Below are positions 1 through 64,000 of a stretch of 64,000 bases of DNA, piece after piece. The notes under the pieces were generated by a model, which was not told the DNA's origin, searched no databases, and was given only the letters and a program-made list of their open reading frames with translations. Source of the DNA: an uncultured Prevotella sp. (GTDB taxonomy: Bacteria; Bacteroidota; Bacteroidia; Bacteroidales; Bacteroidaceae); contig ONAE01000005.1 of assembly GCA_900315695.1 (NCBI GenBank), positions 1,468 to 65,467 on the forward strand. The letters are read 5' to 3'. The translations under genes and the position numbers were made by a program. Numbering within the stretch: position 1 is the first letter of the stretch; the number at the start of each line of letters is the position of its first letter.

Positions 1-2
1 AG

Positions 3-92
3 CGCTGGCCGTATGCTGAGAGCTCTTCAGCACGCAACACCAATACGCCTGCATTCCCTGGCTATACGACCCCAATCTTCTGGGCTCAGTAA
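3..92 (+). CDS. C-terminal end of probable SusD/RagB-like lipoprotein (partial)
   Basis: Open frame RWPYAESSSARNTNTPAFPGYTTPIFWAQ* resembles the RxPY...P.WW C-terminus of SusD-like proteins and lies upstream of two surface lipoproteins. Confidence 0.55.
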   Translation, partial: RWPYAESSSARNTNTPAFPGYTTPIFWAQ

Positions 93-124
93 TCAGATTG
101 TCTAAAACGAAATATAGTATAAAA

Positions 125-841
125 ATGAAAAAGAATATATTACATAAAATGCTTTTTGCTTTCATCGCACTCGCGATGGTAAGCTGTAGCAAGGACTCTG
201 AGGGTCTTTCAAAGATCATTGAGTATCCCCAGATTTTCGTCCAAGGTGATGCCTTCTATGTGTCGCCCATCGGAGAAGAGTTTGTAGATCCTGGCTGTAC
301 TGCACTTTATCAAGGTAACGATTATACTTCAAACCTCGTTATTACTGGTGCTGACGAGATTGACATTAATGTTGCAGGTCTTTATCCTATCACCTATTCG
401 GCTACAAGCCCTGACGGCTATACATGGTCAGAAAAGCGTACCGTAGCTGTATGTGATCCTGACATTACCACTGACCTGAGTGGCACATGGGATGTAGATC
501 CAACCTCTTACCGTATTTATAATGGAGCAGAAGCAGCTATGGGTGGTGCATATGCTGTCAAGATTTCCAAACTGGCTCCTGGTATCTTCAGGTTCTCTGA
601 TTTGTTCGGTGGATGGTATGATCAGCGAGCAGGATATGGAGCAGCTTATGCTGTCGTAGGCCAAATGCAGCTGACGGAAGATAATGAAGTGATTTGTCTT
701 AACTCCAGCAATACTCCATGGGGTGATACTCTAAATGACTTCTTAAATGGTGTTTATGATCCCGCGACTGAGACTATTACATGGGATGCTATCTATAATG
801 ATAGCAAAATGACATTCCATATTATTTTACATAAAAAGTAA
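125..841 (+). CDS. DUF5012/BT_2262-like surface lipoprotein with Ig-like domain
   Basis: Lipobox (MVSC), Ig-like segment (FVDPGCTA...AGLYPITYSATSPDG) and position in a Sus-type operon. Start moved to ATG 125. Confidence 0.7.
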   Translation: MKKNILHKMLFAFIALAMVSCSKDSEGLSKIIEYPQIFVQGDAFYVSPIGEEFVDPGCTALYQGNDYTSNLVITGADEIDINVAGLYPITYSATSPDGYTWSEKRTVAVCDPDITTDLSGTWDVDPTSYRIYNGAEAAMGGAYAVKISKLAPGIFRFSDLFGGWYDQRAGYGAAYAVVGQMQLTEDNEVICLNSSNTPWGDTLNDFLNGVYDPATETITWDAIYNDSKMTFHIILHKK

Positions 842-847
842 CAGATT

Positions 848-1318
848 ATGAAGAAAGTATTATATTTAGCTACAATGCTCCTCTGCATGGCTTTTACAAG
901 CTGTCAGAAGGAAGATATTGGCGGAACAGCAACAGAGAGCCTTGCTGGCGACTGGTATGTTGAGGCTTCGGTTGACGGAGAAGCCATCACTGGTTCCTTC
1001 CATCTTTTGACCTACAATACCTCTGCCAACAACCCTAACGAGATCTTTATTGACGATCAGGGAAATTTTTGGGATTTCAAGATCAAGGCTACCAGTGATG
1101 TCAACAGTCTCACTTTTAGTGCGACTGACGCTCTGAACTTGAGCTACGACGATTGCACAGTAACTGTTACCAATGCAAAGATCCTGAAGAATGGTGGTGT
1201 GCAGAAGAACGGTTCACCTGCTGACCTCATCTCGATGGATGTGGAGTATAGCGATGATCCTGGCACCATCTACCATCTGGAGGGTGTACGCTACTCTGGT
1301 CTTGAAGAGAACGATTAA
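848..1318 (+). CDS. BT_2261-like lipid-binding-domain lipoprotein
   Basis: Lipobox FTSC, then LAGDWYV, TYNTSAN, IFIDDQGNFWDFKIKA and DDPGTIYHLEGVRYSG motifs. Confidence 0.75.
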   Translation: MKKVLYLATMLLCMAFTSCQKEDIGGTATESLAGDWYVEASVDGEAITGSFHLLTYNTSANNPNEIFIDDQGNFWDFKIKATSDVNSLTFSATDALNLSYDDCTVTVTNAKILKNGGVQKNGSPADLISMDVEYSDDPGTIYHLEGVRYSGLEEND

Positions 1319-1344
1319 GTTTAAAACTTAACAATATCAACCAT

Positions 1345-1385
1345 CGCCCCCGTTAAGCATCGACTTAGCGGGGGCGAATCTTTTT
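1345..1385 (+). terminator. GC-rich hairpin with T tract; copy 1 of a 40-bp direct repeat
   Basis: cgcccccgttaag-catcga-cttagcgggggcg followed by aatcttttt, 26 bp after the stop at 1318. Confidence 0.8.
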
Positions 1386-1439
1386 ATCAGCCCGTCCCCG
1401 CTTTTCCTTTGTCATCCCGCTAGATTTCTAAAACATATT

Positions 1440-1772
1440 TCAATCGAATACAATAGAGATTGTTTCCTCAAATTCTGCCAGTAACTCCTTCAGTCTTGGA
1501 TTGTCTTTCCGTGAAAACAAAGCGGAGAACTCCTCGATGATGGCGAATACAGTTTGACGTAACTTAATGTCACCAGGTGAACGCCCAGCCCCTTCAACGT
1601 TGATACAGAATTGGAAAGCTCCGCTCTGTACAAAGGAGTTTTCAAGCATGAAGCTGATAGTGTACTTCAGACCAAAGTCTGTTTCGAAATAGAAAGAATA
1701 ACAATCGTTTTCCCTGTGCCTTACTCCATAGGGAGCATGCTTGTTGATGTTTTCTAAACTTAATGTGTTCAT
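1440..1772 (-). CDS. DUF6169-like protein, probably internally deleted
   Basis: N-terminus (LSLENINKHAPY, FETDFG, SPGDIKLRQTVFAIIEEF) and C-terminus (LFSRKDNPRL..EFEE) match my recollection of the family; the central part appears absent. Confidence 0.55.
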   Translation of the reverse strand: MNTLSLENINKHAPYGVRHRENDCYSFYFETDFGLKYTISFMLENSFVQSGAFQFCINVEGAGRSPGDIKLRQTVFAIIEEFSALFSRKDNPRLKELLAEFEETISIVFD

Positions 1773-1798
1773 AGTGATAAAAGGCTTTTGGTGAAAAC

Positions 1799-1957
1799 TT
1801 AACTGAATCTGTAAATGTCTTCTACTTTCAGCTCTCCATTCCGAATCATTTCAAACTCTTTGTTGGTCTTCTCAATCCATTCTTTCTTGCGGCGGATTGT
1901 CTCCCTAACAGCGGCTCTTACCTCCTCACGAGTTCTTTTCTTCTTTGTTGTTTCCAT
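1799..1957 (-). CDS. 52-aa basic small protein (below the ORF-track cutoff)
   Basis: Hand translation METTKKKRTREEVRAAVRETIRRKKEWIEKTNKEFEMIRNGELKVEDIYRFS*; lies between a consensus promoter and the DUF6169-like gene. Confidence 0.6.
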   Translation of the reverse strand: METTKKKRTREEVRAAVRETIRRKKEWIEKTNKEFEMIRNGELKVEDIYRFS

Positions 1958-1992
1958 ATCGATTTAAATAATAAAAGATGAATATTCGCCTG

Positions 1993-2024
1993 CAAATGTA
2001 CGAATAAACCATCAAACTTCCAAA
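1993..2024 (-). promoter_or_regulatory. Bacteroidetes primary-sigma promoter for the small cassette
   Basis: Minus strand TTTG (2024-2021), 20-bp spacer, TACATTTG (2000-1993). Confidence 0.7.
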
Positions 2025-2176
2025 TAAATCTCCTTTTATTTTGATTATGAGCGGATGACGCAAACAAACTTCTTCGAAAGTGAAGCCTTCCCAAGATTCT
2101 ATACTGCGGTCAGTAAAGTGGTGCTGCCAGTACTGTTCATCACGTGTGCGATTGCCCTCTACATAATGGAAGTAGA

Positions 2177-2216
2177 CGCCCCCGTTAAGCATCGGCTTAG
2201 CGGGGGCGAATCTTTT
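2177..2216 (+). repeat. Copy 2 of the 40-bp hairpin direct repeat
   Basis: cgcccccgttaagcatcggcttagcgggggcgaatctttt, one mismatch versus 1345-1384. Confidence 0.9.
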
Positions 2217-3321
2217 AAAACAAAGTGGATAACAACCGTTCTGGAAGTGCGTGGCGGTTGAGGAAGAGGTAGGTGGTGTTGAGAGCGATGTAGTCGCGCG
2301 ACATGTACCAGATACCCTTGTATTGACCGGTCTTACCCCAAGAATTCTTGACGAGATAGTAGGGCTTACCCTGTTCGTCAAGTGCCTTGCCGTAGATGAG
2401 CATCACATGGTCATAGGTGAAGCGCCAGTCGTTCCACTGTTCCTGACGAAGTTGCTGCGAAGGCTGGACGCTATCGGGCAGCATGGCCAGTCCTGTGCGG
2501 GTGAAGTCGCCTGACACGTCACCACCCCAAGCCACTGTATAGCCTGCATCTATCGCCTTGTCGAGCACGTCCATCAACTGTTCGATAGGGATATTATAGC
2601 TGGGTTTCAGACGCCATTTATAGGGAGCCTCGATGACAAACCACTTGTTAAACGGATGATGGGTATAGCTCGTCAGACTCACGTAATCGTCGAGGTTCAG
2701 CCCCAGACTCTCGGCAAACGACTTCGGCGTGTATATCTTTCCCTCATACTGGAAAGAGTCGGGACAACGGCCAAGGTATTTCTCGATGATAGTCTGAACA
2801 CTATCCTGCCAATGGGACTTGGGTGACTTGGCATCTTTAACGACCGCACTGCTCACCTGACGCTCCAATTCCGGGAAAAAGACTTTGAAGTTTGCCAGTG
2901 AATCACCAGTCAGCGAACCTGGTGCCGGCATAGCATTCTCCGGACAGATGCCGTGTTGGCGGATGACCTCGAGTACATCGTCGCACGAGCCGCCCTCTGA
3001 GATCTGACTGAATCCGTGCATGCGGACATAGTGCGTGGCGTTGTCCATATAGTCCTTGCTGACAACGAACATCTCACACAGGTCGTAGGTCCTACCCGTC
3101 TGTCGCAGTATCTCGCTCTCAAAAAACCCCAGTGTGGCATAAGCCCAGCAAGTGCCGCTACGCCATTGGTTTTTCACGCTTGTGATCGGGATCTCCTTTA
3201 CCGTCGTGAACGTTTTCTCCACCTGCGAGGCAATAGCCCCACGCTGTAAATTCTCCTGTGCAGACGCATTCAGGCTCATGCCCAGGAGCATCGTGAATAA
3301 TGCACAAAACTGTTTCTTCAT
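2215..3321 (-). CDS. Secreted C1-family cysteine aminopeptidase (aminopeptidase C-like)
   Basis: Catalytic motifs QWRSGTCWAY, DHVMLIYG and KNSWG; signal peptide from MKKQF at 3321. Confidence 0.9.
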   Translation of the reverse strand: MKKQFCALFTMLLGMSLNASAQENLQRGAIASQVEKTFTTVKEIPITSVKNQWRSGTCWAYATLGFFESEILRQTGRTYDLCEMFVVSKDYMDNATHYVRMHGFSQISEGGSCDDVLEVIRQHGICPENAMPAPGSLTGDSLANFKVFFPELERQVSSAVVKDAKSPKSHWQDSVQTIIEKYLGRCPDSFQYEGKIYTPKSFAESLGLNLDDYVSLTSYTHHPFNKWFVIEAPYKWRLKPSYNIPIEQLMDVLDKAIDAGYTVAWGGDVSGDFTRTGLAMLPDSVQPSQQLRQEQWNDWRFTYDHVMLIYGKALDEQGKPYYLVKNSWGKTGQYKGIWYMSRDYIALNTTYLFLNRHALPERLLSTLF

Positions 3322-3346
3322 ATCCATAAACATTGAAATTTGAAGG

Positions 3347-3415
3347 CAAAGATACAAAATTACGGAGATTTTTCATTATACTTGTCACAATTTTCTGAAT
3401 TTCTTCGTATCTTTG
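3347..3415. promoter_or_regulatory. Divergent -7 promoter elements
   Basis: TATCTTTG on the minus strand (3354-3347) and plus strand (3408-3415). Confidence 0.6.
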
Positions 3416-3437
3416 CCGGCAAAAACAATAGAAGTAT

Positions 3438-4109
3438 ATGAAGAAAATGTTTTTTATGACGCTGGCCGTCATGCTGTTTGCGACGGTGAGCAATGCCAAG
3501 GTGAATGGAACAGAGGATGAGGCAAAAACACCCGACGGTGTGGAGGCTGTTGACTTAGGACTCAGTGTGAAGTGGGCAAACATGAATGTGGGTGCGACGA
3601 AGGACTCCGGCTTTGGCTCGTACTTCGCATGGGGTGAGACCAAACCGAAGAAATACTACTCTTGGGGCACTTATGCCTGGAGCAGAGATGACACTCAGTT
3701 CCTGGTAAAATATAATATAAGGGACGGAAAGTTTCAGCTGGTACCCTCCGACGATGCCGCTCATGCCAACTGGGGCGGAGATTGGCGTATGCCCACCGTG
3801 GAAGAGTATGAGGAGTTGGTCAATCCCAATAACTGCAAATGGGAATGGACCAACAAGGATGGTATTAACGGCTATAAGGTGACGAGTAAAAAGACGGGAA
3901 AGTCTATCTTCCTGCCGATTACCGGTTTTCGGTTCTATGAGAGTGTGCAGTTCCGCGCCATCAAAGGTGTTTACTGGACTTCAACCCTTTATACGCCCAG
4001 TCCTACCAAGGCCTGGTGTCTGGAGTTTGATTTCTCTGACGTCAACGTACACTTCGGAAACCTGTCAAGCAATCGTTTCAGCGGTCGCTGCATCCGTGCG
4101 GTACGATAA
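3438..4109 (+). CDS. Secreted DUF1566/C-type-lectin-fold-like protein
   Basis: Signal peptide; VDLGLSVKWA.MNVGA, DDAAHANWGGDWRMPT, YWTS and C-terminal GRCIRAV motifs. Confidence 0.7.
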   Translation: MKKMFFMTLAVMLFATVSNAKVNGTEDEAKTPDGVEAVDLGLSVKWANMNVGATKDSGFGSYFAWGETKPKKYYSWGTYAWSRDDTQFLVKYNIRDGKFQLVPSDDAAHANWGGDWRMPTVEEYEELVNPNNCKWEWTNKDGINGYKVTSKKTGKSIFLPITGFRFYESVQFRAIKGVYWTSTLYTPSPTKAWCLEFDFSDVNVHFGNLSSNRFSGRCIRAVR

Positions 4110-4112
4110 CAC

Positions 4113-4970
4113 TTACACCCCTTTGGCAAGGATGGCATCGCGACATTGCTCCATCAGCCAACGGGGGGTACTGGTGGCACCACAGATACCGACAGTCTGA
4201 ATACCTTCGAGCCATTCTGCCTGAATCTCACAGGGGTCTTCCACCAGATGGCTGTTGGGGTTCACACGCAGACACTCGTTGAAAAGCACCTTACCATTAG
4301 AACTCTTCCTGCCACAGACAAAGAGGATCAGGTCGTGCTTCGTGGCGAAGCTGGAGATGTTCGGCATGCGGTTGGCTACCGAACGGCAGATGGTATCGAA
4401 GCTCTTGAATGTGGCTCCCTCGGCGATATGCGACTGGATATAGTCGATGATACGATGGAACTCATCGAGCGACTTCGTGGTCTGGGAGTAGAGGTAGATA
4501 TCGCGTGAGAAGTCGAGGGTTGTCACCTCATCGAAACTCTCTATGACAATGGCCTTTGATTCGGTCTGGCCTACAAGTCCAAGCACCTCCGCATGACCTT
4601 TCTTGCCGAAGATCACGATCTGGGAGGCATTCTCATCATATTGTTTCTTGATACGCTTCTGGAGCTGGAGCACCACAGGACAGGTGGCATCGATGATCTC
4701 GATGTTGTTCTTTCGGGCGAGCTCGTAGGTCTCAGGAGGCTCTCCATGGGCACGCAGCAGCACCTTCACGTTGTGCAGCTCACGCATGTCGTCGTGGTTG
4801 ATGGTGATGAGTCCCATCTTACGCAGACGTTCGCACTCCATACCATTGTGTACGATATCACCGAGACAGTAGAGGGTCTTGCCCTGGGCCAGTTCTTCCT
4901 CGGCTTTCTTAATGGCGGTGGTCACACCGAAGCAGAAGCCACTGCCTTCATCGATTTCTATTTGAATCAT
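4113..4970 (-). CDS. ispH: 4-hydroxy-3-methylbut-2-enyl diphosphate reductase
   Basis: SGFCFGV, IVHN, RAHG, DATCP, SQTT, TIC, SSN and GATSTP motifs. Confidence 0.95.
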   Translation of the reverse strand: MIQIEIDEGSGFCFGVTTAIKKAEEELAQGKTLYCLGDIVHNGMECERLRKMGLITINHDDMRELHNVKVLLRAHGEPPETYELARKNNIEIIDATCPVVLQLQKRIKKQYDENASQIVIFGKKGHAEVLGLVGQTESKAIVIESFDEVTTLDFSRDIYLYSQTTKSLDEFHRIIDYIQSHIAEGATFKSFDTICRSVANRMPNISSFATKHDLILFVCGRKSSNGKVLFNECLRVNPNSHLVEDPCEIQAEWLEGIQTVGICGATSTPRWLMEQCRDAILAKGV

Positions 4971-6067
4971 TTCTTTAATAAATTAAAATACTCATCCAAC
5001 AAATCCTGGGCGGCGACAAACGAGGTCTTTTGACCTGCCAATACCGTCTGCTCGGCGCTACCCAACTGCGACTTGATGAGCGGATTGTTATAGAAGTTGA
5101 GCCGCAGGTGCTCGTTGATGCTTTCATACATCCAGTACTTGGACTGTTCGTTGCGGCGATACTCGAAATAGCCGTTCTGCTTCACGAAGTCGATATACTG
5201 GTAGATCATATCCCAGATCTCTTTTACGCCAGTGCCGTAGAAGCCCGAATAGCAGAGCACCTTCGGTGTCCATCCACTCTCAGGCATGGGGAAGAAATGG
5301 AGGGCATTACGGAAGTTCGTGGCTGCCATCTGACAGCGATCCACATTGTCGCCATCGCACTTGTTGATGACGATACCGTCGGAGATCTCCATGATACCGC
5401 GTTTGATACCCTGGAGTTCATCGCCTGTGCCTGCCACCTGGATGAGCAGGAAAAAATCAACCATCGAGTGACAGGCAGTCTCACTCTGGCCGACACCCAC
5501 TGTCTCGACAAAGATCTTATCGAAACCTGCTGCCTCACAGAGGATGATGGTCTCACGTGTCTTGCGGGCGACACCACCTAAGGAACCTGCGGAGGGACTA
5601 GGGCGGATGAAGGAGTCAGGATGCTGGGCGAGTTTCTCCATACGCGTCTTATCACCGAGGATAGAACCTTTGGTGCGCTCACTGGAGGGATCGATGGCAA
5701 GGACGGCCAGACGACCTCCTTTCTCACGGAGTACGTGCATGCCGAACTCATCGATAGAGGTGGACTTGCCGGCACCTGGTACACCACTGATACCTACACG
5801 GATGCTGTTGCCACTATAAGGCAGACACTTGTTGATGACCTCCTGGGCACGGGCCTGATGGTCGGGGTTGACACTCTCGATAAGGGTGACAGCCTGCGAG
5901 AGCACGGTGACATCGCCCTTAAGGATGCCTTCCACCATCTCTGCCGGTGAGAGCTCACGACGACGGATGCGATTGCGCTTCAGATAGGGGTTGATGATCG
6001 AGGGCTGCTCGACCCCACTGTTCACCTGCAGACCTGCATATTCTGAACTGTTCTCGGGATGTTCCAT
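4967..6067 (-). CDS. meaB: Methylmalonyl-CoA mutase-associated GTPase
   Basis: GISGVPGAGKST, AIDPSS..KGSILGDKTRM, ETVGVGQSE and GDELQGIKRG motifs. Start at MEHPEN. Confidence 0.93.
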   Translation of the reverse strand: MEHPENSSEYAGLQVNSGVEQPSIINPYLKRNRIRRRELSPAEMVEGILKGDVTVLSQAVTLIESVNPDHQARAQEVINKCLPYSGNSIRVGISGVPGAGKSTSIDEFGMHVLREKGGRLAVLAIDPSSERTKGSILGDKTRMEKLAQHPDSFIRPSPSAGSLGGVARKTRETIILCEAAGFDKIFVETVGVGQSETACHSMVDFFLLIQVAGTGDELQGIKRGIMEISDGIVINKCDGDNVDRCQMAATNFRNALHFFPMPESGWTPKVLCYSGFYGTGVKEIWDMIYQYIDFVKQNGYFEYRRNEQSKYWMYESINEHLRLNFYNNPLIKSQLGSAEQTVLAGQKTSFVAAQDLLDEYFNLLKK

Positions 6068-6068
6068 A

Positions 6069-7163
6069 TTATTTCTTGATGTTGATGACAACTTTGGCGT
6101 GGTCGGGATCGTTGGTGATCATCAGGATACGCGGACGTGTGCGTACCTTCTGTAAGTCATTGGCGATACCCGTAATCTTGAGTTTGGTTGACTGACCTGG
6201 CTGGATCGTACGCTGGTCGAGGGTGACCTTCAGACCGCGTGTGAAGAGCTGCATAGAGGATATCTGCAACACAGAGGCACCCGTGTTCTCAAGGACGACC
6301 TCTGTCGTTTTCTTCGACTTACCTTCGAAGTTGGTGAAGTCGATGTCGGTGGTAGAGATCTGCAACTTCGGGGCGTTGGCTTTGTTGGCGGCATCGAAGC
6401 TCTTCATGTCGGGCAACAGCACCACACTCACACCCATGCTATTATCCTCGCTGACCTTCTCACCGAGTTGACGACCGATATAGACGGTGGATTGCGTCAG
6501 ACCGAAGTCACGCAGCTTCTCGGTGTTGAGCGTCACACTGATGGTACCTGTCTTACCAGGGAAGAGTTTCTCGGGCACAATCTTGGCACTGAGATAGGAA
6601 GGCAGGTGCATCACCGTCGGTGTCATGGTATCAGCACCATCGTTCATGATGTGAATCTCCTGAACAGGGGCATCACCTTTGTTCACATCGTCGAATTCGA
6701 GCTCATTCTTGTCGAGCAGCAGGTCCTCCATCTTATAGGCATAATTGCCGGTATAGTCCTCCAACTCTGCCACCACAATACCTTTCATCGTGAGATAGAC
6801 GGGCTCTTTGGAACCGTTGCTCTTGATGGCAGCCATCTTATGGAACCTGCCGAGCTGTCGGGCATCGTAGGTCAGTTTGATAGTGAACTTATCCCCTGCC
6901 CCAACCTCCTTGGGAAACTCGACATTCGTACAACCGCAATCGGGTTTCACACTCTCGATATGCAGCCGACGATGCCCTTTGTTCTTCAGCTCAAAAGTGG
7001 CGGTGACAGCCTGCATATAGCCTGTACGCCCACACTCGATGGTCGATTTGTCGATAGCGATTCGCTGCGCCGAAGCACTTAAAGGCAGAAAGGCAGAGAG
7101 ACAAAAGGGCAACACCCATTTCACCATACCAGATGCCTTCATATTAACTTTCAGATTCATCAT
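6069..7163 (-). CDS. DUF1573 domain-containing protein
   Basis: Repeated Ig-like modules (VKPDCGCT, ITNDPD), signal peptide, adjacent to meaB. Confidence 0.8.
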   Translation of the reverse strand: MMNLKVNMKASGMVKWVLPFCLSAFLPLSASAQRIAIDKSTIECGRTGYMQAVTATFELKNKGHRRLHIESVKPDCGCTNVEFPKEVGAGDKFTIKLTYDARQLGRFHKMAAIKSNGSKEPVYLTMKGIVVAELEDYTGNYAYKMEDLLLDKNELEFDDVNKGDAPVQEIHIMNDGADTMTPTVMHLPSYLSAKIVPEKLFPGKTGTISVTLNTEKLRDFGLTQSTVYIGRQLGEKVSEDNSMGVSVVLLPDMKSFDAANKANAPKLQISTTDIDFTNFEGKSKKTTEVVLENTGASVLQISSMQLFTRGLKVTLDQRTIQPGQSTKLKITGIANDLQKVRTRPRILMITNDPDHAKVVINIKK

Positions 7164-7172
7164 ATTGTTTTT

Positions 7173-10100
7173 TTACTTTTTTACTTTTATCGTCATGGAT
7201 TTCGCCGTACCCCTGAACTCAGGCGCATAGGCACAACCGACGGTACAAAGACCTGTCTCGTAAGTGCCGGTACGGTCGATATAGTATTCTGTCTCGATGA
7301 CGTGCTTTCCCTTGGAGAGCATGTCGATATAGTAGTTCGTGGAACAGTCCTTCGGGGTACAATAGGCACCCTGTGTATAGCCACTCAACTGGCGTACAGG
7401 TTCCATGCAGGCCGCACGGCGGTCGATGACCTGCACAAAGTCGTAGTCGCGGTCGGCTGTGATGGTGATCCGCACTTTCACACGGTCACCCACCTTCAAC
7501 TCACCTTTTGTCAACAGCTCACGTGTGACGGTAAGACCGGAAGAGGCGGCCTCTACAGACTTCGTGGGTTGCATGAACTGGGCATACACGGCCCCCCAGG
7601 ATGTGCCCTCAGACGACTTCTCGATGGTGAGGGTCTTGCTGTCGGCCGACACGTTGGTCTTCACATAACCGATGCCGGCAGTGGCCTTTGGCAGTTCGAG
7701 CGGTTTCTCATCGACCTTGAGTACCGCCAGCTCCTGTGGTGCAAGGGCATTGCTACCCTGCAGGAAGGCATAGACGGCATTCACACTGTTGATGGGGGTA
7801 TCCCAGGCCTGGGTGCGCTTAGACTGAAGCAGCCAACGTTGCATCTCACTGATGGTCTCTGTGTCGGCAGGTGTCAGACGCTGCATGGCCTCGATGGCGA
7901 CGGTCTGGGTGGGAATCTTATAGTCGAACCAAGAGTAACCGGCACGGGGTGTGTCGTAATAACGACCCATATCCTCACGATATACGGTGTATTCCTTCAA
8001 CGACTGCACATACTCGGCTGCTCGCTTTGGCTCAGTCTTTGAGAGGATAATAGCCGTGAGCGCCTTCTCATAGAGCGACTGGTTCTTGATCTCTTTCTTC
8101 AACAGGGGCATCAGATAGGCGTTGGCAGCCTGTACGTCAGCAGGCAACTCACGTCCGTCGAGGGTGGCGAGATAGAGCCACTGCAGGGCCTTGAAGCTGG
8201 GGAAGGTAGGCTTATGACCTTTCTTCGCCCATTTCTTCATCTCATTCACCTCCTCGATGATCTCCTTACCCATGAACTTAAAGGCTGACGAGAGCATCTG
8301 GGCTGTCTCTTTGTTCTCACCGGTCATCGCATTCAGACGGACCAGCATCTCACTGATGCTGACGGTCATATAGAACGATCCTGGCATCTCGGGCCACCAA
8401 CTCCAGGCACCGTTGCTGCGCTGGAGCTTACGCAGCTTATCGAGCGACTGCTGCAGACGGTTCTGCATGAGGTTCTCATCGAAGAAGTCGCCCATACGTT
8501 GTTTCTGTTCGCTCTCATTATCGGCCTCAAGCACCCAAGGTGTCTCGTTCAACAACAGGTCTTTCAGCTCCAGGTTCTTCTCCAAGGCACTGGTCAACGA
8601 GGTGGCATCAGTCTCTTGTTTCCAGAGTTGGAAGGCCCGTTCAGCCTGTGGGTTCTGCTTTAAGATATGACGACCGAGACTGTTGGCATAATAGGCCGCA
8701 GCCAGGGAGATGGCGTTATCATTGTCAGGGGTGCCCACCACAGAGAGGGCCTGTGTCATCAACCAGGCAGGTTGGTTGGTATATTCCACCGTAAGCTTCG
8801 GTTGGGTAGCATCAGCAGGCACGAGCTGCGACAGATCAACCGTGGTGACTCCCGGATGATGCTGGGTGACAGGCACGGTGAGGGTGACATGCTCAGTAGC
8901 CGGCAGGATGGGCAGGTAATGCTGTTCACCATCGGAGAAGCCGGTTCCGCTGACGGTCATCTGACAGATGAGAAGTGAGGTCTGCGCAGTGAGCAATGAG
9001 GCGGGGTCGAGGTCGAAAGCGACGGGTGTGGTACCGCCTGCCTTCAGCGCGACGGACTGTTTCAGTTCCACAACCACGGCATTGGTTTCAGGGTTAAGGA
9101 GTCGGAGTACAGCTGTGCCCGTGAGATCCTTCTCACTGGTGTTAAAGATACGGGCTGCAATCGTGGCTGCATCGCCTTCACGCAGGAAACGCGGCACGTT
9201 GGGTTGAATCATTACATCCTTCTGAGCCACAGACAAGCCTTCGATGGTGCCATAGCACAGATCCTTCGTATGGGCCAGACCGAGCAGACGCCACGTAGTG
9301 AGACTCTCGGGCAAGGTGAACTTCAAGACAACCGACCCGTCAGCAGCAGTCGTGAGCTGGGGATAGAAGAAGGCGGTCTCATTCAGGTTCTCACGCACCT
9401 GTACGGTTCCTTCCTCCTGTGGAGCCTCATCGACAGCTTCGTTGGTTTCATCTGCCGACTCCTGCTGAACAGCCTTCTCCTCCACTTCTGCCATGGCCAT
9501 CATCGGCATCGCCTCATCCATCACCATCCCTGCGGCTTTGTTCATCTTCATACGGGAACCCATCATCGTGCCTCTGGTGAGATGATAGCGTCCGTAATAA
9601 GGCGTGGGATAGACACTATGGTCAAAGACACTGAACAGCAGCTGCCCCTCATTGACACGCTTCCAATTGAAAGAGGCACCGTTAGAGAACTCATAACGGC
9701 TTGGGAAAGTCCAATGACTATGAGGCATCGGGAGATTATAATAAGGTGACAACGACCAGTGATGTGCCTGCAACTGATCGAGACTCTGGTCGTAGAGCGT
9801 CGCCATCAGCTGGGCATCAACAGGCTTGCCCTGAGGATCGAGTACCGTCAGTGTCCACTCTTCCTGCTGACCGGGTTTCAAGCGATCACGGAAGGTGGTC
9901 CATTGCAGTTTCAGTTTCTTGTCAGGCAAAGGTCGTTTGATCTGGGCGGTATGGGTATAGCACTGGCCATCCTTCACCCAGGCAAAGGTGAGCAACAGAC
10001 CGTTTTCGTAGTCGTCCTTATAGACAAACTGACGGTTGATCAGCTGGTTGTTTCTGTCAACAGCTCCACTCTCAAGCACTTTCTCACCAGCAAAGATGCT

Positions 10101-12584
10101 ATAGACGATATGCACGTCGGGAGCCGACGAGCCCACTTGAATGGTGACAGGCTTGCCGTCGGCAGGGAACTGGGTAGCTGACTGATAGAACCAGTCATCT
10201 GTCTCTGTAGCTGGCACCTGATCATTGAGGGCGAACACCACGAAGTCACGCTGCAGGGTATCGCCCTCACAGATAGCCTCAAGCGAATGTTTGCCACTCT
10301 TCAGTTTCTCACTGAGGACAACCGTCTGCTGTGTCTTCACCGCTTGCCACTGCCCTTTGTCGATACGATAACGCACACTGGCCTCAAGATCCTTACCTGC
10401 CGCATTCAACAGGTGGAACATCGTCTTGGGCTGATCATCGCGCAGCACCTTCTCTGGCAGATCGACACTCAACGCCTGCTTGCGGTTGCCGAGCGGCAGG
10501 GAGAGTTCACCATGATGTGTCTCACCCGCTGTGTCGGTGACATCGGCACTGACCACAAAGGTGTAGAACATCGGATGACTCGTCTCTGGCAGATCGAAAG
10601 GCACCTGAGCCTCAAACTGACCTGCTGCATCGGTCTTCGCCTCACCCTGATACACCTCTACCCCATCATGGCCATAGCCTAAGATGGCAGAATCCCAGTA
10701 GCGGCTGTACGACCACCACCAGAAGGCGGTACGACGGGTGACCTTATAACTGACCTTAGCCTCCTGCACTGGCACACCGGCATAGCTCAGAGCTGTGCCC
10801 TTCACCGTAATGGTGTCACCGGCGGCATAGGCTTGTTTCACTTCGGGGAAATCAACATGGAATGTGGGCCGCTTGTATTCCTCTACACGGATGACGTGTG
10901 ACTGGCCGTTGACACGTATCGTAAACTGTCCTGAGAGGCCAGTAGAAGGGATGGTGAGCTCAGTAGCACACGTACCGTATTCATCGGTCGTGGCAGGTTT
11001 CTCTGCCACTTTCTTGCCGTTGGCATCATTCAGCACAAAAGTCACGTGCTTATTCGTTGTCACCGCATGTTCCATTCCTTTCTGCACCTCATAGAGGATG
11101 GCAGCCGCATGGATGGTCTGACCGGGTCGATAGATACTCCGGTCGGTATAGATACAGGTCCGATGCACGTCATCCTGACCGTTGTAATAGCTGTATTGGT
11201 TGTTGGCATTGAGTTCGGGACAAGCCTTGTCATGCTCCGTATAGGCAAACACCTCACGCTGATAGCGCGGACGATCGGTCTTCAGGAGATACTCGCCCTT
11301 GGCATCCGTCACCACATTCAACACATGCTCATTGGCGTAGTTCTTTTCCCTGATACGCAGATGTGCCCCTGCAATGGGCTGTCCGGTAGAAGCCCTTACC
11401 ACAACATAGCGCAGGGCGTCAGGCTGGGACTCCATGATGGTATAAACGTCTGTGACGTAATAGAGGCTACGTACAGGCTCTGTACTTGGAGCGGTGGTAA
11501 ACTCCACCATATAGACACCTACAGGCAGACCTGGGAGTGTCAGAGAGTCCTCAAAGAGTTCATAGGGTTCCTTCCCCGAAAAAGTACGGGTCTCTTCGGC
11601 AGCCACACCCTTGATGAGCTTTTTCACCTTCTGGTAGCCGTAATCATAAGAAGGCGAGGCATCGAGATCACCATTGGCATCCAGACGATACACCTTCATC
11701 GTGACAGAAGAGAGGTGGCGCAGACGTTCGAGTTTCACTAGCTGCGACTGTTGGGGTGTCACCACCCGATGATGGTACGACACATGATACTGGGGATTGG
11801 TGAGTTCCTTCTCTGCATTGCGCAAAATACCGATTCGTTTCCAACTGCCCCACTGTTGAAGGGCCTCATGGATATAGGCGATACGCTCTGCCACGGGGAG
11901 CGCATACATCCGTTCATAACGGGCAATGGCGAGTTCGCCGCATTCCTTCAGGTCACGGTAGGCTGCAATGAGGGTATCGAGTTCCTCAATAGACGCATAG
12001 CGTTTCATCTGCGCCACAACGAGACAGGCGGCCTGTCGGTTACCTGTCTTTGTATAATAGTCGTAAAGCGGCTTCAGGTCGTCTAACTCATACCCCACGA
12101 CACTCAGCAGATCGTGGTTGAAATAGTGACTGTCAGCACCTTTTTGGACAAAGGGCTCATAAGTAACTTCCTTCACCTGAGCCAACTGTTCACAGATATG
12201 TGGCGTAAGTTCTGGACGCTTGGCCTGCATCTCCAGATCACCGTTGTTGTTGATCACCCGATAGAGGATTGTCTGATACATCAGTCTTAACACCTCATCC
12301 TGTGTCGTCTCACCACGTTGCTGAATCCGTTGTACGGCTGGCTTCAGGGAGTCTGGCGCAATCAGGCTCATCACCTGAGCAGCATTCAACTCAGCCTTCA
12401 GAAGTTGTCCGTAGGCTTTCTCTTGCTCAGCCTTGGTCACAATCTTCTGCAACACCTCATACTGGGTCTGGGGCAGGTCTTTCTGCTCTGCCTCATTTGC
12501 TTTTTTCCAAAGCTCACTATATGATTGTCCGAATAGCCACATAGGTAACATCATTACGACAAGCAAGAATACATATTTTCTCAT
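7173..12584 (-). CDS. Bacterial alpha-2-macroglobulin family protein
   Basis: YTDRSIYRPG, EEYKRPTF, VRENLNETAFFYPQL, LPESLTTWR, QPNVPRFLREGD and CAYAPEF motifs. Start at MRKYV. Confidence 0.93.
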   Translation of the reverse strand: MRKYVFLLVVMMLPMWLFGQSYSELWKKANEAEQKDLPQTQYEVLQKIVTKAEQEKAYGQLLKAELNAAQVMSLIAPDSLKPAVQRIQQRGETTQDEVLRLMYQTILYRVINNNGDLEMQAKRPELTPHICEQLAQVKEVTYEPFVQKGADSHYFNHDLLSVVGYELDDLKPLYDYYTKTGNRQAACLVVAQMKRYASIEELDTLIAAYRDLKECGELAIARYERMYALPVAERIAYIHEALQQWGSWKRIGILRNAEKELTNPQYHVSYHHRVVTPQQSQLVKLERLRHLSSVTMKVYRLDANGDLDASPSYDYGYQKVKKLIKGVAAEETRTFSGKEPYELFEDSLTLPGLPVGVYMVEFTTAPSTEPVRSLYYVTDVYTIMESQPDALRYVVVRASTGQPIAGAHLRIREKNYANEHVLNVVTDAKGEYLLKTDRPRYQREVFAYTEHDKACPELNANNQYSYYNGQDDVHRTCIYTDRSIYRPGQTIHAAAILYEVQKGMEHAVTTNKHVTFVLNDANGKKVAEKPATTDEYGTCATELTIPSTGLSGQFTIRVNGQSHVIRVEEYKRPTFHVDFPEVKQAYAAGDTITVKGTALSYAGVPVQEAKVSYKVTRRTAFWWWSYSRYWDSAILGYGHDGVEVYQGEAKTDAAGQFEAQVPFDLPETSHPMFYTFVVSADVTDTAGETHHGELSLPLGNRKQALSVDLPEKVLRDDQPKTMFHLLNAAGKDLEASVRYRIDKGQWQAVKTQQTVVLSEKLKSGKHSLEAICEGDTLQRDFVVFALNDQVPATETDDWFYQSATQFPADGKPVTIQVGSSAPDVHIVYSIFAGEKVLESGAVDRNNQLINRQFVYKDDYENGLLLTFAWVKDGQCYTHTAQIKRPLPDKKLKLQWTTFRDRLKPGQQEEWTLTVLDPQGKPVDAQLMATLYDQSLDQLQAHHWSLSPYYNLPMPHSHWTFPSRYEFSNGASFNWKRVNEGQLLFSVFDHSVYPTPYYGRYHLTRGTMMGSRMKMNKAAGMVMDEAMPMMAMAEVEEKAVQQESADETNEAVDEAPQEEGTVQVRENLNETAFFYPQLTTAADGSVVLKFTLPESLTTWRLLGLAHTKDLCYGTIEGLSVAQKDVMIQPNVPRFLREGDAATIAARIFNTSEKDLTGTAVLRLLNPETNAVVVELKQSVALKAGGTTPVAFDLDPASLLTAQTSLLICQMTVSGTGFSDGEQHYLPILPATEHVTLTVPVTQHHPGVTTVDLSQLVPADATQPKLTVEYTNQPAWLMTQALSVVGTPDNDNAISLAAAYYANSLGRHILKQNPQAERAFQLWKQETDATSLTSALEKNLELKDLLLNETPWVLEADNESEQKQRMGDFFDENLMQNRLQQSLDKLRKLQRSNGAWSWWPEMPGSFYMTVSISEMLVRLNAMTGENKETAQMLSSAFKFMGKEIIEEVNEMKKWAKKGHKPTFPSFKALQWLYLATLDGRELPADVQAANAYLMPLLKKEIKNQSLYEKALTAIILSKTEPKRAAEYVQSLKEYTVYREDMGRYYDTPRAGYSWFDYKIPTQTVAIEAMQRLTPADTETISEMQRWLLQSKRTQAWDTPINSVNAVYAFLQGSNALAPQELAVLKVDEKPLELPKATAGIGYVKTNVSADSKTLTIEKSSEGTSWGAVYAQFMQPTKSVEAASSGLTVTRELLTKGELKVGDRVKVRITITADRDYDFVQVIDRRAACMEPVRQLSGYTQGAYCTPKDCSTNYYIDMLSKGKHVIETEYYIDRTGTYETGLCTVGCAYAPEFRGTAKSMTIKVKK

Positions 12585-12706
12585 ATTCACATATTTATTT
12601 GGCAAAGGTAAAGTTTTTATTTGAATTTCATTTGGAAATTATGAATTATTATATTATCTTTGAATTTCATTCGAAGATACTAGCGCTTGAAAAAAATCAA
12701 ATAAAA

Positions 12707-12738
12707 TTTGTTTTTTTGCTCGCTTATTCGTATCTTTG
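12707..12738 (+). promoter_or_regulatory. Primary-sigma promoter of the acyl-CoA ligase gene
   Basis: TTTG (12707), 20-bp spacer, TATCTTTG (12731). Confidence 0.7.
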
Positions 12739-12762
12739 CACCTAACAAATATTGCAGCTAAT

Positions 12763-14823
12763 ATGATCAATGAACAATTGCTCAATCCAAGGAGTATCGT
12801 CGTGATTGGCGGCTCTAATAATGTGCACAAGCCTGGTGGTGCCATCGTCAGAAACATCATCAATGGCGGTTATCAGGGAGAACTCAACATCGTCAACCCG
12901 AAGGAAGACGACGTGCAGGGTATCAAAGCCTGTCACGATGTGAAGGATCTGCCACAGACGGATCTGGCTGTGCTTGTGGTGGCTGCGAGGTTCTGTCCCG
13001 ACTATGTCGAATACCTCTGTCGTGAGAAGGGCGTCAGGGCGTTTGTGATTATCTCGGCAGGCTTCGGTGAGGAGACGCATGAGGGCGCGCTGCTCGAACA
13101 GCGCATCCTGGATGCCTGTGAACAGTATGGGGCTGCCCTAATCGGTCCGAACTGCATTGGTCTGTTGAACCGCAACCACCATAGCGTGTTCACGCTCCCC
13201 ATCCCGAATCTGAATCCGAAGGGGGTTGACTTCATCAGCGGCTCTGGTGCGACGGCGGTGTTCATCCTGGAGAGTGCCGTTATCAAAGGCTTGCAGTTCA
13301 ACAGTGTGTGGAGCATCGGCAATGGCAAACAGATTGGCATTGAGGATGTGTTGCAGTATATGGACGAGCACTTCGATCCTGAGACCGATTCCAGGGTCAA
13401 ACTCCTGTATATCGAGAATATCTCCAACCCCGACAAGCTGCTCTTCCATGCCAGCAGCCTCATCAAGAAAGGCTGTCGCATCGCAGCCATCAAAGCTGGT
13501 TCGTCGGAGAGTGGCAGTAGGGCGGCATCCTCTCATACAGGTGCAATCGCCTCTTCTGATGCGGCAGTAGAAGCTCTTTTCCGTAAGGCGGGCATCGTAC
13601 GATGTTTCTCACGAGAGGAACTGACGACCGTCGGTTGTATCTTCACCCTCCCACCTCTGAAAGGAAAGAACTTCGCCATTGTCACGCATGCAGGCGGCCC
13701 TGGTGTGATGCTCACGGATGCCCTGTCAAAAGGTGGTCTGAATGTGCCGAAGCTTGAAGGTCCTCTAGCGGAAGAACTCAAGGAGAAGCTCTTCCCTGGT
13801 TCAGCAGTGGCAAACCCCATCGACTTCCTGGCCACTGGCACACCCGAGCAGTTAGGCATCGTGATCGACTATTGTGAGAACAAGTTCGAAGAGATCGATG
13901 CGATTGCCGTGATCTATGGCACCCCCGGACTCACCCGACTCTTTGAGGCCTATGATGTGCTGGATCAGAAAATCAAGGAATGTAAGAAACCGATCTTCCC
14001 GATATTACCTAGTCTGCATACGGCAGGACCGGAAGTAGAGGCATTCCTGAAACGCGGGCATGTGAACTTCAGCGACGAGGTGACGCTGGCCACAGCCCTC
14101 TCACAGGTCATGCGCACGCCCCAGCCTGCTCCCCCGGAGGTACAACTCTATGGCATCGATATCCCCAGACTCAATAAGATCATCTTTGACATCCATACCA
14201 ACGGCTATGTCCAGCCACAGGTTGTACGTGAGATTCTGGAATGTGCGGGTATTCCGCTGGTACCAGAACTGGTGAGCACGTCGAAAGACGAGCTCATCAC
14301 CTTTGCCCAGAAGGTGGGCTTCCCGGTGGTGGCCAAGGTGGTGGGACCTGTCCATAAGAGTGATGTGGGCGGTGTTGCCCTGAACATCCGTACAGCGGAA
14401 CATCTGGCTTTGGAATACGACCGTATGATGCAGATTGAAGGGGCTACAGGGGTCATGGTCCAGAAGATGTTGAAGGGTACCGAACTCTTCATTGGCGCCA
14501 AATATGAGGAGCGCTTCGGCCATGTGGTACTCTGTGGCTTAGGCGGCATCTTTGTGGAGGTACTAAAGGACGTATCGTCTGGTTTGGCACCGCTCTCCTA
14601 TGGCGAGACCTTTTCGATGATCCACTCCCTACGGGGGTATAAGATTCTGAAGGGCACACGTGGCCAGAAGGGCATCAACGAACAGAAATATGCCGAGATC
14701 ATCGTACGTCTCTCTACCCTCCTCCGCTTTGCCACGGAGATCAAGGAGATGGATCTTAACCCGTTGTTGGCGGATGAGAACGGAGTAGTAGCTGTGGATG
14801 CACGAATATTGATTGAGAAATGA
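12763..14823 (+). CDS. ADP-forming acetate/acyl-CoA ligase (fused alpha/beta)
   Basis: PRSIVVIGGS, GPNCIG, ASSHTGAIA phospho-His motif, NPIDFLA and ATP-grasp HKSDVGGV/MDLNP. Confidence 0.9.
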   Translation: MINEQLLNPRSIVVIGGSNNVHKPGGAIVRNIINGGYQGELNIVNPKEDDVQGIKACHDVKDLPQTDLAVLVVAARFCPDYVEYLCREKGVRAFVIISAGFGEETHEGALLEQRILDACEQYGAALIGPNCIGLLNRNHHSVFTLPIPNLNPKGVDFISGSGATAVFILESAVIKGLQFNSVWSIGNGKQIGIEDVLQYMDEHFDPETDSRVKLLYIENISNPDKLLFHASSLIKKGCRIAAIKAGSSESGSRAASSHTGAIASSDAAVEALFRKAGIVRCFSREELTTVGCIFTLPPLKGKNFAIVTHAGGPGVMLTDALSKGGLNVPKLEGPLAEELKEKLFPGSAVANPIDFLATGTPEQLGIVIDYCENKFEEIDAIAVIYGTPGLTRLFEAYDVLDQKIKECKKPIFPILPSLHTAGPEVEAFLKRGHVNFSDEVTLATALSQVMRTPQPAPPEVQLYGIDIPRLNKIIFDIHTNGYVQPQVVREILECAGIPLVPELVSTSKDELITFAQKVGFPVVAKVVGPVHKSDVGGVALNIRTAEHLALEYDRMMQIEGATGVMVQKMLKGTELFIGAKYEERFGHVVLCGLGGIFVEVLKDVSSGLAPLSYGETFSMIHSLRGYKILKGTRGQKGINEQKYAEIIVRLSTLLRFATEIKEMDLNPLLADENGVVAVDARILIEK

Positions 14824-15980
14824 GAACAGCGATCGTAGGCGGAGGCGCTGCGGGATTCTTCCTGGCGATCAACCTCAAGGAGATGATGCCGACGATGGAA
14901 GTGACGATCTTTGAGAAGTCGAAGAAGGTACTGGCGAAGGTGGAGGTCTCTGGCGGTGGACGCTGCAACTGCACGAATTCTTTTGCGGACGTACGTGACC
15001 TCTCACAGGTCTATCCTCGTGGGCACCGGTTGATGAAGCGGCTCTTTAAGACCTTCAACTATCGGGATGCCTATGCCTGGTTCGAACAGCATGGGGTCCG
15101 ACTGGTCACACAGGATGATGCCTGTGTGTTCCCAGCCTCACAGGATTCGCATACGATCATCAACCTCTTCTTGGCTGAAGCCCGACGACATCACATCGAT
15201 ATCCGCACGCAAACCAAGATTGAGCGCCTCGATCAATTAAAGGATTTTGATTATATCGCTGTGACGACAGGTGGTGGCACGGCCTCTATGGCTGGTGTTC
15301 CCATCATCGAACCTGTTCCTTCGCTGTTTACCTTCAGCATTGAAGACGAGGCCCTGCGTGCCCTGATGGGAACGGTGGTGGAAGAGGCGACAGCCTATAT
15401 CCCCGGCACGAACTTCAAAGCCTCCGGTCCGCTGCTCATCACCCACTGGGGCATGAGCGGCCCTGCCATCCTACGCCTCTCGAGTTATGCTGCCCGTGAG
15501 TTGCACGAGCATCAGTACCAGATGCCGCTGGCTGTCAACTGGTGCAGCGAGAAGGATGCGGCAGTACAGGCGGAGTTGCAGGCAATCATCACCCAGCATC
15601 CCCAAAAGCAACTGCCTACGATACGGCCTTTCAACCTCCCGGCCCGACTGTGGAACTATCTTCTCGAGAAGACCTTAGGGGAAAGGGCGCAGTATCGCTG
15701 GCAGCATCTCACACAAAAGGATCTGAACCGTTTGACCAACTGCCTCTGTAACGACAACTATCAGATTGCCGGTCGGGCCGCTTTCAAGGATGAGTTTGTC
15801 ACCTGCGGGGGTGTCAGTCTCTCAGCTGTCGATGCGAACACCTTAGAAAGCAAGCACCTCCCCCACGTCTTTTTCGCAGGAGAGGTACTGGATATCGATG
15901 GTGTCACAGGCGGTTTTAATTTTCAGGCCGCATGGACCACTGCTTACGTCGTGGCACAGGCCATTGCCCGTCACGAATAA
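14820..15980 (+). CDS. HI0933/YhiN-family flavoprotein oxidoreductase
   Basis: GGGAAG, SGGGRCNCTN, LLITHWGMSGPA, VTCGGV and GEVLDIDGVTGGFNFQAA motifs. Confidence 0.9.
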   Translation: MRTAIVGGGAAGFFLAINLKEMMPTMEVTIFEKSKKVLAKVEVSGGGRCNCTNSFADVRDLSQVYPRGHRLMKRLFKTFNYRDAYAWFEQHGVRLVTQDDACVFPASQDSHTIINLFLAEARRHHIDIRTQTKIERLDQLKDFDYIAVTTGGGTASMAGVPIIEPVPSLFTFSIEDEALRALMGTVVEEATAYIPGTNFKASGPLLITHWGMSGPAILRLSSYAARELHEHQYQMPLAVNWCSEKDAAVQAELQAIITQHPQKQLPTIRPFNLPARLWNYLLEKTLGERAQYRWQHLTQKDLNRLTNCLCNDNYQIAGRAAFKDEFVTCGGVSLSAVDANTLESKHLPHVFFAGEVLDIDGVTGGFNFQAAWTTAYVVAQAIARHE

Positions 15981-15983
15981 ACC

Positions 15984-16208
15984 TTATTTCAACTTCGACT
16001 CAACAAGAGCTTCCAAGCTGTCGAGTGATTTCAGATTACGCGGGGTGGCGTCTGTGGCTTCTAGTCTGATGCCATAGGCATCGGAGAGAACCATCAGGAT
16101 GGTGGTCACGCCTAAGGAGTCGAGTTCACTGAAGAGGAAGTCGGAGTCGAAATCCACTAAGGGCAAGGCGTCTTCCAATAATTCTTTAATATGTTCTTTT
16201 TCTTTCAT
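15984..16208 (-). CDS. Acyl carrier protein
   Basis: 74 aa, acidic, DSL phosphopantetheine site, co-transcribed with a ketosynthase. Confidence 0.8.
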   Translation of the reverse strand: MKEKEHIKELLEDALPLVDFDSDFLFSELDSLGVTTILMVLSDAYGIRLEATDATPRNLKSLDSLEALVESKLK

Positions 16209-17425
16209 ATGCTTTGAATGATTAATGCACTGTTAGTACCTCCGAAGCCGAACGAGTTGCTGAGTACGGTATGTACCTCGGTCTCTATCGTCTTGGTGGC
16301 AAGGTTCAAAGGTTCGGTGTATGGGTCGGGCGCTTCGAAGTTGATGTTCGGCGCCACGAAGTGATGCTGCATCATCAGGATGCTATAGACGATCTCTGAG
16401 GCACCTGCCATCCAACACTCATGACCTGTCATCGACTTCGTCGAGCTGATCAGGGCGTGCTGTCCGTGGAACAGCCGGTTGAGGGCGATAGCCTCATACA
16501 TATCACCCTGTGGTGTCGAGGTGGCATGGGCGTTGATATAGTCGATGTCACTCACATCCAGTCCTGCCGCTTTCAGGGCGCGGGTCATAGCGATCACACT
16601 ACCGTCCTCACTGGGTTCGGAGATACCGCCGCCATTACCTGAGAAGCCATAGCCTGTAACCTCGGCCAAAATTGTCGCACCACGGGCAATGGCATGGTCA
16701 TAGTCCTCCAACACCAGGGCTGCTGCACCCCCACTGGGAACCAAGCCGTCACGATCTTTATCAAAGGGACGACTGGCCTTTGCCGGTTCATCCATCCTGA
16801 CGGAGAAGACACCTAAGGCATCAAATGAGGTCATCGAATAGGGATTGGTCTCTTGCGCACCACCACAGAGCACCATCTCCTGCAGGCCCTGTTGGATGAG
16901 CATCGCCCCCAGTCCGATGGAATGACTGCCACTGGAACAGGCGGCACTGACGGTGAAGTTCACGCCTCTCAGATGGAAGATCTGCGTCAGGTTCATCGTC
17001 ACCGTCGAGTTCATCGACTGGAACACACGTCCATAGCCTAACAGGGCGGTGTCATGTTGTTCATCCACCAGCATGGCAGCCTCACGCACAGCTTTGGCTG
17101 AAGAGTCATTGCCGAAGATACAGCCGATCTCATGCTGACGCAGGTAGTCATCATCGATCCGCGCCTGTTCGAAGGCCTGCCGCGAGGCCATATAGGCATA
17201 CTGTGCCTCTTCCGACATCCCGGCACGGGTATGGCGGTCTAACATCTGTTTGGTGATGACAGGCGTCTCCACCAGTCCTGTCAGACCCGAGCGATAGCCA
17301 TAGGCGATACGATCCTGATCGAGCACAATACCTGACCTACCCTGAAAGAGCGACTCCTTTACAGTCTCCAGATCAGTACCTAAGCACGACCAAATCCCCA
17401 TCCCCGTGATGACGACCCTTCTCAT
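16205..17425 (-). CDS. Beta-ketoacyl-ACP synthase (FabB/F-like)
   Basis: SAAC catalytic Cys, INAHATST, KSMTGH and NSFGFGGTN motifs. Confidence 0.92.
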   Translation of the reverse strand: MRRVVITGMGIWSCLGTDLETVKESLFQGRSGIVLDQDRIAYGYRSGLTGLVETPVITKQMLDRHTRAGMSEEAQYAYMASRQAFEQARIDDDYLRQHEIGCIFGNDSSAKAVREAAMLVDEQHDTALLGYGRVFQSMNSTVTMNLTQIFHLRGVNFTVSAACSSGSHSIGLGAMLIQQGLQEMVLCGGAQETNPYSMTSFDALGVFSVRMDEPAKASRPFDKDRDGLVPSGGAAALVLEDYDHAIARGATILAEVTGYGFSGNGGGISEPSEDGSVIAMTRALKAAGLDVSDIDYINAHATSTPQGDMYEAIALNRLFHGQHALISSTKSMTGHECWMAGASEIVYSILMMQHHFVAPNINFEAPDPYTEPLNLATKTIETEVHTVLSNSFGFGGTNSALIIQSI

Positions 17426-17445
17426 TTTCCCTATTCACTCTTATC

Positions 17446-18177
17446 TTAAGTATAGAGTCCACCGTTAATGTTAATCACCTCACCAGTGATATAACCAGCC
17501 TCATCTGAAGCCAGGAAGGCAGCCAGTGCAGCAACTTCCTCAGGCTTACCGAAACGAGCTGTCGGAATCATCTTCTTCAGGTCATCCACAGGCAGATCCT
17601 TCGTCATATCGGTCTCGATAAATCCCGGTGCGATGGCATTCACGGTGATGTTACGGGGTCCTACCTCCTGGGCCAGTGACTTGGTGGCACCGATGATGGC
17701 AGCCTTCGCAGCACTGTAGTTAGCCTGTCCGGGCAGACCCTTCACACCTGACAGAGAGGCCATGTTGATGATACGACCACCGCGCTTACGAGGCATCATG
17801 TGCTTCAGCAGATGACGGGTGATATAGAAATAGCCATTCAGGGTGGTGTCGAGCACACTATGCCACTCTTCATCCGACATCATGAACAGCACGTTGTCAC
17901 GACGGATACCGGCATTATTCACCAGACAACCGAACCAGTCCTCAGGATGAGCTTCCTCCCACTGTGTCAGGGCAGTCTCAATAGCCTTGGGATCACTGGT
18001 GTCGAAGGGCAACAGCTCTGCTGTGCCGCCATTGGCAGCAATCTCATCAGCCACCTCTTGGGCAGCTGCTTTGTTACTCAGGAAATTAATCACAACAGGC
18101 CAGCCTGCAGCAGCAAGGCGCAGGGCGACAGCCTTTCCAATACCTCGGGATGCACCCGTCACTAATGCGTATTTCAT
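17446..18177 (-). CDS. fabG: 3-oxoacyl-ACP reductase
   Basis: TGASRGIG, NNAGI, YSAAK, APGFIETDMT and INGG motifs. Confidence 0.88.
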   Translation of the reverse strand: MKYALVTGASRGIGKAVALRLAAAGWPVVINFLSNKAAAQEVADEIAANGGTAELLPFDTSDPKAIETALTQWEEAHPEDWFGCLVNNAGIRRDNVLFMMSDEEWHSVLDTTLNGYFYITRHLLKHMMPRKRGGRIINMASLSGVKGLPGQANYSAAKAAIIGATKSLAQEVGPRNITVNAIAPGFIETDMTKDLPVDDLKKMIPTARFGKPEEVAALAAFLASDEAGYITGEVININGGLYT

Positions 18178-18341
18178 CACGTTTTCAATCTACATAATTA
18201 AAAATAATGTGCAAAAGTAATCCTTTTCAGCCAAATATCCAAAAAATCAACCCAAAACTTACTTTTTCTTGTAAAAAATGCGATGCATATCCAGAAGTTT
18301 TTGTATCTTTGCCCGAAAAATCATATCTAACTTACACGATT

Positions 18342-20780
18342 ATGGAACAGAAACGTTACGGTCATTTCGACGACCAGCATCGCGAGTATGTCATCACAGA
18401 CCCGCAGACCCCTTGGCCCTGGATCAACTATCTGGGCAATGAGGATTTTTTCTCACTCATCTCTAATACCGCAGGTGGTTACAGCTTCTATAAGGATGCT
18501 AAGTTCCGCCGTATCACCCGCTATCGCTACAACAACGTGCCGATGGACAATGGCGGACGTTATTTCTACATCAAAGATGGCGATACCGTGTGGAATCCTG
18601 GTTGGAAACCCTGTAAGACTCCGCTTGACTTCTACGAGTGCCGTCATGGCATGAGCTACACCCGTATCACGGGTAAGAAAAACGGTGTAGAAGCTTCTGT
18701 ACTCTTCTTCGTACCCCTGAAGAAATGGTGCGAGGTGCAGAAACTCACACTCAAGAACGACAGTAACGAGACAAAGAGCTTAAAACTCTTCTCTTTCGAG
18801 GAATGGTGTCTGTGGAATGCAGCTACCGATATGGAAAATTTCCAGCGTAATTTCTCAACAGGTGAAGTGGAGATTGAAAACTCGACGATTTATCATAAGA
18901 CCGAATATCGTGAGCGTCGTAACCACTACGCATTCTATCATGTGAATGCCCCCATTCAGGGCTTTGATACCGACCGTGAGACCTTCGTAGGCCTCTACAA
19001 CGAGTTCGCTAATCCCGATGCAGTTATGGAGGGTAAGCCCCGTAACAGTCATGCACATGGCTGGAGCCCGATTGCCTCACATTATATCGAGGTGACCCTG
19101 AAGCCCGGTGAGAGCAAGGACTTCGTCTTCCTGCTCGGTTATATTGAAAACGAACAGGATGAGAAGTTTGAGGCCCCTCAGGTGATCAATAAGAAGAAGG
19201 CGCACGCCCTCATTGCAGAGCTCGACACCACCGAGAAGGTGGACAAGGCCTTTGCAGCCCTCTGCGAGTACTGGGATGCGCTTCTTAATATCTATAAGGT
19301 CAAGACAGGCAACGACAAGCTCGACCGTATGGTGAACATCTGGAACCAGTACCAGTGTATGGTCACCTTCAACTTCTCACGCAGTGCCAGCTTCTTCGAG
19401 AGCGGTGTAGGTCGTGGCATGGGCTTCCGCGATTCCAATCAGGATCTCGTGGGCTTCGTGCATCAGATCCCCCCACGTGCCCGTCAGCGTATCATCGACA
19501 TCGCTTCCACGCAGTTCCCTGATGGCGGTTGCTACCATCAGTACCAGCCCCTGACAAAGCGCGGTAACAATGATATCGGCGGTGGCTTCAATGATGATCC
19601 CTGCTGGCTTATCTTCGGTACTGTAGCTTATATCAAAGAGACAGGCGACTTCTCGATCCTCGATGAGATGGTGCCCTTCGACAACCAGCCCGGTACGGAG
19701 GTGACCCTCTTCGACCACCTGAAGATCTCGATGGATCATGTGATCAAGAACCTCGGTCCTCACATGTTGCCGTTGATTGGTCGTGCCGACTGGAACGACT
19801 GTCTGAACCTGAACTGCTTCTCCTGGGATCCCAATGAGAGCTTCCAGACCACTGAGAATGTGTCTGAGGGCACCAAGGCAGAGTCGTTGATGATTGCAGG
19901 TCTCTTCGTAGTCACTGGTAAGGACTATGTGGCCCTCTGTAAGAAGATCGGTAAGACCGACGAGGCTGCCCGCATGCAGCAGGCTGTCGATGCGATGATC
20001 GAGGCTGTGAAGAAACATGGCTGGGATGGTGAGTGGTATCTCCGTGCCTACGACTTCTATGGTCGTAAGATCGGTTCCAACGAGTGCGACGAGGCCAAGA
20101 TCTTCATCGAGAGTCAGGGTTGGTGTACAATGGCAGAGATCGGTGCCGAGGACGGCATGGTGGCTAAGTCACTCGACTCTTGTAAGAAGTACCTCGAGTG
20201 CGAGCATGGTATGGTATTGAATAACCCTGCCTTCAGCAAGTACATCTACGAGTATGGTGAGATTTCTTCTTATCCCGAAGGTTATAAGGAGAACGCCGGT
20301 ATCTTCTGTCATAACAATCCCTGGGTGATCATCGGTGAGTGTATCGCAGGCCGTGGTAACGATGCCTGGAGTCACTACGCGAAGATCCTGCCTTCTTACG
20401 TGGAGGAGAAATACCAGACGCTCCATAAGGTGGAGCCATACGTGAACTGTCAGATGGTAGCCGGTAAGGATGCCTTCAAACCCGGTGAGGGTAAAAACTC
20501 CTGGCTCACAGGTACAGCCGCTTGGATGTGGTACACGGTATCAGAGTTTATCCTCGGTATCAAACCCGACTACGATGGTATCCGCATCGATCCCTGTCTG
20601 CCAGAGACAGCCACCGACTATGTGGTAACCCGTAAGTTCCGTGAGGCAGAATATGAGATTACCATCCATCCGAACGGCAGTCAGAAGGGTGTGAAGAGCA
20701 TCACCCTCGACGGCAAACCGGTTGATGGCACCGTCATCCCATACGCTGCTGGCAAGCACACCGTAGAAGTGACGATGTAA
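18342..20780 (+). CDS. GH94 glycoside phosphorylase (cellobiose/chitobiose phosphorylase-like)
   Basis: [23 protein letters not shown] catalytic Asp, KENAGIFCH and SWLTGTAAW motifs. TATCTTTG at 18304. Confidence 0.9.
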
Positions 20781-20820
20781 AACAAAAATCCCCTGGCGAT
20801 TGCCGGGGGATTTTTGTTTT
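20779..20820. terminator. Bidirectional intrinsic terminator
   Basis: aaaacaaaaatcccctggc-gatt-gccgggggatttttgtttt between convergent genes. Confidence 0.88.
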
Positions 20821-23206
20821 AGAAGTGGATATTCACGTCGAGACCAACCTGGACGGGGGTACCCTTCTGTGCGAAGTAGCGCTGGCCTCCGGCTGCGCTT
20901 GACGCCACAGCGAAGGTATTGTAATGCGTGTTGGTCAGGTTGCGCCCCCAGAGACTGACAACCACAGGACCGAAGTCGTAGTCGGCATGCGCCCCGAGCA
21001 GGGCATAGAACTTCTGGGCGTAAGTGTTAGCCTCATCCCACCAGGTCTTACCCTGACCTGAGAGGTTGGCGCCAAGGGTGAACTTACCGAAATGGTAGTC
21101 GATCAAGGCGCTCAAGGTGTGGTGTGGTACATAAGGCACATAGTTGTCCTTAAAATCCTCATATTCATCAAATTTTGCGTTGGTGTAACCATAGGTCAGT
21201 CCCCAGTCGAGGGCGTTGTCAACCGCTTTGCCTCGCAGGGTAGCCTCCACACCAAAGGAGTGACTCTTACCGGCATTCACCATCATACGACCGTAGTTCG
21301 AACCTGGGATCATCTGTGAGAGTTGCTGGTTGCGGATCTTCATGTAGTAAAGGGCGAGGTCGAAGTGCACCTGTGAGTCGAAGAGGTTCAGGTGAGTACC
21401 GATCTCGTAGTTCCACGACTCCTCGGGCTTATAGACAATCGTCTCCTCGATGGCTTCATAGTCGGCAGCGGTATGCGCCACGTCATAGTCACCACGCATG
21501 GCATCCTGCTGATGGGCATTCAGGTCGGTCTGCAGGATATCGCTGAACATCTGGATGTTGTAACCGCCGGCACGATAGCCTTTGGACACAAGGGCGTAGA
21601 TGTTACCGATCTGCTCATCGAAGGTGTAGGTGAGTCCGATCTTCGGCAACAGCTGGGTAAAGGTCTTTGAGCGACAGTCCTGTACATGTGAGGTGAGATG
21701 ATAGGTAGCCTGACGCTCGGCAGTGCCACCAGTCATGTTCATATAGGCAAGGGCATCGTACTCGATCTTTACGCGATCGACATTGAAACGGAGACCGAGG
21801 GTGAGCTTCAGACGATCAGCCAACAGGATGTTCGACTCGTGGAAGACGGCAAAGTTGAACGTGGGGGTCTTAAACGACTCAGGCACGCCCATCTCTACAT
21901 TCATCGACACCCCTTCAACGGCTTTCTGAACAGCGGCATTGGCAGCAGCCTCTGCCTGTTTCTCTGCCACAGCCTGGGGCATGCCCTGAGCCACCATCTG
22001 TTCCAGCATCTGCTCGTACATACGCGGATACATCGACTGCTGCATAGCGCCGCGCATGGCATTGGTGATGGCATTGCCGATAGGGGCGGTGATGGCATCG
22101 CCGAACGACACAGGTGCCTCTGTGTTCAACCATTGATAGGCACCGAAGAGACCTGTGGCGTGCTGCCAGCTGCTCTTGTCGTGAGAGCGGAGCACGAACT
22201 CCTGGGTAATGGCGTTCATCTTCTGATCCTGATGAAGCTGCAGATAGTCGGGTGTCATATAGTCCTGATCCATCAGCATTTGATCCTTGAGATGCTGATA
22301 GCTGGTAGTAGAGGTGAAGAGCAGCTTCTCCATGTTGTAGCCGATATTCAGGCCGGTGTTGAACATATTACGCTTATAACCGTTCATGATGGTGGTGGCA
22401 GGATCCTTCACATCATTATTATCAATATTCAACTCACCATAGGCAAAACCATTCTGATTCACATACTGGTAGTCAGCCGTCCAGTCGAACTTCAGCTTCG
22501 GGTTGGGCTGATAGATCAGGCGCAGCTTACCACCTGCCTCATTGCTCTTGTCGTTCTTCTCTGAGAAGTTATCATTGTTGATAAAGCCTTTCAGTCCACT
22601 ATAGAAGCCAGCCACCGTAAAGGCGAGCTTGTCGCTGGGACGCTGGTAGTGAGCCACCTCTACGTTACTATACAGGCCTGTTCCAATGCCAAGACGGATA
22701 TCCGTACCCTGATAGTTGATGGGGTTCTTGGAGTAGATACGCACCAGTCCACCCTCGGTGTTCTGTCCATAGAGCGTACCCTGAGGTCCTCGCAGGATAT
22801 CCACACGATCGAGCATATAGAAATGGTTGTTGAAGGCAGCCTTCGACATCAGGGGGATGTTATCGTAATAGACACCCACTGCCGGACTGTTGACACGTGA
22901 ACCGATACCACGCACATACATCGAAGAGGTCAGGCGCGAGCCATACGACGGCATGGTGAACGATGGTACATACTGTGACAACTGCGACAGGTCGCGCACG
23001 TTAAGCTGCTGAAGCTGTTCACTGCCAAACACGTTCGAGCTGACGGGCTGGAGGCGCAGGCGCACCTGTTCTTTGGGTTGGGAAATAACCACGACCTCAT
23101 CGAGGTCAATCACACGGGAAGAGTCTGTCAATTCCTTGGCCACCTCTGCCTGAGCACTCAGACAAAGCACCATCAAAGAACTACAGATAAGACGATTACA
23201 ATTCAT
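20819..23206 (-). CDS. TonB-dependent receptor
   Basis: Signal peptide, plug motif RVDILRGPQGTLYG, SKGYRAGG and C-terminal F. TACCTTTG promoter element at 23246-23239. Confidence 0.92.
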   Translation of the reverse strand: MNCNRLICSSLMVLCLSAQAEVAKELTDSSRVIDLDEVVVISQPKEQVRLRLQPVSSNVFGSEQLQQLNVRDLSQLSQYVPSFTMPSYGSRLTSSMYVRGIGSRVNSPAVGVYYDNIPLMSKAAFNNHFYMLDRVDILRGPQGTLYGQNTEGGLVRIYSKNPINYQGTDIRLGIGTGLYSNVEVAHYQRPSDKLAFTVAGFYSGLKGFINNDNFSEKNDKSNEAGGKLRLIYQPNPKLKFDWTADYQYVNQNGFAYGELNIDNNDVKDPATTIMNGYKRNMFNTGLNIGYNMEKLLFTSTTSYQHLKDQMLMDQDYMTPDYLQLHQDQKMNAITQEFVLRSHDKSSWQHATGLFGAYQWLNTEAPVSFGDAITAPIGNAITNAMRGAMQQSMYPRMYEQMLEQMVAQGMPQAVAEKQAEAAANAAVQKAVEGVSMNVEMGVPESFKTPTFNFAVFHESNILLADRLKLTLGLRFNVDRVKIEYDALAYMNMTGGTAERQATYHLTSHVQDCRSKTFTQLLPKIGLTYTFDEQIGNIYALVSKGYRAGGYNIQMFSDILQTDLNAHQQDAMRGDYDVAHTAADYEAIEETIVYKPEESWNYEIGTHLNLFDSQVHFDLALYYMKIRNQQLSQMIPGSNYGRMMVNAGKSHSFGVEATLRGKAVDNALDWGLTYGYTNAKFDEYEDFKDNYVPYVPHHTLSALIDYHFGKFTLGANLSGQGKTWWDEANTYAQKFYALLGAHADYDFGPVVVSLWGRNLTNTHYNTFAVASSAAGGQRYFAQKGTPVQVGLDVNIHF

Positions 23207-23300
23207 ATCTCTAAATGGTATTAATTAAAAATCGGGTGCAAAGGTACGGATTTTCCGTGAAACATACAATCCCTATTTATGTGGATTTTATCGTAAGCAC

Positions 23301-23362
23301 TGACGAATCGTCAGCAATATCCGACAATTTGTCATGAATTCTTCCCAAGGCACAGGCTTTGA
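23301..23362 (+). promoter_or_regulatory. Palindromic boxes plus sigma54-like element upstream of clpB
   Basis: TGACGAATCGTCA (23301), CGACAATTTGTCA (23322) and AGGCAC-N5-TTGA (23348-23362). Confidence 0.5.
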
Positions 23363-23395
23363 TGCTTTAAGGGTAAAACATAGGAGGACAAACAT

Positions 23396-25903
23396 ATGAC
23401 ACTCGACAAATTTACAATCAAAGCACAGGAGGCCGTACAACAGGCAGTGAACACCGCCCAGATGAACGGTCAGCAGGTCATAGAACCTGTACATATACTC
23501 AAAGGTATATTGGAGAAGGCGAAGGACGTAACCAACTTCGTCTTCCAGAAGCTCGGGGTCAACGCCCAGCAGATCGAGATGCTCGTCGATAACGAGATCC
23601 AGCATCTGCCGAAGGTACAGGGCGGACAACCCTATCTCTCTAATGATAGTAATAATGTACTCGTACGCGCACAAGAGACTGCCCAGAAATGGGGTGACGA
23701 GTTTGTGGCGTGTGAACCGGTGTTACAGGCACTGCTCTCCGTCAACTCCACAGCCAGTCGTATCATGAAGGATGCGGGCTGTACGGAGAAGGAGATGCTG
23801 CAGGCCATTCAGGCGCTGCGCCAGGGTCAGAAGGTACAGTCGCAGTCGGCTGACGACAACTATCAGTCGCTGGAGAAGTACGCCAAGAACCTGGTCGATC
23901 TGGCGCGTCAGGGCAAACTCGATCCTGTCATCGGGCGTGACGATGAGATCCGCCGTCTGTTGCAGATCCTCTCGCGTCGTACGAAGAACAACCCGATCCT
24001 GATCGGTGAACCCGGTACGGGTAAGACCGCCATCGTGGAAGGTCTGGCAGGTCGTATCGTACGGGGAGATGTACCCGAGAACCTGAAGGACAAGCAACTC
24101 TACTCCCTCGACATGGGTGCGCTGGTGGCTGGTGCGAAATACAAAGGTGAATTCGAGGAACGTCTGAAGAGCGTCATCAACGAGGTGACGAAAGCAGAAG
24201 GCCGCATCATCCTCTTCATCGATGAGATCCACACGCTGGTAGGTGCCGGTGGTGGTGAGGGGGCGATGGATGCCGCCAATATCCTGAAGCCAGCCTTGGC
24301 CCGTGGTGAACTGCGTGCCATCGGTGCCACGACTCTGAATGAGTATCAGAAATACTTTGAAAAGGATAAGGCCCTGGAGCGCCGATTCCAGACCGTGATG
24401 GTCGATGAGCCTGATGAGCTCAGTGCCATCTCCATCCTGCGAGGCTTGAAGGAGCGCTACGAAAACCACCACAAGGTACGTATCCAGGATGATGCCTGTA
24501 TCGCTGCCGTGCAACTCTCGGAGCGTTATATCTCAGAAAGGTTCCTGCCTGATAAGGCCATCGACCTGATGGATGAGGCAGCCGCCAAACTGCGTATGGA
24601 GCGCGACTCCGTGCCAGAGGAACTCGATGAGATCACGCGTCGCCTCGCCCAGCTCGAGATCGAGCGCGAGGCGATCAAGCGCGAAGGGGATGAACCCAAG
24701 ATTGCCCAGTTGGATAAAGATATCGCTGAGCTCCGCGAACAGGAGACCCAGTTCCGTGCCAAGTGGGAGGGTGAGCGCCAGCTCATCAACAAGATTCAGC
24801 AGGACAAGCAGGAGATGGAGAGCCTGAAACTCGAGGCTGAACGTGCCGAGCGCGAGGGCGACTATGGCAAGGTGGCGGAAATCCGCTACTCGAAACTGAA
24901 GGTCTTGGAGGATGACATCAAGGCCATCCAACAGCAGTTGGCTTCTGCCCAAGGTGGCGACTCCCTCGTCCGCGAGGAAGTGACTGCCGATGATATCGCA
25001 GAGGTGGTATCGCGCTGGACGGGCATCCCGGTCACGAAGATGATGCAGAGTGAGCGCGAAAAGCTGCTCCATCTGGAAGACGAACTCCATCAGCGTGTGA
25101 TTGGCCAGGACGAGGCCATCACGGCGGTCTCTGATGCGGTGCGCAGAAGTCGTGCAGGCTTGCAGGATCCGAAGCGTCCGATTGCCTCTTTCATCTTCCT
25201 GGGTACGACCGGTGTCGGTAAGACCGAACTGGCTAAGACACTCGCCGACTACCTCTTCAACGATGAGACGATGATGACGCGTATCGATATGAGTGAATAT
25301 CAGGAGAAGTACAGTGTCTCCCGTCTGATTGGTGCGCCTCCGGGCTATGTGGGCTATGATGAGGGTGGACAGCTCACAGAGGCGGTGCGCCGCAAGCCCT
25401 ACTCCGTGGTGCTCTTCGATGAGATTGAGAAGGCTCATCCCGACGTGTTCAACATCCTCTTGCAGGTATTGGACGATGGACGTCTGACCGACAACAAGGG
25501 ACGTACCGCCAACTTCAAGAACACGATCATCATCATGACCTCAAATGCGACACGTGAGCAGTTGCGCCAGACGATGCGTCCGGAGTTCCTGAACCGTATC
25601 GACGAGATCATCACCTTCACCCCGCTCACGAAGGAGCAGATTGCCGATGTGGTTCGTCTGCAGATGAAGAAGGTGACGGAGATGCTGGCGCCTCAGGGCA
25701 TCACCCTCGAATGCACGCCTCAGGCGATTGCCTTCCTGGCCGAAGAGGGTTACGACCCCGACTTTGGTGCCCGACCTGTCAAACGTGCCATCCAACAGTT
25801 CGTGCTCAACGACCTGTCGAAGAAGCTTCTGGCTGATGAGGTGGATCGCACCAAACCGATCATCATCGATGAGTTTGGCGAAGGATTAGTTTTCCGGAAT
25901 TGA
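23396..25903 (+). CDS. clpB: ATP-dependent chaperone ClpB
   Basis: Two AAA+ modules ([16 protein letters not shown]), IDMSEY pore region and coiled-coil middle domain. Confidence 0.96.
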
Positions 25904-27362
25904 TATAAAGGCCTGGTGTCTGAGGCTCACCAGGAAGCTGTCTGCCATGAAGGTCATACCATTGGGTGTGGCCTTCATTTATCACATTTGTCAGGACCCG
26001 ACGGATGGCTGTCGGATCTGTCGTAAAATCGAAGGAGACAGTGCCGTTACTGGCTACACGGATGTTCGTGATGGCCTTCGACATCAGCAGTTCGCCATCG
26101 GCATTGGGCGAAAAGAGGACCGCTGCCGGAGTGCTGGTATTTGTCAGACTCTGGTTCTCCCCAAAGGGATAGGCCGACGTACTGAGAAACTTGCAGCGCA
26201 AACAGCCGGGCATGGTATATTTGTCAGGATCTTCACCATCGTTCTTAGGATCCCAGACCATATAGTCCTTACCGTCGGCATGGAACAGGTCGTAACGATA
26301 ATGATCATCAGAGATGTTCACTTGATTATCACCCCAGCTCGACTGCAGGAAATCCACATGCACGATGAGCAGGCCGTTACCCGGGCAGCCATAGTCCCAG
26401 CCTACCTGTTGGCGGTTCTCCAACAGGTAGTATTCATCGGCATTCCCAGAATTACGGATGAGATAGGTCTTACCCCCGGCACTCACGGATTTCATGTCCG
26501 TGACGGTCGTGGCCTGTGTCAGTTCCTCAGGCTGCTCCCATCCCAGATACATTTTCTCCATAGCCATGAGGTTGGGCGGACACCAGCCTCTGTTGGTGTA
26601 GTTACCACCATCCAACAGATCCCATTCATCGACAGCCGAGAAGCTGGTCGCAGAGCCCAGAGGATAGATATCCGGGAGTCCCAGCGCATGGCACATCTCA
26701 TGGGCGATGGTTCCAAACCCATTGAGGTTACCATCTTTCCACAACTCTGTGGCGATGGAGCAAAAGGCATTATAGACATCACCTGGCAACAAGAGCTTTT
26801 CATTCTGAGAACTAGGCCAGACATACCCCTTCTTCTGGTTCCCGGCATAACTGGCTGCCACGAAGAACAGCTCGTCCACCATCCCATCCCCATTCCAGTC
26901 ATAGACGGAGAAATCGGTCTTCTCGGTGTCATACAACTGTTTCACAGCATCCCGCATCACATCCTCACCATAGTAGGTGCTCCCATGACCGCCAGCTTCC
27001 TGAGTGACCTTAAAGGGACCATAGACATCAAACTGCAGGTTCAGGCGTCCGTTCGACTGATCACGGAAGTAGTCAGCCAGACAGCCTACCCCTACCCCTT
27101 CGTTATAACCCTTTTCATTGAGCATGCGATGGTAATACGATCGGGGATCAGACATAGTGAAGTCCGCATCGCTGAAAGCAACGAGGATCACTGGCATGCG
27201 ATAGGTTTTCTGGGGGTCAAAGTCATAAGGCATTGGAAGCATCTGGTTATCCCCACGTGTCGATGACCTGTCACCAGTATGCACACAGCCAATGCGCTGA
27301 GCACTGGCTGTTATCACAGCCAGCGCCAGCAACACCGATATCAATATACTTTCAATCTTCAA
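25863..27362 (-). CDS. M6-family (immune inhibitor A-like) metalloprotease with T9SS-type C-terminal tail
   Basis: Signal peptide; [11 protein letters not shown] zinc motif, [18 protein letters not shown]; tail WYDLHGRQL...GLYI. Confidence 0.88.
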
Positions 27363-27369
27363 TTTTCAA

Positions 27370-29019
27370 TCACTTCCCGCAGGGTTTCCAAGGTTTCAGG
27401 GTCTTGAAGAAGTCATTACCCTTATCATCCACGAGGATGAAGGCAGGGAAGTCCTCAACCTCAATCTTCCAGACAGCCTCCATACCGAGCTCGGGATACT
27501 CGACGCACTCGATGCTCTTGATACTGCTCTGAGAGAGCACAGCTGCCACACCACCGATGGTTCCCAGATAGAAACCGCCATGCTTCTTACAAGCCTCTGT
27601 CACCACGTCACTGCGGTTACCCTTAGCAATCATCACCAGCGAAGCACCGTTAGCCTGGAACTCATCCACATAGGGATCCATACGGTTGGCGGTGGTGGGA
27701 CCCATCGAGCCACAAGGATAGCCCTCTGGTGTCTTGGCAGGTCCTGCATACAGCACAGGATACTTCTTGAAGTAGTCGGGCAATCCCTCACCGGCATCCA
27801 GACGGGCCTTCAGCTTGGCATGAGCGATATCACGGGCTACAATGATGGTACCCTTCAGGTTGATGCGGGTGCTGACGGGATATTTTGACAGCTCCTTACG
27901 AACAGCATCGATACCCTCGTTCAGGTCGATCTCGATACCCTTACCACCCTCACCGGGCTTGCGCAGCTCCTCAGGAATCAGTTCTGTGGGGTTGCTGTCC
28001 ATCTTCTCCAGCCAGATACCATCACGGTTGATCTTGGCCTTGATGTTACGGTCAGCCGAGCAAGAGACACCCATACCGATCGGACAAGAAGCACCATGAC
28101 GAGGCAGACGGATCACACGGATGTCGTGAGCCAGATACTTACCACCAAACTGAGCACCCAGACCGATCTTCTGAGCCTCAACAATCAGTTTCTGCTCGAG
28201 GTCGATGTCACGGAAAGCTCGACCGGTCTCATCACCGGTGGTAGGCAGACCATCATAGAACTTGATAGAAGCCAGCTTCACAGTGAGCAGGTTCTTCTCG
28301 GCAGAAGTACCACCAATCACGAAGGCGATATGATACGGCGGACAAGCAGCTGTACCCAGACTCTTCATCTTCTCTACCAGGAAGGGGATGAGCGTACCCT
28401 CATTCTGGATGGTAGCCTTGGTCATAGGATAGAAGTAGGTCTTGTTGGCAGAGCCACCACCCTTGGCCACCATCACGAACTTATACTCAGCACCCTCAGT
28501 GGCCTCGATATCAATCTGTGCAGGCAGGTTGCAACGGGTGTTCACCTCGTCGTACATGTTCAGCGGTGCATTCTGCGAGTAGCGCAGATTGTCCTGTGTG
28601 AACGTATTGAACACACCCAGACTCAGGGCTTCCTCATCCTCGAAACCAGTCCAGATCTGCTGACCCTTCTCACCATGGATGATGGCGGTACCGGTATCCT
28701 GGCAGAAAGGCAGGATGCCCTTGGCAGCTGTCTCTGCATTACGCAGGAACTGCAGGGCCACATACTTGTCATTTTCTGAGGCCTCAGGATCAGTCAGGAT
28801 CTTTGCCACCTGCTCATTATGCTCTCTGCGCAGCATGAACTCCACATCGTGGAAGGCCTGCTGGGCCAAGAGGGTCAGGGCCTCCTTGGAGACCTTTACG
28901 ATTTCCTTACCTTCAAACTCGGCTGTTGTCACGCCATCTTTTGTCAAAAGGCGATACGCTGTTTTGTCTTCACCCACCTGAAACATCGGTGCGTACTTAA
29001 ATTCAACATTCTTTGCCAT
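27370..29019 (-). CDS. Class I fumarate hydratase (Fe-S)
   Basis: [31 protein letters not shown] and IAKG motifs. Confidence 0.95.
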
Positions 29020-29043
29020 ACTTGTACTTGTTTTAATTTATAG

Positions 29044-31947
29044 TTAATATCCAAACACTTCTTCTAAAGTCAGGCGCTTGATCGGACCGATCTTCTCCAG
29101 CGCCGGTATATCCAGCTCCTTCTCGTCTCCGAGGATGATATAGCGGAAAGGCTTTCGCGCCATGTTTGCAGCCTCAAAGGCCACGATATCCTTCAGCTGC
29201 AGCTGTTGGATAGCCTGATAAGTTGCCTCAGAGAGATCCTTCTCCAGTCCCAGCCGCTTCATCATGAGGTAGCGGCTGATAATGCCACCCTTCCGCACAC
29301 GACTGGTAGCCATGAGCTTCAGCACACTCTCCTTCGCAATCTGGAAGGCAGCCTCACTCTGTGGGATGGTATCCAGGATCTGATGGAACTGGTTGATGCA
29401 GTCCATCATCTTATCGTTCTGTGAGATGATATGGGTGTAGAAATACTCCTTCTCCCCCTGTCGGCCGGGTCTGAGATAGGCAGCACCGGCATTATAGGCC
29501 AGTCCTCGTGCCTCACGCATCTCCTGGAACACGATCCCGTTCATGCCAGCCCCGTAATACTCGTTGAAGAGCGTCTGCACCCCATTCTCTGCCGGGTTCC
29601 ACGCCCGATCCTCATTATGATACATGCGCATGTAGATGTTCTTCGCATCATAGGGTGCGATCCAGACCTCATTCTTCGGAGTCAGTTCCCGGGTGTAGGG
29701 CTGGCCTTGTGGCACGGGCTTCAACTGCTGGGGTGTGGGATGCGCCTTCGCCAACAGGTCGGAGAGTGCCTGCACACTCATCGGTCCGTAGTAGAGCACG
29801 CTGTGTTCCATATGCCTGAGGTCACTCAACAGGTTGAGCAACGCCTGGGGATTGGCGGCACGCAACGCCTGTTCAGTCATATCGTCACGTCGCATGTTAT
29901 GCGGTCCGTAGAGTGCATACTCATACAGATAGTCGAAACACGTACGCTGGTCCTTTTTGCGGTTCTCACGGGCCTTCATGATCATCTCCACGAAGCTGTT
30001 GTAAGAGTCGGCATCCCCCTGTGCGTTCTGCAGGAGATCCTCCAACAGGTTCAGGGCGGCCGGCATGTTCTCACTCAGTCCGGAGAGCGAGATATTCAGG
30101 TTGTCGCCATTCACATTCACGCTATAGTTGCAGGCGAGGTTATAGAACTGCTGCTTCACCTCTGTGGCTGTACGCGTCTTGGTACCCACCACGTTGAGGT
30201 AGTCGCTCACCATATCATAGCGGTTGTCATCCTCATGACCGAACTCATAGCGGAAGGTCAGGTTAAACAGCTCGTCAGTGGTATTCTTCACATAGAGCAG
30301 AGGTAACTTCCCATTGGTCTGGGCGATGGTCAGCGCCTTGTCGAAATCCACGAACTCAGGATGGATAGGCTCCACCTCACTGTTCTGGATCTCCTTCACA
30401 AACGGACTCACGAGGTCGCGGTTGGTGGGAATCGGGGTGATGGCCGGCTTATCGATCTTCTTCTGCAGGGAGTCCACCCCCTGACGCTTGAAGACCGTTG
30501 CATAGCCATGCGCGAAGAAGCGGTTAGCGAAATCCACGATCTGCTGTTTGGTGAGCTTCGACACACGGTCGAGGCGCCCTACATGCTGTTCCCAGGACTC
30601 GCCATTGATAAAGGCATCGAGGTGCTCACTCACGCGCCATCTGTTGTTCTCCAACGAACGCTGGTAGTTCAGTTTGAGGTTATTGATCACTGCAGGCAAC
30701 AGGTCGTCGGAGAAGTTGCCCTGCTTCAGGTTCTCGATTTCCCCCAGTAACAGGGCGCGCACCTCCTCCAGACGCTGGTTGGGTTTGGGCATGCCCATCA
30801 TCAGGAAGGAAGAATAGTCCTGCATGGCCTGGAGTCCGCAACCGGCACTCTGTACCCGCATGGCCTGGTTCAGGTTCAGGTCGATCAGACCGGCCTTGCC
30901 GTTGTTCAGCATATAGGCAATCACGTCGAGGGTGTCGCACTGCAGGTCGGCGGCTTTGTTGGCCAACCAGCCCAACCAGACTTGTTCGGCCTGTTGGCCC
31001 ACCACGGTGGTGTCGGTAGGAGCGGTCAGAGGCTTCTGCACCGGGAACGTTGGTTGTGGAACGCTCGTCTGGGCGGGTTTCCAACCACCAAAATACTGAT
31101 CGATGAGGGCAATGGTCTTGTCGGGATCGAAGTCACCAGCCATACAAATGGCGATATTATTCGGCACATACCACTTCTTGAAGTAATTCTCGATATTCAC
31201 GATCGAGGGATTCTTCAAGTGCTCCTGCGTACCGATCGTTGTCTGCGTACCATAAGGATGCGACGGTGTGAGCTTCTTGCCCAGCGCACTCATCACCTTA
31301 TCATTATCATACGTGAGATAGATGTTATACTCCTCATACACCGCCTCGAGTTCAGTATGGAAGCCACGGATCACCATATTCTGAAAACGGTCACTCTGGA
31401 TCTTTGCCCAGTTCTCAATCTCATTCGAGGGGATATCCTCGGTATAACAGGTCACATCATTCGAGGTGAACGCATTTGTTCCCTCAGCCCCGATGGCCGC
31501 CATCAGCTTGTCGTACTCGTTGGGGATGAAGTACTGGGCAGCCACCTGACTCACAGAGTCGATCTCATGATAGGCCTGCTTGCGCTGTTCAGGATCCGTG
31601 AGCAGCCGATAGCGCTCGTAGCGTTCCTTGATGTCGTTCAACAGGGGTGCCTCTGCTTCGGCATTGATTGTTCCGAAGTGGTTCGTGCCCTTAAACATCA
31701 GGTGCTCCAGGTAATGAGCCAGACCAGTCGTCTCTGCGGGATCGTTCTTCGAGCCCGTCCGTACGGCGATATACGTCTGAATCCTCGGCCTCTCGTTATT
31801 CACCGAGAGATACACCTTCAAACCGTTATCTAAGGTATAGATACGTGTATGCGTCAAATCGCTCTCGACGGTCTCGAATTGGTAGTCTTTCGCCTGTGCG
31901 CTCAGTCCTAAAAATGCGCAAAACAGGCATAAACAGATTTTCTTCAT
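29044..31947 (-). CDS. M16 (insulinase) family zinc peptidase
   Basis: TGLAHYLEHLMFKG inverted zinc motif, NAFTS and REARGLAY; signal peptide from MKKICL. Confidence 0.92.
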   Translation of the reverse strand: MKKICLCLFCAFLGLSAQAKDYQFETVESDLTHTRIYTLDNGLKVYLSVNNERPRIQTYIAVRTGSKNDPAETTGLAHYLEHLMFKGTNHFGTINAEAEAPLLNDIKERYERYRLLTDPEQRKQAYHEIDSVSQVAAQYFIPNEYDKLMAAIGAEGTNAFTSNDVTCYTEDIPSNEIENWAKIQSDRFQNMVIRGFHTELEAVYEEYNIYLTYDNDKVMSALGKKLTPSHPYGTQTTIGTQEHLKNPSIVNIENYFKKWYVPNNIAICMAGDFDPDKTIALIDQYFGGWKPAQTSVPQPTFPVQKPLTAPTDTTVVGQQAEQVWLGWLANKAADLQCDTLDVIAYMLNNGKAGLIDLNLNQAMRVQSAGCGLQAMQDYSSFLMMGMPKPNQRLEEVRALLLGEIENLKQGNFSDDLLPAVINNLKLNYQRSLENNRWRVSEHLDAFINGESWEQHVGRLDRVSKLTKQQIVDFANRFFAHGYATVFKRQGVDSLQKKIDKPAITPIPTNRDLVSPFVKEIQNSEVEPIHPEFVDFDKALTIAQTNGKLPLLYVKNTTDELFNLTFRYEFGHEDDNRYDMVSDYLNVVGTKTRTATEVKQQFYNLACNYSVNVNGDNLNISLSGLSENMPAALNLLEDLLQNAQGDADSYNSFVEMIMKARENRKKDQRTCFDYLYEYALYGPHNMRRDDMTEQALRAANPQALLNLLSDLRHMEHSVLYYGPMSVQALSDLLAKAHPTPQQLKPVPQGQPYTRELTPKNEVWIAPYDAKNIYMRMYHNEDRAWNPAENGVQTLFNEYYGAGMNGIVFQEMREARGLAYNAGAAYLRPGRQGEKEYFYTHIISQNDKMMDCINQFHQILDTIPQSEAAFQIAKESVLKLMATSRVRKGGIISRYLMMKRLGLEKDLSEATYQAIQQLQLKDIVAFEAANMARKPFRYIILGDEKELDIPALEKIGPIKRLTLEEVFGY

Positions 31948-31951
31948 AACG

Positions 31952-33805
31952 TTAGTTCTCATAATCAATCTCATGATCAAGTTTCTCCAAGAAGTCATCG
32001 AAGACCTCTTTCTCCACATCACCCATGGCATATTCTTTCTCGGCATCCTTGCGGATCTCGGCGATCCAGGCACGACGGGCTTTCACATAATCCTGGTGAA
32101 TCCGTTCACAGGCTGCGGCATCCAGTTCCTCGAGCTGGTAGTAGTCAAGAATCATCTGGTAGCTCCAGGCCCAACGGTAGTCACTGTAACAGTTATGGAT
32201 ATCGGCAAAGCGGTCGAGCACCTGTTGGATATTGTCGATCACACCACCCTTGATGTCCTCAATCAGCCCCTGTTCCTCGCTCTCCGGCAGGAGCAGGCCA
32301 CTCAGATCCACCCACTTGCCCTGGCCGACGGTACTCACCGGTCTGCCCACATACCCTTCTTTCTGAGCACGCTTCAGCACAGCACCCATATAGATACGCA
32401 GGGCGATATCGTAGTACTTCAGACCCTTCCTCAACGACGAGGCATTGATCACATACTCATGGAAATTGTAAGTCGAGACATTGTCACCCGAGGCATGACG
32501 CAGGTCCTTCAGGATCTGGATACCCTCCATGATCTCTCCCACGGTAAAGGGCGAGAGCCAGTCGAAGTTGATGATACTCTTCCGCGACTGCTTCGAACGC
32601 TTGTCACGTTTCGGCCATTTCTTGATATCACGATAGAGACCCACCGTTGTGATGTTTCGGCCAGGCACCAGATAACAGTCGTCACCATAGGCCACGAGAT
32701 AAGAAAACGGCAGGTTACGCGTGTCAGGATGGTGCATCAGCTTACCGAAACACACGGAGAACGCACCAATCGTTGCAGGCATCAGGATATAGGCGCCAGA
32801 GGCTGTCTTCGTGCCACGCTCCAGGGTACCGTAGTGCAGCGGTCCCATCTTATAGGCGTGGTTAGAGAAGTTGGTGTTAGAACCGGCGTTATAGAACGAG
32901 AACTCCCCACCGATCAGCAGAGAACTCTTATGATGCGAGGCGCTGAAAGGTCCGCAGAAGGCGGCACAGGCCTCACCATTGGCCATGAAGGAATTGGCAA
33001 AGAACAGGCTCGCCTCAGCCGTAAAGCCATTCGTGATCTGACAGGCCTCACCCACGAAACAGTCCTGCATCTTCACTGAGTTGTTGATCGAACAACCGTC
33101 ACAGATGATCGAGTTCTCACAGATGACACCCGTACCGATAAACACCGGGGCATCCATCGAACTCATCACCGTACACTCCGAGAGTCGAGCCGCACCACTG
33201 ATCTCACAGTCACCCTTGATGATCGTGTTGGTGATATCCTTCGCATTGATGATCTTCACATTATTGCCGATAAAGCCACGCTCGGGACGCGACACACGGA
33301 GCTCATCTTCAATCATCTGCTGGAGGGCTTTCTTCAGCACCTTGTCACAGTCATGCTTCACCATGAAAGCCGCCAACTGACTGTTCAGCTCACGGAAGAT
33401 CGTCACATTACCGTCACCCATCTCATTGAGTACGGAGATGACCGAACCCTCACCATAGGTGGCGTCATCGGTTGTCTCCAACGTACAGATGTTCGAGATG
33501 TAACAGTCGTTACCAATGGTATAGTTGTTGATATAGTTACCCACCTTCTCGATCAGACAGTCGTTGCCCACCGTCACATTCCGCAACGTGGCATCATTGA
33601 TACCAGAATGCTTCACGAAGCCCTTGGACACCTCAACCATCTTCTCGAAGGAGCCGAGACGGATATCCCCATAGAATATCACACGATGGAAGTTATAGGG
33701 ACGGAACCCTTCTGCTACCATAACTCGCTGCCAGTCCTCAGCCCAGCAGACATTATTTTCCAGGACCTCAATCTCAGCCTGTGTTAAGTTTCTGTAATTA
33801 CTCAT
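31952..33805 (-). CDS. DUF4954 family protein
   Basis: Left-handed beta-helix-like repeats, ASHHKSSLLIGG and NFSNHAYKMGP motifs. Start at MSNYR. Confidence 0.8.
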   Translation of the reverse strand: MSNYRNLTQAEIEVLENNVCWAEDWQRVMVAEGFRPYNFHRVIFYGDIRLGSFEKMVEVSKGFVKHSGINDATLRNVTVGNDCLIEKVGNYINNYTIGNDCYISNICTLETTDDATYGEGSVISVLNEMGDGNVTIFRELNSQLAAFMVKHDCDKVLKKALQQMIEDELRVSRPERGFIGNNVKIINAKDITNTIIKGDCEISGAARLSECTVMSSMDAPVFIGTGVICENSIICDGCSINNSVKMQDCFVGEACQITNGFTAEASLFFANSFMANGEACAAFCGPFSASHHKSSLLIGGEFSFYNAGSNTNFSNHAYKMGPLHYGTLERGTKTASGAYILMPATIGAFSVCFGKLMHHPDTRNLPFSYLVAYGDDCYLVPGRNITTVGLYRDIKKWPKRDKRSKQSRKSIINFDWLSPFTVGEIMEGIQILKDLRHASGDNVSTYNFHEYVINASSLRKGLKYYDIALRIYMGAVLKRAQKEGYVGRPVSTVGQGKWVDLSGLLLPESEEQGLIEDIKGGVIDNIQQVLDRFADIHNCYSDYRWAWSYQMILDYYQLEELDAAACERIHQDYVKARRAWIAEIRKDAEKEYAMGDVEKEVFDDFLEKLDHEIDYEN

Positions 33806-35060
33806 AATCTTGATATAGGAAATCGTTATACGGATATTTTTGTACATGGAGTTCACGCACCCGCTTATAGAGGATCTCGCGCAACTCGTCAATATTCTCT
33901 TTCTGCTTCGCCGAGATAAACAAGCACTCCAGGTATCTCTGGTTCTCGCTACTCTTTGCCATCCAGGTCTTCTTCAGATCGTCGAGCGTATAGTTCTCCT
34001 TCGTCAAGGGTGTCAGGTCGTCGGCCTCCTTCTCCACCCACGTATAGGCATCGATCTTGTTGAACACCAACATAGCGGGTTTGTCGGCGCATCCCAGGTC
34101 TTTCAGGGTCTCCTCCACCACACGGATCTGTTCCTCGAAGTCGGGGTGTGAGATATCCACCACATGCACGAGCAGATCAGCCTCACGCACCTCGTCGAGG
34201 GTACTCTTGAAACTCTCCACCAGGTCGGAGGGCAACTTCCGAATAAAGCCCACCGTATCCGCCAGGAGGAAGGGCAGGTTGTCGATGGTCATCTTCCGCA
34301 CCGTCGTGTCGAGGGTGGCGAAGAGCTTGTTCTCGGCAAACACCTCACTCTTGGCGAGCAGGTTCATCATCGTACTCTTACCCACGTTGGTATAGCCCAC
34401 GAGGGCGACACGGATCAGGCGCCCTCTGTTCTTCCGCTGGGTAGTCTTCTGCTGGTCGATCTCTGCCAGGCGCTGTTTCAACAGGGTGATACGCTGCAGG
34501 ATGATACGACGGTCCATCTCCAACTGCGTCTCACCCGGTCCACGCAGACCGACAGAGCCTTTACCGCCACCAGAGCCGGATCCACCACCCTGGCGCTCCA
34601 GGTGTGTCCACAGACGTTGCAGTCGGGGCAGCATATAGCGGTGCTGCGCCAGTTCCACCTGCGCCTTGGCCTCTGCGGTCTGGGCACGCATGGCGAAGAT
34701 ATCCAGAATCAGAGAGGTACGGTCGAGGATCTTCACCTGCAGTTCCTGTTCGATGTTCCGGATCTGCTTGGCAGAGAGCTCATCGTCGAAGATCACCATA
34801 CCCACCGGGTCTTCGGCATCTTCCCGTTGCTTGATATACGCTTTGATCTCCTGGAGTTTACCGCTTCCCACATAGGTTGTCTGACTCGGTCCGCCCACCT
34901 TCTGGGTAAACCGTTTCACGGTGACAGCCCCAGCTGTATCAGCGAGGAACTCCAGTTCGTCGAGATATTCTTTAGTCTTGGCCTCGTCCTGCTCCTTGGT
35001 GATGAGTCCGACCAGCACCGCCGTCTCAGCCTTAGCCTCTGATATTACAAATTCTTTCAT
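33798..35060 (-). CDS. hflX: GTPase HflX
   Basis: ILDIFA, RGPGETQLE, GYTNVGKST, LFATLDTT and DTVGFI motifs. Confidence 0.96.
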   Translation of the reverse strand: MKEFVISEAKAETAVLVGLITKEQDEAKTKEYLDELEFLADTAGAVTVKRFTQKVGGPSQTTYVGSGKLQEIKAYIKQREDAEDPVGMVIFDDELSAKQIRNIEQELQVKILDRTSLILDIFAMRAQTAEAKAQVELAQHRYMLPRLQRLWTHLERQGGGSGSGGGKGSVGLRGPGETQLEMDRRIILQRITLLKQRLAEIDQQKTTQRKNRGRLIRVALVGYTNVGKSTMMNLLAKSEVFAENKLFATLDTTVRKMTIDNLPFLLADTVGFIRKLPSDLVESFKSTLDEVREADLLVHVVDISHPDFEEQIRVVEETLKDLGCADKPAMLVFNKIDAYTWVEKEADDLTPLTKENYTLDDLKKTWMAKSSENQRYLECLFISAKQKENIDELREILYKRVRELHVQKYPYNDFLYQDYE

Positions 35061-35101
35061 ATTGTCTGCAAAGATAGCGAATTATCTTTGCGGCAAAAAA
35101 A

Positions 35102-35129
35102 AATCCGTGTTAATCCGTGTTAATCCGTG
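35102..35129. repeat. 10-bp tandem repeat (AATCCGTGTT) x3, third copy incomplete
   Basis: aatccgtgttaatccgtgttaatccgtg read directly. Confidence 0.9.
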
Positions 35130-35194
35130 CTTAAAAAAAATATTTCATTGTATTTTTGCAGCAGAATAACAAATAAAACTAAAAAACAAACATT

Positions 35195-35989
35195 ATGAGA
35201 GTAATTATTCAGAACGACTATCAGAAGATGTCACAGTGGGCAGCAAACCACGTCATCACGTGTATCAACAAGTTCAATCCGACACCCGATCACAAGTTTG
35301 TGCTGGGTCTGCCGACCGGTTCTTCTCCTGTAGGGATGTATAACGCCCTCGTCGAGGCCAACCGTGCCGGAAAAGTCTCTTTCAAGAACGTGATCACTTT
35401 CAACATGGACGAGTATGTCGGTTTGCCTGAGGCCCATCCCGAGAGCTATCATGCTTTCATGGCCCGCAACCTCTTCGACCATATCGACTGTCCGAAGGAG
35501 AACATCCACATCCTGAATGGTAATGCCCCCGACCTCGTGGCCGAGTGCAGGCACTATGAGGAGATGATCCAGCAGGCAGGCGGCATCGACCTGTTCATCG
35601 GTGGTATCGGCCCTGACGGTCACATCGCTTTCAACGAGCCCGGCTCTTCCCTGCGCTCCAGAACCCGTATGAAGACGCTGACCACCGACACCCGTATAGC
35701 CAACTCCCGTTTCTTCGGCGGTAAACCCGAGAACGTACCCGCTCACGCCCTGACCGTAGGTGTTGGCACCGTGATGGATGCCCGTGAGGTGATGATCCTA
35801 GTGAACGGTCATGGCAAGGCCCGCGCCCTGCAGGCAGCCATCGAGGGGTCCGTGAACCACATGTGGACCATCTCTGCCCTTCAGATGCACGAGCATGGCA
35901 TCATCGTCTGCGACGAAGAGGCTGCCGACGAGCTGAAGGTCTCTACCTATAAATACTTCAAGGACATCGAACAGGACGAGATACTGTAG
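35195..35989 (+). CDS. nagB: Glucosamine-6-phosphate deaminase
   Basis: [30 protein letters not shown] and ALTVGVGT motifs. Confidence 0.97.
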
Positions 35990-36014
35990 AACATTAAACA
36001 TTAAATTTCAGTTA

Positions 36015-36062
36015 AAAAATCCCGAAATCATTTGGTGGTTTCGGGATTTTTGTTTACTTTTG
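36015..36062 (+). terminator. Hairpin terminator overlapping the next gene's promoter
   Basis: 13-bp stem 36015-36027/36039-36051; TTTG in the loop (36031), 20-bp spacer, TACTTTTG (36055). Confidence 0.7.
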
Positions 36063-36103
36063 CAGCCAGTAATCATTAAGTCTAACTCTATTAAAGACAA
36101 CTT

Positions 36104-37384
36104 ATGAAAACATTAAGTATGATTTGTATGACCGCAATGTGCGGTGTGTTAACCCTCAGCAGCTGTTCTGAGGAAGTGATGAACATGGAAGGTCCTTCAA
36201 CCGACTCAGGAGCGGGACAGTCCCAACTACGTGTGACCACCCGTGGAGACGGAGACACGCCTTTCCAGAGTCGGCTCTATGTCTTCAACGCTGCCGACCA
36301 GTGTGTGCAGCAACTGTCGCCCGATGCCAACGGGCAGTTGGTAACCACCACCCTGCCGGCAGGTACCTATGACCTCTATGGCATCGGCAGTGACGATCTC
36401 TCTCATTTTGTCTGGCCCAGTGCGGATGATGCCATACCTACGATGGCGATCACAGTAGCGGAAGGACAACCAATGGGCGACCTGATGATGGGACATGAGA
36501 CGATCACCCTGAGCGATGGCGACCATGAGACTTTGGACATCCAACTGACACGAAAGGTCACCCATGTCAACAGCATCCTCATCCATGAGGTGCCCGATGA
36601 AGTGGAACAGGTGAGCGTAGCTGTCAGTCCGATGTACCAGTCTATCCTGCTTAACGGTACCCTCGCTGATCCGAGTGGCACTTACACTGTAAACCTGATG
36701 GATCTGGGCTCAGGCGACTGGGGCGCAACCCCCGACGAGATCATCCTGCCCAGTCTGGACAAACCCACCATCACGATCACGTTCACCAAAGCCACCACCA
36801 ACAAATCCTATACCTATGCCGCTGCCCACCCCATCAAACCGAATACCCACCTCACGCTGGAAGGTACGTTTACGGGGTTGCAAGGAATAGTGCTGACGGC
36901 CACGATGAGCGGTCAGGACTGGGAGCCTACCCCTAACGACCTGTCCTTCGACTTCGATGAGTTCCCCATTGCCGGTCAGCCCTATCAGGGTTATTTCGTG
37001 GTGGCCAGCGACCCCGCCCACCGTACCGCAACCCTGTTACACGACACACGAGTCAGTTATACGGCGCCAGCCAACAACACACAGGCCAATTGGTTGGCAG
37101 CCATCAATGCTGCTATGAACAGCCTGGCCACGCCCGCCTTTGCAGGAGCCAACGCCCTGTGGCGTCTGCCTACAGAAGCTGAGTGTCAGGTTTTCTCCAA
37201 AAATACGGATTATGTGATGTCGTTCAGCCCGACCAACGGGTACGGTTATTTTTACTTTTATCAGAACGACGCCACCTTAAAATGGGGCGGCTATCAGGAT
37301 ACCGGCAGCGCATTGAATTACGTGAATGGCACCACCTTTATCCCGGGCATAGTGCTTCAGCCCGTGATTGATATCACTTATTGA
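36104..37384 (+). CDS. FimB/Mfa2-like (type V pilin-type) lipoprotein
   Basis: Lipobox LSSC, processing Arg in VTTRG, RLYVF, LPAGTYDLY and IQLTRKV; C-terminal WRLPT motif. Confidence 0.7.
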   Translation: MKTLSMICMTAMCGVLTLSSCSEEVMNMEGPSTDSGAGQSQLRVTTRGDGDTPFQSRLYVFNAADQCVQQLSPDANGQLVTTTLPAGTYDLYGIGSDDLSHFVWPSADDAIPTMAITVAEGQPMGDLMMGHETITLSDGDHETLDIQLTRKVTHVNSILIHEVPDEVEQVSVAVSPMYQSILLNGTLADPSGTYTVNLMDLGSGDWGATPDEIILPSLDKPTITITFTKATTNKSYTYAAAHPIKPNTHLTLEGTFTGLQGIVLTATMSGQDWEPTPNDLSFDFDEFPIAGQPYQGYFVVASDPAHRTATLLHDTRVSYTAPANNTQANWLAAINAAMNSLATPAFAGANALWRLPTEAECQVFSKNTDYVMSFSPTNGYGYFYFYQNDATLKWGGYQDTGSALNYVNGTTFIPGIVLQPVIDITY

Positions 37385-37430
37385 GCCTATTGAAACAGCG
37401 GGACAGGGGAACATCGGGACTGTAATTTTT

Positions 37431-38498
37431 TTATGTCTCTGAGAAATGGAAGAAGCGTGTCAGCATCGTGGCGAGCCGGCTCTCGCGGTTGTCGATAAAG
37501 GCATCCAGGATGCGCGTCTTGCCCTGTTGCGGCAGGACATCGAAATCGGCAATGGCCGCCGGAATCAGCGTACTATGCCCCGCTTTCAGCAGCACCTCAT
37601 CTCCCGTACTTCGCACATGGATCACGCAATTGCCCTCGATGCACATCGTGATGATGAAACTGTCATATTTGCGCAGGTCGCGGTGGAATGGTTTCGATAC
37701 CTCCATCACCCGCACATCGAAATAAGGGGTGTCGATGATCTGCGTGGCGCGGTTGGCGGTCTCCGGATACACGGTACGATAGTTCTGCTCCACATGGAAG
37801 TCGAGTGCCTGAGCCGCCAGTTCCGTATGGAGCTCACGCGGTTTCCCGTCGAGTCCCGGGCGGTTGTAGTCAAAGATTCTGTAGGTCACATCCGACGACT
37901 GCTGCACCTCAGCCAGAAGGATTCCGCCGCAGATGGCATGCACACGGCCGGCCGGCAGATAGAACACGTCGCCCGCCTTCACCTGGTGATCGGCCAGCAC
38001 CTCGGTGATGGTGCCATCCGCCACCCGCTTCTGGTATTCATAGGGCGTAATCTCCTGTTTGAAACCCGCATAGAGGTGGGCACCCTTCTCTGCCTTGATG
38101 ACATACCACATCTCCGACTTGCCCATCTTCCCGTGCTCGCGCATCGCCATCTCGTCGTTGGGATGCACCTGGATACTCAAGTCCTTCTTGGCATCGATAA
38201 ACTTCACCAGCAGGGGCAGTTGGCTGTGATATTTCCGGTTCACCGCCTTGCCCAGGATAGACTCGGGCATCTCTTTGAGCACAAAGCCCAGGTCCAAACC
38301 TTTCCAGAGACCATTACTCACCACGCTCATACTGGTGGGCACGGCACTCACCTCCCAGCTCTCCCCTATCGGTTCGTCGGAAGGGGGCATTCCCTTATAA
38401 GGCCTGAGCTGCGATCCGCCCCACACGACGGTGTGGAGGTTTGGTTCAAACAGCATCGGATACAGCAGCGCCTGTTCGTTTAACTTTGATTCATTCAT
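37431..38498 (-). CDS. Type I mannose-6-phosphate isomerase
   Basis: VWGG, IGESWE, PLLVKFIDAKKDLSIQVHP, GRVHAI and EVQQSSDVTYR motifs. Confidence 0.92.
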   Translation of the reverse strand: MNESKLNEQALLYPMLFEPNLHTVVWGGSQLRPYKGMPPSDEPIGESWEVSAVPTSMSVVSNGLWKGLDLGFVLKEMPESILGKAVNRKYHSQLPLLVKFIDAKKDLSIQVHPNDEMAMREHGKMGKSEMWYVIKAEKGAHLYAGFKQEITPYEYQKRVADGTITEVLADHQVKAGDVFYLPAGRVHAICGGILLAEVQQSSDVTYRIFDYNRPGLDGKPRELHTELAAQALDFHVEQNYRTVYPETANRATQIIDTPYFDVRVMEVSKPFHRDLRKYDSFIITMCIEGNCVIHVRSTGDEVLLKAGHSTLIPAAIADFDVLPQQGKTRILDAFIDNRESRLATMLTRFFHFSET

Positions 38499-38583
38499 TC
38501 TGGTTGCAAAGATAGAACAATTTTTCGATAAAGCGAAGAGAAATCAAGAAAAAGTTGAAACTTCCCCCCCCAACTACATACCC

Positions 38584-38597
38584 TTGTCATCCTGACC
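38584..38597 (+). repeat. Left arm of 14-bp inverted repeat
   Basis: ttgtcatcctgacc; reverse complement of 40123-40136 with one mismatch. Confidence 0.7.
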
Positions 38598-38779
38598 AAG
38601 CAAAGCGAGTAGAGAGATATCTGAATACTAAGAGCAGGCCCCAACATGCACTTTTGAATACATTCCCTTTTAAAATCACAAGAAAAGTTAGTTTGGTGTC
38701 GCCAATATGTTTTCTATAACAAAAAGAATCGGCTCTGTCCGTTAGAACAAGTGCCACTTTTTAATTATCTATCACCACA

Positions 38780-38818
38780 ATCACTCATATCAGATCAATA
38801 TGTTCTGATATGAGTGAT
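38780..38818. terminator. Perfect 15-bp inverted repeat downstream of rfbC
   Basis: atcactcatatcaga-N9-tctgatatgagtgat. The terminator role is uncertain. Confidence 0.5.
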
Positions 38819-38911
38819 GATATTTGCAAAATTTTAAGGAACTATCTATTTCATTAAGATTTCTTGGGCTAGAGGCATAGTCGAGCGCTCAATTGCACTC
38901 AAAAGAACAAA

Positions 38912-39469
38912 TTACGTTAAGTTGAAGGGAGAATCGAAATCCTTCAAGAAAGGGTGTTTGGTATCTTTTTCGGAAAGGATGGCTTGATCTGTAGGAATGC
39001 GCCAATCGATGTTGAGGGTTTTATCTAAGATATTGATGCCTCCCTCGGATTCGGGATGATAGAATTCATCGCATTTGTATTGAAACACGGCTGTTCCGCT
39101 TAGTACGGCAAAACCATGAGCAAAACCTTTAGGAATAAACATTGACAAATGATTATCTTCAGTCAACTCTACGGCTACATGTTGACCGTAGGTTGGAGAA
39201 CCTTTGCGAATGTCAACAGCGACATCTAAAACTGCACCTTTGACACAGCGGACCAGTTTGGCTTGAGTAAATGGGGGGCGTTGGAAATGGAGACCTCGCA
39301 TTACTCCGTAAGAAGACTTGCTTTCATTGTCTTGAACAAAGACAACTGGGCCAACTTGTTGGTTAAAATCCTTCTGTGAAAAAGATTCAAAGAAGTAGCC
39401 TCGTGAATCTTCAAAGATTCTAGGTCCTAAAATCAACAAACCTTCAATTTTAGTTTTTATTACGTTCAT
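38912..39469 (-). CDS. rfbC: dTDP-4-dehydrorhamnose 3,5-epimerase
   Basis: FEDSRGYFFESF, QDNES, RGLHFQ, VAVDIRKGSPT and GFAHGF motifs. Confidence 0.96.
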   Translation of the reverse strand: MNVIKTKIEGLLILGPRIFEDSRGYFFESFSQKDFNQQVGPVVFVQDNESKSSYGVMRGLHFQRPPFTQAKLVRCVKGAVLDVAVDIRKGSPTYGQHVAVELTEDNHLSMFIPKGFAHGFAVLSGTAVFQYKCDEFYHPESEGGINILDKTLNIDWRIPTDQAILSEKDTKHPFLKDFDSPFNLT

Positions 39470-39487
39470 TTCAAAATGAAGTTAACA

Positions 39488-39992
39488 CATTAGTGTCCCG
39501 TCAAACTTGGGACGAGTTAAATATTAATCAAATAGCCCCAGACTGAGGAGGCGAAATTAGTCTTCGACATCGTTGAAAGTAATCTTTTCGAATAGTTCTC
39601 TGAATGGCGTTTTGTCTGTCAATGATATACTGAGGATCTGCAAAACTTCATAAGTTGAGCGTTCCAGTAGCATGTCATGTTGTACAATAGCCACAAAGAG
39701 TAGGCTGTGAAGGCAGCACTGCTCTAAATCCTGACAGCATTCTCTAGTTTTGGAGATAGGATTCCTTTCCAAGTTAAGATCGTTGTACTATGGTAAGCCC
39801 CAAAACAACAACCAAGTCACGCAGGTTCTCACGATTACTGAGCGAAGACATATTTAGATTTGTTCATATGCAGCCATCTGGTTTGACTGAAAGATACAAA
39901 TAACTCATCACACTCTTAAAAATAATACTCGTAAAAGACTGTATTTCAGCTGTTTCAAAGACCAATTAGCCCACTTAACCAGGACTGTAATG
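39488..39992 (-). mobile_element. Internally deleted IS4-family (DUF4372-type) insertion sequence remnant
   Basis: Transposase N-terminus MNKSKYVFAQ (from 39867), SNRENLRDL fragment, C-terminus VAIVQHDM.LERSTYEVLQILSISLTDKT; imperfect ends CATTAgtGTCC and CATTAcaGTCC. Confidence 0.8.
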
Positions 39993-40122
39993 ATTGGGTA
40001 TTATTTTACCAAAGACAGTGCAAAGATAAGGCTATTTTTTGGATTTACCAAATTATTCTTGTTTAATTATATTTTTTTATGGAGAGCAAGCCCTGCTGCG
40101 ATTAAAAGAATCACTCGACAGC

Positions 40123-40136
40123 GGTCGGGATGACAA
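40123..40136 (-). repeat. Right arm of 14-bp inverted repeat
   Basis: ggtcgggatgacaa, pairs with 38584-38597. Confidence 0.7.
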
Positions 40137-40139
40137 TGT

Positions 40140-41252
40140 TTATATTGTGATTTCGGCGGAGCCGTAGCAGCGGTGGTGGGATTGGTCGTAGAGGACGCAG
40201 AATTGGCCGGGGGCGACGCCGTGGATGGGGGTGGTTGAGTGGATTACAAAAGTATCCTCAGATGTTTGTTCCAAGGTGCCGGGGATGTATTCGGGGGTGT
40301 GGCGGATTTTGAAGGTGATGGGGGTTGGCCCCAGTGCGCTGGGGACATGAGGCGACCTTCTAAAGGGGGCTTGGGTGAGCCAGTGGAGGTCGTGGATGGG
40401 GAAGGAGGTCTTGTAGGCGGAGGCGGGGTTGTAGCCGTGGGAGACGTAGAGGATGTTGTGGGGGACGTCTTTTTTGATGACGAACCAGGGGCCACCAGAG
40501 AAGCCCATGCCCTTGCGCTGGCCGATGGTGTGGAACCAGAGGCCTTTGTGCTCCCCGATGCGACGACCTGTCTCGAATTCGATGACATCGCCCGGGTTCT
40601 CGCCGAGGTAGCGACGGACATAGTCGTTGTAGTTGATTTTTCCCAAAAAGCAGATGCCCTGAGAGTCCTTGCGCTTGGCATTAACCAGGTGCTCACGCTC
40701 TGCAATCTGACGTACCTCATCTTTCATGTAGTGACCAATCGGGAAAATGGCTTTACGCAACTGCCAGTCGTAGATTTGCGCCAGGAAATCGGTCTGATCC
40801 TTGACAGGATCCGGACTGGTGACAAGCCACTTCAGACCTGCCTCATCGATCTCTGTCTGGGCATAGTGGCCGGTGGCAATGAGGTCGTAGTCATGTCCGC
40901 GTTTTTCATCAAACGCACCGAACTTGATGAGTCGGTTGCACATGACATCGGGATTGGGGGTAAAGCCTGCCCGCACCTTCTCCATCGTGTAGCGCGTGAC
41001 CTGTTCCCAGTATTCGCGATGACAGTCGATGACCTCGAGGTTGCACCCATATTTATGGGCCACAGCTGTCGCCATCTCGAGATCCTCTTCAGAGGAGCAG
41101 TCCCACGCTTCCTCTTCCTCAGGACCAATCTTAATATAAAAACAGTCCGGGTGGAGGCCGAGTCGGGCAAACTCATAGACCACCACACTGCTATCGACGC
41201 CTCCTGAGAGGAGGACCGCAATACGTTTAGAATCTAAATCCGAGTGCTGCAT
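40140..41252 (-). CDS. mnmA: tRNA 2-thiouridine(34) synthase
   Basis: SGGVDSS, TPNPDVMCN, ATGHYA, KDQTDFL, KDSQGICF, TIGQRKG and VAPGQ motifs. Start at MQHSD. Confidence 0.95.
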   Translation of the reverse strand: MQHSDLDSKRIAVLLSGGVDSSVVVYEFARLGLHPDCFYIKIGPEEEEAWDCSSEEDLEMATAVAHKYGCNLEVIDCHREYWEQVTRYTMEKVRAGFTPNPDVMCNRLIKFGAFDEKRGHDYDLIATGHYAQTEIDEAGLKWLVTSPDPVKDQTDFLAQIYDWQLRKAIFPIGHYMKDEVRQIAEREHLVNAKRKDSQGICFLGKINYNDYVRRYLGENPGDVIEFETGRRIGEHKGLWFHTIGQRKGMGFSGGPWFVIKKDVPHNILYVSHGYNPASAYKTSFPIHDLHWLTQAPFRRSPHVPSALGPTPITFKIRHTPEYIPGTLEQTSEDTFVIHSTTPIHGVAPGQFCVLYDQSHHRCYGSAEITI

Positions 41253-42246
41253 ACACTTTCCAGTCATAAAGATGGCCCCACACGTCGTCGGTGCCATAGT
41301 TGAAACGGTTGAAATAGCCATAGACACGCAGATAGAAGCGTGGCCAGTTATAGACCACCGCCGCACGGGCGTTGAAGTTCCACGTGAGTTTGTTGGGCGT
41401 GGTATATTCCTCTGTCGGCGTCTCAGCCACGGTGTTGTCATAATAGAGGGAGGTGCGGTTGTAGAAGGTGAGCATGGGCATGGCGAGGATGCTGAAGAGC
41501 CAACCATGCGCCGGCACCCAGTTGTAGGCATAGCCCGCCCCCACACTTACCTGTGTGAACTTCACCTTACTCACGCCCCGCATATAATAGGCCCAGTCCC
41601 AGTTGGAGCCGTCAGTGTAATTCACACGGCTATGATGATACATCGCCCCCACCAACGGCGTACCAGCGGAGAGGCGCTGGATGAGCGACTGATCGTAGGC
41701 GGCGGCATAAGAGAAGCGCTTGCTGTTGAAGAGGTAGTAACCATCGAGGAAGAGCGAACGCACCCTGATGGGGTTTTCGGTCGAGGTCATGAACTCCGGC
41801 ATGTTGCTGTTGTAGGAACGGATGCGGAAGTTGACACCATAGCTGCGACCAGAGGCACTCAGGGAGAAGGTAGAGCCATCACCGCCTGTCAACTCTTTTG
41901 ACCACCCGAAGCCATAGCCCCGATAGCCTACCCAGGCACCTAACGACATCGAGAAGCCGTTGCTCGACGTGGAGTTGATGCCCCCATGCGTACCGTCTGC
42001 AAAGTCGAAGTCGTTGTGCATCTTCATCGTGGTCTCATTGGCATCGGTGCGCAACTCTACTGCCCAGGGGCGCTCCGGTTCTTCGACATACACCAGATCC
42101 ATATTCTTCACGGTAGAAGAGTCGATGTAGGTCTCCACCTTATCCAGGCTCTTCTTCAGTGTGGACTGCAGCTTGGGCAGCGGCTGCTGTGCAAGCAGCT
42201 GCGCTGCCTGCAACACCATCAGGAATATGATGACAACCCGATTCAT
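41227..42246 (-). CDS. DUF4421-like outer-membrane beta-barrel protein
   Basis: Signal peptide; [34 protein letters not shown] and C-terminal F. Confidence 0.75.
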
Positions 42247-43154
42247 TTTTCCCTGTATTTCCCTTCTTCCTTGTCGTCCATCATGGAGAGATACGACTGA
42301 TAACGACTTTGGGCGATGTAGTGATTCTCGAGGGCCTGAAGTACGGCACAGCCGGGCTCATGGGTGTGGGTACAGTTGGAGAAACGGCAGTCTTGGGAGA
42401 ACTTGAAGATCTCGGGGAAGTAGCTGGTGAGCTCTTCGGGTTCGATGTCGAAGGTGCCGAAGCCTTTGATGCCCGGGGTGTCGATAAGCCACCCACCCCC
42501 CATCGGTATCATCTCGGAGAAGGTGGTGGTGTGCTGTCCGAGGTTATGGGCATCGGAGATCTCGGCGGTACGCAGGTTGGCATCGGGCACCAGCTGATTG
42601 ATAAGGGTGGACTTCCCCACCCCGCTGTTACCACTCAGGAGCGTGATCTTTCCCTCGAGCAAGGGGCGCAACGCCTCAACGCCCTCCCCTTTTGAGGCTG
42701 CAATCTGCCGACAGGTGTAACCGATCGACTCGTAGAGACGAACCATCATCTGCTGATAATGCAACATCTCCTGATCAAGGAGGTCGGTCTTGTTGAAGAT
42801 GAGCACCACCGGCACACGATAGGCTTCGGCGGAAGCCAGGAAACGGTCGATGAAGGTGGTGGAGGTCTGGGGATTGACGACTGTGACTACCAGGAAGGCC
42901 TGATCGACGTTGGCGGCCAGGATGTGGCTCTGTTTGGAGAGGTTGATGCTCTTGCGGATGATGTAGTTACGGCGGGGTTCGATATCGGTGATAAAATTAT
43001 CAGAAACCGTGACCCGGTCACCGACCGCGACGGGGTTGGTGGAGCGGATGCCCTTGAGGCGGAAGTTGCCCTTGATCTTACAATCAACCAGCTGGCCATC
43101 GTCCGTGAGGACGGTGTACCAGCTGCCTGTATTCTTAATGACTAACCCTTTCAA
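42243..43154 (-). CDS. rsgA: Ribosome small subunit-dependent GTPase A
   Basis: [21 protein letters not shown] and [14 protein letters not shown] motifs. Confidence 0.96.
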
Positions 43155-43155
43155 G

Positions 43156-43716
43156 TTATACCGTCATGATTTCCTTGTTCTTGGCCGCCATCAAGTCGTC
43201 GAGCTTCTTGATGTACTTGTCATGGAGTTTCTGAAGCTCCAGCTCAGCGTCCTTCTCATTATCCTCCGAAAGGCCGTCCTTGATGGCCTTCTTCAGCTTG
43301 TCCTTGACATCACCACGCACATTACGCACCTCGACCTTGGCCTTCTCGCAGATCTTGTTGCACTGTTTCACCAGATCCCTACGACGCTCCTCGGTGGGTA
43401 CCGGGATGTTCAGACGGATGATCTCACCATTGTTCTCAGGGGTGATGCCCACATCGGAATCCATGATGGCCTTCTCGATGTTACGGATCTCCTTACGATC
43501 CCAGGGCTTGATGGCGATGGTACGCGGATCGGGCACACTGACGTTGGCCACCTGATTCAGCGGCACCTTACTACCGTAGAGTTCTACACGGACACCATCG
43601 AGGATGGCAACATTGGCGCGGCCTGCACGCACACGATTCAGCTCCTCCTCAAGGAACATCGCTGCCATCTCCATGCGCTCCTCACTTTTCTTCAAAGTTT
43701 CTTTTACATCTATCAT
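43156..43716 (-). CDS. frr: Ribosome recycling factor
   Basis: [26 protein letters not shown] and VRNVR motifs. Start at MIDVK. Confidence 0.96.
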
Positions 43717-43838
43717 AATCTTACTAAGTTTTAGCGTTTTCTGATGACAAAAGTAGCGTTTTTCTGTCAATCCGCCAAATATTGCGTAATTTCGCCACCA
43801 GAACCATACCTATAATATAAATAAAGGTTATTACTGAC

Positions 43839-45944
43839 ATGTCGAAGATATCAACAACCATCTTCTTGTTGCTATGCGCTACGACGGTATATGCCCAGAC
43901 TGAAAACTGGCATACCATCGCAGACAGACACCATCTGGCGGCCTATCTGGTGGCCGGCCTGATGATCGTTTTGTTTGTGATGATCTTCTCAAACCGCCTG
44001 TTCTATTTCAGGGAGCAGGAAGTAAATATCCGCGCCAGGCAGCTGAACACCCAGTTGGCCCTGGTGCTGAACTCGAACAAGACCAAGGTATGGACCTATA
44101 GCCCCCAGAAGATCTTCACCCTCCTCTCAAGTGAGACCGCCACGAAGGAGGTGTATGCCCCCATCGACTTCTCACAATACTTCAACCACGAGGATTTCGA
44201 GGAGCTGCGACAAAGGCTCACGAGCATCCTTATCCAGGAGAAAGTGTCGGAGACCCTGCTCGTCAGGAGCCATGACAACCAGAAGACCTACGAGATCAAC
44301 ATCTCGGTGCTGAAACGAGACAAGAACCATGTTCCCAGCGTGCTGCTCGGTATCCAGCGCGACATCACAGAGCGCCAAGTCAGAAACGAGAAGCGGCATA
44401 ACCTGTCGCTGCAATACCAGACCGTGTTCGACACCTCGCTGGTGGACATGATCTACTACGACGGAGAGGGTTACCTGGTAGATCTGAACGAGAAGGCCTG
44501 TGAGACCTTTATGATCGCAGACCGCGAGCGCCTGCTGAAACAGCGCGTGCATATCCATGACATCCCCTCCTATCGCGAGATCAACATCGAGGAGCTGAAG
44601 GACAACGTCCGGCTCTCGTCGATCACCGACATCAGTCAGGTGAAGCAAGAAGACGAGCGCGTGCCAGACGTGAGACTTGGCGGCATCTGCTACTACGAGG
44701 CCATGCTCTGTCCGATACGCGACGAGAACGGCACGCTGCACGGGGTAATGGCTGCCGGCCGTAACATCACGGAGATGGTGGAGTCGCATCACAAACAGGA
44801 AGAAGAGGCCCAGCTCATCCAGAAGACCACCAAACAGATTCAGACCTATATCCAGAATATCAACTACACCCTGCGGACCAGTGGCGTGAGAATGATCACC
44901 TATCACCCGGCCCGTCATGAGCTGCGTATCTACAGCGACCTGGACAAGATACAGTACCGGCTCCCGCAGCTGCGGTGTGCCGCGCTCATCCACCCCTCGG
45001 AAAGAAGAAAGCTCAGAGGACTCTTCATACGTATGGACAAAGGAAAGGCCGGTAACATCTCAGAGGTGCTGCACACCATCTTCCACGACAAACAGGGCAG
45101 AGACGTGTATATGAACTTCAGCCTCATACCCATGACCGACAAGACGGGTAACGTGACCCACTATTTCGGACTGTGCCGTGATGAGACCGAGATGAAATAT
45201 ACCGAGATGCGCCTGCTGGAGGAGACCATGAAAGCCCAGGAGACCGAGGAGCTGAAGAACACCTTCCTGATGAACATGAGCTATGAGATCAGAACCCCGC
45301 TGAATGCCGTGCTCGGCTTCGCTGAGCTCTTCAACAGTCCACATGACGTGGAAGACGAGCCCGTGTTTGCCGAAGAGATCAAACGGAACACCGACGAGCT
45401 GCTGCAGCTGGTGAACGACATCCTCTTCATCTCCCGTCTGGATGCGAAGATGGTGGAGTTTACGAAAGAGAAGACAGACTTCGCCACCCTCTTCGACGGA
45501 TGGTGCTATCTGGGATGGAGTGCCCTGGGACCCAGCGTGAACGCCATCGTGGACAATCCCTACAACCACCTGGTGCTGAACATCGACGAACAGCATCTCG
45601 GACAGGCCATCCAGAAGATCTGCACCTGCTCTGCCGCCTACACCAAGGAAGGGATGGTGCGTGCGAAATACGAATACCACCATGGCGAACTGAGCATCGT
45701 GCTAGAAGACACAGGTATCGGCATCAGCAAGGAGGCCCTCCCCCACGTGTTTGACCGTTTTGCCCGGAATGACAGTGGGCTGCTCAGCAGTACGGGACTT
45801 GACTTGCCCATCGTGAAGGAACTGGTGGAACAGATGGGCGGACAGATAGAGATACAGTCGGAACTCGGAAAAGGTACCACCTGCTATGTCATGATCCCCT
45901 GTGAGATGATCAGCAGAGAGAAGAAAACAGAGATGATAAACTAA
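43839..45944 (+). CDS. Sensor histidine kinase homologue HK1 (H-box His to Tyr; degenerate ATPase; predicted pseudokinase)
   Basis: TM segment and PAS-like repeats; NMSYEIRTPL (TAT at 45282-45284); N box ICTCSAAYT; G2 box STGLDL. Confidence 0.88.
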   Translation: MSKISTTIFLLLCATTVYAQTENWHTIADRHHLAAYLVAGLMIVLFVMIFSNRLFYFREQEVNIRARQLNTQLALVLNSNKTKVWTYSPQKIFTLLSSETATKEVYAPIDFSQYFNHEDFEELRQRLTSILIQEKVSETLLVRSHDNQKTYEINISVLKRDKNHVPSVLLGIQRDITERQVRNEKRHNLSLQYQTVFDTSLVDMIYYDGEGYLVDLNEKACETFMIADRERLLKQRVHIHDIPSYREINIEELKDNVRLSSITDISQVKQEDERVPDVRLGGICYYEAMLCPIRDENGTLHGVMAAGRNITEMVESHHKQEEEAQLIQKTTKQIQTYIQNINYTLRTSGVRMITYHPARHELRIYSDLDKIQYRLPQLRCAALIHPSERRKLRGLFIRMDKGKAGNISEVLHTIFHDKQGRDVYMNFSLIPMTDKTGNVTHYFGLCRDETEMKYTEMRLLEETMKAQETEELKNTFLMNMSYEIRTPLNAVLGFAELFNSPHDVEDEPVFAEEIKRNTDELLQLVNDILFISRLDAKMVEFTKEKTDFATLFDGWCYLGWSALGPSVNAIVDNPYNHLVLNIDEQHLGQAIQKICTCSAAYTKEGMVRAKYEYHHGELSIVLEDTGIGISKEALPHVFDRFARNDSGLLSSTGLDLPIVKELVEQMGGQIEIQSELGKGTTCYVMIPCEMISREKKTEMIN

Positions 45945-45952
45945 GCAGCCCC

Positions 45953-47983
45953 ATGAACAGCATCAGCCTACATATTGTCCCCCTCCTGATAGGATCCTTC
46001 GACACCACCTCGGTGCTGATCGTGAGTGTGATGACCATCGCCTTTATCATCTCATGGGCGGCTAACCGCATCAGCATCCTGCGAATCCGCAAACGCGTGA
46101 GTGAGAGTAAGGAGATCTATGACATCATGCAGCACACCCTGGACCAGAACGACAACTACGTGCTGAGACTCGACCTGCGTGAACGCAAGGCCTACAACCT
46201 GCACGGACAGATGCTGCCAGAGTCAGGTATCGGCTATGAGAACAGTCTGCAGTATATTCATCCCGAGGACCAGCACATCTACCGCGACTTCCTGATCACG
46301 CTGAGCAAAGGGCAGGTCAGGACTGCAGAGTGCGTCTTCCGCTGGGATGCCAGTGGGGAGCATCATGCCGGGAACTGGCGCTATATGCACGACCAGGGCG
46401 TGGCGGAATACATAGAAGGACAGAAGCTGCCCACGAACATCTTCTGTACACTGACAGACCAGACCGAACGGATCATACAGGAACGTGAGGAACAGGAGCT
46501 GACCGACAAATACCGCAAGACCTTCGAGCAGTCGCTGGTGGGACTGGCCTTCTACGACAAGGACGGTTACCTGCTGACAGCCAACCAGAAGATGCGAGAG
46601 ATCCTGAAGTTCCAGTCGGAGGATGACCCCTATTACTACGAGAACGCCCTCTATGACATGCCCACCTTCAGGGATGTGCTGTCGAACCGCCATGTGGAAG
46701 AGCTCTACTTCTGTTCGAAGAGCGTGATCATCGACCGAGGCGTGAACTGCTATACCGAGTTGCGCGTACACCCCATCTACGATGAGAAAGGGGAGCTAGT
46801 GTATATCACCTTCTCCATCCGCGATGTGACCCAGGAGCGAGAACTCTACCTGCAGAGTAAGCAGAATGCCCTGGAGATGAGGAAGGCCAATGAGGAGATA
46901 CAGAACCTGGAGAACGAGATCCAGTATCTGATGGACAGCTGTGACATGCACTTCTGGCGGACAACCTTCGCCGACAAGACCGTGACCTTCTATCAAGGTC
47001 TGAAGACCGCCATGCCGCCCATGGGCTTCGATGCGCTGAGAGACCACTTCGTGCAGAGCACCTTCAAGGATGACCTGCTCGACCCGGAGAACAAGCTGCA
47101 GAAGCCCAAGACAGAGCTGACCCTCTGTCGCCCCTTCTTCGACGAAGGCGACGAGCTGCAGTGGAACATCATCGACAGTGTGCCCTATCACGATGCCGAA
47201 GGCAAGCAACTGGGGACCTATGGTATCATGCGCAATGTGACCCCGCTCATCAAGAAACAGGAACAGCTGAAGCAGGAGACGGAGCGCGCCCAGAGCTCCG
47301 GCCGCATGAAGAGTATGTTCATGGCCAATATGACCCACGAGATCCGTACCCCACTGAATGCCATCGTCGGTTTCAGTGACGTGCTGTCGATGATGGAGAC
47401 ACCAGAGGAGAAACAGGAGATCGTCAGGGTGATCATGAACAACTGCGACATGCTGCTCCGCCTGATCAACGACATCCTGGTCCTGTCGGCCATCGACGGA
47501 GGCAGCAGCATCCAGATCCATGCCGTAGAGACCAACTTCGCCAAGGACTTCGAGGATATCTGCACCTCGCTGGCGCAGCGCATCCAGAATCCCAATGTGG
47601 CGTTTATGAAGGAGAACCCCTACACCACCCTCATCGCCACCCTCGACAAGGAACGTATCCAGCAGGTGATCACGAACTTCGTGACCAATGCCGTAAAATA
47701 TACCAACGAAGGCCATATCAAGGTGGGCTATCAGCAGAAGGACAACGGACTGTATTTCTATTGCGAAGACACAGGATCAGGTATCCAGCAGGAGGATCAG
47801 GACAAGATCTTCGAGCGATTCGTGAAACTGAACGACTTCGTACAGGGTACCGGTCTGGGCCTGAACATCTCGAAAGCCATCATAGAGACCCTGCATGGTA
47901 AGATCGGCGTCAACTCAGAAGGCGTAGGCCATGGCTCCACCTTCTGGTTCTGGATCCCATGTCAGATAAAAAGTGAAGCATGA
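45953..47983 (+). CDS. Sensor histidine kinase HK2 (intact)
   Basis: NMTHEIRTPLN, TNFVTNAVKYT, DTGSGI, FERF and GTGLGL motifs. Confidence 0.93.
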   Translation: MNSISLHIVPLLIGSFDTTSVLIVSVMTIAFIISWAANRISILRIRKRVSESKEIYDIMQHTLDQNDNYVLRLDLRERKAYNLHGQMLPESGIGYENSLQYIHPEDQHIYRDFLITLSKGQVRTAECVFRWDASGEHHAGNWRYMHDQGVAEYIEGQKLPTNIFCTLTDQTERIIQEREEQELTDKYRKTFEQSLVGLAFYDKDGYLLTANQKMREILKFQSEDDPYYYENALYDMPTFRDVLSNRHVEELYFCSKSVIIDRGVNCYTELRVHPIYDEKGELVYITFSIRDVTQERELYLQSKQNALEMRKANEEIQNLENEIQYLMDSCDMHFWRTTFADKTVTFYQGLKTAMPPMGFDALRDHFVQSTFKDDLLDPENKLQKPKTELTLCRPFFDEGDELQWNIIDSVPYHDAEGKQLGTYGIMRNVTPLIKKQEQLKQETERAQSSGRMKSMFMANMTHEIRTPLNAIVGFSDVLSMMETPEEKQEIVRVIMNNCDMLLRLINDILVLSAIDGGSSIQIHAVETNFAKDFEDICTSLAQRIQNPNVAFMKENPYTTLIATLDKERIQQVITNFVTNAVKYTNEGHIKVGYQQKDNGLYFYCEDTGSGIQQEDQDKIFERFVKLNDFVQGTGLGLNISKAIIETLHGKIGVNSEGVGHGSTFWFWIPCQIKSEA

Positions 47984-50766
47984 ACACCTATTATAAATAT
48001 ATAAGGTATATCGTCATCGCCGTGGCCGGTCTGTGGTCGTGGCAGACACTCACAGCCCAGGAGGAGACAGCGAAAACCTATACCACGGAACATCCCCTGA
48101 TCTATGAGGATGCGTGGGACCTGTGGCCCTACGTCTTCCTGAATGAGAACGGAGAGCCAGACGGTTATAACATCGACCTGCTGAAGCTGATCTTCAAGGA
48201 ACTCGACATCCCCTATGTGATCAAGCTGAAGCCCACCTTAGAGGCCCAGGCAGACCTGACGAACGGGAAGAGCGACCTGATGCTGCGCATGGATGCCGAG
48301 TACTCACGGGTGAACAGCCAGTACAGCAAGAACATCGTGCAGCTCTTCACCCACAGTATCGTGGTGCCCATCGGCCAGAACTTCCATATCAGTCAGGTGA
48401 AAGACCTGAAGAATTACCGTGTGATCGTGCATGGCGGCAGTTTCAGTCATCACTACCTCATGAAACACGGCTTGGCCAAGGAGATCACCGCCTATGACGA
48501 CATGAAGGGCGCCATCCAGGAACTCATCACCCAGGGCAACGGGATCATCCTCTGGAACACGATGTCGCTGAAATGGCTCATGCGCAAGTATCACTCCGAC
48601 AAGCTGGCACTGGTGCCCATCGACATGCCCTATGGCGAATATAAGTTCATGTCGCCCGACCACCAGCTGCTGGAACGTATCGACAGTGCCTACGTGGCCC
48701 TGAGGGCTGCAGAGAAGCTGCAACCCATCCAGAACAAATGGTTCTATCCCGACCGCCAGGACACCGGTATCCCCGTGTGGGTGTGGTATCTGGCAGCCTC
48801 CTTAGCCGTTATCGCCCTGTTCCTGTTGGTTTACTATATCGTGTACCGGAGCAGGGAGCGGCGTCTGACGCAGGCTGTCAGAAAGAGCAATGCCCGCCTG
48901 TCGCTGATCCTGAAGACCAGTCATGTGAGCCTGTGGACCTACCATATCCTGACCAAGCAGTTCACGTGGATGGACGAACAGGGCAAGGCCCAACAGACCA
49001 CCACCCTCGATGCCTTTGTGTATCGTTACCGACCCAAGGATGTGCAGCGCCTGCAACAGGCCCTCGATGCGATTGCCCAGAAGAAGGAGGACCATATGAA
49101 CCTGAACATCCAGGTGTTTGATGATGAGGGCGAGGGGGAGGCCCATAACTACACGCTGGCCCTGAGCGTGCTGCGTCATGACAAGAACGGATATCCCACC
49201 ACCATCCTCTGTACCCGCAGTGATGTGACCAAAGAGCTGTTGCGACAGATCAAGGTGAAAGACACGCTGTTGCGCTATCAGGCCATCTTCAACTCTGTGA
49301 TGGTGGATATGGTGGCCTATGATGCACAAGGCTATATCGTGGACATCAACCAGAAAGCCTTGTCAGCCTTAAAGGTGGACTTGCAGGTGATCAAAGCGCA
49401 AAAGATCTCCATCAAAGACGTGGTAGGTGATCCCGACCTCGACGTGGAGCACTTCGAACACATGTACGTGACCCAGATCTACAAAGGCGAGGACGACCGT
49501 CCGCTGTACAAGATGCTGAACTGCAACAAGCTCTACTACGAGCTGCAGCTCACCCCGGTGCGCGATGCAGAAGGGAAGTTGCTCGCCATCTTCGGTACAG
49601 GGCGCAATGTGACAGAGATAGCAGCGTCGTACCACCATCTGTTGCAAGATATCCAGGAGTTGCAGAAGGCCAACGACGAGGTGTCGGACTATATCCAGAA
49701 CATCGACTACGTGTTGAAGGTGGGCGGTATCAAGATGGTGAAATACAACCTGACCACCCATACGCTCACCCTCTTCAGCGAGGCCAACAATGCCGGTCTC
49801 TCGCTGACGCAGACCAGGATGCTGAACCTGATCGACCCGAAGTGGAAGAAGACCACGGAGCGCACCCTGAACAATATGGACAACAAGAGCGCCACCAGTG
49901 TGCAGCTCGATGTGAAGACCACCATCAGGCGACAAGGCGAGCCCCTGCATTTGCAGTTCCACTTCATCCCCTTCTACAACGACAAGGGAGACGTGAAAGA
50001 ATACTTCGGCATGTGCCGTGACATCAGTGAGCTGAAAGCCATCGAGGAGAAGCTGGCCCAGGAGACCCTGCGTGCCCAGGAGGTGGAGGTGGTGAAGAAC
50101 GCGTTCCTCCATAACATGAGCTTTGAGATCCGTACCCCACTGACTACGGTCGTAGGATTCGCAGAACTCTTCCAGATGGATCACAGTGCCGAAGACGAGG
50201 CTGTGTTTATCAGGGAGATCAAGTCGAACTCGGCCCAGTTGCTGAAGCTCATCAACGACATCCTCTTCCTCTCACGCCTGGATGCGGAGATGATCACCAT
50301 CAACCCACAACCGACAGACTTCACGACAAGTATCACCGTACGCTGTGAGAGTACGTGGGCCAACCTCAAGAAGCCCGGGGTGGACTATATCGTGAAGACC
50401 CCCTTCAAGAAGCTGGTGCTCGACATCGACTTCAATCATATCGGGATGGTGGTGGAGAAGATACTCAACAATGCCGTGCAGCATACCACCCAAGGCACCG
50501 TGCTGGTGCATTACGACTATATGGGCGACCAGCTCGCGGTATCCATCGAAGATACGGGACGCGGTATCCCCGAAGACCAGATCAAGCATATCTTCGACCG
50601 GTTCGTGACTGACGCCTCAAGCAATGGAGCCGGTCTGGGACTGAGTATCTGTCAGGAACTGATCCAGCATATGGGTGGAAAGATCAACCTGTCGTCCACA
50701 GTCGGACGAGGCACCAACGTGTGGTTCACCATCCCCTGTAAGCTGATAGAGATGGAACGTAACTAA
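47980..50766 (+). CDS. Sensor kinase homologue HK3 with periplasmic solute-binding domain (H-box His to Phe)
   Basis: SBP family 3-like N-terminus (WPYVFLNENGEPDGYNIDL) and TM; NMSFEIRTPL (TTT at 50122-50124); retains NNA, DTGRG and GAGLGL. Confidence 0.9.
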   Translation: MNTYYKYIRYIVIAVAGLWSWQTLTAQEETAKTYTTEHPLIYEDAWDLWPYVFLNENGEPDGYNIDLLKLIFKELDIPYVIKLKPTLEAQADLTNGKSDLMLRMDAEYSRVNSQYSKNIVQLFTHSIVVPIGQNFHISQVKDLKNYRVIVHGGSFSHHYLMKHGLAKEITAYDDMKGAIQELITQGNGIILWNTMSLKWLMRKYHSDKLALVPIDMPYGEYKFMSPDHQLLERIDSAYVALRAAEKLQPIQNKWFYPDRQDTGIPVWVWYLAASLAVIALFLLVYYIVYRSRERRLTQAVRKSNARLSLILKTSHVSLWTYHILTKQFTWMDEQGKAQQTTTLDAFVYRYRPKDVQRLQQALDAIAQKKEDHMNLNIQVFDDEGEGEAHNYTLALSVLRHDKNGYPTTILCTRSDVTKELLRQIKVKDTLLRYQAIFNSVMVDMVAYDAQGYIVDINQKALSALKVDLQVIKAQKISIKDVVGDPDLDVEHFEHMYVTQIYKGEDDRPLYKMLNCNKLYYELQLTPVRDAEGKLLAIFGTGRNVTEIAASYHHLLQDIQELQKANDEVSDYIQNIDYVLKVGGIKMVKYNLTTHTLTLFSEANNAGLSLTQTRMLNLIDPKWKKTTERTLNNMDNKSATSVQLDVKTTIRRQGEPLHLQFHFIPFYNDKGDVKEYFGMCRDISELKAIEEKLAQETLRAQEVEVVKNAFLHNMSFEIRTPLTTVVGFAELFQMDHSAEDEAVFIREIKSNSAQLLKLINDILFLSRLDAEMITINPQPTDFTTSITVRCESTWANLKKPGVDYIVKTPFKKLVLDIDFNHIGMVVEKILNNAVQHTTQGTVLVHYDYMGDQLAVSIEDTGRGIPEDQIKHIFDRFVTDASSNGAGLGLSICQELIQHMGGKINLSSTVGRGTNVWFTIPCKLIEMERN

Positions 50767-50778
50767 CCTGCAAAAGAG

Positions 50779-53559
50779 ATGCGAATGATGACTAAAAAGA
50801 TATTGCTCCTCACCTGTCTGCTGTTCTGCGGTCTGTGGCCTGCAACAGCACAATGGGCTCGCGACTATACCGAAGACCACCCACTCATCATCGTGAGCGA
50901 CTGGGAGTTCCCACCCTATGAGTTCCGGAATGACAATGGTAATCCTGACGGCTATAATGTGGAGGTGCTCGACCTCATCCTCGACAAGCTGGAGATTCCC
51001 CACAAGTTTGTGATGCAGGAGTGGTTTCAGTGTACCAAGACCTTTGAGAACCGTGAGGCAGACCTGATCCACGCCCTGACCAGCTACTATAAGAAGTCCC
51101 CGTATGTGATGACGCAGAACATGATCACCTACTATCCCCTGAAAGTGGTGAGACGAAAAAGTCAGAAGGTGATCCATCGTGTCAGTCAGTTCACCGACAA
51201 AGACACGCTGATGGTGAAGGAGAACGACTACGCGGCTCTGCGCATCCAGGCCATCGAGGATAAGCCCTTCCAGACAGAATACCGCTCTCCCAAAGAGGCT
51301 TTGGCAGCCATCCGAAATGGTCATCGCGCCTATTACATCTGGGGAGAGATCCCCCTGAAGATGAAGATCAAGGAGTATGGTCTCGACAGTCTGAAGCTCG
51401 ACGATATCGATATCATGCCGGCAGAGTTACGGATCATCGGTTATGACAGGGAGCTGATCGACGCCATCGATGATGCGTATGCCCGACTGGAGCAGTCAGG
51501 AGAGCTGCAACCCATCCACGACAAGTGGTTCAACCCCGAGCGCGTGCATAACGACTCCTCACCCATCGCCCTCTTTGCCCTGATCGGTTCGGTGATCGCC
51601 ATCATCATCGCCTTCCTGCTGAGCCGGCTGATCCATGCCAAAGTGAAGGCCACTGCCAGACGCTCAGAGGATATCAACGGGATGATGAAACAGGCCCTGC
51701 AGATGGGCAACTTCTACGTGTTCGAATACGACATCAAGACTGGTCATATAAGTAACACCTATGGCAAGCTGATTCCTGAGGAGGAACAGACGCTGGAGGC
51801 CTTTGTCAAACGCCTGGATCCTGCCATGCAACAGGATTTCATGCGCCATACGCAGGTGCTGATGAATGGGGAGGAACAGGACCGGTACTTTAACCGCCGC
51901 TATAACATCGGTACGGAAGAAGCACCAGACTGGCGTCATCTGGAAGGGACAGCCATCGTGGAGCAGGAGAACCACAAGCCCCGCTATCTCGTCTATGCGG
52001 TGAAGGACATCACCCAGGATGTGGAGTCGGAGCGCATCAACCAGGAGATCGGCAACAAATACGCCCGTATGTTTGAGACCAACCTCATCGCCATGTCGTT
52101 CTATGACAAGGAGGGCTGGTTTGTGGATGCGAACGAGAAAATGCGTGAACTCTGTGGCTTCGATGACAAAGGGTATGAGTTCTTCAGAAGCACGAACATG
52201 TTTGATACGAGCATGCTGGTGAACATCTATGAGAAGGGTTCACGGGAGCCCCTGCACATCTGCAGTCACATGTACTACCCGGAGGTGGATATCGACAGGT
52301 ATATCGAGCTCAGGATCCGTCCTATCCTCGATGAACAGGGGGAGCTGTTCTTCTATGTGATCACCTCACGAGACATCACCGCCGAGCGCACGATGTATCT
52401 TGAGAAGATGCACCATGACATCGAGATCCGCAAGACCTATGACGCCATCAACATCTATGAGCAGCAGCTCACCTATCTGCTGGAGAACAGTGAGATGTTC
52501 GTCTGGCGCTCTAACCTGCAGGAGCGTACCCTCTCCTATTCCCGTTCGTTGCGCAAGCCAGAGTTCCAGGAGACCATCGATGAGTATATCCAACGTATCT
52601 TCCCGGGTGAGGAGCAGGAGACCCTGAAAGCCTTCAGGGATCCGGAAACCATGAGCAAGGCCTTTAACGTGATTCATCACTACCGCTATAGTCACTACAA
52701 CAAGAAGCCTTCGTGGCATGCAGTGAGTGGCATCCCCACCTTCGACAAGAATGGTCATCAGATCGGTTACTTCGGTGTGTCGCGTGACATCACCAAACTT
52801 ATCGTGGCCCAACAGAAGCTGAAGAAAGAGACCGCCCGTGCCGAGGACTCCGGTAAGATGAAGAGTGCGTTCCTGGCCAATATGACCCATGAGATCCGTA
52901 CCCCGCTGAATGCCATCGTGGGCTTCAGCGACCTGTTGCCGATGGTGGATACCCACGAGGAGCGCATGGAGTTTATCCGTATCATCCGTAACAACTGTGA
53001 TATGCTGATGCGTCTCATCAACGATATCCTGGAGGCCTCGAACATGGGACAGGCCCTGGCCATCAAACCAGAGAAGGTGGATTTCGCCACCGTCTTCGAT
53101 GATATCTGTCAGACACTGGCACAGCGTGTGCAGGAGCCTGGCGTGGCGTTTATCAAAGACAATCCCTATGAACACTATGTGACCACCCTTGACAAGGGAC
53201 GCGTGCAGCAGATCCTCACGAACTTCACGACCAATGCCGTGAAATATACCCATGAGGGGCATATCAAGGTGGGGTATCGCTATGAACGCAGGATGACGCT
53301 CGATGAACAGGGGGAGGCAGACGGGCTGCTGTTCTATTGTGAGGATACCGGTGCCGGTATCCCCAAAGAGAAACAGGCCAGCGTCTTTGAGCGTTTCGTG
53401 AAGCTGAATGACTTTGTGCAGGGTACGGGATTGGGCCTGAGCATCTGTCAGGCCATCACCGACCGTTGTAACGGGCATATCGGAGTCACCTCCGAGGGCG
53501 AAGGCCATGGATCCACCTTCTGGATGTGGATTCCTTGTGAGAGGCAACCTCTCGAGTAA
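50779..53559 (+). CDS. Sensor histidine kinase HK4 with periplasmic solute-binding domain (intact)
   Basis: FPPYEFRNDNGNPDGYNVEV and TM; NMTHEIRTPLN, TNFTTNAVKYT, DTGAGI and GTGLGL motifs. Confidence 0.93.
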   Translation: MRMMTKKILLLTCLLFCGLWPATAQWARDYTEDHPLIIVSDWEFPPYEFRNDNGNPDGYNVEVLDLILDKLEIPHKFVMQEWFQCTKTFENREADLIHALTSYYKKSPYVMTQNMITYYPLKVVRRKSQKVIHRVSQFTDKDTLMVKENDYAALRIQAIEDKPFQTEYRSPKEALAAIRNGHRAYYIWGEIPLKMKIKEYGLDSLKLDDIDIMPAELRIIGYDRELIDAIDDAYARLEQSGELQPIHDKWFNPERVHNDSSPIALFALIGSVIAIIIAFLLSRLIHAKVKATARRSEDINGMMKQALQMGNFYVFEYDIKTGHISNTYGKLIPEEEQTLEAFVKRLDPAMQQDFMRHTQVLMNGEEQDRYFNRRYNIGTEEAPDWRHLEGTAIVEQENHKPRYLVYAVKDITQDVESERINQEIGNKYARMFETNLIAMSFYDKEGWFVDANEKMRELCGFDDKGYEFFRSTNMFDTSMLVNIYEKGSREPLHICSHMYYPEVDIDRYIELRIRPILDEQGELFFYVITSRDITAERTMYLEKMHHDIEIRKTYDAINIYEQQLTYLLENSEMFVWRSNLQERTLSYSRSLRKPEFQETIDEYIQRIFPGEEQETLKAFRDPETMSKAFNVIHHYRYSHYNKKPSWHAVSGIPTFDKNGHQIGYFGVSRDITKLIVAQQKLKKETARAEDSGKMKSAFLANMTHEIRTPLNAIVGFSDLLPMVDTHEERMEFIRIIRNNCDMLMRLINDILEASNMGQALAIKPEKVDFATVFDDICQTLAQRVQEPGVAFIKDNPYEHYVTTLDKGRVQQILTNFTTNAVKYTHEGHIKVGYRYERRMTLDEQGEADGLLFYCEDTGAGIPKEKQASVFERFVKLNDFVQGTGLGLSICQAITDRCNGHIGVTSEGEGHGSTFWMWIPCERQPLE

Positions 53560-53579
53560 ACTTTCTTTTTCTTTCGTTA

Positions 53580-54130
53580 TCGAAAGAGTTCTTCATTTCT
53601 TTCATCACTGAAAGAAACGAAGCAAAGAAAGGTGCAAAAACGTCCTGAGCTCAGAGGCCGAAACCCTATTTTTTCAAATCACTCAATGAACTCGCTTCGC
53701 TCAAACAGCATTTCGTATTTCGTTGCTCAGATTGCTATTCGCAATCCGAGACTCAATATCGATTCAAAAAAATAGAATTTCTCTAAAGACCTCTTCGTGC
53801 GGAATGTTTTTGATTTTTGGCTGCGCATTGGCTATTCGCCTCGCTAAACCGAGCCAAGCGAGCAAGCTCGTAACCGAACTGTGCTTCATGTTTTTTCGAA
53901 TGAATTCTCAAAAACATTCCGCACGAGGAGGTATTTATAGGATGTACTATTATCGGAATCTTCTTCGATTCTTGGATCGCGGAAGCGAGACAAGCAAATC
54001 GACATGAGAAGCTGTCTGAGCGAAGCGAGTTCTTCGAATGATTACGATAATATTACAGCCGACCTCTGAGCCCAGGACGTTTTTGAGAATTTGTTCGAAA
54101 TGATCAGGCAGAAAGGAAATGAAGAGAAAA
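53580..54130. repeat. Large nested imperfect palindromic element
   Basis: Paired arms 53589-53603/54110-54125, 53635-53657/54063-54085, 53679-53709/54011-54041 and 53789-53813/53908-53932. Confidence 0.85.
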
Positions 54131-54138
54131 CCCTCCTC

Positions 54139-55488
54139 TTAAAAGAGGAAAGTCTTCTCAAGCCAATAGCAGAAGATGCCTGCCAGGTAGCCGGTAAACG
54201 CTACCCAGGTGATCTTCTTCATATACCAGCCGAAGGTAATCTTCTCAAGACCCATGACCACCACACCGGCAGCAGAGCCGATGATCAGCATTGATCCCCC
54301 CACACCGGCACAGTATGCCAACAGCTGCCAGAAGATGCCATCGACAGCCATATCGCCGGCAGCAGCCACTGGATACATACCCATGCAACCAGCCACCAGA
54401 GGCACATTATCCACGATGGAGGAGAGGACACCGATGATGCCGGTGACGAGGTAGTGGTTGCCCTCGAAGACGGTATCGAGCGTCTGTCCCAACAGGGTGA
54501 GCGCACCGATGGTCTCCAGACAGGCCACAGCCATCAGGATGCCCAGGAAGAAGAGGATGGTGTCCATGTCGATGCGAGACAGCATCTTTGACACGCGTTT
54601 CTGGGGACTGTTCTTCGCGTCTTCGCCTTCCTGGTGGATACGGCAATAGAAGATCTCCGTGACCGTCCAGAGCACACCGAGCACGAGCAGGATGCCTACA
54701 AATGGCGGCAGATGGGTGATGGTCTTGAAGATAGGCACGAAGATGAGACCACCGACACCGAGGAAGAAAATGATCTTACGCTGGGCAGGCGTCAGAGGGT
54801 CGTCGTCATCGACAACAACCGTCTCCTTCACAGGCTGAAGGGCACCCTTCAGCGAGAGGGAGAGGATATAGGCGGGGATGACCATCGACACCACTGAGGG
54901 GATGAATATCTCCATGATGACACCGGCAGCGGTGATAACACCCTTGTTCCAGAGCATGATGGTGGTGACATCGCCGATGGGCGAGAAGGCACCACCGGAG
55001 TTGGCTGCAATCACTACAAGAGCGGCATAGATAATACGGTCCTCCTTGTCGTTGACAAGCTTACGCAGGATCATGATCATCACAATCGACGTGGTGAGGT
55101 TGTCGAGGATGGCCGAGAGGATGAACGTCATGCAGGCGATACGCCACAGCAGGGAGCGCTTCGACGTGGTCTGCAGCGTGTCACGCACAAAGTTGAAGCC
55201 ACCGTTCTGATCAACGAGCTCCACGATTGTCATGGCACCCATGAGGAAGAACAGGGTGGTGGCAGTGGAACCGAGGTGATGCTCGATCGTGGTGCTGACC
55301 ACCGAGGCTTTCATGGCATCAATGGCATCAGGCAGATATGACTCAGGCGCAATCATGAAGAGGGTCCATGTGACCACAAACATCAGCAGGGCAATAGCGG
55401 CCTTGTTGATCTTGGTAACGCTTTCGATGGCTATGCAGAAATAGCCGATACAGAAAACGATGATGATAGCAATTGACAATAATGACAT
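54139..55488 (-). CDS. nhaD: NhaD-family Na+/H+ antiporter
   Basis: INKAA, LFFLMGAMTIVE, SAILDNLTT, ANSGGAFSPIGDVTT, SSIVDNVP and IIGSAAGV motifs. Confidence 0.88.
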   Translation of the reverse strand: MSLLSIAIIIVFCIGYFCIAIESVTKINKAAIALLMFVVTWTLFMIAPESYLPDAIDAMKASVVSTTIEHHLGSTATTLFFLMGAMTIVELVDQNGGFNFVRDTLQTTSKRSLLWRIACMTFILSAILDNLTTSIVMIMILRKLVNDKEDRIIYAALVVIAANSGGAFSPIGDVTTIMLWNKGVITAAGVIMEIFIPSVVSMVIPAYILSLSLKGALQPVKETVVVDDDDPLTPAQRKIIFFLGVGGLIFVPIFKTITHLPPFVGILLVLGVLWTVTEIFYCRIHQEGEDAKNSPQKRVSKMLSRIDMDTILFFLGILMAVACLETIGALTLLGQTLDTVFEGNHYLVTGIIGVLSSIVDNVPLVAGCMGMYPVAAAGDMAVDGIFWQLLAYCAGVGGSMLIIGSAAGVVVMGLEKITFGWYMKKITWVAFTGYLAGIFCYWLEKTFLF

Positions 55489-55593
55489 TTGATTTGCTTT
55501 TTTAAATTGTTCTAATTTGTGTGCAAAGGTACGAAAAAGATATGAGAAAAGATTCTTGTTTTATACACAAAAAACAAAAAAAGGCGAAATATT

Positions 55594-55624
55594 TTTGTAT
55601 TGTCTCCAAAATCTTGTAACTTTG
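55594..55624 (+). promoter_or_regulatory. Primary-sigma promoter (divergent partner TACCTTTG on the minus strand at 55531-55524)
   Basis: TTTG (55594), 19-bp spacer, TAACTTTG (55617). Confidence 0.7.
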
Positions 55625-55632
55625 CACACAAT

Positions 55633-56229
55633 ATGAACAACAGTTTACAAACGGTCAGATGGAGTGAAAATGTAATCCTCGCCGATGCCGACTACATCGA
55701 CAAGGTTGCATTCAACCTCATCGTGAATTTTGAACGGATGCTTGGCAGAAGAATCCCTCAGGCAGACATGGCCCGCTGGATTGACTGTGTGGCTCTGGAT
55801 GGCGGTATCCGGGAAGGTGAGCACGAGACACTGGTGGTACTGATCCACCAGAAGGGGAAACAGGGACTGGAGAACTTCGTGCCTAGCACCTATGAGGAAC
55901 TCGACGGGAAAGCCTTTAAGGATCATCTGGGAGAGTTTGCCATCAACGCCTACCCCATCGAACAGCTGGGTGAGGACTTCTTCACGGAGGTGTTGGAGCT
56001 GGTGACTGCCCAGAAGGAGGTGAAGCGGGTGATGGTGATTCCCAATCTGGAGGATGAGCTAATATATAATAAGGTACGCGAGGCCCTACGCCGGGTGGAT
56101 GATGAGGAGAAGCGGGTGACCCTTTTTGCGATGCAGCCCCTGACTGGTGGCAACTATCGTCAGGAGATCCTCGGTTACTCACTGATGGCCGCCCTTGGCA
56201 TACGAAGTGAAGAAATCAGAGAAAGGTAA
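55633..56229 (+). CDS. DUF6621-like conserved Bacteroidales protein
   Basis: ENVILADADYID.VAFNL.VNFERMLGRRIP.AD motif and C-terminal GYSLMAALGI. Start at MNNSL. Confidence 0.7.
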   Translation: MNNSLQTVRWSENVILADADYIDKVAFNLIVNFERMLGRRIPQADMARWIDCVALDGGIREGEHETLVVLIHQKGKQGLENFVPSTYEELDGKAFKDHLGEFAINAYPIEQLGEDFFTEVLELVTAQKEVKRVMVIPNLEDELIYNKVREALRRVDDEEKRVTLFAMQPLTGGNYRQEILGYSLMAALGIRSEEIRER

Positions 56230-56249
56230 AAAAGTAAAAAAGTAAAAAT

Positions 56250-57485
56250 ATGGCAAAGGTATTAATGATTGGCGCCGGAGGCGTCGCTACGGTAGCAGCA
56301 TTCAAGATAGCCCAGAATGCTGACGTGTTTACCGACTTTATGATCGCCAGTCGCAGAAAGGCGAAGTGCGACAAGATTGTGGAGGCTATCCACAAGGCAG
56401 GTTACAAGATGAACATCCAGACCGCCCAGGTGGATGCTGATGATGTGGAGCAGTTGAAGGCCCTCTTCAACAGTTACCAGCCTGAGCTCGTGATCAACCT
56501 GGCCCTGCCCTATCAGGATCTGACGATTATGGATGCCTGTCTGGCTTGTGGCTGTAACTACCTTGACACAGCCAACTATGAACCTAAGGACGAAGCACAT
56601 TTCGAGTACAGTTGGCAGTGGGCATATAAGGAACGTTTTGAGCAGGCCGGTCTGACCGCTATCTTGGGTTGTGGTTTCGACCCTGGTGTGAGTGGTGTCT
56701 ATACCGCCTATGCTGCCAAGCACCACTTCGACGAGATCCACTATCTCGATATCGTGGACTGTAATGCCGGTGACCACCACCATGCCTTCGCCACGAACTT
56801 CAACCCGGAGATCAACATCCGCGAGATCACCCAGAAGGGTCTTTACTATAAGGATGGACAGTGGATCGAGACAGAGCCACTGGAGATCCACAAGCCCCTG
56901 ACCTACCCCAATATCGGTCCGCGCGAGAGCTATCTGCTGCATCACGAGGAGCTGGAGAGTCTGGTGAAGAACTACCCCACCATCAAACAAGGTCGTTTCT
57001 GGATGACCTTCGGGGAGCAGTATCTGAAGCACCTCGACGTGATCCAGAACATCGGCATGAGTCGTATCGACGAGATAGAATACGAAGCCCCGCTGGCAGA
57101 CGGTACCGGTACTGCCAAGGTAAAGATTGTGCCCCTGCAGTTCCTGAAGGCCGTGCTGCCCAACCCACAGGATCTGGGTGAGAACTACGAGGGCGAGACC
57201 TCTATCGGCTGTCGTATCCGTGGTATCAAGGATGGCAAGGAGCACACCTATTACGTCTATAACAACTGCAAGCATCAGGAAGCCTACAAAGAGACAGGCA
57301 TGCAGGGTGTGAGCTATACCACCGGTGTGCCAGCCATGATCGGAGCGATGATGTTTGTAAAGGGCATCTGGAAGAAGCCAGGTGTGTGGAACGTAGAAGA
57401 CTTCGATCCAGATCCATTCATGGAACAGTTGAACAAACAAGGTCTGCCTTGGCACGAAGTGTTTGATGGCGACCTCGAACTCTAA
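56250..57485 (+). CDS. Saccharopine dehydrogenase family protein (probable carboxy(nor)spermidine dehydrogenase)
   Basis: GAGGVA, YLDTANYE, GCGFDPG, ATNFNPEINIRE and VSYTTGVPA motifs. Confidence 0.88.
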   Translation: MAKVLMIGAGGVATVAAFKIAQNADVFTDFMIASRRKAKCDKIVEAIHKAGYKMNIQTAQVDADDVEQLKALFNSYQPELVINLALPYQDLTIMDACLACGCNYLDTANYEPKDEAHFEYSWQWAYKERFEQAGLTAILGCGFDPGVSGVYTAYAAKHHFDEIHYLDIVDCNAGDHHHAFATNFNPEINIREITQKGLYYKDGQWIETEPLEIHKPLTYPNIGPRESYLLHHEELESLVKNYPTIKQGRFWMTFGEQYLKHLDVIQNIGMSRIDEIEYEAPLADGTGTAKVKIVPLQFLKAVLPNPQDLGENYEGETSIGCRIRGIKDGKEHTYYVYNNCKHQEAYKETGMQGVSYTTGVPAMIGAMMFVKGIWKKPGVWNVEDFDPDPFMEQLNKQGLPWHEVFDGDLEL

Positions 57486-57512
57486 TTATTAACACTTAAA
57501 TTTCTAAAAGCT

Positions 57513-58541
57513 ATGGCGAAGAAAGAAGAGAGTGCAGAGCAGTTGTCTGCACAACAAGAGAAGATGAAGGCGCTGCAGGCTGCCATGTCGAAGATCGAAA
57601 AGGATTTCGGCAAAGGCTCCATCATGCGTATGGGTGAAGAGAAGATTGAGAATGTGGAGGTAATCCCCACAGGCAGTATCGGACTGAATGCAGCCCTCGG
57701 CGTAGGCGGCTATCCCAAAGGACGTATCATCGAGATCTACGGCCCGGAGTCATCAGGTAAGACCACCCTGGCCATCCATGCGATGGCCGAGTGTCAGAAG
57801 GCCGGTGGTATCGCTGCCTTCATCGATGCAGAGCATGCCTTTGACCGTTTCTATGCAGAGAAGTTGGGCGTGGATATTGAGAACCTGTATATCTCACAGC
57901 CAGACAATGGTGAGCAGGCCCTGGAGATTGCAGACCAGCTGATCCGTTCGAGTGCCATCGACATCATTGTCATCGACTCTGTGGCTGCGCTGACACCTAA
58001 GAAGGAGATTGAGGGAGACATGGGCGACTCTGCCGTCGGTCTGCAGGCCCGTTTGATGAGTCAGGCCCTGCGTAAGCTCACCTCGACCATCTCGAAGACC
58101 AATACCACCTGTATCTTCATCAACCAGTTGAGAGAGAAGATCGGCGTGATGTTCGGCAACCCGGAGACCACCACTGGTGGTAACGCCCTGAAGTTCTATG
58201 CCTCTGTACGTCTGGATATCCGCAAGTCACAGACCATCAAGGATGGTGACAACGTCATCGGTAACCTGGTGAAGGTGAAGGTGGTGAAGAACAAGGTGGC
58301 CCCTCCCTTCCGCAAGGCAGAGTTTGAGATCACCTTCGGAGAGGGTATCTCGAAGGTTGGTGAGATCGTCGATCTGGGTGTGGAGTATAACATCATCAAG
58401 AAGAGCGGCTCCTGGTTCTCTTATGGAGATGCCAGATTGGCACAAGGCCGTGATGCCACGAAGGCCCTGTTACAAGACAACCCCGAACTCTGTGATGAGC
58501 TGGAGGCAAAGATCATGGAAGCCATTACAGACAAGGCTTAG
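57513..58541 (+). CDS. recA: Recombinase RecA
   Basis: [30 protein letters not shown] and GGNALKFY motifs. Confidence 0.98.
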
Positions 58542-58545
58542 GCAC

Positions 58546-58585
58546 TAAAAATAAATCCCAACCGATTGGTTGGGATTTATTTTTA
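58546..58585. terminator. Bidirectional intrinsic terminator
   Basis: Perfect 18-bp stem taaaaataaatcccaacc-gatt-ggttgggatttattttta. Confidence 0.92.
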
Positions 58586-60001
58586 TTAGTTTTCAATAGG
58601 CGTTCCTTTACCGCTTTGCCAACCCATTGATGCTTTGGCAGCCTGTCGGGCAGCACTGGCACCATGACGCGTGGTTGCTGAGCCCACCTTCGCCTTGCTG
58701 TTATTATCACGGGTATAAGTCTTCGTCACTGCACCAGAGCCATCGAAGTCAACATACAGCAGCTTGTTGTTTGAACGCTGATAAACCCAGGTATATCGAC
58801 CATTGGTACCGGTAATGACCTTATCCGGTTCACCAGCAGCCATCATCGTCTCGTCTTCCGAGAAGCCGATACCAACGTGTCCAGCACGAATCATCGCACG
58901 ACTACCCTCAGAAGTCTCGATCTTCTTACCAGGACCAAGAGCGAAGACATAACCGAAGTACTCCGACTGATCCTGTGCGAGATTCTCATCAAGGAACATG
59001 TCGATATAGAAATAGGTTCCCAGGGTGGTGTTTTTCAGTTTCAGCGTGAACTTTCCACCCTCCTTATGCGGATTCATGGCCTCTATCTGATACTCTGTCA
59101 GACGAGGGATAGACTGCATCTTTTTCGACATCTCGTTCAACAGCTTCGCAGGAAACTTCGTGTGGATGACCTTACCCAGAAGCCGTCTGTAGTTATAGCT
59201 GTTGACGTTCATCACATCCTCCACCAGTTCGAAGGAGTTGGGAAACAGATACCGCTCTTTATCCATGACGAACTCATCATCGCGCATACCGGAGTTGGTC
59301 TTCGAGATGGCCACATTCTGATAGAACTCATTACCGTCCTTATCCTCCACAATGATCTTCACAGGGTAGTTGCGCGTGCCGACGCCAACAGCCTTCACCT
59401 TCACCTGCATGTCCTTATCGACCATCACTTCCTGATAGCCATCACCTTCGATTTCCGTATCAACACGATAGAACTCTGTCTTGGTATAGACATCCTTCCC
59501 GACCAGTTTCTCACGGGCTATATCCACATCCCCCAGATAGGCCAACGTGGGTACACCCAATTTGCCGAAGCAGTAGTCATCGAACGTACCATTCGGAATC
59601 TCATAATAATACGCCCGCTGGTCGTCCTGGCAGAGGAAATTGATATGGGTACGTCCATCCGTATCCTCCTCATGTCCCTGATAGATCATGATCTTATGAC
59701 GCAACGCGATACTGCTCACAGGTTTGTCTGTGGCAGCATCATTGAAAGTCTTCACCACCATATCATACTCCTCAGGGATTACCATGAACTTCATGCCCTC
59801 CTGCCAGTCGCAGAGACTGTGGAACTTGAAGTTCTGACTGATGAAATCGATGGCGTTCTCTTCCTCCTTATTTTCATCATTCATCAACTGCAAATCAGAA
59901 ATATGCTTAGCCCCACTTGTTTTCACGATGTAGGAATTCTCCTGAGCATAGGCCGTCGTCAAGAGGAATGCTGCACAGGTCGCTAAAAGAGTTCTTTTCA
60001 T
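58586..60001 (-). CDS. Secreted hypothetical protein
   Basis: Signal peptide from MKRTLL; long ORF with genome-typical codon use; C-terminal GFSEDETMMAAGEP segment. Confidence 0.75.
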   Translation of the reverse strand: MKRTLLATCAAFLLTTAYAQENSYIVKTSGAKHISDLQLMNDENKEEENAIDFISQNFKFHSLCDWQEGMKFMVIPEEYDMVVKTFNDAATDKPVSSIALRHKIMIYQGHEEDTDGRTHINFLCQDDQRAYYYEIPNGTFDDYCFGKLGVPTLAYLGDVDIAREKLVGKDVYTKTEFYRVDTEIEGDGYQEVMVDKDMQVKVKAVGVGTRNYPVKIIVEDKDGNEFYQNVAISKTNSGMRDDEFVMDKERYLFPNSFELVEDVMNVNSYNYRRLLGKVIHTKFPAKLLNEMSKKMQSIPRLTEYQIEAMNPHKEGGKFTLKLKNTTLGTYFYIDMFLDENLAQDQSEYFGYVFALGPGKKIETSEGSRAMIRAGHVGIGFSEDETMMAAGEPDKVITGTNGRYTWVYQRSNNKLLYVDFDGSGAVTKTYTRDNNSKAKVGSATTRHGASAARQAAKASMGWQSGKGTPIEN

Positions 60002-60076
60002 GACTATCGACAGTTTTATATAATAGAATTCTGTGTGCAAAGATAGCATAAATCGGCTAAACTCCCAAATAATTTG

Positions 60077-60138
60077 TGCCAAAATGACGTGACAGAGGAT
60101 AAAATTTCTCGTTTTCGCCATTTTGGCACATGGTTTGC
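60077..60138 (+). promoter_or_regulatory. Sigma54-type -24/-12 promoter plus palindromic boxes upstream of dnaK
   Basis: TGGCAC-ATGGT-TTGC (60124-60138); TGCCAAAATGACG (60077) and CGCCATTTTGGCA (60116). Confidence 0.65.
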
Positions 60139-60188
60139 ACAACGCTTACTGACATTTTGAATTAGTAACAAATAAAAATATAAGAATT

Positions 60189-62111
60189 ATGGGAAAGATT
60201 ATTGGAATTGATTTAGGAACTACCAACAGCTGCGTTGCCGTATTCGAAGGTAACGAGCCAGTAGTAATCGCCAACAGCGAGGGTAAGCGTACAACACCTT
60301 CAGTCGTTGGTTTTGTTGAGAATGGTGAGCGAAAGATCGGTGACCCTGCCAAGCGTCAGGCCATCACGAACCCGAAGAACACCGTTTATTCGATCAAGCG
60401 TTTTATGGGTGAGAACTGGCAGCAGACCGAGAAGGAAATCAACCGCGTGCCTTATTCTGTTGTGAATGAGGGTGGTTATCCCCGTGTGGACATCAATGGA
60501 CGTAAGTACACCCCGCAGGAGATTTCTGCTATGGTGCTGCAGAAGATGAAGAAGACTGCCGAGGATTATCTCGGACAGGAGGTGACAGAGGCTGTCATCA
60601 CCGTACCTGCCTACTTCTCTGACTCTCAGCGTCAGGCTACAAAGGAGGCTGGTCAGATTGCTGGTCTTGATGTAAAGCGTATTGTGAACGAGCCTACAGC
60701 CGCAGCTCTGGCTTACGGTGTAGATAAGGCCAACAAGGATATGAAGATCGCTGTATTCGACCTGGGTGGTGGTACATTCGATATCTCTATCCTGGAGTTC
60801 GGTGGTGGTGTGTTTGAGGTGCTCTCTACCAATGGTGATACCCACCTGGGTGGTGATGACTTCGATCAGGTAATCATCGACTGGCTGGTACAGGAGTTCA
60901 AGAACGACGAGGGTGCCAACCTGAAGGATGATCCGATGGCTATGCAGCGTCTGAAGGAGGCTGCTGAGAAGGCTAAGATCGAATTGTCTTCTTCTACCTC
61001 TACAGAGATCAACCTGCCTTACATCATGCCTGTAGGTGGTGTTCCCAAGCACTTGGTGAAGACCCTGACACGTGCTAAGTTCGAGCAGCTGGCCCACGAT
61101 CTGATTCAGGCTTGTCTGGCTCCCTGTCAGAAAGCTATGGCAGATGCCAAGCTGAATACCGCTGACATCGACGAGGTGATCCTGGTAGGTGGTTCAAGCC
61201 GTATCCCCGCTGTGCAGACACTGGTAAAGAACTACTTCGGCAAGGAGCCTTCAAAGGGTGTCAATCCTGATGAGGTGGTAGCCGTAGGTGCTTCTATCCA
61301 GGGTGCTATCCTGAACAAGGAAGGTGGCGTAGGCGACATCGTCCTGCTCGACGTGACCCCTCTGACACTGGGTATCGAGACCATGGGTGGTGTGATGACC
61401 AAGCTGATCGATGCTAACACGACCATTCCTTGCAAGAAGAGCGAGACCTTCTCTACTGCAGCTGACAATCAGACAGAGGTGACCATCCATGTGCTGCAGG
61501 GTGAGCGCCCAATGGCTTCACAGAACAAGAGTATCGGTCAGTTCAACCTGACTGGTATCGCTCCTGCACGTCGTGGTATTCCTCAGATCGAGGTAACCTT
61601 CGATATCGATGCCAACGGTATCCTGAAGGTATCTGCCAAGGATAAGGCTACAGGTAAGGAGCAGGCCATCCGCATCGAGGCTTCATCTGGTCTGTCACAA
61701 GATGAGATCAACCGCATGAAGGCCGAGGCAGAGCAGAATGCAGAGAACGATAAGAAGGAGCGCGAGCGCGTGGACAAGCTGAATCAGGCTGACTCTATGA
61801 TCTTCCAGACTGAGAACCAGTTGAAGGAAATCGGCGATAAGATCCCCGCAGAGCACAAGCCTGCTATCGAGAATGCCCTCCAGCAGCTGAAGGATGCCCA
61901 CAAGTCTGGCGATATCAACGCCATCGACACAGCTATCGCAGCCCTCAACAATGCTTGGCAGACTGCCAGCGCCTCCATGTACCAGCAGAGTGGTGCAGCA
62001 GGTCAGCCTGGTGGTGACACCTATCAGGGTGGTCAGCAGGCCGGAGGCCAGCAGGCTGGAGGCAATAAGGCTGACGACATCCAGGATGCCGACTTCGAGG
62101 AGGTTAAATGA
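60189..62111 (+). CDS. dnaK: Chaperone DnaK
   Basis: [31 protein letters not shown] and C-terminal DADFEEVK motifs. Confidence 0.98.
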
Positions 62112-62144
62112 CACCGATAGGTAAAGACATAACAAAACGCAACG

Positions 62145-62186
62145 AAATAGCGTGTAGCTCAATGAGTTACACGCTATTTGTTTTTT
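62145..62186 (+). terminator. 16-bp hairpin with T tract after dnaK
   Basis: aaatagcgtgtagctc-aat-gagttacacgctattt then gtttttt. Confidence 0.7.
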
Positions 62187-62325
62187 ATGCCCTCATGTTT
62201 GCTATGTCTTTATTATGCCCTTATTTATCCCATTTTTGCGACATTCATGTAACGCGACTAATTTTGCGACAAGATGCAACCTATTTATACTAATTAGTAC
62301 TTATACATACTTAAATTTTTAAATT

Positions 62326-62880
62326 ATGCCAGAAGCTAAATTTCAAATCAAACGCAAGTGTGAAGTATGTGGGAACACCTTTATCGCAAAGACATTAGAT
62401 TCCCGCTACTGTTGTAGACATTGTACAGACATTGCCTACAAGAAACGAAAGGCTGCAAAAGCCAAAGAAGAGCGACTAAACCAAATCGCCCAACTTATTC
62501 CTGGAGAAAGAGAGTTCATCAGTATCAAGGAAGCCGTTGCCATGTACGCAATCAGTAGGGACACCCTCTATCGACTGATTCGCAAGGGAAAGCTACCTTA
62601 TATTAATATAGGAGAGCGACTAACTCGAATCTCACGAGAACAGTTAGAAAAGATAGTGCCTTTGCGTGAAGAGCCCATCAAAGATGAACACATGCTGCCA
62701 CGACTCTATGATTTGGAACCAGAGAATTGCTACACCATCGGAGAGATCTCCAAGAAATTCAGGATTGACGACAGTACCGTCTGGGCACATATTAGGAAAT
62801 ACTCTATCCCCACTCGCCAGATTGGGAACTATGTATATGCGCCTAAAAAAGAAATCGACAATTTGTATAAATCACTATAA
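62326..62880 (+). CDS. Excisionase-like HTH protein with N-terminal Cys motif
   Basis: CEVCG...YCCRHC, then ISIKEAVAMYAISRDTLYRLIRKG (HTH_17-like) and a second HTH-like segment. Confidence 0.8.
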   Translation: MPEAKFQIKRKCEVCGNTFIAKTLDSRYCCRHCTDIAYKKRKAAKAKEERLNQIAQLIPGEREFISIKEAVAMYAISRDTLYRLIRKGKLPYINIGERLTRISREQLEKIVPLREEPIKDEHMLPRLYDLEPENCYTIGEISKKFRIDDSTVWAHIRKYSIPTRQIGNYVYAPKKEIDNLYKSL

Positions 62881-62892
62881 GCAAACAGAATT

Positions 62893-64000
62893 ATGAGAAA
62901 GAAGTTATTAAACACGAAAGTGACCGTTAAACTCCGCAAGTCGGAATACAAGGAAGAATGGTATCTGACCGTTGAAGCATATCCTGTTTATGACCCATGT
63001 AATCCAAAACGTAAAAGGATTGTCGAGTCCATAAACCGAATTATCCGTACACCTATTTGGGATAAATCGTCTGTTATAGGCATTACACCAGATGGAGACT
63101 ATAAATATCGCCCCAAAAGGGATGCAAACGGAGTAATTCTTTGTTCCTCTCAACTGGACCAAGAATCATGTATCTACGCTGATGAGGTGAGAAAACTCCG
63201 TCAGCATGAATATGATAGTGCCATCATTTATACAGACAAAGAGGCAGAGCTGAAAGCGCAGAACGAACGTGGTGAGCAGGATTTCATCAAATACTTTGAA
63301 GGAATCATCTACAAACGTCATCCCAATAGTTCTGATTCTATCATTGTGAACTGGGAACGTGTAGCAGAACTGCTAAAGCTCTATTCTCATGGCAAGCCCA
63401 TACCATTCAAAACCATTTCCGTCAAATTGCTGGAAGACTTTAAGATGTTTCTGTTAGCGGCTCCACAAGGAGGCAACAAGAAAGGAAAGATCAAGCAAAA
63501 TACCGCATCTACCTACTTTGCTATCACTAAAGCAGGAGTAAGACAGGCATTTATCGATGAATACCTGACAGTTGATGTTAGCAGTAAAGTCGCTGGCATA
63601 ACAGCAAAAGAATCCCTTCGCGAAGTCCTCAATATGGAAGAAGTCAAGAAATTGGCTAAAACGCCATGTAAAAGTGATATCCTCCGAAGGGCATCTTTCT
63701 TCTCTATCATGACAGGTCTTCGTCATTGCGACATCCAGGCTTTAACTTGGAGCCGACTTCAATATCATAATGGTTCTTGGCAAATCGTGGAATTACAAGA
63801 AAAAACGGACATTCCTGAGTACCACCCGATTTCTGATCAGGCTTATGAATTATGTGGAGAACGACGTGATCCAGACAGACTAGTATTTGAGGGACTACAA
63901 GACCCTTCTTGGATTAATCGTCCTGTCAAAAAGTGGATTGAAGCGGCTGGAATTACTAAACACATTACCTTTCACTGCTTCCGCCACTCTTTTGCCACCT
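62893..64000 (+). CDS. Site-specific tyrosine integrase (partial, runs off the window; absent from the ORF track)
   Basis: Hand translation MRKKLLNTKVTVKLRKSE...NTASTYF...TGLRHCDI...KHITFHCFRHSFAT shows the catalytic R and HxxR. Confidence 0.92.
   Translation, partial: MRKKLLNTKVTVKLRKSEYKEEWYLTVEAYPVYDPCNPKRKRIVESINRIIRTPIWDKSSVIGITPDGDYKYRPKRDANGVILCSSQLDQESCIYADEVRKLRQHEYDSAIIYTDKEAELKAQNERGEQDFIKYFEGIIYKRHPNSSDSIIVNWERVAELLKLYSHGKPIPFKTISVKLLEDFKMFLLAAPQGGNKKGKIKQNTASTYFAITKAGVRQAFIDEYLTVDVSSKVAGITAKESLREVLNMEEVKKLAKTPCKSDILRRASFFSIMTGLRHCDIQALTWSRLQYHNGSWQIVELQEKTDIPEYHPISDQAYELCGERRDPDRLVFEGLQDPSWINRPVKKWIEAAGITKHITFHCFRHSFAT

Follow-up and report, generated by a model that had tools for sequence, protein, structure and literature searches.

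Introduction

The sensor kinases of bacteria are generally seen as homodimers, and those of the pseudo-histidine type as rarities. Receptor paralogues with degenerate catalytic sites, signalling only when complexed with a competent paralogue, are known from the plant subfamily-2 ethylene receptors and from animal pseudokinase pairs of the HER3/HER2 type; these are eukaryotic, unrelated in descent to the proteins described here and not encoded in operons, and serve as an analogy only. Sensors of the BvgS/EvgS type have two flytrap domains per chain as well as a receiver and an HPt domain, and act as homodimers.

DivL of Caulobacter crescentus (PDB 4q20; PMC4211667) is a multi-PAS HisKA/HATPase_c protein with a Tyr in an otherwise intact H-box. 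This Tyr-for-His pseudo-kinase acts on a second, canonical kinase and is a sensor of a phosphorylated regulator; its site accepts Y, F or H, and its Tyr has been called unique at the phospho-His position (PMC4211667). In group A Streptococcus, the adjacent sensor-kinase-like genes for FasB and FasC are proposed to encode an obligate heterodimer, in which the kinase domain and the acceptor His are divided between the partners (PMC12675982). In Pseudomonas aeruginosa, GacS and RetS (and LadS) provide a case where hetero-association via the DHp domain lets one sensor kinase-like protein modulate a second one; RetS and GacS also form homodimers, according to work cited in PMC12675982. In the literature, we found no published description of a conserved pseudokinase-kinase gene pair widespread in Prevotella relatives; the first-pass annotation of the locus analysed here had known of none in Bacteroidota.

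Organisation of the locus

The window is a stretch of 64,000 nucleotides from an uncultured Prevotella of the cattle rumen (contig ONAE01000005.1, assembly GCA_900315695.1). It contains an operon of four co-oriented, tightly packed HisKA/HATPase_c sensor genes, all on the + strand, which alternate between two types in the order A-B-A-B. According to the ORF list and Pfam, these are HK1 (type A1, 43839..45944, 701 aa), HK2 (type B1, 45953..47983, 676 aa), HK3 (type A2, 47980..50766, 928 aa) and HK4 (type B2, 50779..53559, 926 aa). HK1 and HK2 are 8 bp apart, HK2 and HK3 overlap by 4 bp (ATGA), and 12 bp separate HK3 from HK4; the spacings given in the first-pass annotation match the ORF coordinates exactly.

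Rumen metatranscriptome contigs span all four genes evenly, across all three junctions: the four genes are co-transcribed. These contigs begin at 43816-43828, in an AT-rich leader (43790..43838, + strand) that we tentatively assign as the probable operon promoter region. A scan for sigma-70-type promoters, which does not cover those of Bacteroidota, gave 7 sites where 8.7 were expected. At the other end, a weak terminator-like hairpin (53569..53588, + strand) is found 10 bp past the HK4 stop codon, and the depth of the RNA contigs drops there. Rfam gave zero matches within 43000-55000.

HisKA and HATPase_c were above the Pfam gathering thresholds in 4 of 4 proteins (HisKA, PF00512, 54.6-65.1 bits for a cut-off of 26.9; HATPase_c, PF02518, 71-94 bits for a cut-off of 26.4), and each protein has two PAS domains. 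HK1 is membrane-anchored and has no periplasmic domain: a signal/TM1 segment, a loop of ~12 aa and TM2 are followed by PAS, PAS, HisKA and HATPase_c. HK2, also without a periplasmic domain, is a canonical sensor histidine kinase, with His462 in NMTHEIRTPL, an N-box NAVKYT and a G2 box GTGLGL. The domain order of HK3 is signal peptide, periplasmic SBP_bac_3, TM, PAS, PAS, HisKA and HATPase_c, and HK4, which also has a periplasmic SBP_bac_3, is canonical as a sensor histidine kinase, with His704 in NMTHEIRTPL and intact N-box and G2. The SBP_bac_3 domains of HK3 and HK4 share 28% identity. This succession of a periplasmic SBP_bac_3 (Venus-flytrap), a TM segment, PAS and HisKA/HATPase_c in HK3 and HK4 is that of the BvgS/EvgS type, and the NCBIfam EvgS model scored ~75-100 bits against a cut-off of 1995. 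No NCBIfam equivalog was found, the best models (TorS, PnpS, LuxQ and ArcB) being all far under their cut-offs. Pfam detected no receiver domain in the four HK proteins; having neither Response_reg nor HTH_AraC, none of them classifies as a Bacteroides HTCS. No response regulator was found among the ten other small or medium ORFs scanned in the window.

Active-site residues and the two types

The first-pass annotation had read the phospho-His site as Y in HK1, H in HK2, F in HK3 and H in HK4, and the translations confirm it. In HK1, the H-box NMSYEIRTPL (45273..45302, + strand) has Tyr482 at this site (codon TAT, 45282-45284), an assignment based on the translation and the orthologue counts given below. 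In HK3, the H-box NMSFEIRTPL (50113..50142, + strand) has Phe715 (codon TTT, 50122-50124), which aligns with Tyr550 of DivL. The ATP-binding motifs (N-box Asn, G1 DxGxG, G2 GxGLG) are complete in HK2, HK3 and HK4, and HK3 keeps all of its N, G1, F and G2 boxes. The ATP site of HK1 is degenerate: G1 is kept, Cys597 stands for the N-box Asn, and Asp655 for the second Gly of the G2 box (GLDL vs GLGL). Lacking the His and with an ATP site that looks dead, HK1 reads as a full pseudokinase, and as judged from these motifs HK1 and HK3 are not equivalent, the ATP site being dead in the former and intact in the latter. Because the phospho-accepting His is absent, both are homologues of the HisKA-class sensor kinase family and not catalytic members of it. 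The first-pass annotation had overlooked these two ATP-site replacements in HK1.

DHp domains are 60% identical between HK1 and HK3 and 64% between HK2 and HK4, for 37-45% across types. The A and B types had been proposed from short strings shared in the PAS regions. All these strings were found in the translations, and the typing is consistent across every cytoplasmic domain.

The H-box of HK1 can be set beside that of DivL (NMSYEIRTPL vs NVSYELRTPL). The N, G1, F and G2 boxes are all present in DivL, as they are in HK3, whereas HK1 has additionally lost ATP-site residues. In the PDB, HK3 matched DivL with an E value of 1.7e-24 against 2e-27 for generic kinases, DivL being one of many equally good matches; the RetS kinase core (6dk8) was also among the HK3 sequence matches. 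DivL belongs to the Alphaproteobacteria, another phylum, and is not an orthologue; it is not encoded beside its partner CckA, has no periplasmic SBP, and is a single essential cell-cycle protein, whereas HK1 and HK3 belong to a large paralogous family. Descent from alphaproteobacterial DivL, with DivK and CckA as partners, does not apply to these proteins of a rumen Prevotella; the likeness is convergent, and the comparison is to be taken as 'works like' and not as 'is a'.

Conservation among relatives

The order HK1-HK2-HK3-HK4 was found in ~90 rumen Prevotella loci and is kept in every locus that is long enough, with gaps between genes of mostly -8 to +40 bp. At the phospho-His site, 72 of the 82 HK1 orthologues have Y and the other 10 have H, while the 63 HK3 orthologues divide into 30 with F, 25 with Y and 8 with H, in a metagenome scan partly seeded with NMS[YF]EIRT and thus biased against His-bearing A copies. 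Tyr is present in 119 of the 120 closest HK1 relatives, and the closest HK3 relatives have F (71), Y (47) or H (2). A scan of genome contigs with HK1 yielded only 7 loci, all from close rumen MAGs, and the breadth of the survey comes from the metagenome scan and a representative search. A third homologue search, with a profile of 17 distant A-type proteins, returned mostly unrelated hybrid kinases, and 8 useful matches.

Among B copies there is no variation at these positions: 64 of 64 HK2 orthologues, 51 of 51 HK4 orthologues and all 25 B-type clusters at 50% identity have the His, the Thr at +4, the N-box Asn and the G2 motif. All 82 HK1 orthologues have a degenerate G2, and only 19 of them retain the N-box Asn, which 52 of 56 HK3 orthologues retain. 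When A-type proteins were clustered at 50% identity, 63 of the 78 clusters lacked the His (Y 47, F 8, Q 5, plus I, R and A), and the N-box Asn and/or a G2 Gly was lost in 42. Thr at +4 was kept in 63 clusters, and in 13-15 its position is taken by Q, I, V, R, K, M or G; it is also replaced in HK1 of loci L071-74 and L079, and in L100. As with DivL, the replacement of the His is conserved among orthologues (Y in 72/82 for HK1, Y or F in 55/63 for HK3, 63/78 A clusters non-His), and Tyr, held to be unique in DivL, is the majority state of the A-type site, in at least 47 clusters at 50% identity.

Parsimony on the operon tree placed Tyr at the root for both HK1 and HK3, with at least 4 state changes in each, so that His appears to have been regained several times at the A site. 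Fully canonical A orthologues also exist, for instance L096_A and the HK3 copies of L037, L052, L054 and L071-74. Because of this repeated reappearance of His and of these canonical copies, A is not an obligate pseudokinase across the family. The proposal that His loss tracks a lineage has to be amended accordingly: the substitutions are conserved, and yet His occupies the site in 10/82 HK1 and 8/63 HK3 orthologues, with apparent regain.

HK1 and HK3 did not both have a His in any of 53 loci. Mutual exclusion of the two His was considered as a signal and rejected: ~0.8 such loci were expected, the lineages are non-independent, and the scan pattern is biased.

Distant A-type genes, with Y, F, Q or R at the site, occur in simple A-then-B pairs, in nine independent contexts. 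A His-bearing B directly follows the distant A in L091, L093/L094, L095 (Xylanibacter oryzae), L096, L097, L099 and L100; in L098 and L090 a B-like gene 3' of A is cut by the contig end. A was always followed by a His-bearing B wherever downstream sequence existed, in a set with few contexts outside the rumen clade. The cultured species Xylanibacter oryzae DSM 17970 has such an A-then-B pair, with WP_036875916.1 as its A protein and the B gene directly 3' of it. As distant A-type proteins occupy simple pairs, and the four-gene order is found in all long-enough rumen loci, the duplicated module proposed in the first-pass annotation is supported: the four genes amount to a tandemly duplicated two-gene module, which is old and common in Prevotellaceae and of which single-A A-B modules are the ancestral form. 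Its expectation for relatives was borne out as well, HK1 and HK3 orthologues being mostly without His and an intact B neighbour being present in every scorable context.

The periplasmic SBP domain is found in both partners of a module or in neither, and mixed modules were not seen. Natural fusions of HK2 to HK3 (B1-A2) occur in one clade, with a length of ~1590 aa, and a single HK1-HK2 fusion (P0514) was found, in one contig only.

Selection and co-variation

The A copies are under strong purifying selection, as the B copies are (dN/dS 0.08-0.23). Whole-gene values (NG86) were 0.14-0.23, A and B alike. The DHp domain is the most constrained in both types (0.03 for HK1 and HK3, 0.02-0.03 for HK2 and HK4), and the CA domain of HK1, degenerate in its motifs, has a value of 0.09; in these domain-wise estimates dS is near saturation (~1.1). 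The idea that the full-length A ORFs are not the result of random decay thus holds, since their substitutions are kept in orthologues, and the dN/dS check proposed at the same time gave no sign of neutral evolution.

Partial correlations of pairwise distances were computed over 38 non-redundant operons. They reached 0.72 [0.64-0.81] for HK1-HK2 and 0.70 [0.62-0.79] for HK3-HK4, and ranged from -0.03 to 0.25 for all other pairs (HK1-HK3, 0.25 [0.00-0.43]; HK2-HK4, -0.03). This pair-specific co-variation persists with DHp+CA alone. Gene-tree topologies are largely congruent, with Robinson-Foulds distances of 26-34 between genes vs 16-24 for within-gene noise, and only 3 strongly supported deep topological conflicts. 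Two separate genealogies, due to block recombination, were considered as the main cause of the co-variation and rejected, the Robinson-Foulds distances being similar across genes. Rate co-variation could still stem from shared selection or block recombination, and not from contact.

Discussion

The reading that we favour, with a probability of about 0.55, is that A and the B encoded downstream form a mixed signalling complex within a duplicated module, A tuning B. A would be a histidine-kinase-like sensor that can do without the phospho-accepting His, whose place is mostly taken by Tyr or Phe in the manner of DivL, and B a fully canonical sensor kinase. Made from one transcript, the two would join, most simply by their DHp, PAS and transmembrane regions. 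A would bring its own sensory input, by a periplasmic SBP_bac_3 and/or PAS domains, and set the kinase/phosphatase balance of B, whose His would be the sole phosphate carrier, towards a response regulator encoded elsewhere than nearby. Without a His and apparently without a working ATP site, HK1 would be limited to serving HK2 as a regulatory or dominant-negative subunit. With its ATP-binding domain intact though the His is absent, HK3 might also phosphorylate the His of HK4 in trans. The physical association, the direction in which control runs, the trans-phosphorylation, and which regulator and ligands take part are inferred; the pair-specific rate co-variation and the matching architectures of partners lend a heterodimer indirect support, and DivL and FasB/FasC are precedents. 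Against the A/B pairing count the natural fusions, which join HK2 to HK3 and not the proposed partners, the return of His at the A site, and the lack of a response regulator among the ORFs scanned in the window.

A broader version of the mixed complex can be put forward only tentatively. Prevotellaceae might possess a large family of obligate heteromeric sensor kinases, each made of an A pseudokinase and a B kinase with a ligand domain of their own, joined in one signalling dimer by analogy with the eukaryotic receptor pairs. An A that has kept its ATP site, as have HK3 and roughly half of the family, would phosphorylate the His of B in trans, so that output would need both inputs, whereas an A without it (HK1) would be a brake under ligand control. 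On this view the four genes would make up a logic device of two modules that feeds a single regulator.

The likeness to DivL also suggests another arrangement, in which A shares the regulator of B without any mixed dimer, as a stand-alone sensor of the phosphorylated regulator or as a dedicated phosphatase; one signal would then reach B as the kinase, and a different one A as phosphatase or sink. In HisKA kinases such as EnvZ, NarX and CrdS, phosphatase activity needs the E/DxxT/N motif and not the His, which counts for this arrangement. So does the regulator-docking face of the A DHp (xEIRTPL, with Glu at +1 and Thr at +4), which is kept, the H-box being as conserved as in B, the DHp dN/dS at 0.03 and Thr at +4 present in 63 of 78 A-type clusters. 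The A site of the orthologues tolerates exactly Y, F and H, and DivL Y550F and Y550H still bind DivK~P (PMC4211667). However, because Thr at +4 is replaced in 13-15 of the 78 clusters and in some loci, phosphatase chemistry is not universal in A, and DivL itself has no phosphatase activity (PMC4211667). By itself this arrangement also leaves unexplained why partners have lost or retained the periplasmic domain together, and why co-variation is pair-specific in all cytoplasmic domains; we consider it rather unlikely, though a live rival.

The closeness of the HK1 and HK3 DHp domains (60%, vs 37-45% to the B copies) could indicate complementary half-kinases, HK1 pairing with HK3 and HK2 with HK4, the ATP domain of HK3 phosphorylating HK1 in trans where HK1 has a His, in the way proposed for FasB/FasC. 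Eight loci have the composition required, with a His and degenerate N-box and G2 in HK1, and F or Y with an intact ATP site in HK3, and no locus has His in both A copies. The latter absence is not significant given the ~0.8 expected, and both A copies are without a His in the window and in the majority of loci (Y/F 21, Y/Y 16). With a HK1-HK3 partial correlation of only 0.25, its interval reaching 0.00, none for HK2-HK4 (-0.03), and single-A modules as the ancestral form, such half-kinases are very improbable. Hardly any weight goes to the A copies being ordinary kinases that use another acceptor, or recently inactivated genes drifting towards pseudogenes. Tyr is the commonest replacement at the site, and DivL was once reported to autophosphorylate on Tyr, but Phe, Gln, Ile, Arg and Ala are found there too, and HK1 lacks the ATP-site residues needed for autokinase activity. 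Drift is at odds with full-length, transcribed A genes that keep dN/dS at 0.08-0.23 over divergences down to 46% identity.

As a mixed complex of A and B, the module would resemble FasB/FasC in consisting of two adjacent, co-transcribed kinase-like genes, RNA contigs crossing all junctions here. It differs in that FasB and FasC both keep the His, that their locus encodes the regulator FasA while none is nearby here, that they belong to another kinase subfamily and phylum, and that they show no A-B-A-B duplication. The genes for RetS and GacS are not linked; both encode hybrid kinases that have receiver domains, and RetS keeps its His.

The family to which the locus belongs is large, conserved and expressed, in a genus dominant in gut and rumen; in its layout, a His-less paralogue lies directly 5' of the canonical kinase with which it co-evolves. 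Should the pairs be heteromeric, they would represent a general bacterial route to signal combination at the receptor level, and offer a natural series in which the His was lost or regained, the ATP site kept or lost, and the genes fused. The cultured member, Xylanibacter oryzae DSM 17970, makes the idea directly testable. Even without heterodimers, annotation that labels the A proteins as ordinary histidine kinases is misleading.

An AraC-type gene is present 3' of HK4 in 20 of 47 related loci; it carries a cupin domain, not a receiver.

Architecture of the four kinase genes

The four adjacent sensor genes HK1 (43839-45944), HK2 (45953-47983), HK3 (47980-50766) and HK4 (50779-53559) all lie on the forward strand; HK1 and HK2 are 8 bp apart, HK2 and HK3 overlap by 4 bp (ATGA), and HK3 and HK4 are 12 bp apart. 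Each product has a HisKA (DHp) and a HATPase_c (CA) domain above Pfam thresholds, plus two PAS domains, and the Pfam scan found no receiver domain in any of the four. HK3 and HK4 have in addition a signal peptide, a periplasmic SBP_bac_3 (SBP) domain and a transmembrane helix. The membrane part of HK1 and HK2 is a short anchor only, and HK1 retains, ahead of its second transmembrane helix, what is left of the SBP domain's end (NW..DR).

The H-boxes read NMSYEIRTPL (HK1), NMTHEIRTPL (HK2), NMSFEIRTPL (HK3) and NMTHEIRTPL (HK4). In every cytoplasmic domain, HK1 is closest in kind to HK3 (type A, A1 and A2) and HK2 to HK4 (type B, B1 and B2), with DHp identities of 60% and 64% respectively, versus 37-45% between types. 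Our ORFs, translations and DHp identities thus agree in every detail with the H-boxes, gene spacing and A/B resemblances of the first-pass annotation. In HisKA kinases, the N-box and G2 residues serve to bind Mg-ATP and to build the ATP lid. HK1 has Cys597 where the N-box Asn is expected, and its G2 box, GLDL, has lost the second Gly; in HK3, the N, G1, F and G2 boxes are all retained. Given the known roles of these residues, HK1 is most likely nucleotide-free and HK3 probably binds nucleotide.

Two peculiarities of the region were noted. The AT skew of the operon coding strand is strongly positive (0.13-0.22 over 44001-52000, about 0 elsewhere in the window), and long antisense shadow ORFs run alongside the operon (e.g. 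52366-53547, 393 aa), which we take as non-coding.

Conservation and history of the defects

The order HK1-HK2-HK3-HK4 was found in four further genome loci and in all metagenome loci of sufficient length (80 loci, HK1 identity 46-83%, some contigs being possibly chimeric), with gaps between genes nearly always below 40 bp. His, the N-box NA..KYT and the G2 GLGL were all present in 64/64 HK2 and 51/51 HK4 orthologues. The H-site of HK1 was Tyr in 72 loci and His in 10, and that of HK3 Phe in 30, Tyr in 25 and His in 8; the metagenome scan was partly seeded with NMS[YF]EIRT, so that His states are under-sampled in these counts. A close-homologue sample independent of the scan, and free of this bias, gave Tyr in 119/120 HK1, and 71 F, 47 Y and 2 H in HK3. 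Retention of His by most A orthologues, which would have spoken against the first-pass reading, was therefore not observed. As for the ATP site, the G2 Gly of HK1 was replaced in 82/82 loci and the N-box Asn retained in 19 only; the ATP site of HK3 was intact nearly always.

A neighbour-joining tree was built from the canonical HK2 and HK4 of 47 operons (corrected p-distances). Its basal lineages are Y/Y at HK1/HK3, and Fitch parsimony places Tyr at the root of both genes, with at least 4 changes in each. His appears in four separate places in HK1 and in one clade in HK3, and in all His-bearing HK1 orthologues the ATP site is still degenerate. The H-site switches between Y, F and H against fixed neighbouring residues; with TAY, TTY and CAY as its codons, a single step leads from each state to the next. 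The first-pass annotation had held that loss of His follows lineage and is not random decay. The scattered His states show that it does not simply track lineage; the second half of the claim agrees with the dN/dS values given below.

The A-B module in the wider family

A profile search of 1.84 billion representative proteins was performed and the best 150 hits were sorted. Among these, the 25 B-type clusters were all fully canonical, and 78 clusters (at 50% identity) were of A type. The H-site of the latter was Y in 47, H in 14, F in 8, Q in 5, and I, R or A in a single cluster each. Of these 78, 36 had the two ATP motifs intact and 29 had lost both, and the Thr at +4 from the H-site was retained in 63. 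Named members belong to Prevotella sp. MAGs and to the cultured Xylanibacter oryzae DSM 17970, and one comes from a Hadza human-gut sample.

Distant A-type genes with a readable neighbourhood, though few, had a B-type gene next downstream in every case, at -11 to 8 bp, the sole exception being L097 (179 bp). The A H-site of these distant modules is Gln in L091, Tyr in L093/L094, Phe in L095 (X. oryzae), His in L096, Tyr with a degenerate ATP site in L097, Arg in L098 and Phe in L099; the contig of L090 breaks off within B. Wherever a module could be scored, its two partners agreed in having or lacking the periplasmic domain: it is missing from both in L099, and from A2 and B2 of L100, a second four-gene operon. 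Since the distant A genes are each followed by a B gene, we conclude that the four-gene operon arose by tandem duplication of an ancestral two-gene A-B unit. The duplicated module proposed in the first-pass annotation is thus borne out by these distant loci, and no A gene lacking its B was found among these few.

Co-variation and gene fusions

Pairwise protein distances were compared over 38 non-redundant operons, using partial correlations controlling for the other two genes (95% bootstrap intervals). Values were 0.72 (0.64-0.81) for HK1-HK2 and 0.70 (0.62-0.79) for HK3-HK4. The other pairs gave 0.25 (0.00-0.43) for HK1-HK3, 0.15 (-0.08-0.34) for HK1-HK4, 0.07 (-0.17-0.35) for HK2-HK3 and -0.03 (-0.22-0.14) for HK2-HK4. 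The same pattern was obtained with the cytoplasmic part alone, and with DHp and CA alone. Discordance among the gene trees, also neighbour-joining on corrected p-distances, was about equal for all pairs (Robinson-Foulds 26-34, versus a within-gene noise of 16-24), with only three strongly supported deep conflicts, meaning that the signal is mainly rate co-variation within an A-B pair and not two separate genealogies. Plain adjacency is not the cause, as HK2 and HK3 do not co-vary despite their overlap, and despite even being fused in one clade. This supports a functional coupling of adjacent A and B, rate co-variation being no proof of contact.

The HK2-HK3 fusions of that clade are single ORFs of about 1585-1595 aa, in nine loci (L059, L061, L063, L064, L067-L070, L085) and six protein clusters (P0122, P0204, P0231, P0240, P0241, P0389). 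The entire HK2 is joined in frame to residue 2-8 of HK3, a topologically possible arrangement because the HK3 signal peptide can act as a transmembrane helix. As the fusion links B1 to A2, which are not the proposed partners, we regard it as an arrangement that is tolerated, and one that may hint at all four proteins being located together. A lone HK1-HK2 fusion (P0514, 1355 aa, one contig, from a strain that shares about 97% identity with the window), in which a deletion of about 70 bp takes out codons 1-16 of HK2 together with the stop codon of HK1, may be an assembly artefact.

Proposed mechanism

We propose that A would be a regulatory partner of the next-downstream B, non-phosphorylatable or optionally phosphorylatable, and most likely in a mixed complex with it. 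The His of B alone would feed a response regulator encoded at an unlinked site. Having neither His nor ATP site, HK1 could only modulate or block HK2; HK3, its ATP site being intact, could phosphorylate HK4 in trans.

The main rival is that A acts without heterodimer on the same regulator as B, either sensing in the manner of DivL or serving purely as a phosphatase. Conservation of the xEIRTPL face in A favours this rival, but the Thr at +4 has been lost repeatedly in some A lineages, and the A and B partners are matched in architecture. A pairing of HK1 with HK3 is unlikely, the partial correlation of these two reaching only 0.25. Neutral decay of the A copies is unlikely as well: between orthologous operons, whole-gene dN/dS (NG86) is 0.14-0.23 for all of HK1-HK4, A and B alike. 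The DHp is the most constrained domain in both types (0.03 in A versus 0.02-0.03 in B), and HK1's CA domain, though dead, still stands at 0.09, values for which, dS being near saturation, only the between-gene comparison is safe. The A copies are plainly under constraint and not drifting, which is what the first-pass annotation had presumed.

DivL carries Tyr for His in the same H-box motif, with its other boxes retained; it is active neither as a kinase nor as a phosphatase, it is a sensor of DivK~P and a regulator of CckA, and its H-site tolerates Y, F and H (PMC4211667). It is alphaproteobacterial, its gene is unlinked to that of its partner, and it is not an orthologue, so that the resemblance is convergent. 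FasB and FasC are encoded by adjacent kinase-like genes, with a proposed heterodimer-only action and divided labour (PMC12675982), and GacS/RetS is a further example of one kinase controlling another. In the full-text literature covered, HisKA partners that lack His are not described for Bacteroidota or Prevotella; this coverage is limited and does not by itself prove novelty.

Expression and neighbouring genes

The nearest genomes are uncultured rumen Prevotella MAGs, and the stretch is present in bovine gut metagenomes. In four rumen metatranscriptomes, assembled contigs, in which DNA carry-over is possible, span HK1-HK4 at an even and low depth (about 5-20, against 100-500 for the neighbouring gene frr). 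Single RNA contigs bridge the HK1/HK2, HK2/HK3 and HK3/HK4 junctions, and depth drops past HK4, all of which fits one weakly expressed operon. In L001 (MAG RUG12981, 98.9% identical), a 7-bp deletion at the equivalent of 47077-47083 frameshifts HK2 into two ORFs; it was not seen in the four RNA runs examined, and is either an assembly error or the mark of a strain with B1 rather than A1 broken.

The 580-bp spacer between HK4 and a convergent transporter gene contains a nested imperfect palindrome of about 535 bp (53590-54125), with four nested pairs of arms (I5, I4, I2, I1; 72-92% complementary) and no Rfam match. Many related loci have in its place an AraC-type gene, which neither the window nor its closest relatives have. 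This highly conserved regulator (cupin AraC_binding and HTH) lies immediately after the last B gene, or overlaps it, in the same orientation in 20/47 rumen loci (e.g. L046, L038, L043), and likewise in L088 (15614-16483) and L095 (15509-16378); its identity is 78-87% between rumen loci and 67% with the X. oryzae protein. It has no receiver domain. Rhamnose genes (FGGY kinase, RhaA, RhaT) come after it in X. oryzae and L096. Just upstream of the A-B pair of these two loci, on the same strand (L095 7257-9368, L096 5696-7844), lie an OmpR-type response regulator, a candidate output, and a classical 470-aa kinase, with a GNAT acetyltransferase in between in X. oryzae; no such pair was found near the operon in the window. 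In L093/L094 (15579-17507), two polyamine-pathway genes, for agmatine deiminase (PAD_porph) and a CN_hydrolase, come after the A-B module in the same orientation, which may hint at the kind of ligand bound by the amino-acid-type SBP domains.

Follow-up and report, generated by a model that had tools for sequence, protein, structure and literature searches.

What is the palindrome of some 550 bp that fills the gap between a kinase gene and an nhaD-like gene in an uncultured Prevotella, and does it act as DNA or as RNA? In the window, i.e. the whole 64,000-nt stretch of DNA that we analyzed, the two genes are convergent and enclose the palindrome together with two terminator-like hairpins:

50779-53559, + strand: kinase gene
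53568-53587, + strand: terminator-like hairpin TTTCTTTCGTTATCGAAAGA, directly past the kinase stop codon
53590-54125: palindrome
54124-54159, - strand: terminator-like hairpin, which overlaps the nhaD-like stop codon
54139-55488, - strand: nhaD-like gene, a CitMHS transporter

Geometry and folding of the palindrome

A repeat search delimits a long imperfect palindrome at 53590-54125, with its centre near 53860. Four nested inverted repeats share this centre (~53860): 53635-53660 with 54060-54085 (26 nt, 92% complementary), 53677-53727 with 53993-54043 (51 nt, 76%), 53740-53813 with 53908-53981 (74 nt, 72%), and the purine/pyrimidine pair 53590-53611 with 54104-54125 (22 nt, 77%). A sequence-only reading of the window had placed a nested palindrome in this gap, and its geometry and coordinates hold. 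The arms that it listed do exist, but their lengths are only approximate, since the arms are interrupted more often than it had claimed. When folded as RNA, the segment 53560-54140 reaches -228 kcal/mol on the + strand and -249 kcal/mol on the - strand, as compared with -145 and -152 kcal/mol for shuffled sequences, hence z = -14.7 and -14.4, respectively. None of 100 shuffles folds as well, so that the palindrome is beyond chance on either strand (z ~ -14.5). The small inner hairpins proposed near 53840-53870 are present in the RNA folds of both strands.

The gap carries no Pfam-bearing gene between the kinase and nhaD-like genes. No frame of the gap that is free of stops persists in L216, a diverged homologous copy; as proposed from the sequence, the palindrome is gene-less, with no transposase inside. 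The hairpin at 53568-53587 repeats the clamp hairpin described below, in direct orientation and with divergence, and is missing from the conspecific contigs L217 and L220, owing to a 24-nt indel.

Two hairpin units in inverted order

The palindrome is a tail-to-tail doublet made up of two diverged inverted copies of a ~230-nt hairpin repeat, which belong to different subfamilies, A and B, and whose 5′ clamps point outwards. The doublet is composed as follows:

53591-53812, + strand: left unit, subfamily A
53591-53634, + strand: 5′ clamp of the left unit (clamp scan; 12 pairs, 10 mirror matches)
53591-53604, + strand: clamp pyrimidine arm
53605-53608, + strand: clamp loop, TCAC
53609-53622, + strand: clamp purine arm
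53623-53632, + strand: mirror purine third strand of the clamp, CAAAGAAAGG
53632-53634, + strand: GTG, complementary to the clamp loop (pseudoknot)
53635-53812, + strand: core of the left unit (A), a self-complementary hairpin closed by CAAAAACGTCC / GGAATGTTTTTG
53688-53709, + strand: 22-mer GAACTCGCTTCGCTCAAACAGC, apex of the left unit, closed by the covarying triplet AAT/ATT
53813-53908, no strand: central spacer with small hairpins, including the 3′ extension of the B unit
53909-54125, - strand: right unit, subfamily B
53909-54085, - strand: core of the right unit (B), inverted
53894-53908 / 54086-54100: outer closing stem of the right unit
54011-54032, - strand: 22-mer of the right unit, GAACTCGCTTCGCTCAGACAGC on the - strand, closed by GAA/TTC
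54104-54125, - strand: degenerate half-clamp of the right unit, homologous to the pyrimidine arm only

The arms of units A and B are only ~73% alike, and the palindrome is therefore not a recent duplication. The left core is 94.4% identical to L216 and 88.7% identical to an A unit found at another locus in Prevotella RUG295, and the left clamp recurs as a 98% identical fragment in G000 (C68:40833-40876). The right core shows 91% identity to L216 and 88-89% to the copies on contigs C68 and C58; these single copies match the right arm at 88-89% and the left arm at only 73-75%. The central spacer is weakly kept, with 42% identity to L216. In the right unit, the clamp scan detected no clamp; the outermost arm pair consists of the remaining half-clamp (54104-54125) and 53590-53611. 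A genome-wide copy search with nhmmer, one of the checks suggested from the sequence, reveals a multi-copy element with exactly four units in the genome.

Covariation, another of these checks, was analyzed on the 17 Prevotella-type copies. Each unit folds alone into 43 pairs, with 96% of the cells paired and double-sided, compensated changes in 20 pairs. None of 500 shuffles is as good, and slid controls pair at 38-45%. The proposal of one single nested palindrome needs correction: the units are two independent modules whose own folds are conserved, and not the arm-to-arm rod.

Several mismatches between the arms had been read as transitions that would form G-U-type pairs. The counts speak otherwise: in the apical stem of the family, G·T (14) and A·C (16) are equally rare, and the stems of the Prevotella-type copies carry 85 double-sided cells versus 4 one-sided ones. 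Because the two mismatches are equally rare, these sequences point to pairing that acts at the DNA level rather than in RNA, and the large structured non-coding RNA (ncRNA) put forward as one candidate is weakened for the same reason, as well as by changes that are nearly all double-sided. The unit cores are also better conserved with respect to L216 (94% and 91% identity) than the flanking coding ends (88% and 77%), and a function useful to the host could also account for this.

The 5′ clamp is found 83-117 nt upstream in 64 of the 115 units and never in shuffled sequences. In the window, the purine arm GAAAGAAAC is exactly mirrored by CAAAGAAAG (53591-53632), and the mirror position of G covaries between copies, with AAAAGAAA accompanying AAAGAAAA. 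This organization resembles that of the intrastrand triplex motifs TMECO, BoxC and PIT (Holder et al. 2015, PMC4666352, and Hoyne et al. 2000 cited therein), in which a pyrimidine arm, a loop, a purine arm, a short loop and a second purine arm, the possible third strand, follow one another; the TMECO consensus reads CCCTCNCCC N3-6 GGGNGAGGG N3 GGGNGAGGG (PMC4666352). At 53591-53632, the clamp has the strand order that defines the TMECO/BoxC class, whereas it departs from the TMECO consensus, being A/T-rich and of different sequence in place of CCCTCNCCC/GGGNGAGGG. As judged from its sequence, the clamp is a potential intrastrand triplex combined with a loop pseudoknot, arranged like TMECO/BoxC. 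The units are, like these motifs, intergenic and multi-copy, and occupy rearranged loci, here with four states of the gap and one unit at an inversion breakpoint. Unlike these motifs, the clamp adds a loop-to-flank pseudoknot, and it makes up just the 5′ part of a larger unit with a 22-mer hairpin, a feature not described in PMC4666352. Should a triplex be formed by the clamp in cells, the mirror covariation would be evolutionary evidence of selection for such folds.

A 22-mer shared between phyla

The hallmark of the family is the 22-mer GAACTCGCTWCGCTCARACAGC, always located at the hairpin tip. Its complement contains a GCGNAGC mini-hairpin, which is reportedly known from single-strand origins through the work of Hirao. 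The 22-mer is flanked by a stem of 8-9 bp, 75-95% Watson-Crick, in which all four pair types occur, and the G1-C22 pair of the motif itself covaries to A1-T22. At least 120 loci were matched, and the phyla among the matches listed are Bacteroidota, Pseudomonadota, Bacillota, Acidobacteriota, Nitrospirota, Desulfobacterota, Melainabacteria and CPR bacteria. The stems below the 22-mer are specific to each lineage and covary fully in Variovorax, Flavobacteriia, Lachnospiraceae, Acidobacteriota, Nitrospirota and the candidate phyla radiation (CPR), among others, where a genome has 4 to 93 copies. One short handle thus ties together big palindromes from rumen Prevotella, soil Variovorax, Flavobacteriia, gut Lachnospiraceae, Acidobacteriota and CPR. 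A 22-nt loop that is conserved across phyla would hardly be expected of an element that is purely selfish, unless its partner is conserved as well.

The distribution is patchy: the 22-mer occurs in 5 of 201 genomes within the genus and in 3 of 250 from the rest of the phylum, and carriers have 1 to 93 copies. The carriers with isolate or complete genomes include Variovorax chromosomes, Parabacteroides chinchillae DSM 29073 and Flavobacterium. The E. coli genomes were unmatched, and the phage collection gave only partial, chance-level matches. In the plasmid collection the motif occurs mainly in Ralstonia megaplasmids, under no annotated feature; matches in Acinetobacter plasmids are weak (78%) and probably unrelated.

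We found no earlier description of this repeat family in Rfam or in the searchable literature. Searching the window region with cmscan at E<1 returned only chance miRNA and sRNA matches (best E 0.04-0.7, far below the gathering scores), and five loci from other phyla gave no real match. Queries with the 22-mer, its halves and their RNA spellings retrieved no paper or unrelated primers only, and GCGAAGC combined with repeat terms retrieved nothing relevant. A match to an already described repeat family would have refuted the sequence-only reading; in these sources only the 5′ clamp fits a described class, that of the intrastrand triplex motifs (PMC4666352).

Probable mobility and possible modes of action

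Among related contigs, the kinase-nhaD gap exists in four states: with a terminator only (empty), with an AraC gene, with the doublet, and with a collapsed 30-bp remnant, seen in L213 and resembling CCAAAACGTCCTGAGCTCAGGACGTTTTGG. The doublet is present at this locus in three independent metagenome contigs (L217, L220 and L216), and tblastn detected no remnant of the AraC gene within the palindrome. The flanks of the empty sites are 13-25% diverged and the terminator is replaced, not split; for this reason neither a target-site duplication nor a clean filled/empty junction can be defined. The copies are bordered by inverted, copy-specific outer stems and by no direct repeats, in a comparison where the empty sites are too diverged for junctions. 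The C58 unit lies at an inversion breakpoint where the gene order of relatives differs, and since these relatives carry the inversion no junction can be read there. In the relative G024, one unit is inserted in frame and antisense in the linker of a UvrD/PD-(D/E)XK helicase gene, and the orthologues lack the unit stretch in 35 of the 37 genomes searched (that of the window included).

The arrangement of neighboring units is strongly constrained: 24 inverted pairs are +/- and none is -/+. Doublets occur in Prevotella, Variovorax, Parabacteroides and Lachnospiraceae, and all five Prevotella-type doublets combine one A and one B unit. Clustering of 736 ORFs from the 120 loci listed gave no recurring neighbor gene, only housekeeping families and spurious ORFs running through the repeats. 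No transposase recurs beside the units in these loci, and no longer genomic element with CAAAAACGTCC / GGAATGTTTTTG ends was found.

The reading that we favor, with a probability of about 0.6, is that the units are a non-autonomous, structured, non-coding mobile DNA repeat that acts as DNA and whose partner protein is encoded elsewhere. The units would act as DNA that is probably single-stranded, e.g. at the replication fork, with the 22-nt loop and the fixed imperfect termini CAAAAACGTCC / GGAATGTTTTTG as recognition sites for a putative trans-acting protein. This protein, not encoded in the element, would copy or move units to sites between genes and, on rare occasions, to gene regions that tolerate them. 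The palindrome of 550 bp would be a by-product of two units in inverted order; it could be extruded as one rod, which would make the site prone to centre-symmetric deletion. At the present locus, the doublet would have replaced the ancestral terminator or the AraC gene, and probably now supplies the hairpins that end both convergent transcripts. The element would in this way explain a local hot spot, where the gap between the convergent genes has lost both a regulator gene and a terminator.

Which protein family might serve as partner? A non-autonomous element moved by a HUH/Y1 transposase had been proposed, and its first half remains the best fit: the element is gene-less, multi-copy, mobile-like and consistent with a single-stranded DNA hairpin. 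The Y1 enzyme, however, does not track it: 8 of 10 carrier genomes and 5 of 8 non-carriers have PF01797 (Y1_Tnp), which is missing from the carriers G092 and G069 (11 copies), and for lack of such co-occurrence a Y1/HUH partner is unsupported. HUH-read hairpins (IS200/IS605 ends, rolling-circle origins, ssoA with its CS-6 loop) combine a variable stem with a conserved loop, and strand-specific action on single-stranded DNA is expected of them as of our units. The units resemble them in this anatomy, and one genome shows a replication-related orientation bias; they differ in having no adjacent Rep/TnpA gene and dozens of chromosomal copies. The A/B hetero-doublets could mimic the dissimilar left and right subterminal hairpins of IS200/IS605-derived palindrome elements, which are associated with TnpA(Y1) or TnpB, but Y1_Tnp does not track the units.

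The REP/REPIN (BIME) repeats of Proteobacteria, served by the Y1 enzyme RAYT, are likewise non-coding, intergenic, multi-copy hairpins thought to act as single-stranded DNA with a partner enzyme encoded elsewhere, and persist as inverted doublets in a fixed relative orientation, as do our units. Unlike these 20-40 nt repeats, the units span ~180-230 nt, have no GTAG/CGTC head, and conserve the 22-mer apical loop and the CAAAAACGTCC terminus instead of the stem foot; their motif is common to several phyla, while REPs are specific to individual RAYT clades, and Y1_Tnp does not follow the units. MITEs and mosaic palindromic repeats (Correia/NEMIS, ERIC/IRU, RUP, Nezha, Chunjie) share with the units their small size, multiple gene-less copies that fold back, and a patchy distribution in intergenic DNA near gene ends, where they can supply terminators. 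A classical MITE, also among the earlier proposals, is likewise unsupported: we found neither a parent IS with matching inverted repeats nor a target-site duplication (with empty-site flanks 13-25% diverged), and the units vary at their ends and are invariant in the middle, the reverse of MITEs. Rickettsia palindromic elements (RPE) also insert in frame without breaking a gene, as in the G024 helicase linker, but they are confined to Rickettsia, unrelated in sequence and common within genes, where a single copy was seen here. Integron attC sites (R″/R′ core sites RYYYAAC ... GTTRRRY, 57-141 nt, in cassette arrays beside an integrase) do not fit in termini or length, and RfaH ops, dif/Xer, parS, DnaA boxes, rRNA/tRNA complementarity and CRISPR repeats were dropped on sequence grounds.

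Three other explanations have to be weighed against the mobile DNA repeat. That the palindrome arose as an assembly foldback or chimera, or as a local inverted duplication without a family, is already refuted and keeps a negligible probability: metagenome assemblies are known to contain foldback chimeras, and the window is part of a 169-contig MAG, but the doublet recurs at the locus in L217, L220 and L216, units are present in isolate and complete genomes, and the arms are too dissimilar, as noted above. A structured ncRNA is more serious, although we consider it unlikely. The unit would then be a 3′ UTR or a small RNA of its own, whose hairpin, triplex and pseudoknot act in RNA and whose loop binds an RNA-binding factor, for instance for 3′-end protection, as in ENE/MALAT1-type triple helices, or for transcription termination. 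The strong covarying fold and the cores that are more conserved than the flanking genes are in line with this, as is the fact that the doublet took the place of the terminator of empty sites. In classical U·A-U / C+·G-C geometry, a U-rich loop 1 runs parallel to the purine strand of an H-type pseudoknot, and the clamp in minus orientation reads as having this topology. Moreover, all five intergenic copies of G000 and G024 begin ~10-50 nt past a stop codon in the direction of the gene, as a 3′-UTR element would also predict. Yet the direction of the upstream gene is inconsistent across taxa (the same as that of the unit in 39 cases, opposite in 38), ~70% of the Joostella units are antisense to their neighbors, and one copy lies antisense within an open reading frame. 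The lack of a G·U over A·C excess, the near absence of one-sided changes, the lack of Rfam matches above chance level, and the presence of the element in only ~1-2% of genomes also argue against an RNA; no sigma-70-like promoter was found either, in a scan that does not cover Bacteroidota promoters.

About as improbable, or slightly more so, is a DNA site that serves the host or a replicon: an orphan signal for single-strand initiation (priming), a place where forks pause, or a target bound by a replication or nucleoid protein, recognized through its 22-nt loop and occurring in inverted pairs as do ssiA/ssiB in IncQ origins. The invariance of the 22-nt motif across phyla suggests a conserved protein reader; in the Lachnospiraceae MAG L061, two inverted units enclose 1.4 kb with DnaA-box clusters (TTATCCACA) and iterons beside a D5/primase-like gene; and the orientation of units in Joostella is biased at the scale of chromosome arms. 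Against this stand the patchiness (5/201 in the genus, 3/250 in the phylum, none in E. coli), copy numbers of 1 to 93 with one copy inside a gene, origin-like cargo at one locus only, and the absence from the phage collection, plasmid records being mainly Ralstonia megaplasmids. Returning to the mobile DNA repeat, we also raise, tentatively and with the odds against it, a wider possibility: the units may represent a new, phylum-spanning class of hairpin DNA whose invariant 22-nt apical loop (with its GCGNAGC mini-hairpin) and triplex-pseudoknot clamp would be read as single-stranded DNA by one conserved protein, either a spreading mobilisation enzyme or a core replication factor of the primase/PriA type. 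Doublets would then be the replicative form, and orphans would be sites associated with forks, at which they promote local deletions and inversions. A new partner would mean that DNA is mobilized, or single-strand DNA recognized, by a new mechanism.

In one high-copy genome, that of Joostella, the orientation of units follows contigs, and 25 of 30 copies point the same way with respect to GC skew; this bias was not reproduced in mixed-taxa 8-kb windows (27 versus 30). At L055, which has no integrase within 8 kb, three units in the same direction are interleaved with small accessory genes.

Two inverted units between the kinase and transporter genes

The palindrome occupies the gap that separates a sensor kinase gene from one for an nhaD-like transporter, where an inverted-repeat search of the window found four arm pairs nested about one centre, at ~53860. 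The clamp is the 5' pyrimidine/purine hairpin module of full copies.

Features of the locus and arm pairs of the palindrome (window coordinates)
50779-53559, plus strand: sensor kinase gene (SBP_bac_3, PAS, HisKA and HATPase_c domains)
53560-54138: intergenic gap holding the palindrome, from the kinase gene to the nhaD-like gene
53591-53812, plus strand: left unit, subfamily A
53591-53634: complete clamp of the left unit, all parts present
53909-54125, minus strand: right unit, subfamily B; degenerate half clamp only
54139-55488, minus strand: nhaD-like transporter gene (CitMHS match)
Arm pair 1: 26 nt, 92% complementarity
Arm pair 2: 51 nt, 76% complementarity
Arm pair 3: 74 nt, 72% complementarity
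Arm pair 4, outer purine/pyrimidine: 22 nt, 77% complementarity

The RNA folding energy of the gap region is -228 kcal/mol for the plus strand and -249 for the minus strand, against about -145 and -152 kcal/mol for shuffled controls (z ~-14.5), none of which was as stable. The palindrome, first noticed in a sequence-only reading, is therefore real and far beyond chance. That reading had taken it for a single nested structure of ~550 bp; the nested arms stand, but they belong to two repeat units, the arms being ~73% alike. A search of the gap region against Rfam gave chance hits only at E<1.

The genome of the window (G000, 3.18 Mb in 169 contigs) carries related sequence on two further contigs, C58 and C68. 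The segments C58:22420-22690 and C68:41087-41317 are 88-89% identical to the right arm but only 73-75% to the left arm, and C68:40833-40876 is 98% identical to window 53592-53635; a profile search with nhmmer recovered exactly four units in G000 and none further. Because the C58 and C68 copies match the right arm far better than the left, the palindrome consists of two units in inverted orientation, one to the left and one to the right of a 95-nt spacer. We aligned 17 Prevotella-type copies from five genomes of the genus (G000 included), the Prevotellaceae MAGs RUG295 and RUG14586, and the window. They have in common an intra-unit fold of 43 pairs in which 96% of cells are paired, with double-sided changes at 20 pairs, a number reached by none of 500 shuffles, whereas sliding the partners by 1-3 columns lowers pairing to 38-45% of cells; evolution thus keeps each unit's own hairpin. 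Pairing arm to arm in a single strand spanning both units would gain ~60 kcal/mol with RNA parameters and ~30 with DNA parameters, because two homologous hairpins sit inverted.

A 22-nt apical loop and a 5' clamp

The best-conserved block of the units is the 22-mer GAACTCGCTWCGCTCARACAGC, which matches at least 120 loci in a scan of one genome per GTDB species, against a chance expectation that we estimate at ~0.3. The matches listed include Bacteroidota (Prevotella, Bacteroides, Parabacteroides, Phocaeicola, Flavobacterium, Joostella, Sphingobacterium, Pedobacter, Geofilum), Pseudomonadota (many Variovorax, Herminiimonas, Methylophaga, Thiomicrorhabdus, Lonepinella), Bacillota (Lachnospiraceae, Clostridiaceae, Anaerovoracaceae), Acidobacteriota, Nitrospirota, Desulfobacterota, Gastranaerophilales and one CPR bacterium. 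The distribution is patchy: the 22-mer was found in 5 of 201 genomes of the genus, 3 of 250 others of the phylum and none of 5,426 E. coli genomes, and copies per genome range from 1-4 to 79 in Joostella sp. CR20 and 93 in a mouse-gut Lachnospiraceae.

In 110 non-redundant copies, a stem of 8-9 bp directly flanks the 22-mer; the adjoining positions are Watson-Crick in 105, 103 and 101 copies, and all four pair types occur, so that the 22-mer is a hairpin loop whose stem is free to vary while paired. The closing stem of the Prevotella type has only 3 bp, yet covaries (AAT/ATT, GAT/ATC, GAA/TTC, GGA/TCC, AAA/TTT), and the terminal bases of the 22-mer covary from G...C to A...T. Only one base in its middle varies freely; read on the complementary strand, this is the N of GCGNAGC, the classic stable GNA mini-hairpin. 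Neither Rfam nor the searchable papers hold a description of the superfamily defined by this loop, which is, as far as they show, undescribed.

Upstream of the 22-mer, at a distance of 83-117 nt, 64 of 115 units have a composite clamp motif, against none of the shuffled upstream regions and 6-8 wrong-side controls. It consists of a pyrimidine-rich arm, a short loop, a purine-rich arm and a second purine tract mirroring the first, with a mirror position of G that covaries between the two tracts, and of a few bases that can pair with the hairpin loop (e.g. CTTGAC/GTCAAG, TGCGCC/GGCGCC, TCAC/GTG). The clamp has its strands in the same order as the TMECO/BoxC intrastrand triplex motifs, shown to fold in vitro and to mark unstable loci (Holder et al., PMC4666352), but it is A/T-rich and departs from the TMECO consensus. 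Judged from its sequence, the clamp is predicted to form a triplex, and we place it among the intrastrand triplex motifs.

Clampless copies (loci L010, L011, L165, L182, L183 and L186) have outer stems of 10-25 bp, wholly different between copies and complementary within each, and this holds even for the copy that sits in a helicase gene. No obvious explanation comes from direct target duplication or from insertion into a hairpin already present. Directly 3' of the kinase stop codon lies a 24-nt hairpin (window 53568-53591), a diverged copy of the clamp hairpin in direct orientation; it is missing in two conspecific metagenome contigs, L217 and L220. On C68, ~210 nt of unrelated GC-rich hairpins (40877-41086), including GCAGGGCAAAGCCCTGC, CCCCTCTTCATAAGAAGGGG and CCCCTCGCCAATCTCTGGCAAGGGG, separate an orphan fragment of the clamp from a B unit in inverted orientation; another repeat family may have contributed to a mosaic here.

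Arrangement of the units and states of the locus

Inverted neighbouring units have their clamps outward in all 24 cases (+/-), the -/+ order never occurring. All five Prevotella-type doublets, at four different loci, consist of one A and one B unit, with spacers and clamp-bearing sides that vary, so that doublets look assembled from units rather than moved as a block; alternatively, only diverged pairs may survive, since perfect palindromes are unstable. Beside singles and inverted doublets, a satellite-like third arrangement is seen in Flavobacterium sp. 14A (L159:2302-4650), where 12 units repeat in tandem, head to tail, with a period of exactly 213 bp. A Bacteroidales MAG contig (JAZNVS010000071.1, L055:528-3665) has three same-direction units ~1.5 kb apart with small accessory genes between them (KilA-N, a UDG-superfamily protein, a YhcG/DUF1016 PDDEXK nuclease) in a layout resembling a cassette array, with no integrase in the 8 kb covered.

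A scan of metagenomes with the 3' end of the kinase gene gave 16 contigs. The doublet is present in L217 and L220, conspecific with the window (96-97%), and in a diverged contig, L216; in five contigs the gap is 45-90 nt with only a GC-rich terminator hairpin, AAATCCCCGCC...GGCGGGGATTT. Six contigs and the reference genomes G061, G034 and G064 hold in the gap an AraC-family gene of 289 aa; comparison of window 53541-54147 with L025, L037 and L048 shows this regulator gene between the kinase and nhaD genes of the closest reference relatives. G000 has no AraC orthologue anywhere (best tblastn 35%, over the HTH alone); the regulator next to the kinase operon has therefore been lost. Between window and L216, identity is 94.4% and 91.0% in the unit cores, 88% at the kinase gene end, 77% at the transporter gene end and 42% in the spacer; either the cores are under constraint, or a conserved source has renewed them by insertion or conversion. 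In a tree of the flanks, doublet carriers fall into two subclades with an empty site between, and a single origin is therefore not assured.

The metagenome contig L213 (JAEEGI010003382.1) differs from L216 by ~1.4% in the flanks, but in place of the full doublet its gap keeps only CCAAAACGTCCTGAGCTCAGGACGTTTTGG, a perfect 30-bp palindrome that is the two outer termini joined head to head. Such a product is expected when a long hairpin is skipped or excised symmetrically, and this collapsed remnant is indirect evidence that the whole rod forms in vivo at times.

In another genome, G024, a unit lies in frame and antisense within a UvrD/PD-(D/E)XK protein, in the linker that joins its helicase and nuclease domains, and the ORF stays open. 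This stretch is missing from orthologues in 35 of 37 genomes searched (G000 included), and in five aligned orthologues the linker is ~40 aa shorter. The single B unit of C58 (22412-22941) marks an inversion breakpoint: four relatives have a DHH-like gene then a lipoprotein gene on the same strand, whereas in G000 glmM and that lipoprotein gene come after the unit, both in inverted orientation. We take the patchy distribution, the in-gene copy, the differing states of the gap and this breakpoint as signs that the units move and are unstable.

Level of action and relation to known repeats

We favour action of the units at the DNA level, with a probability of about 0.6. Action as a structured RNA, proposed in the sequence-only reading as a large ncRNA, would suit the five intergenic copies of G000 and G024, each of which comes after a stop codon, in sense orientation, and the textbook pseudoknot-triplex topology of one clamp strand; it is nevertheless unlikely, as G·T is no commoner than A·C in the apical stem (14 and 16, equally rare) and the Prevotella alignment has 85 cells changed double-sided against 4 one-sided. 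Orientation also speaks against an RNA, the upstream gene being co-oriented in 39 cases and opposed in 38 across taxa (by crude gene calls), and about 70% of Joostella units being antisense to neighbouring genes.

In how it works, the element comes closest to REPIN doublets and MITEs. It fails the size, head motif and RAYT link of REPs, and neither the parent IS nor the target duplication of a MITE, another of the initial candidates, was found. It also differs from RNA families in having neither a model match nor a wobble signature. We file it as an interspersed palindromic DNA repeat. No recurrent gene adjoins the units, and Y1_Tnp (RAYT/IS200 type) does not track carriers, which leaves the suggested HUH/Y1 transposase partner unsupported as stated; an ssDNA-hairpin mechanism fits best.

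In Joostella sp. CR20, units are largely uniform in orientation along contigs (6/6, 6/6, 6/7, 4/4 and 14/19). In 25 of 30 copies, orientation runs counter to the sign of the local GC skew, with the GCGNAGC-bearing strand on the G-rich strand; GC skew predicts orientation better than the direction of neighbouring genes does (about 68%). This bias fits action on one replication template; we treat it as a lead, since short windows drawn from mixed taxa did not reproduce it. In a Lachnospiraceae MAG (JBJEOA010000036.1, L061:940-2470), two inverted units 1.5 kb apart, with no ORF enclosed, frame perfect DnaA boxes (TTATCCACA) in clusters, together with repeats of a GATGTAGATAATGTAG iteron; the neighbouring gene matches Pox_D5 and DUF5906 weakly, below threshold. 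The region looks like a replication origin of an integrated element, with hairpin units on either side.
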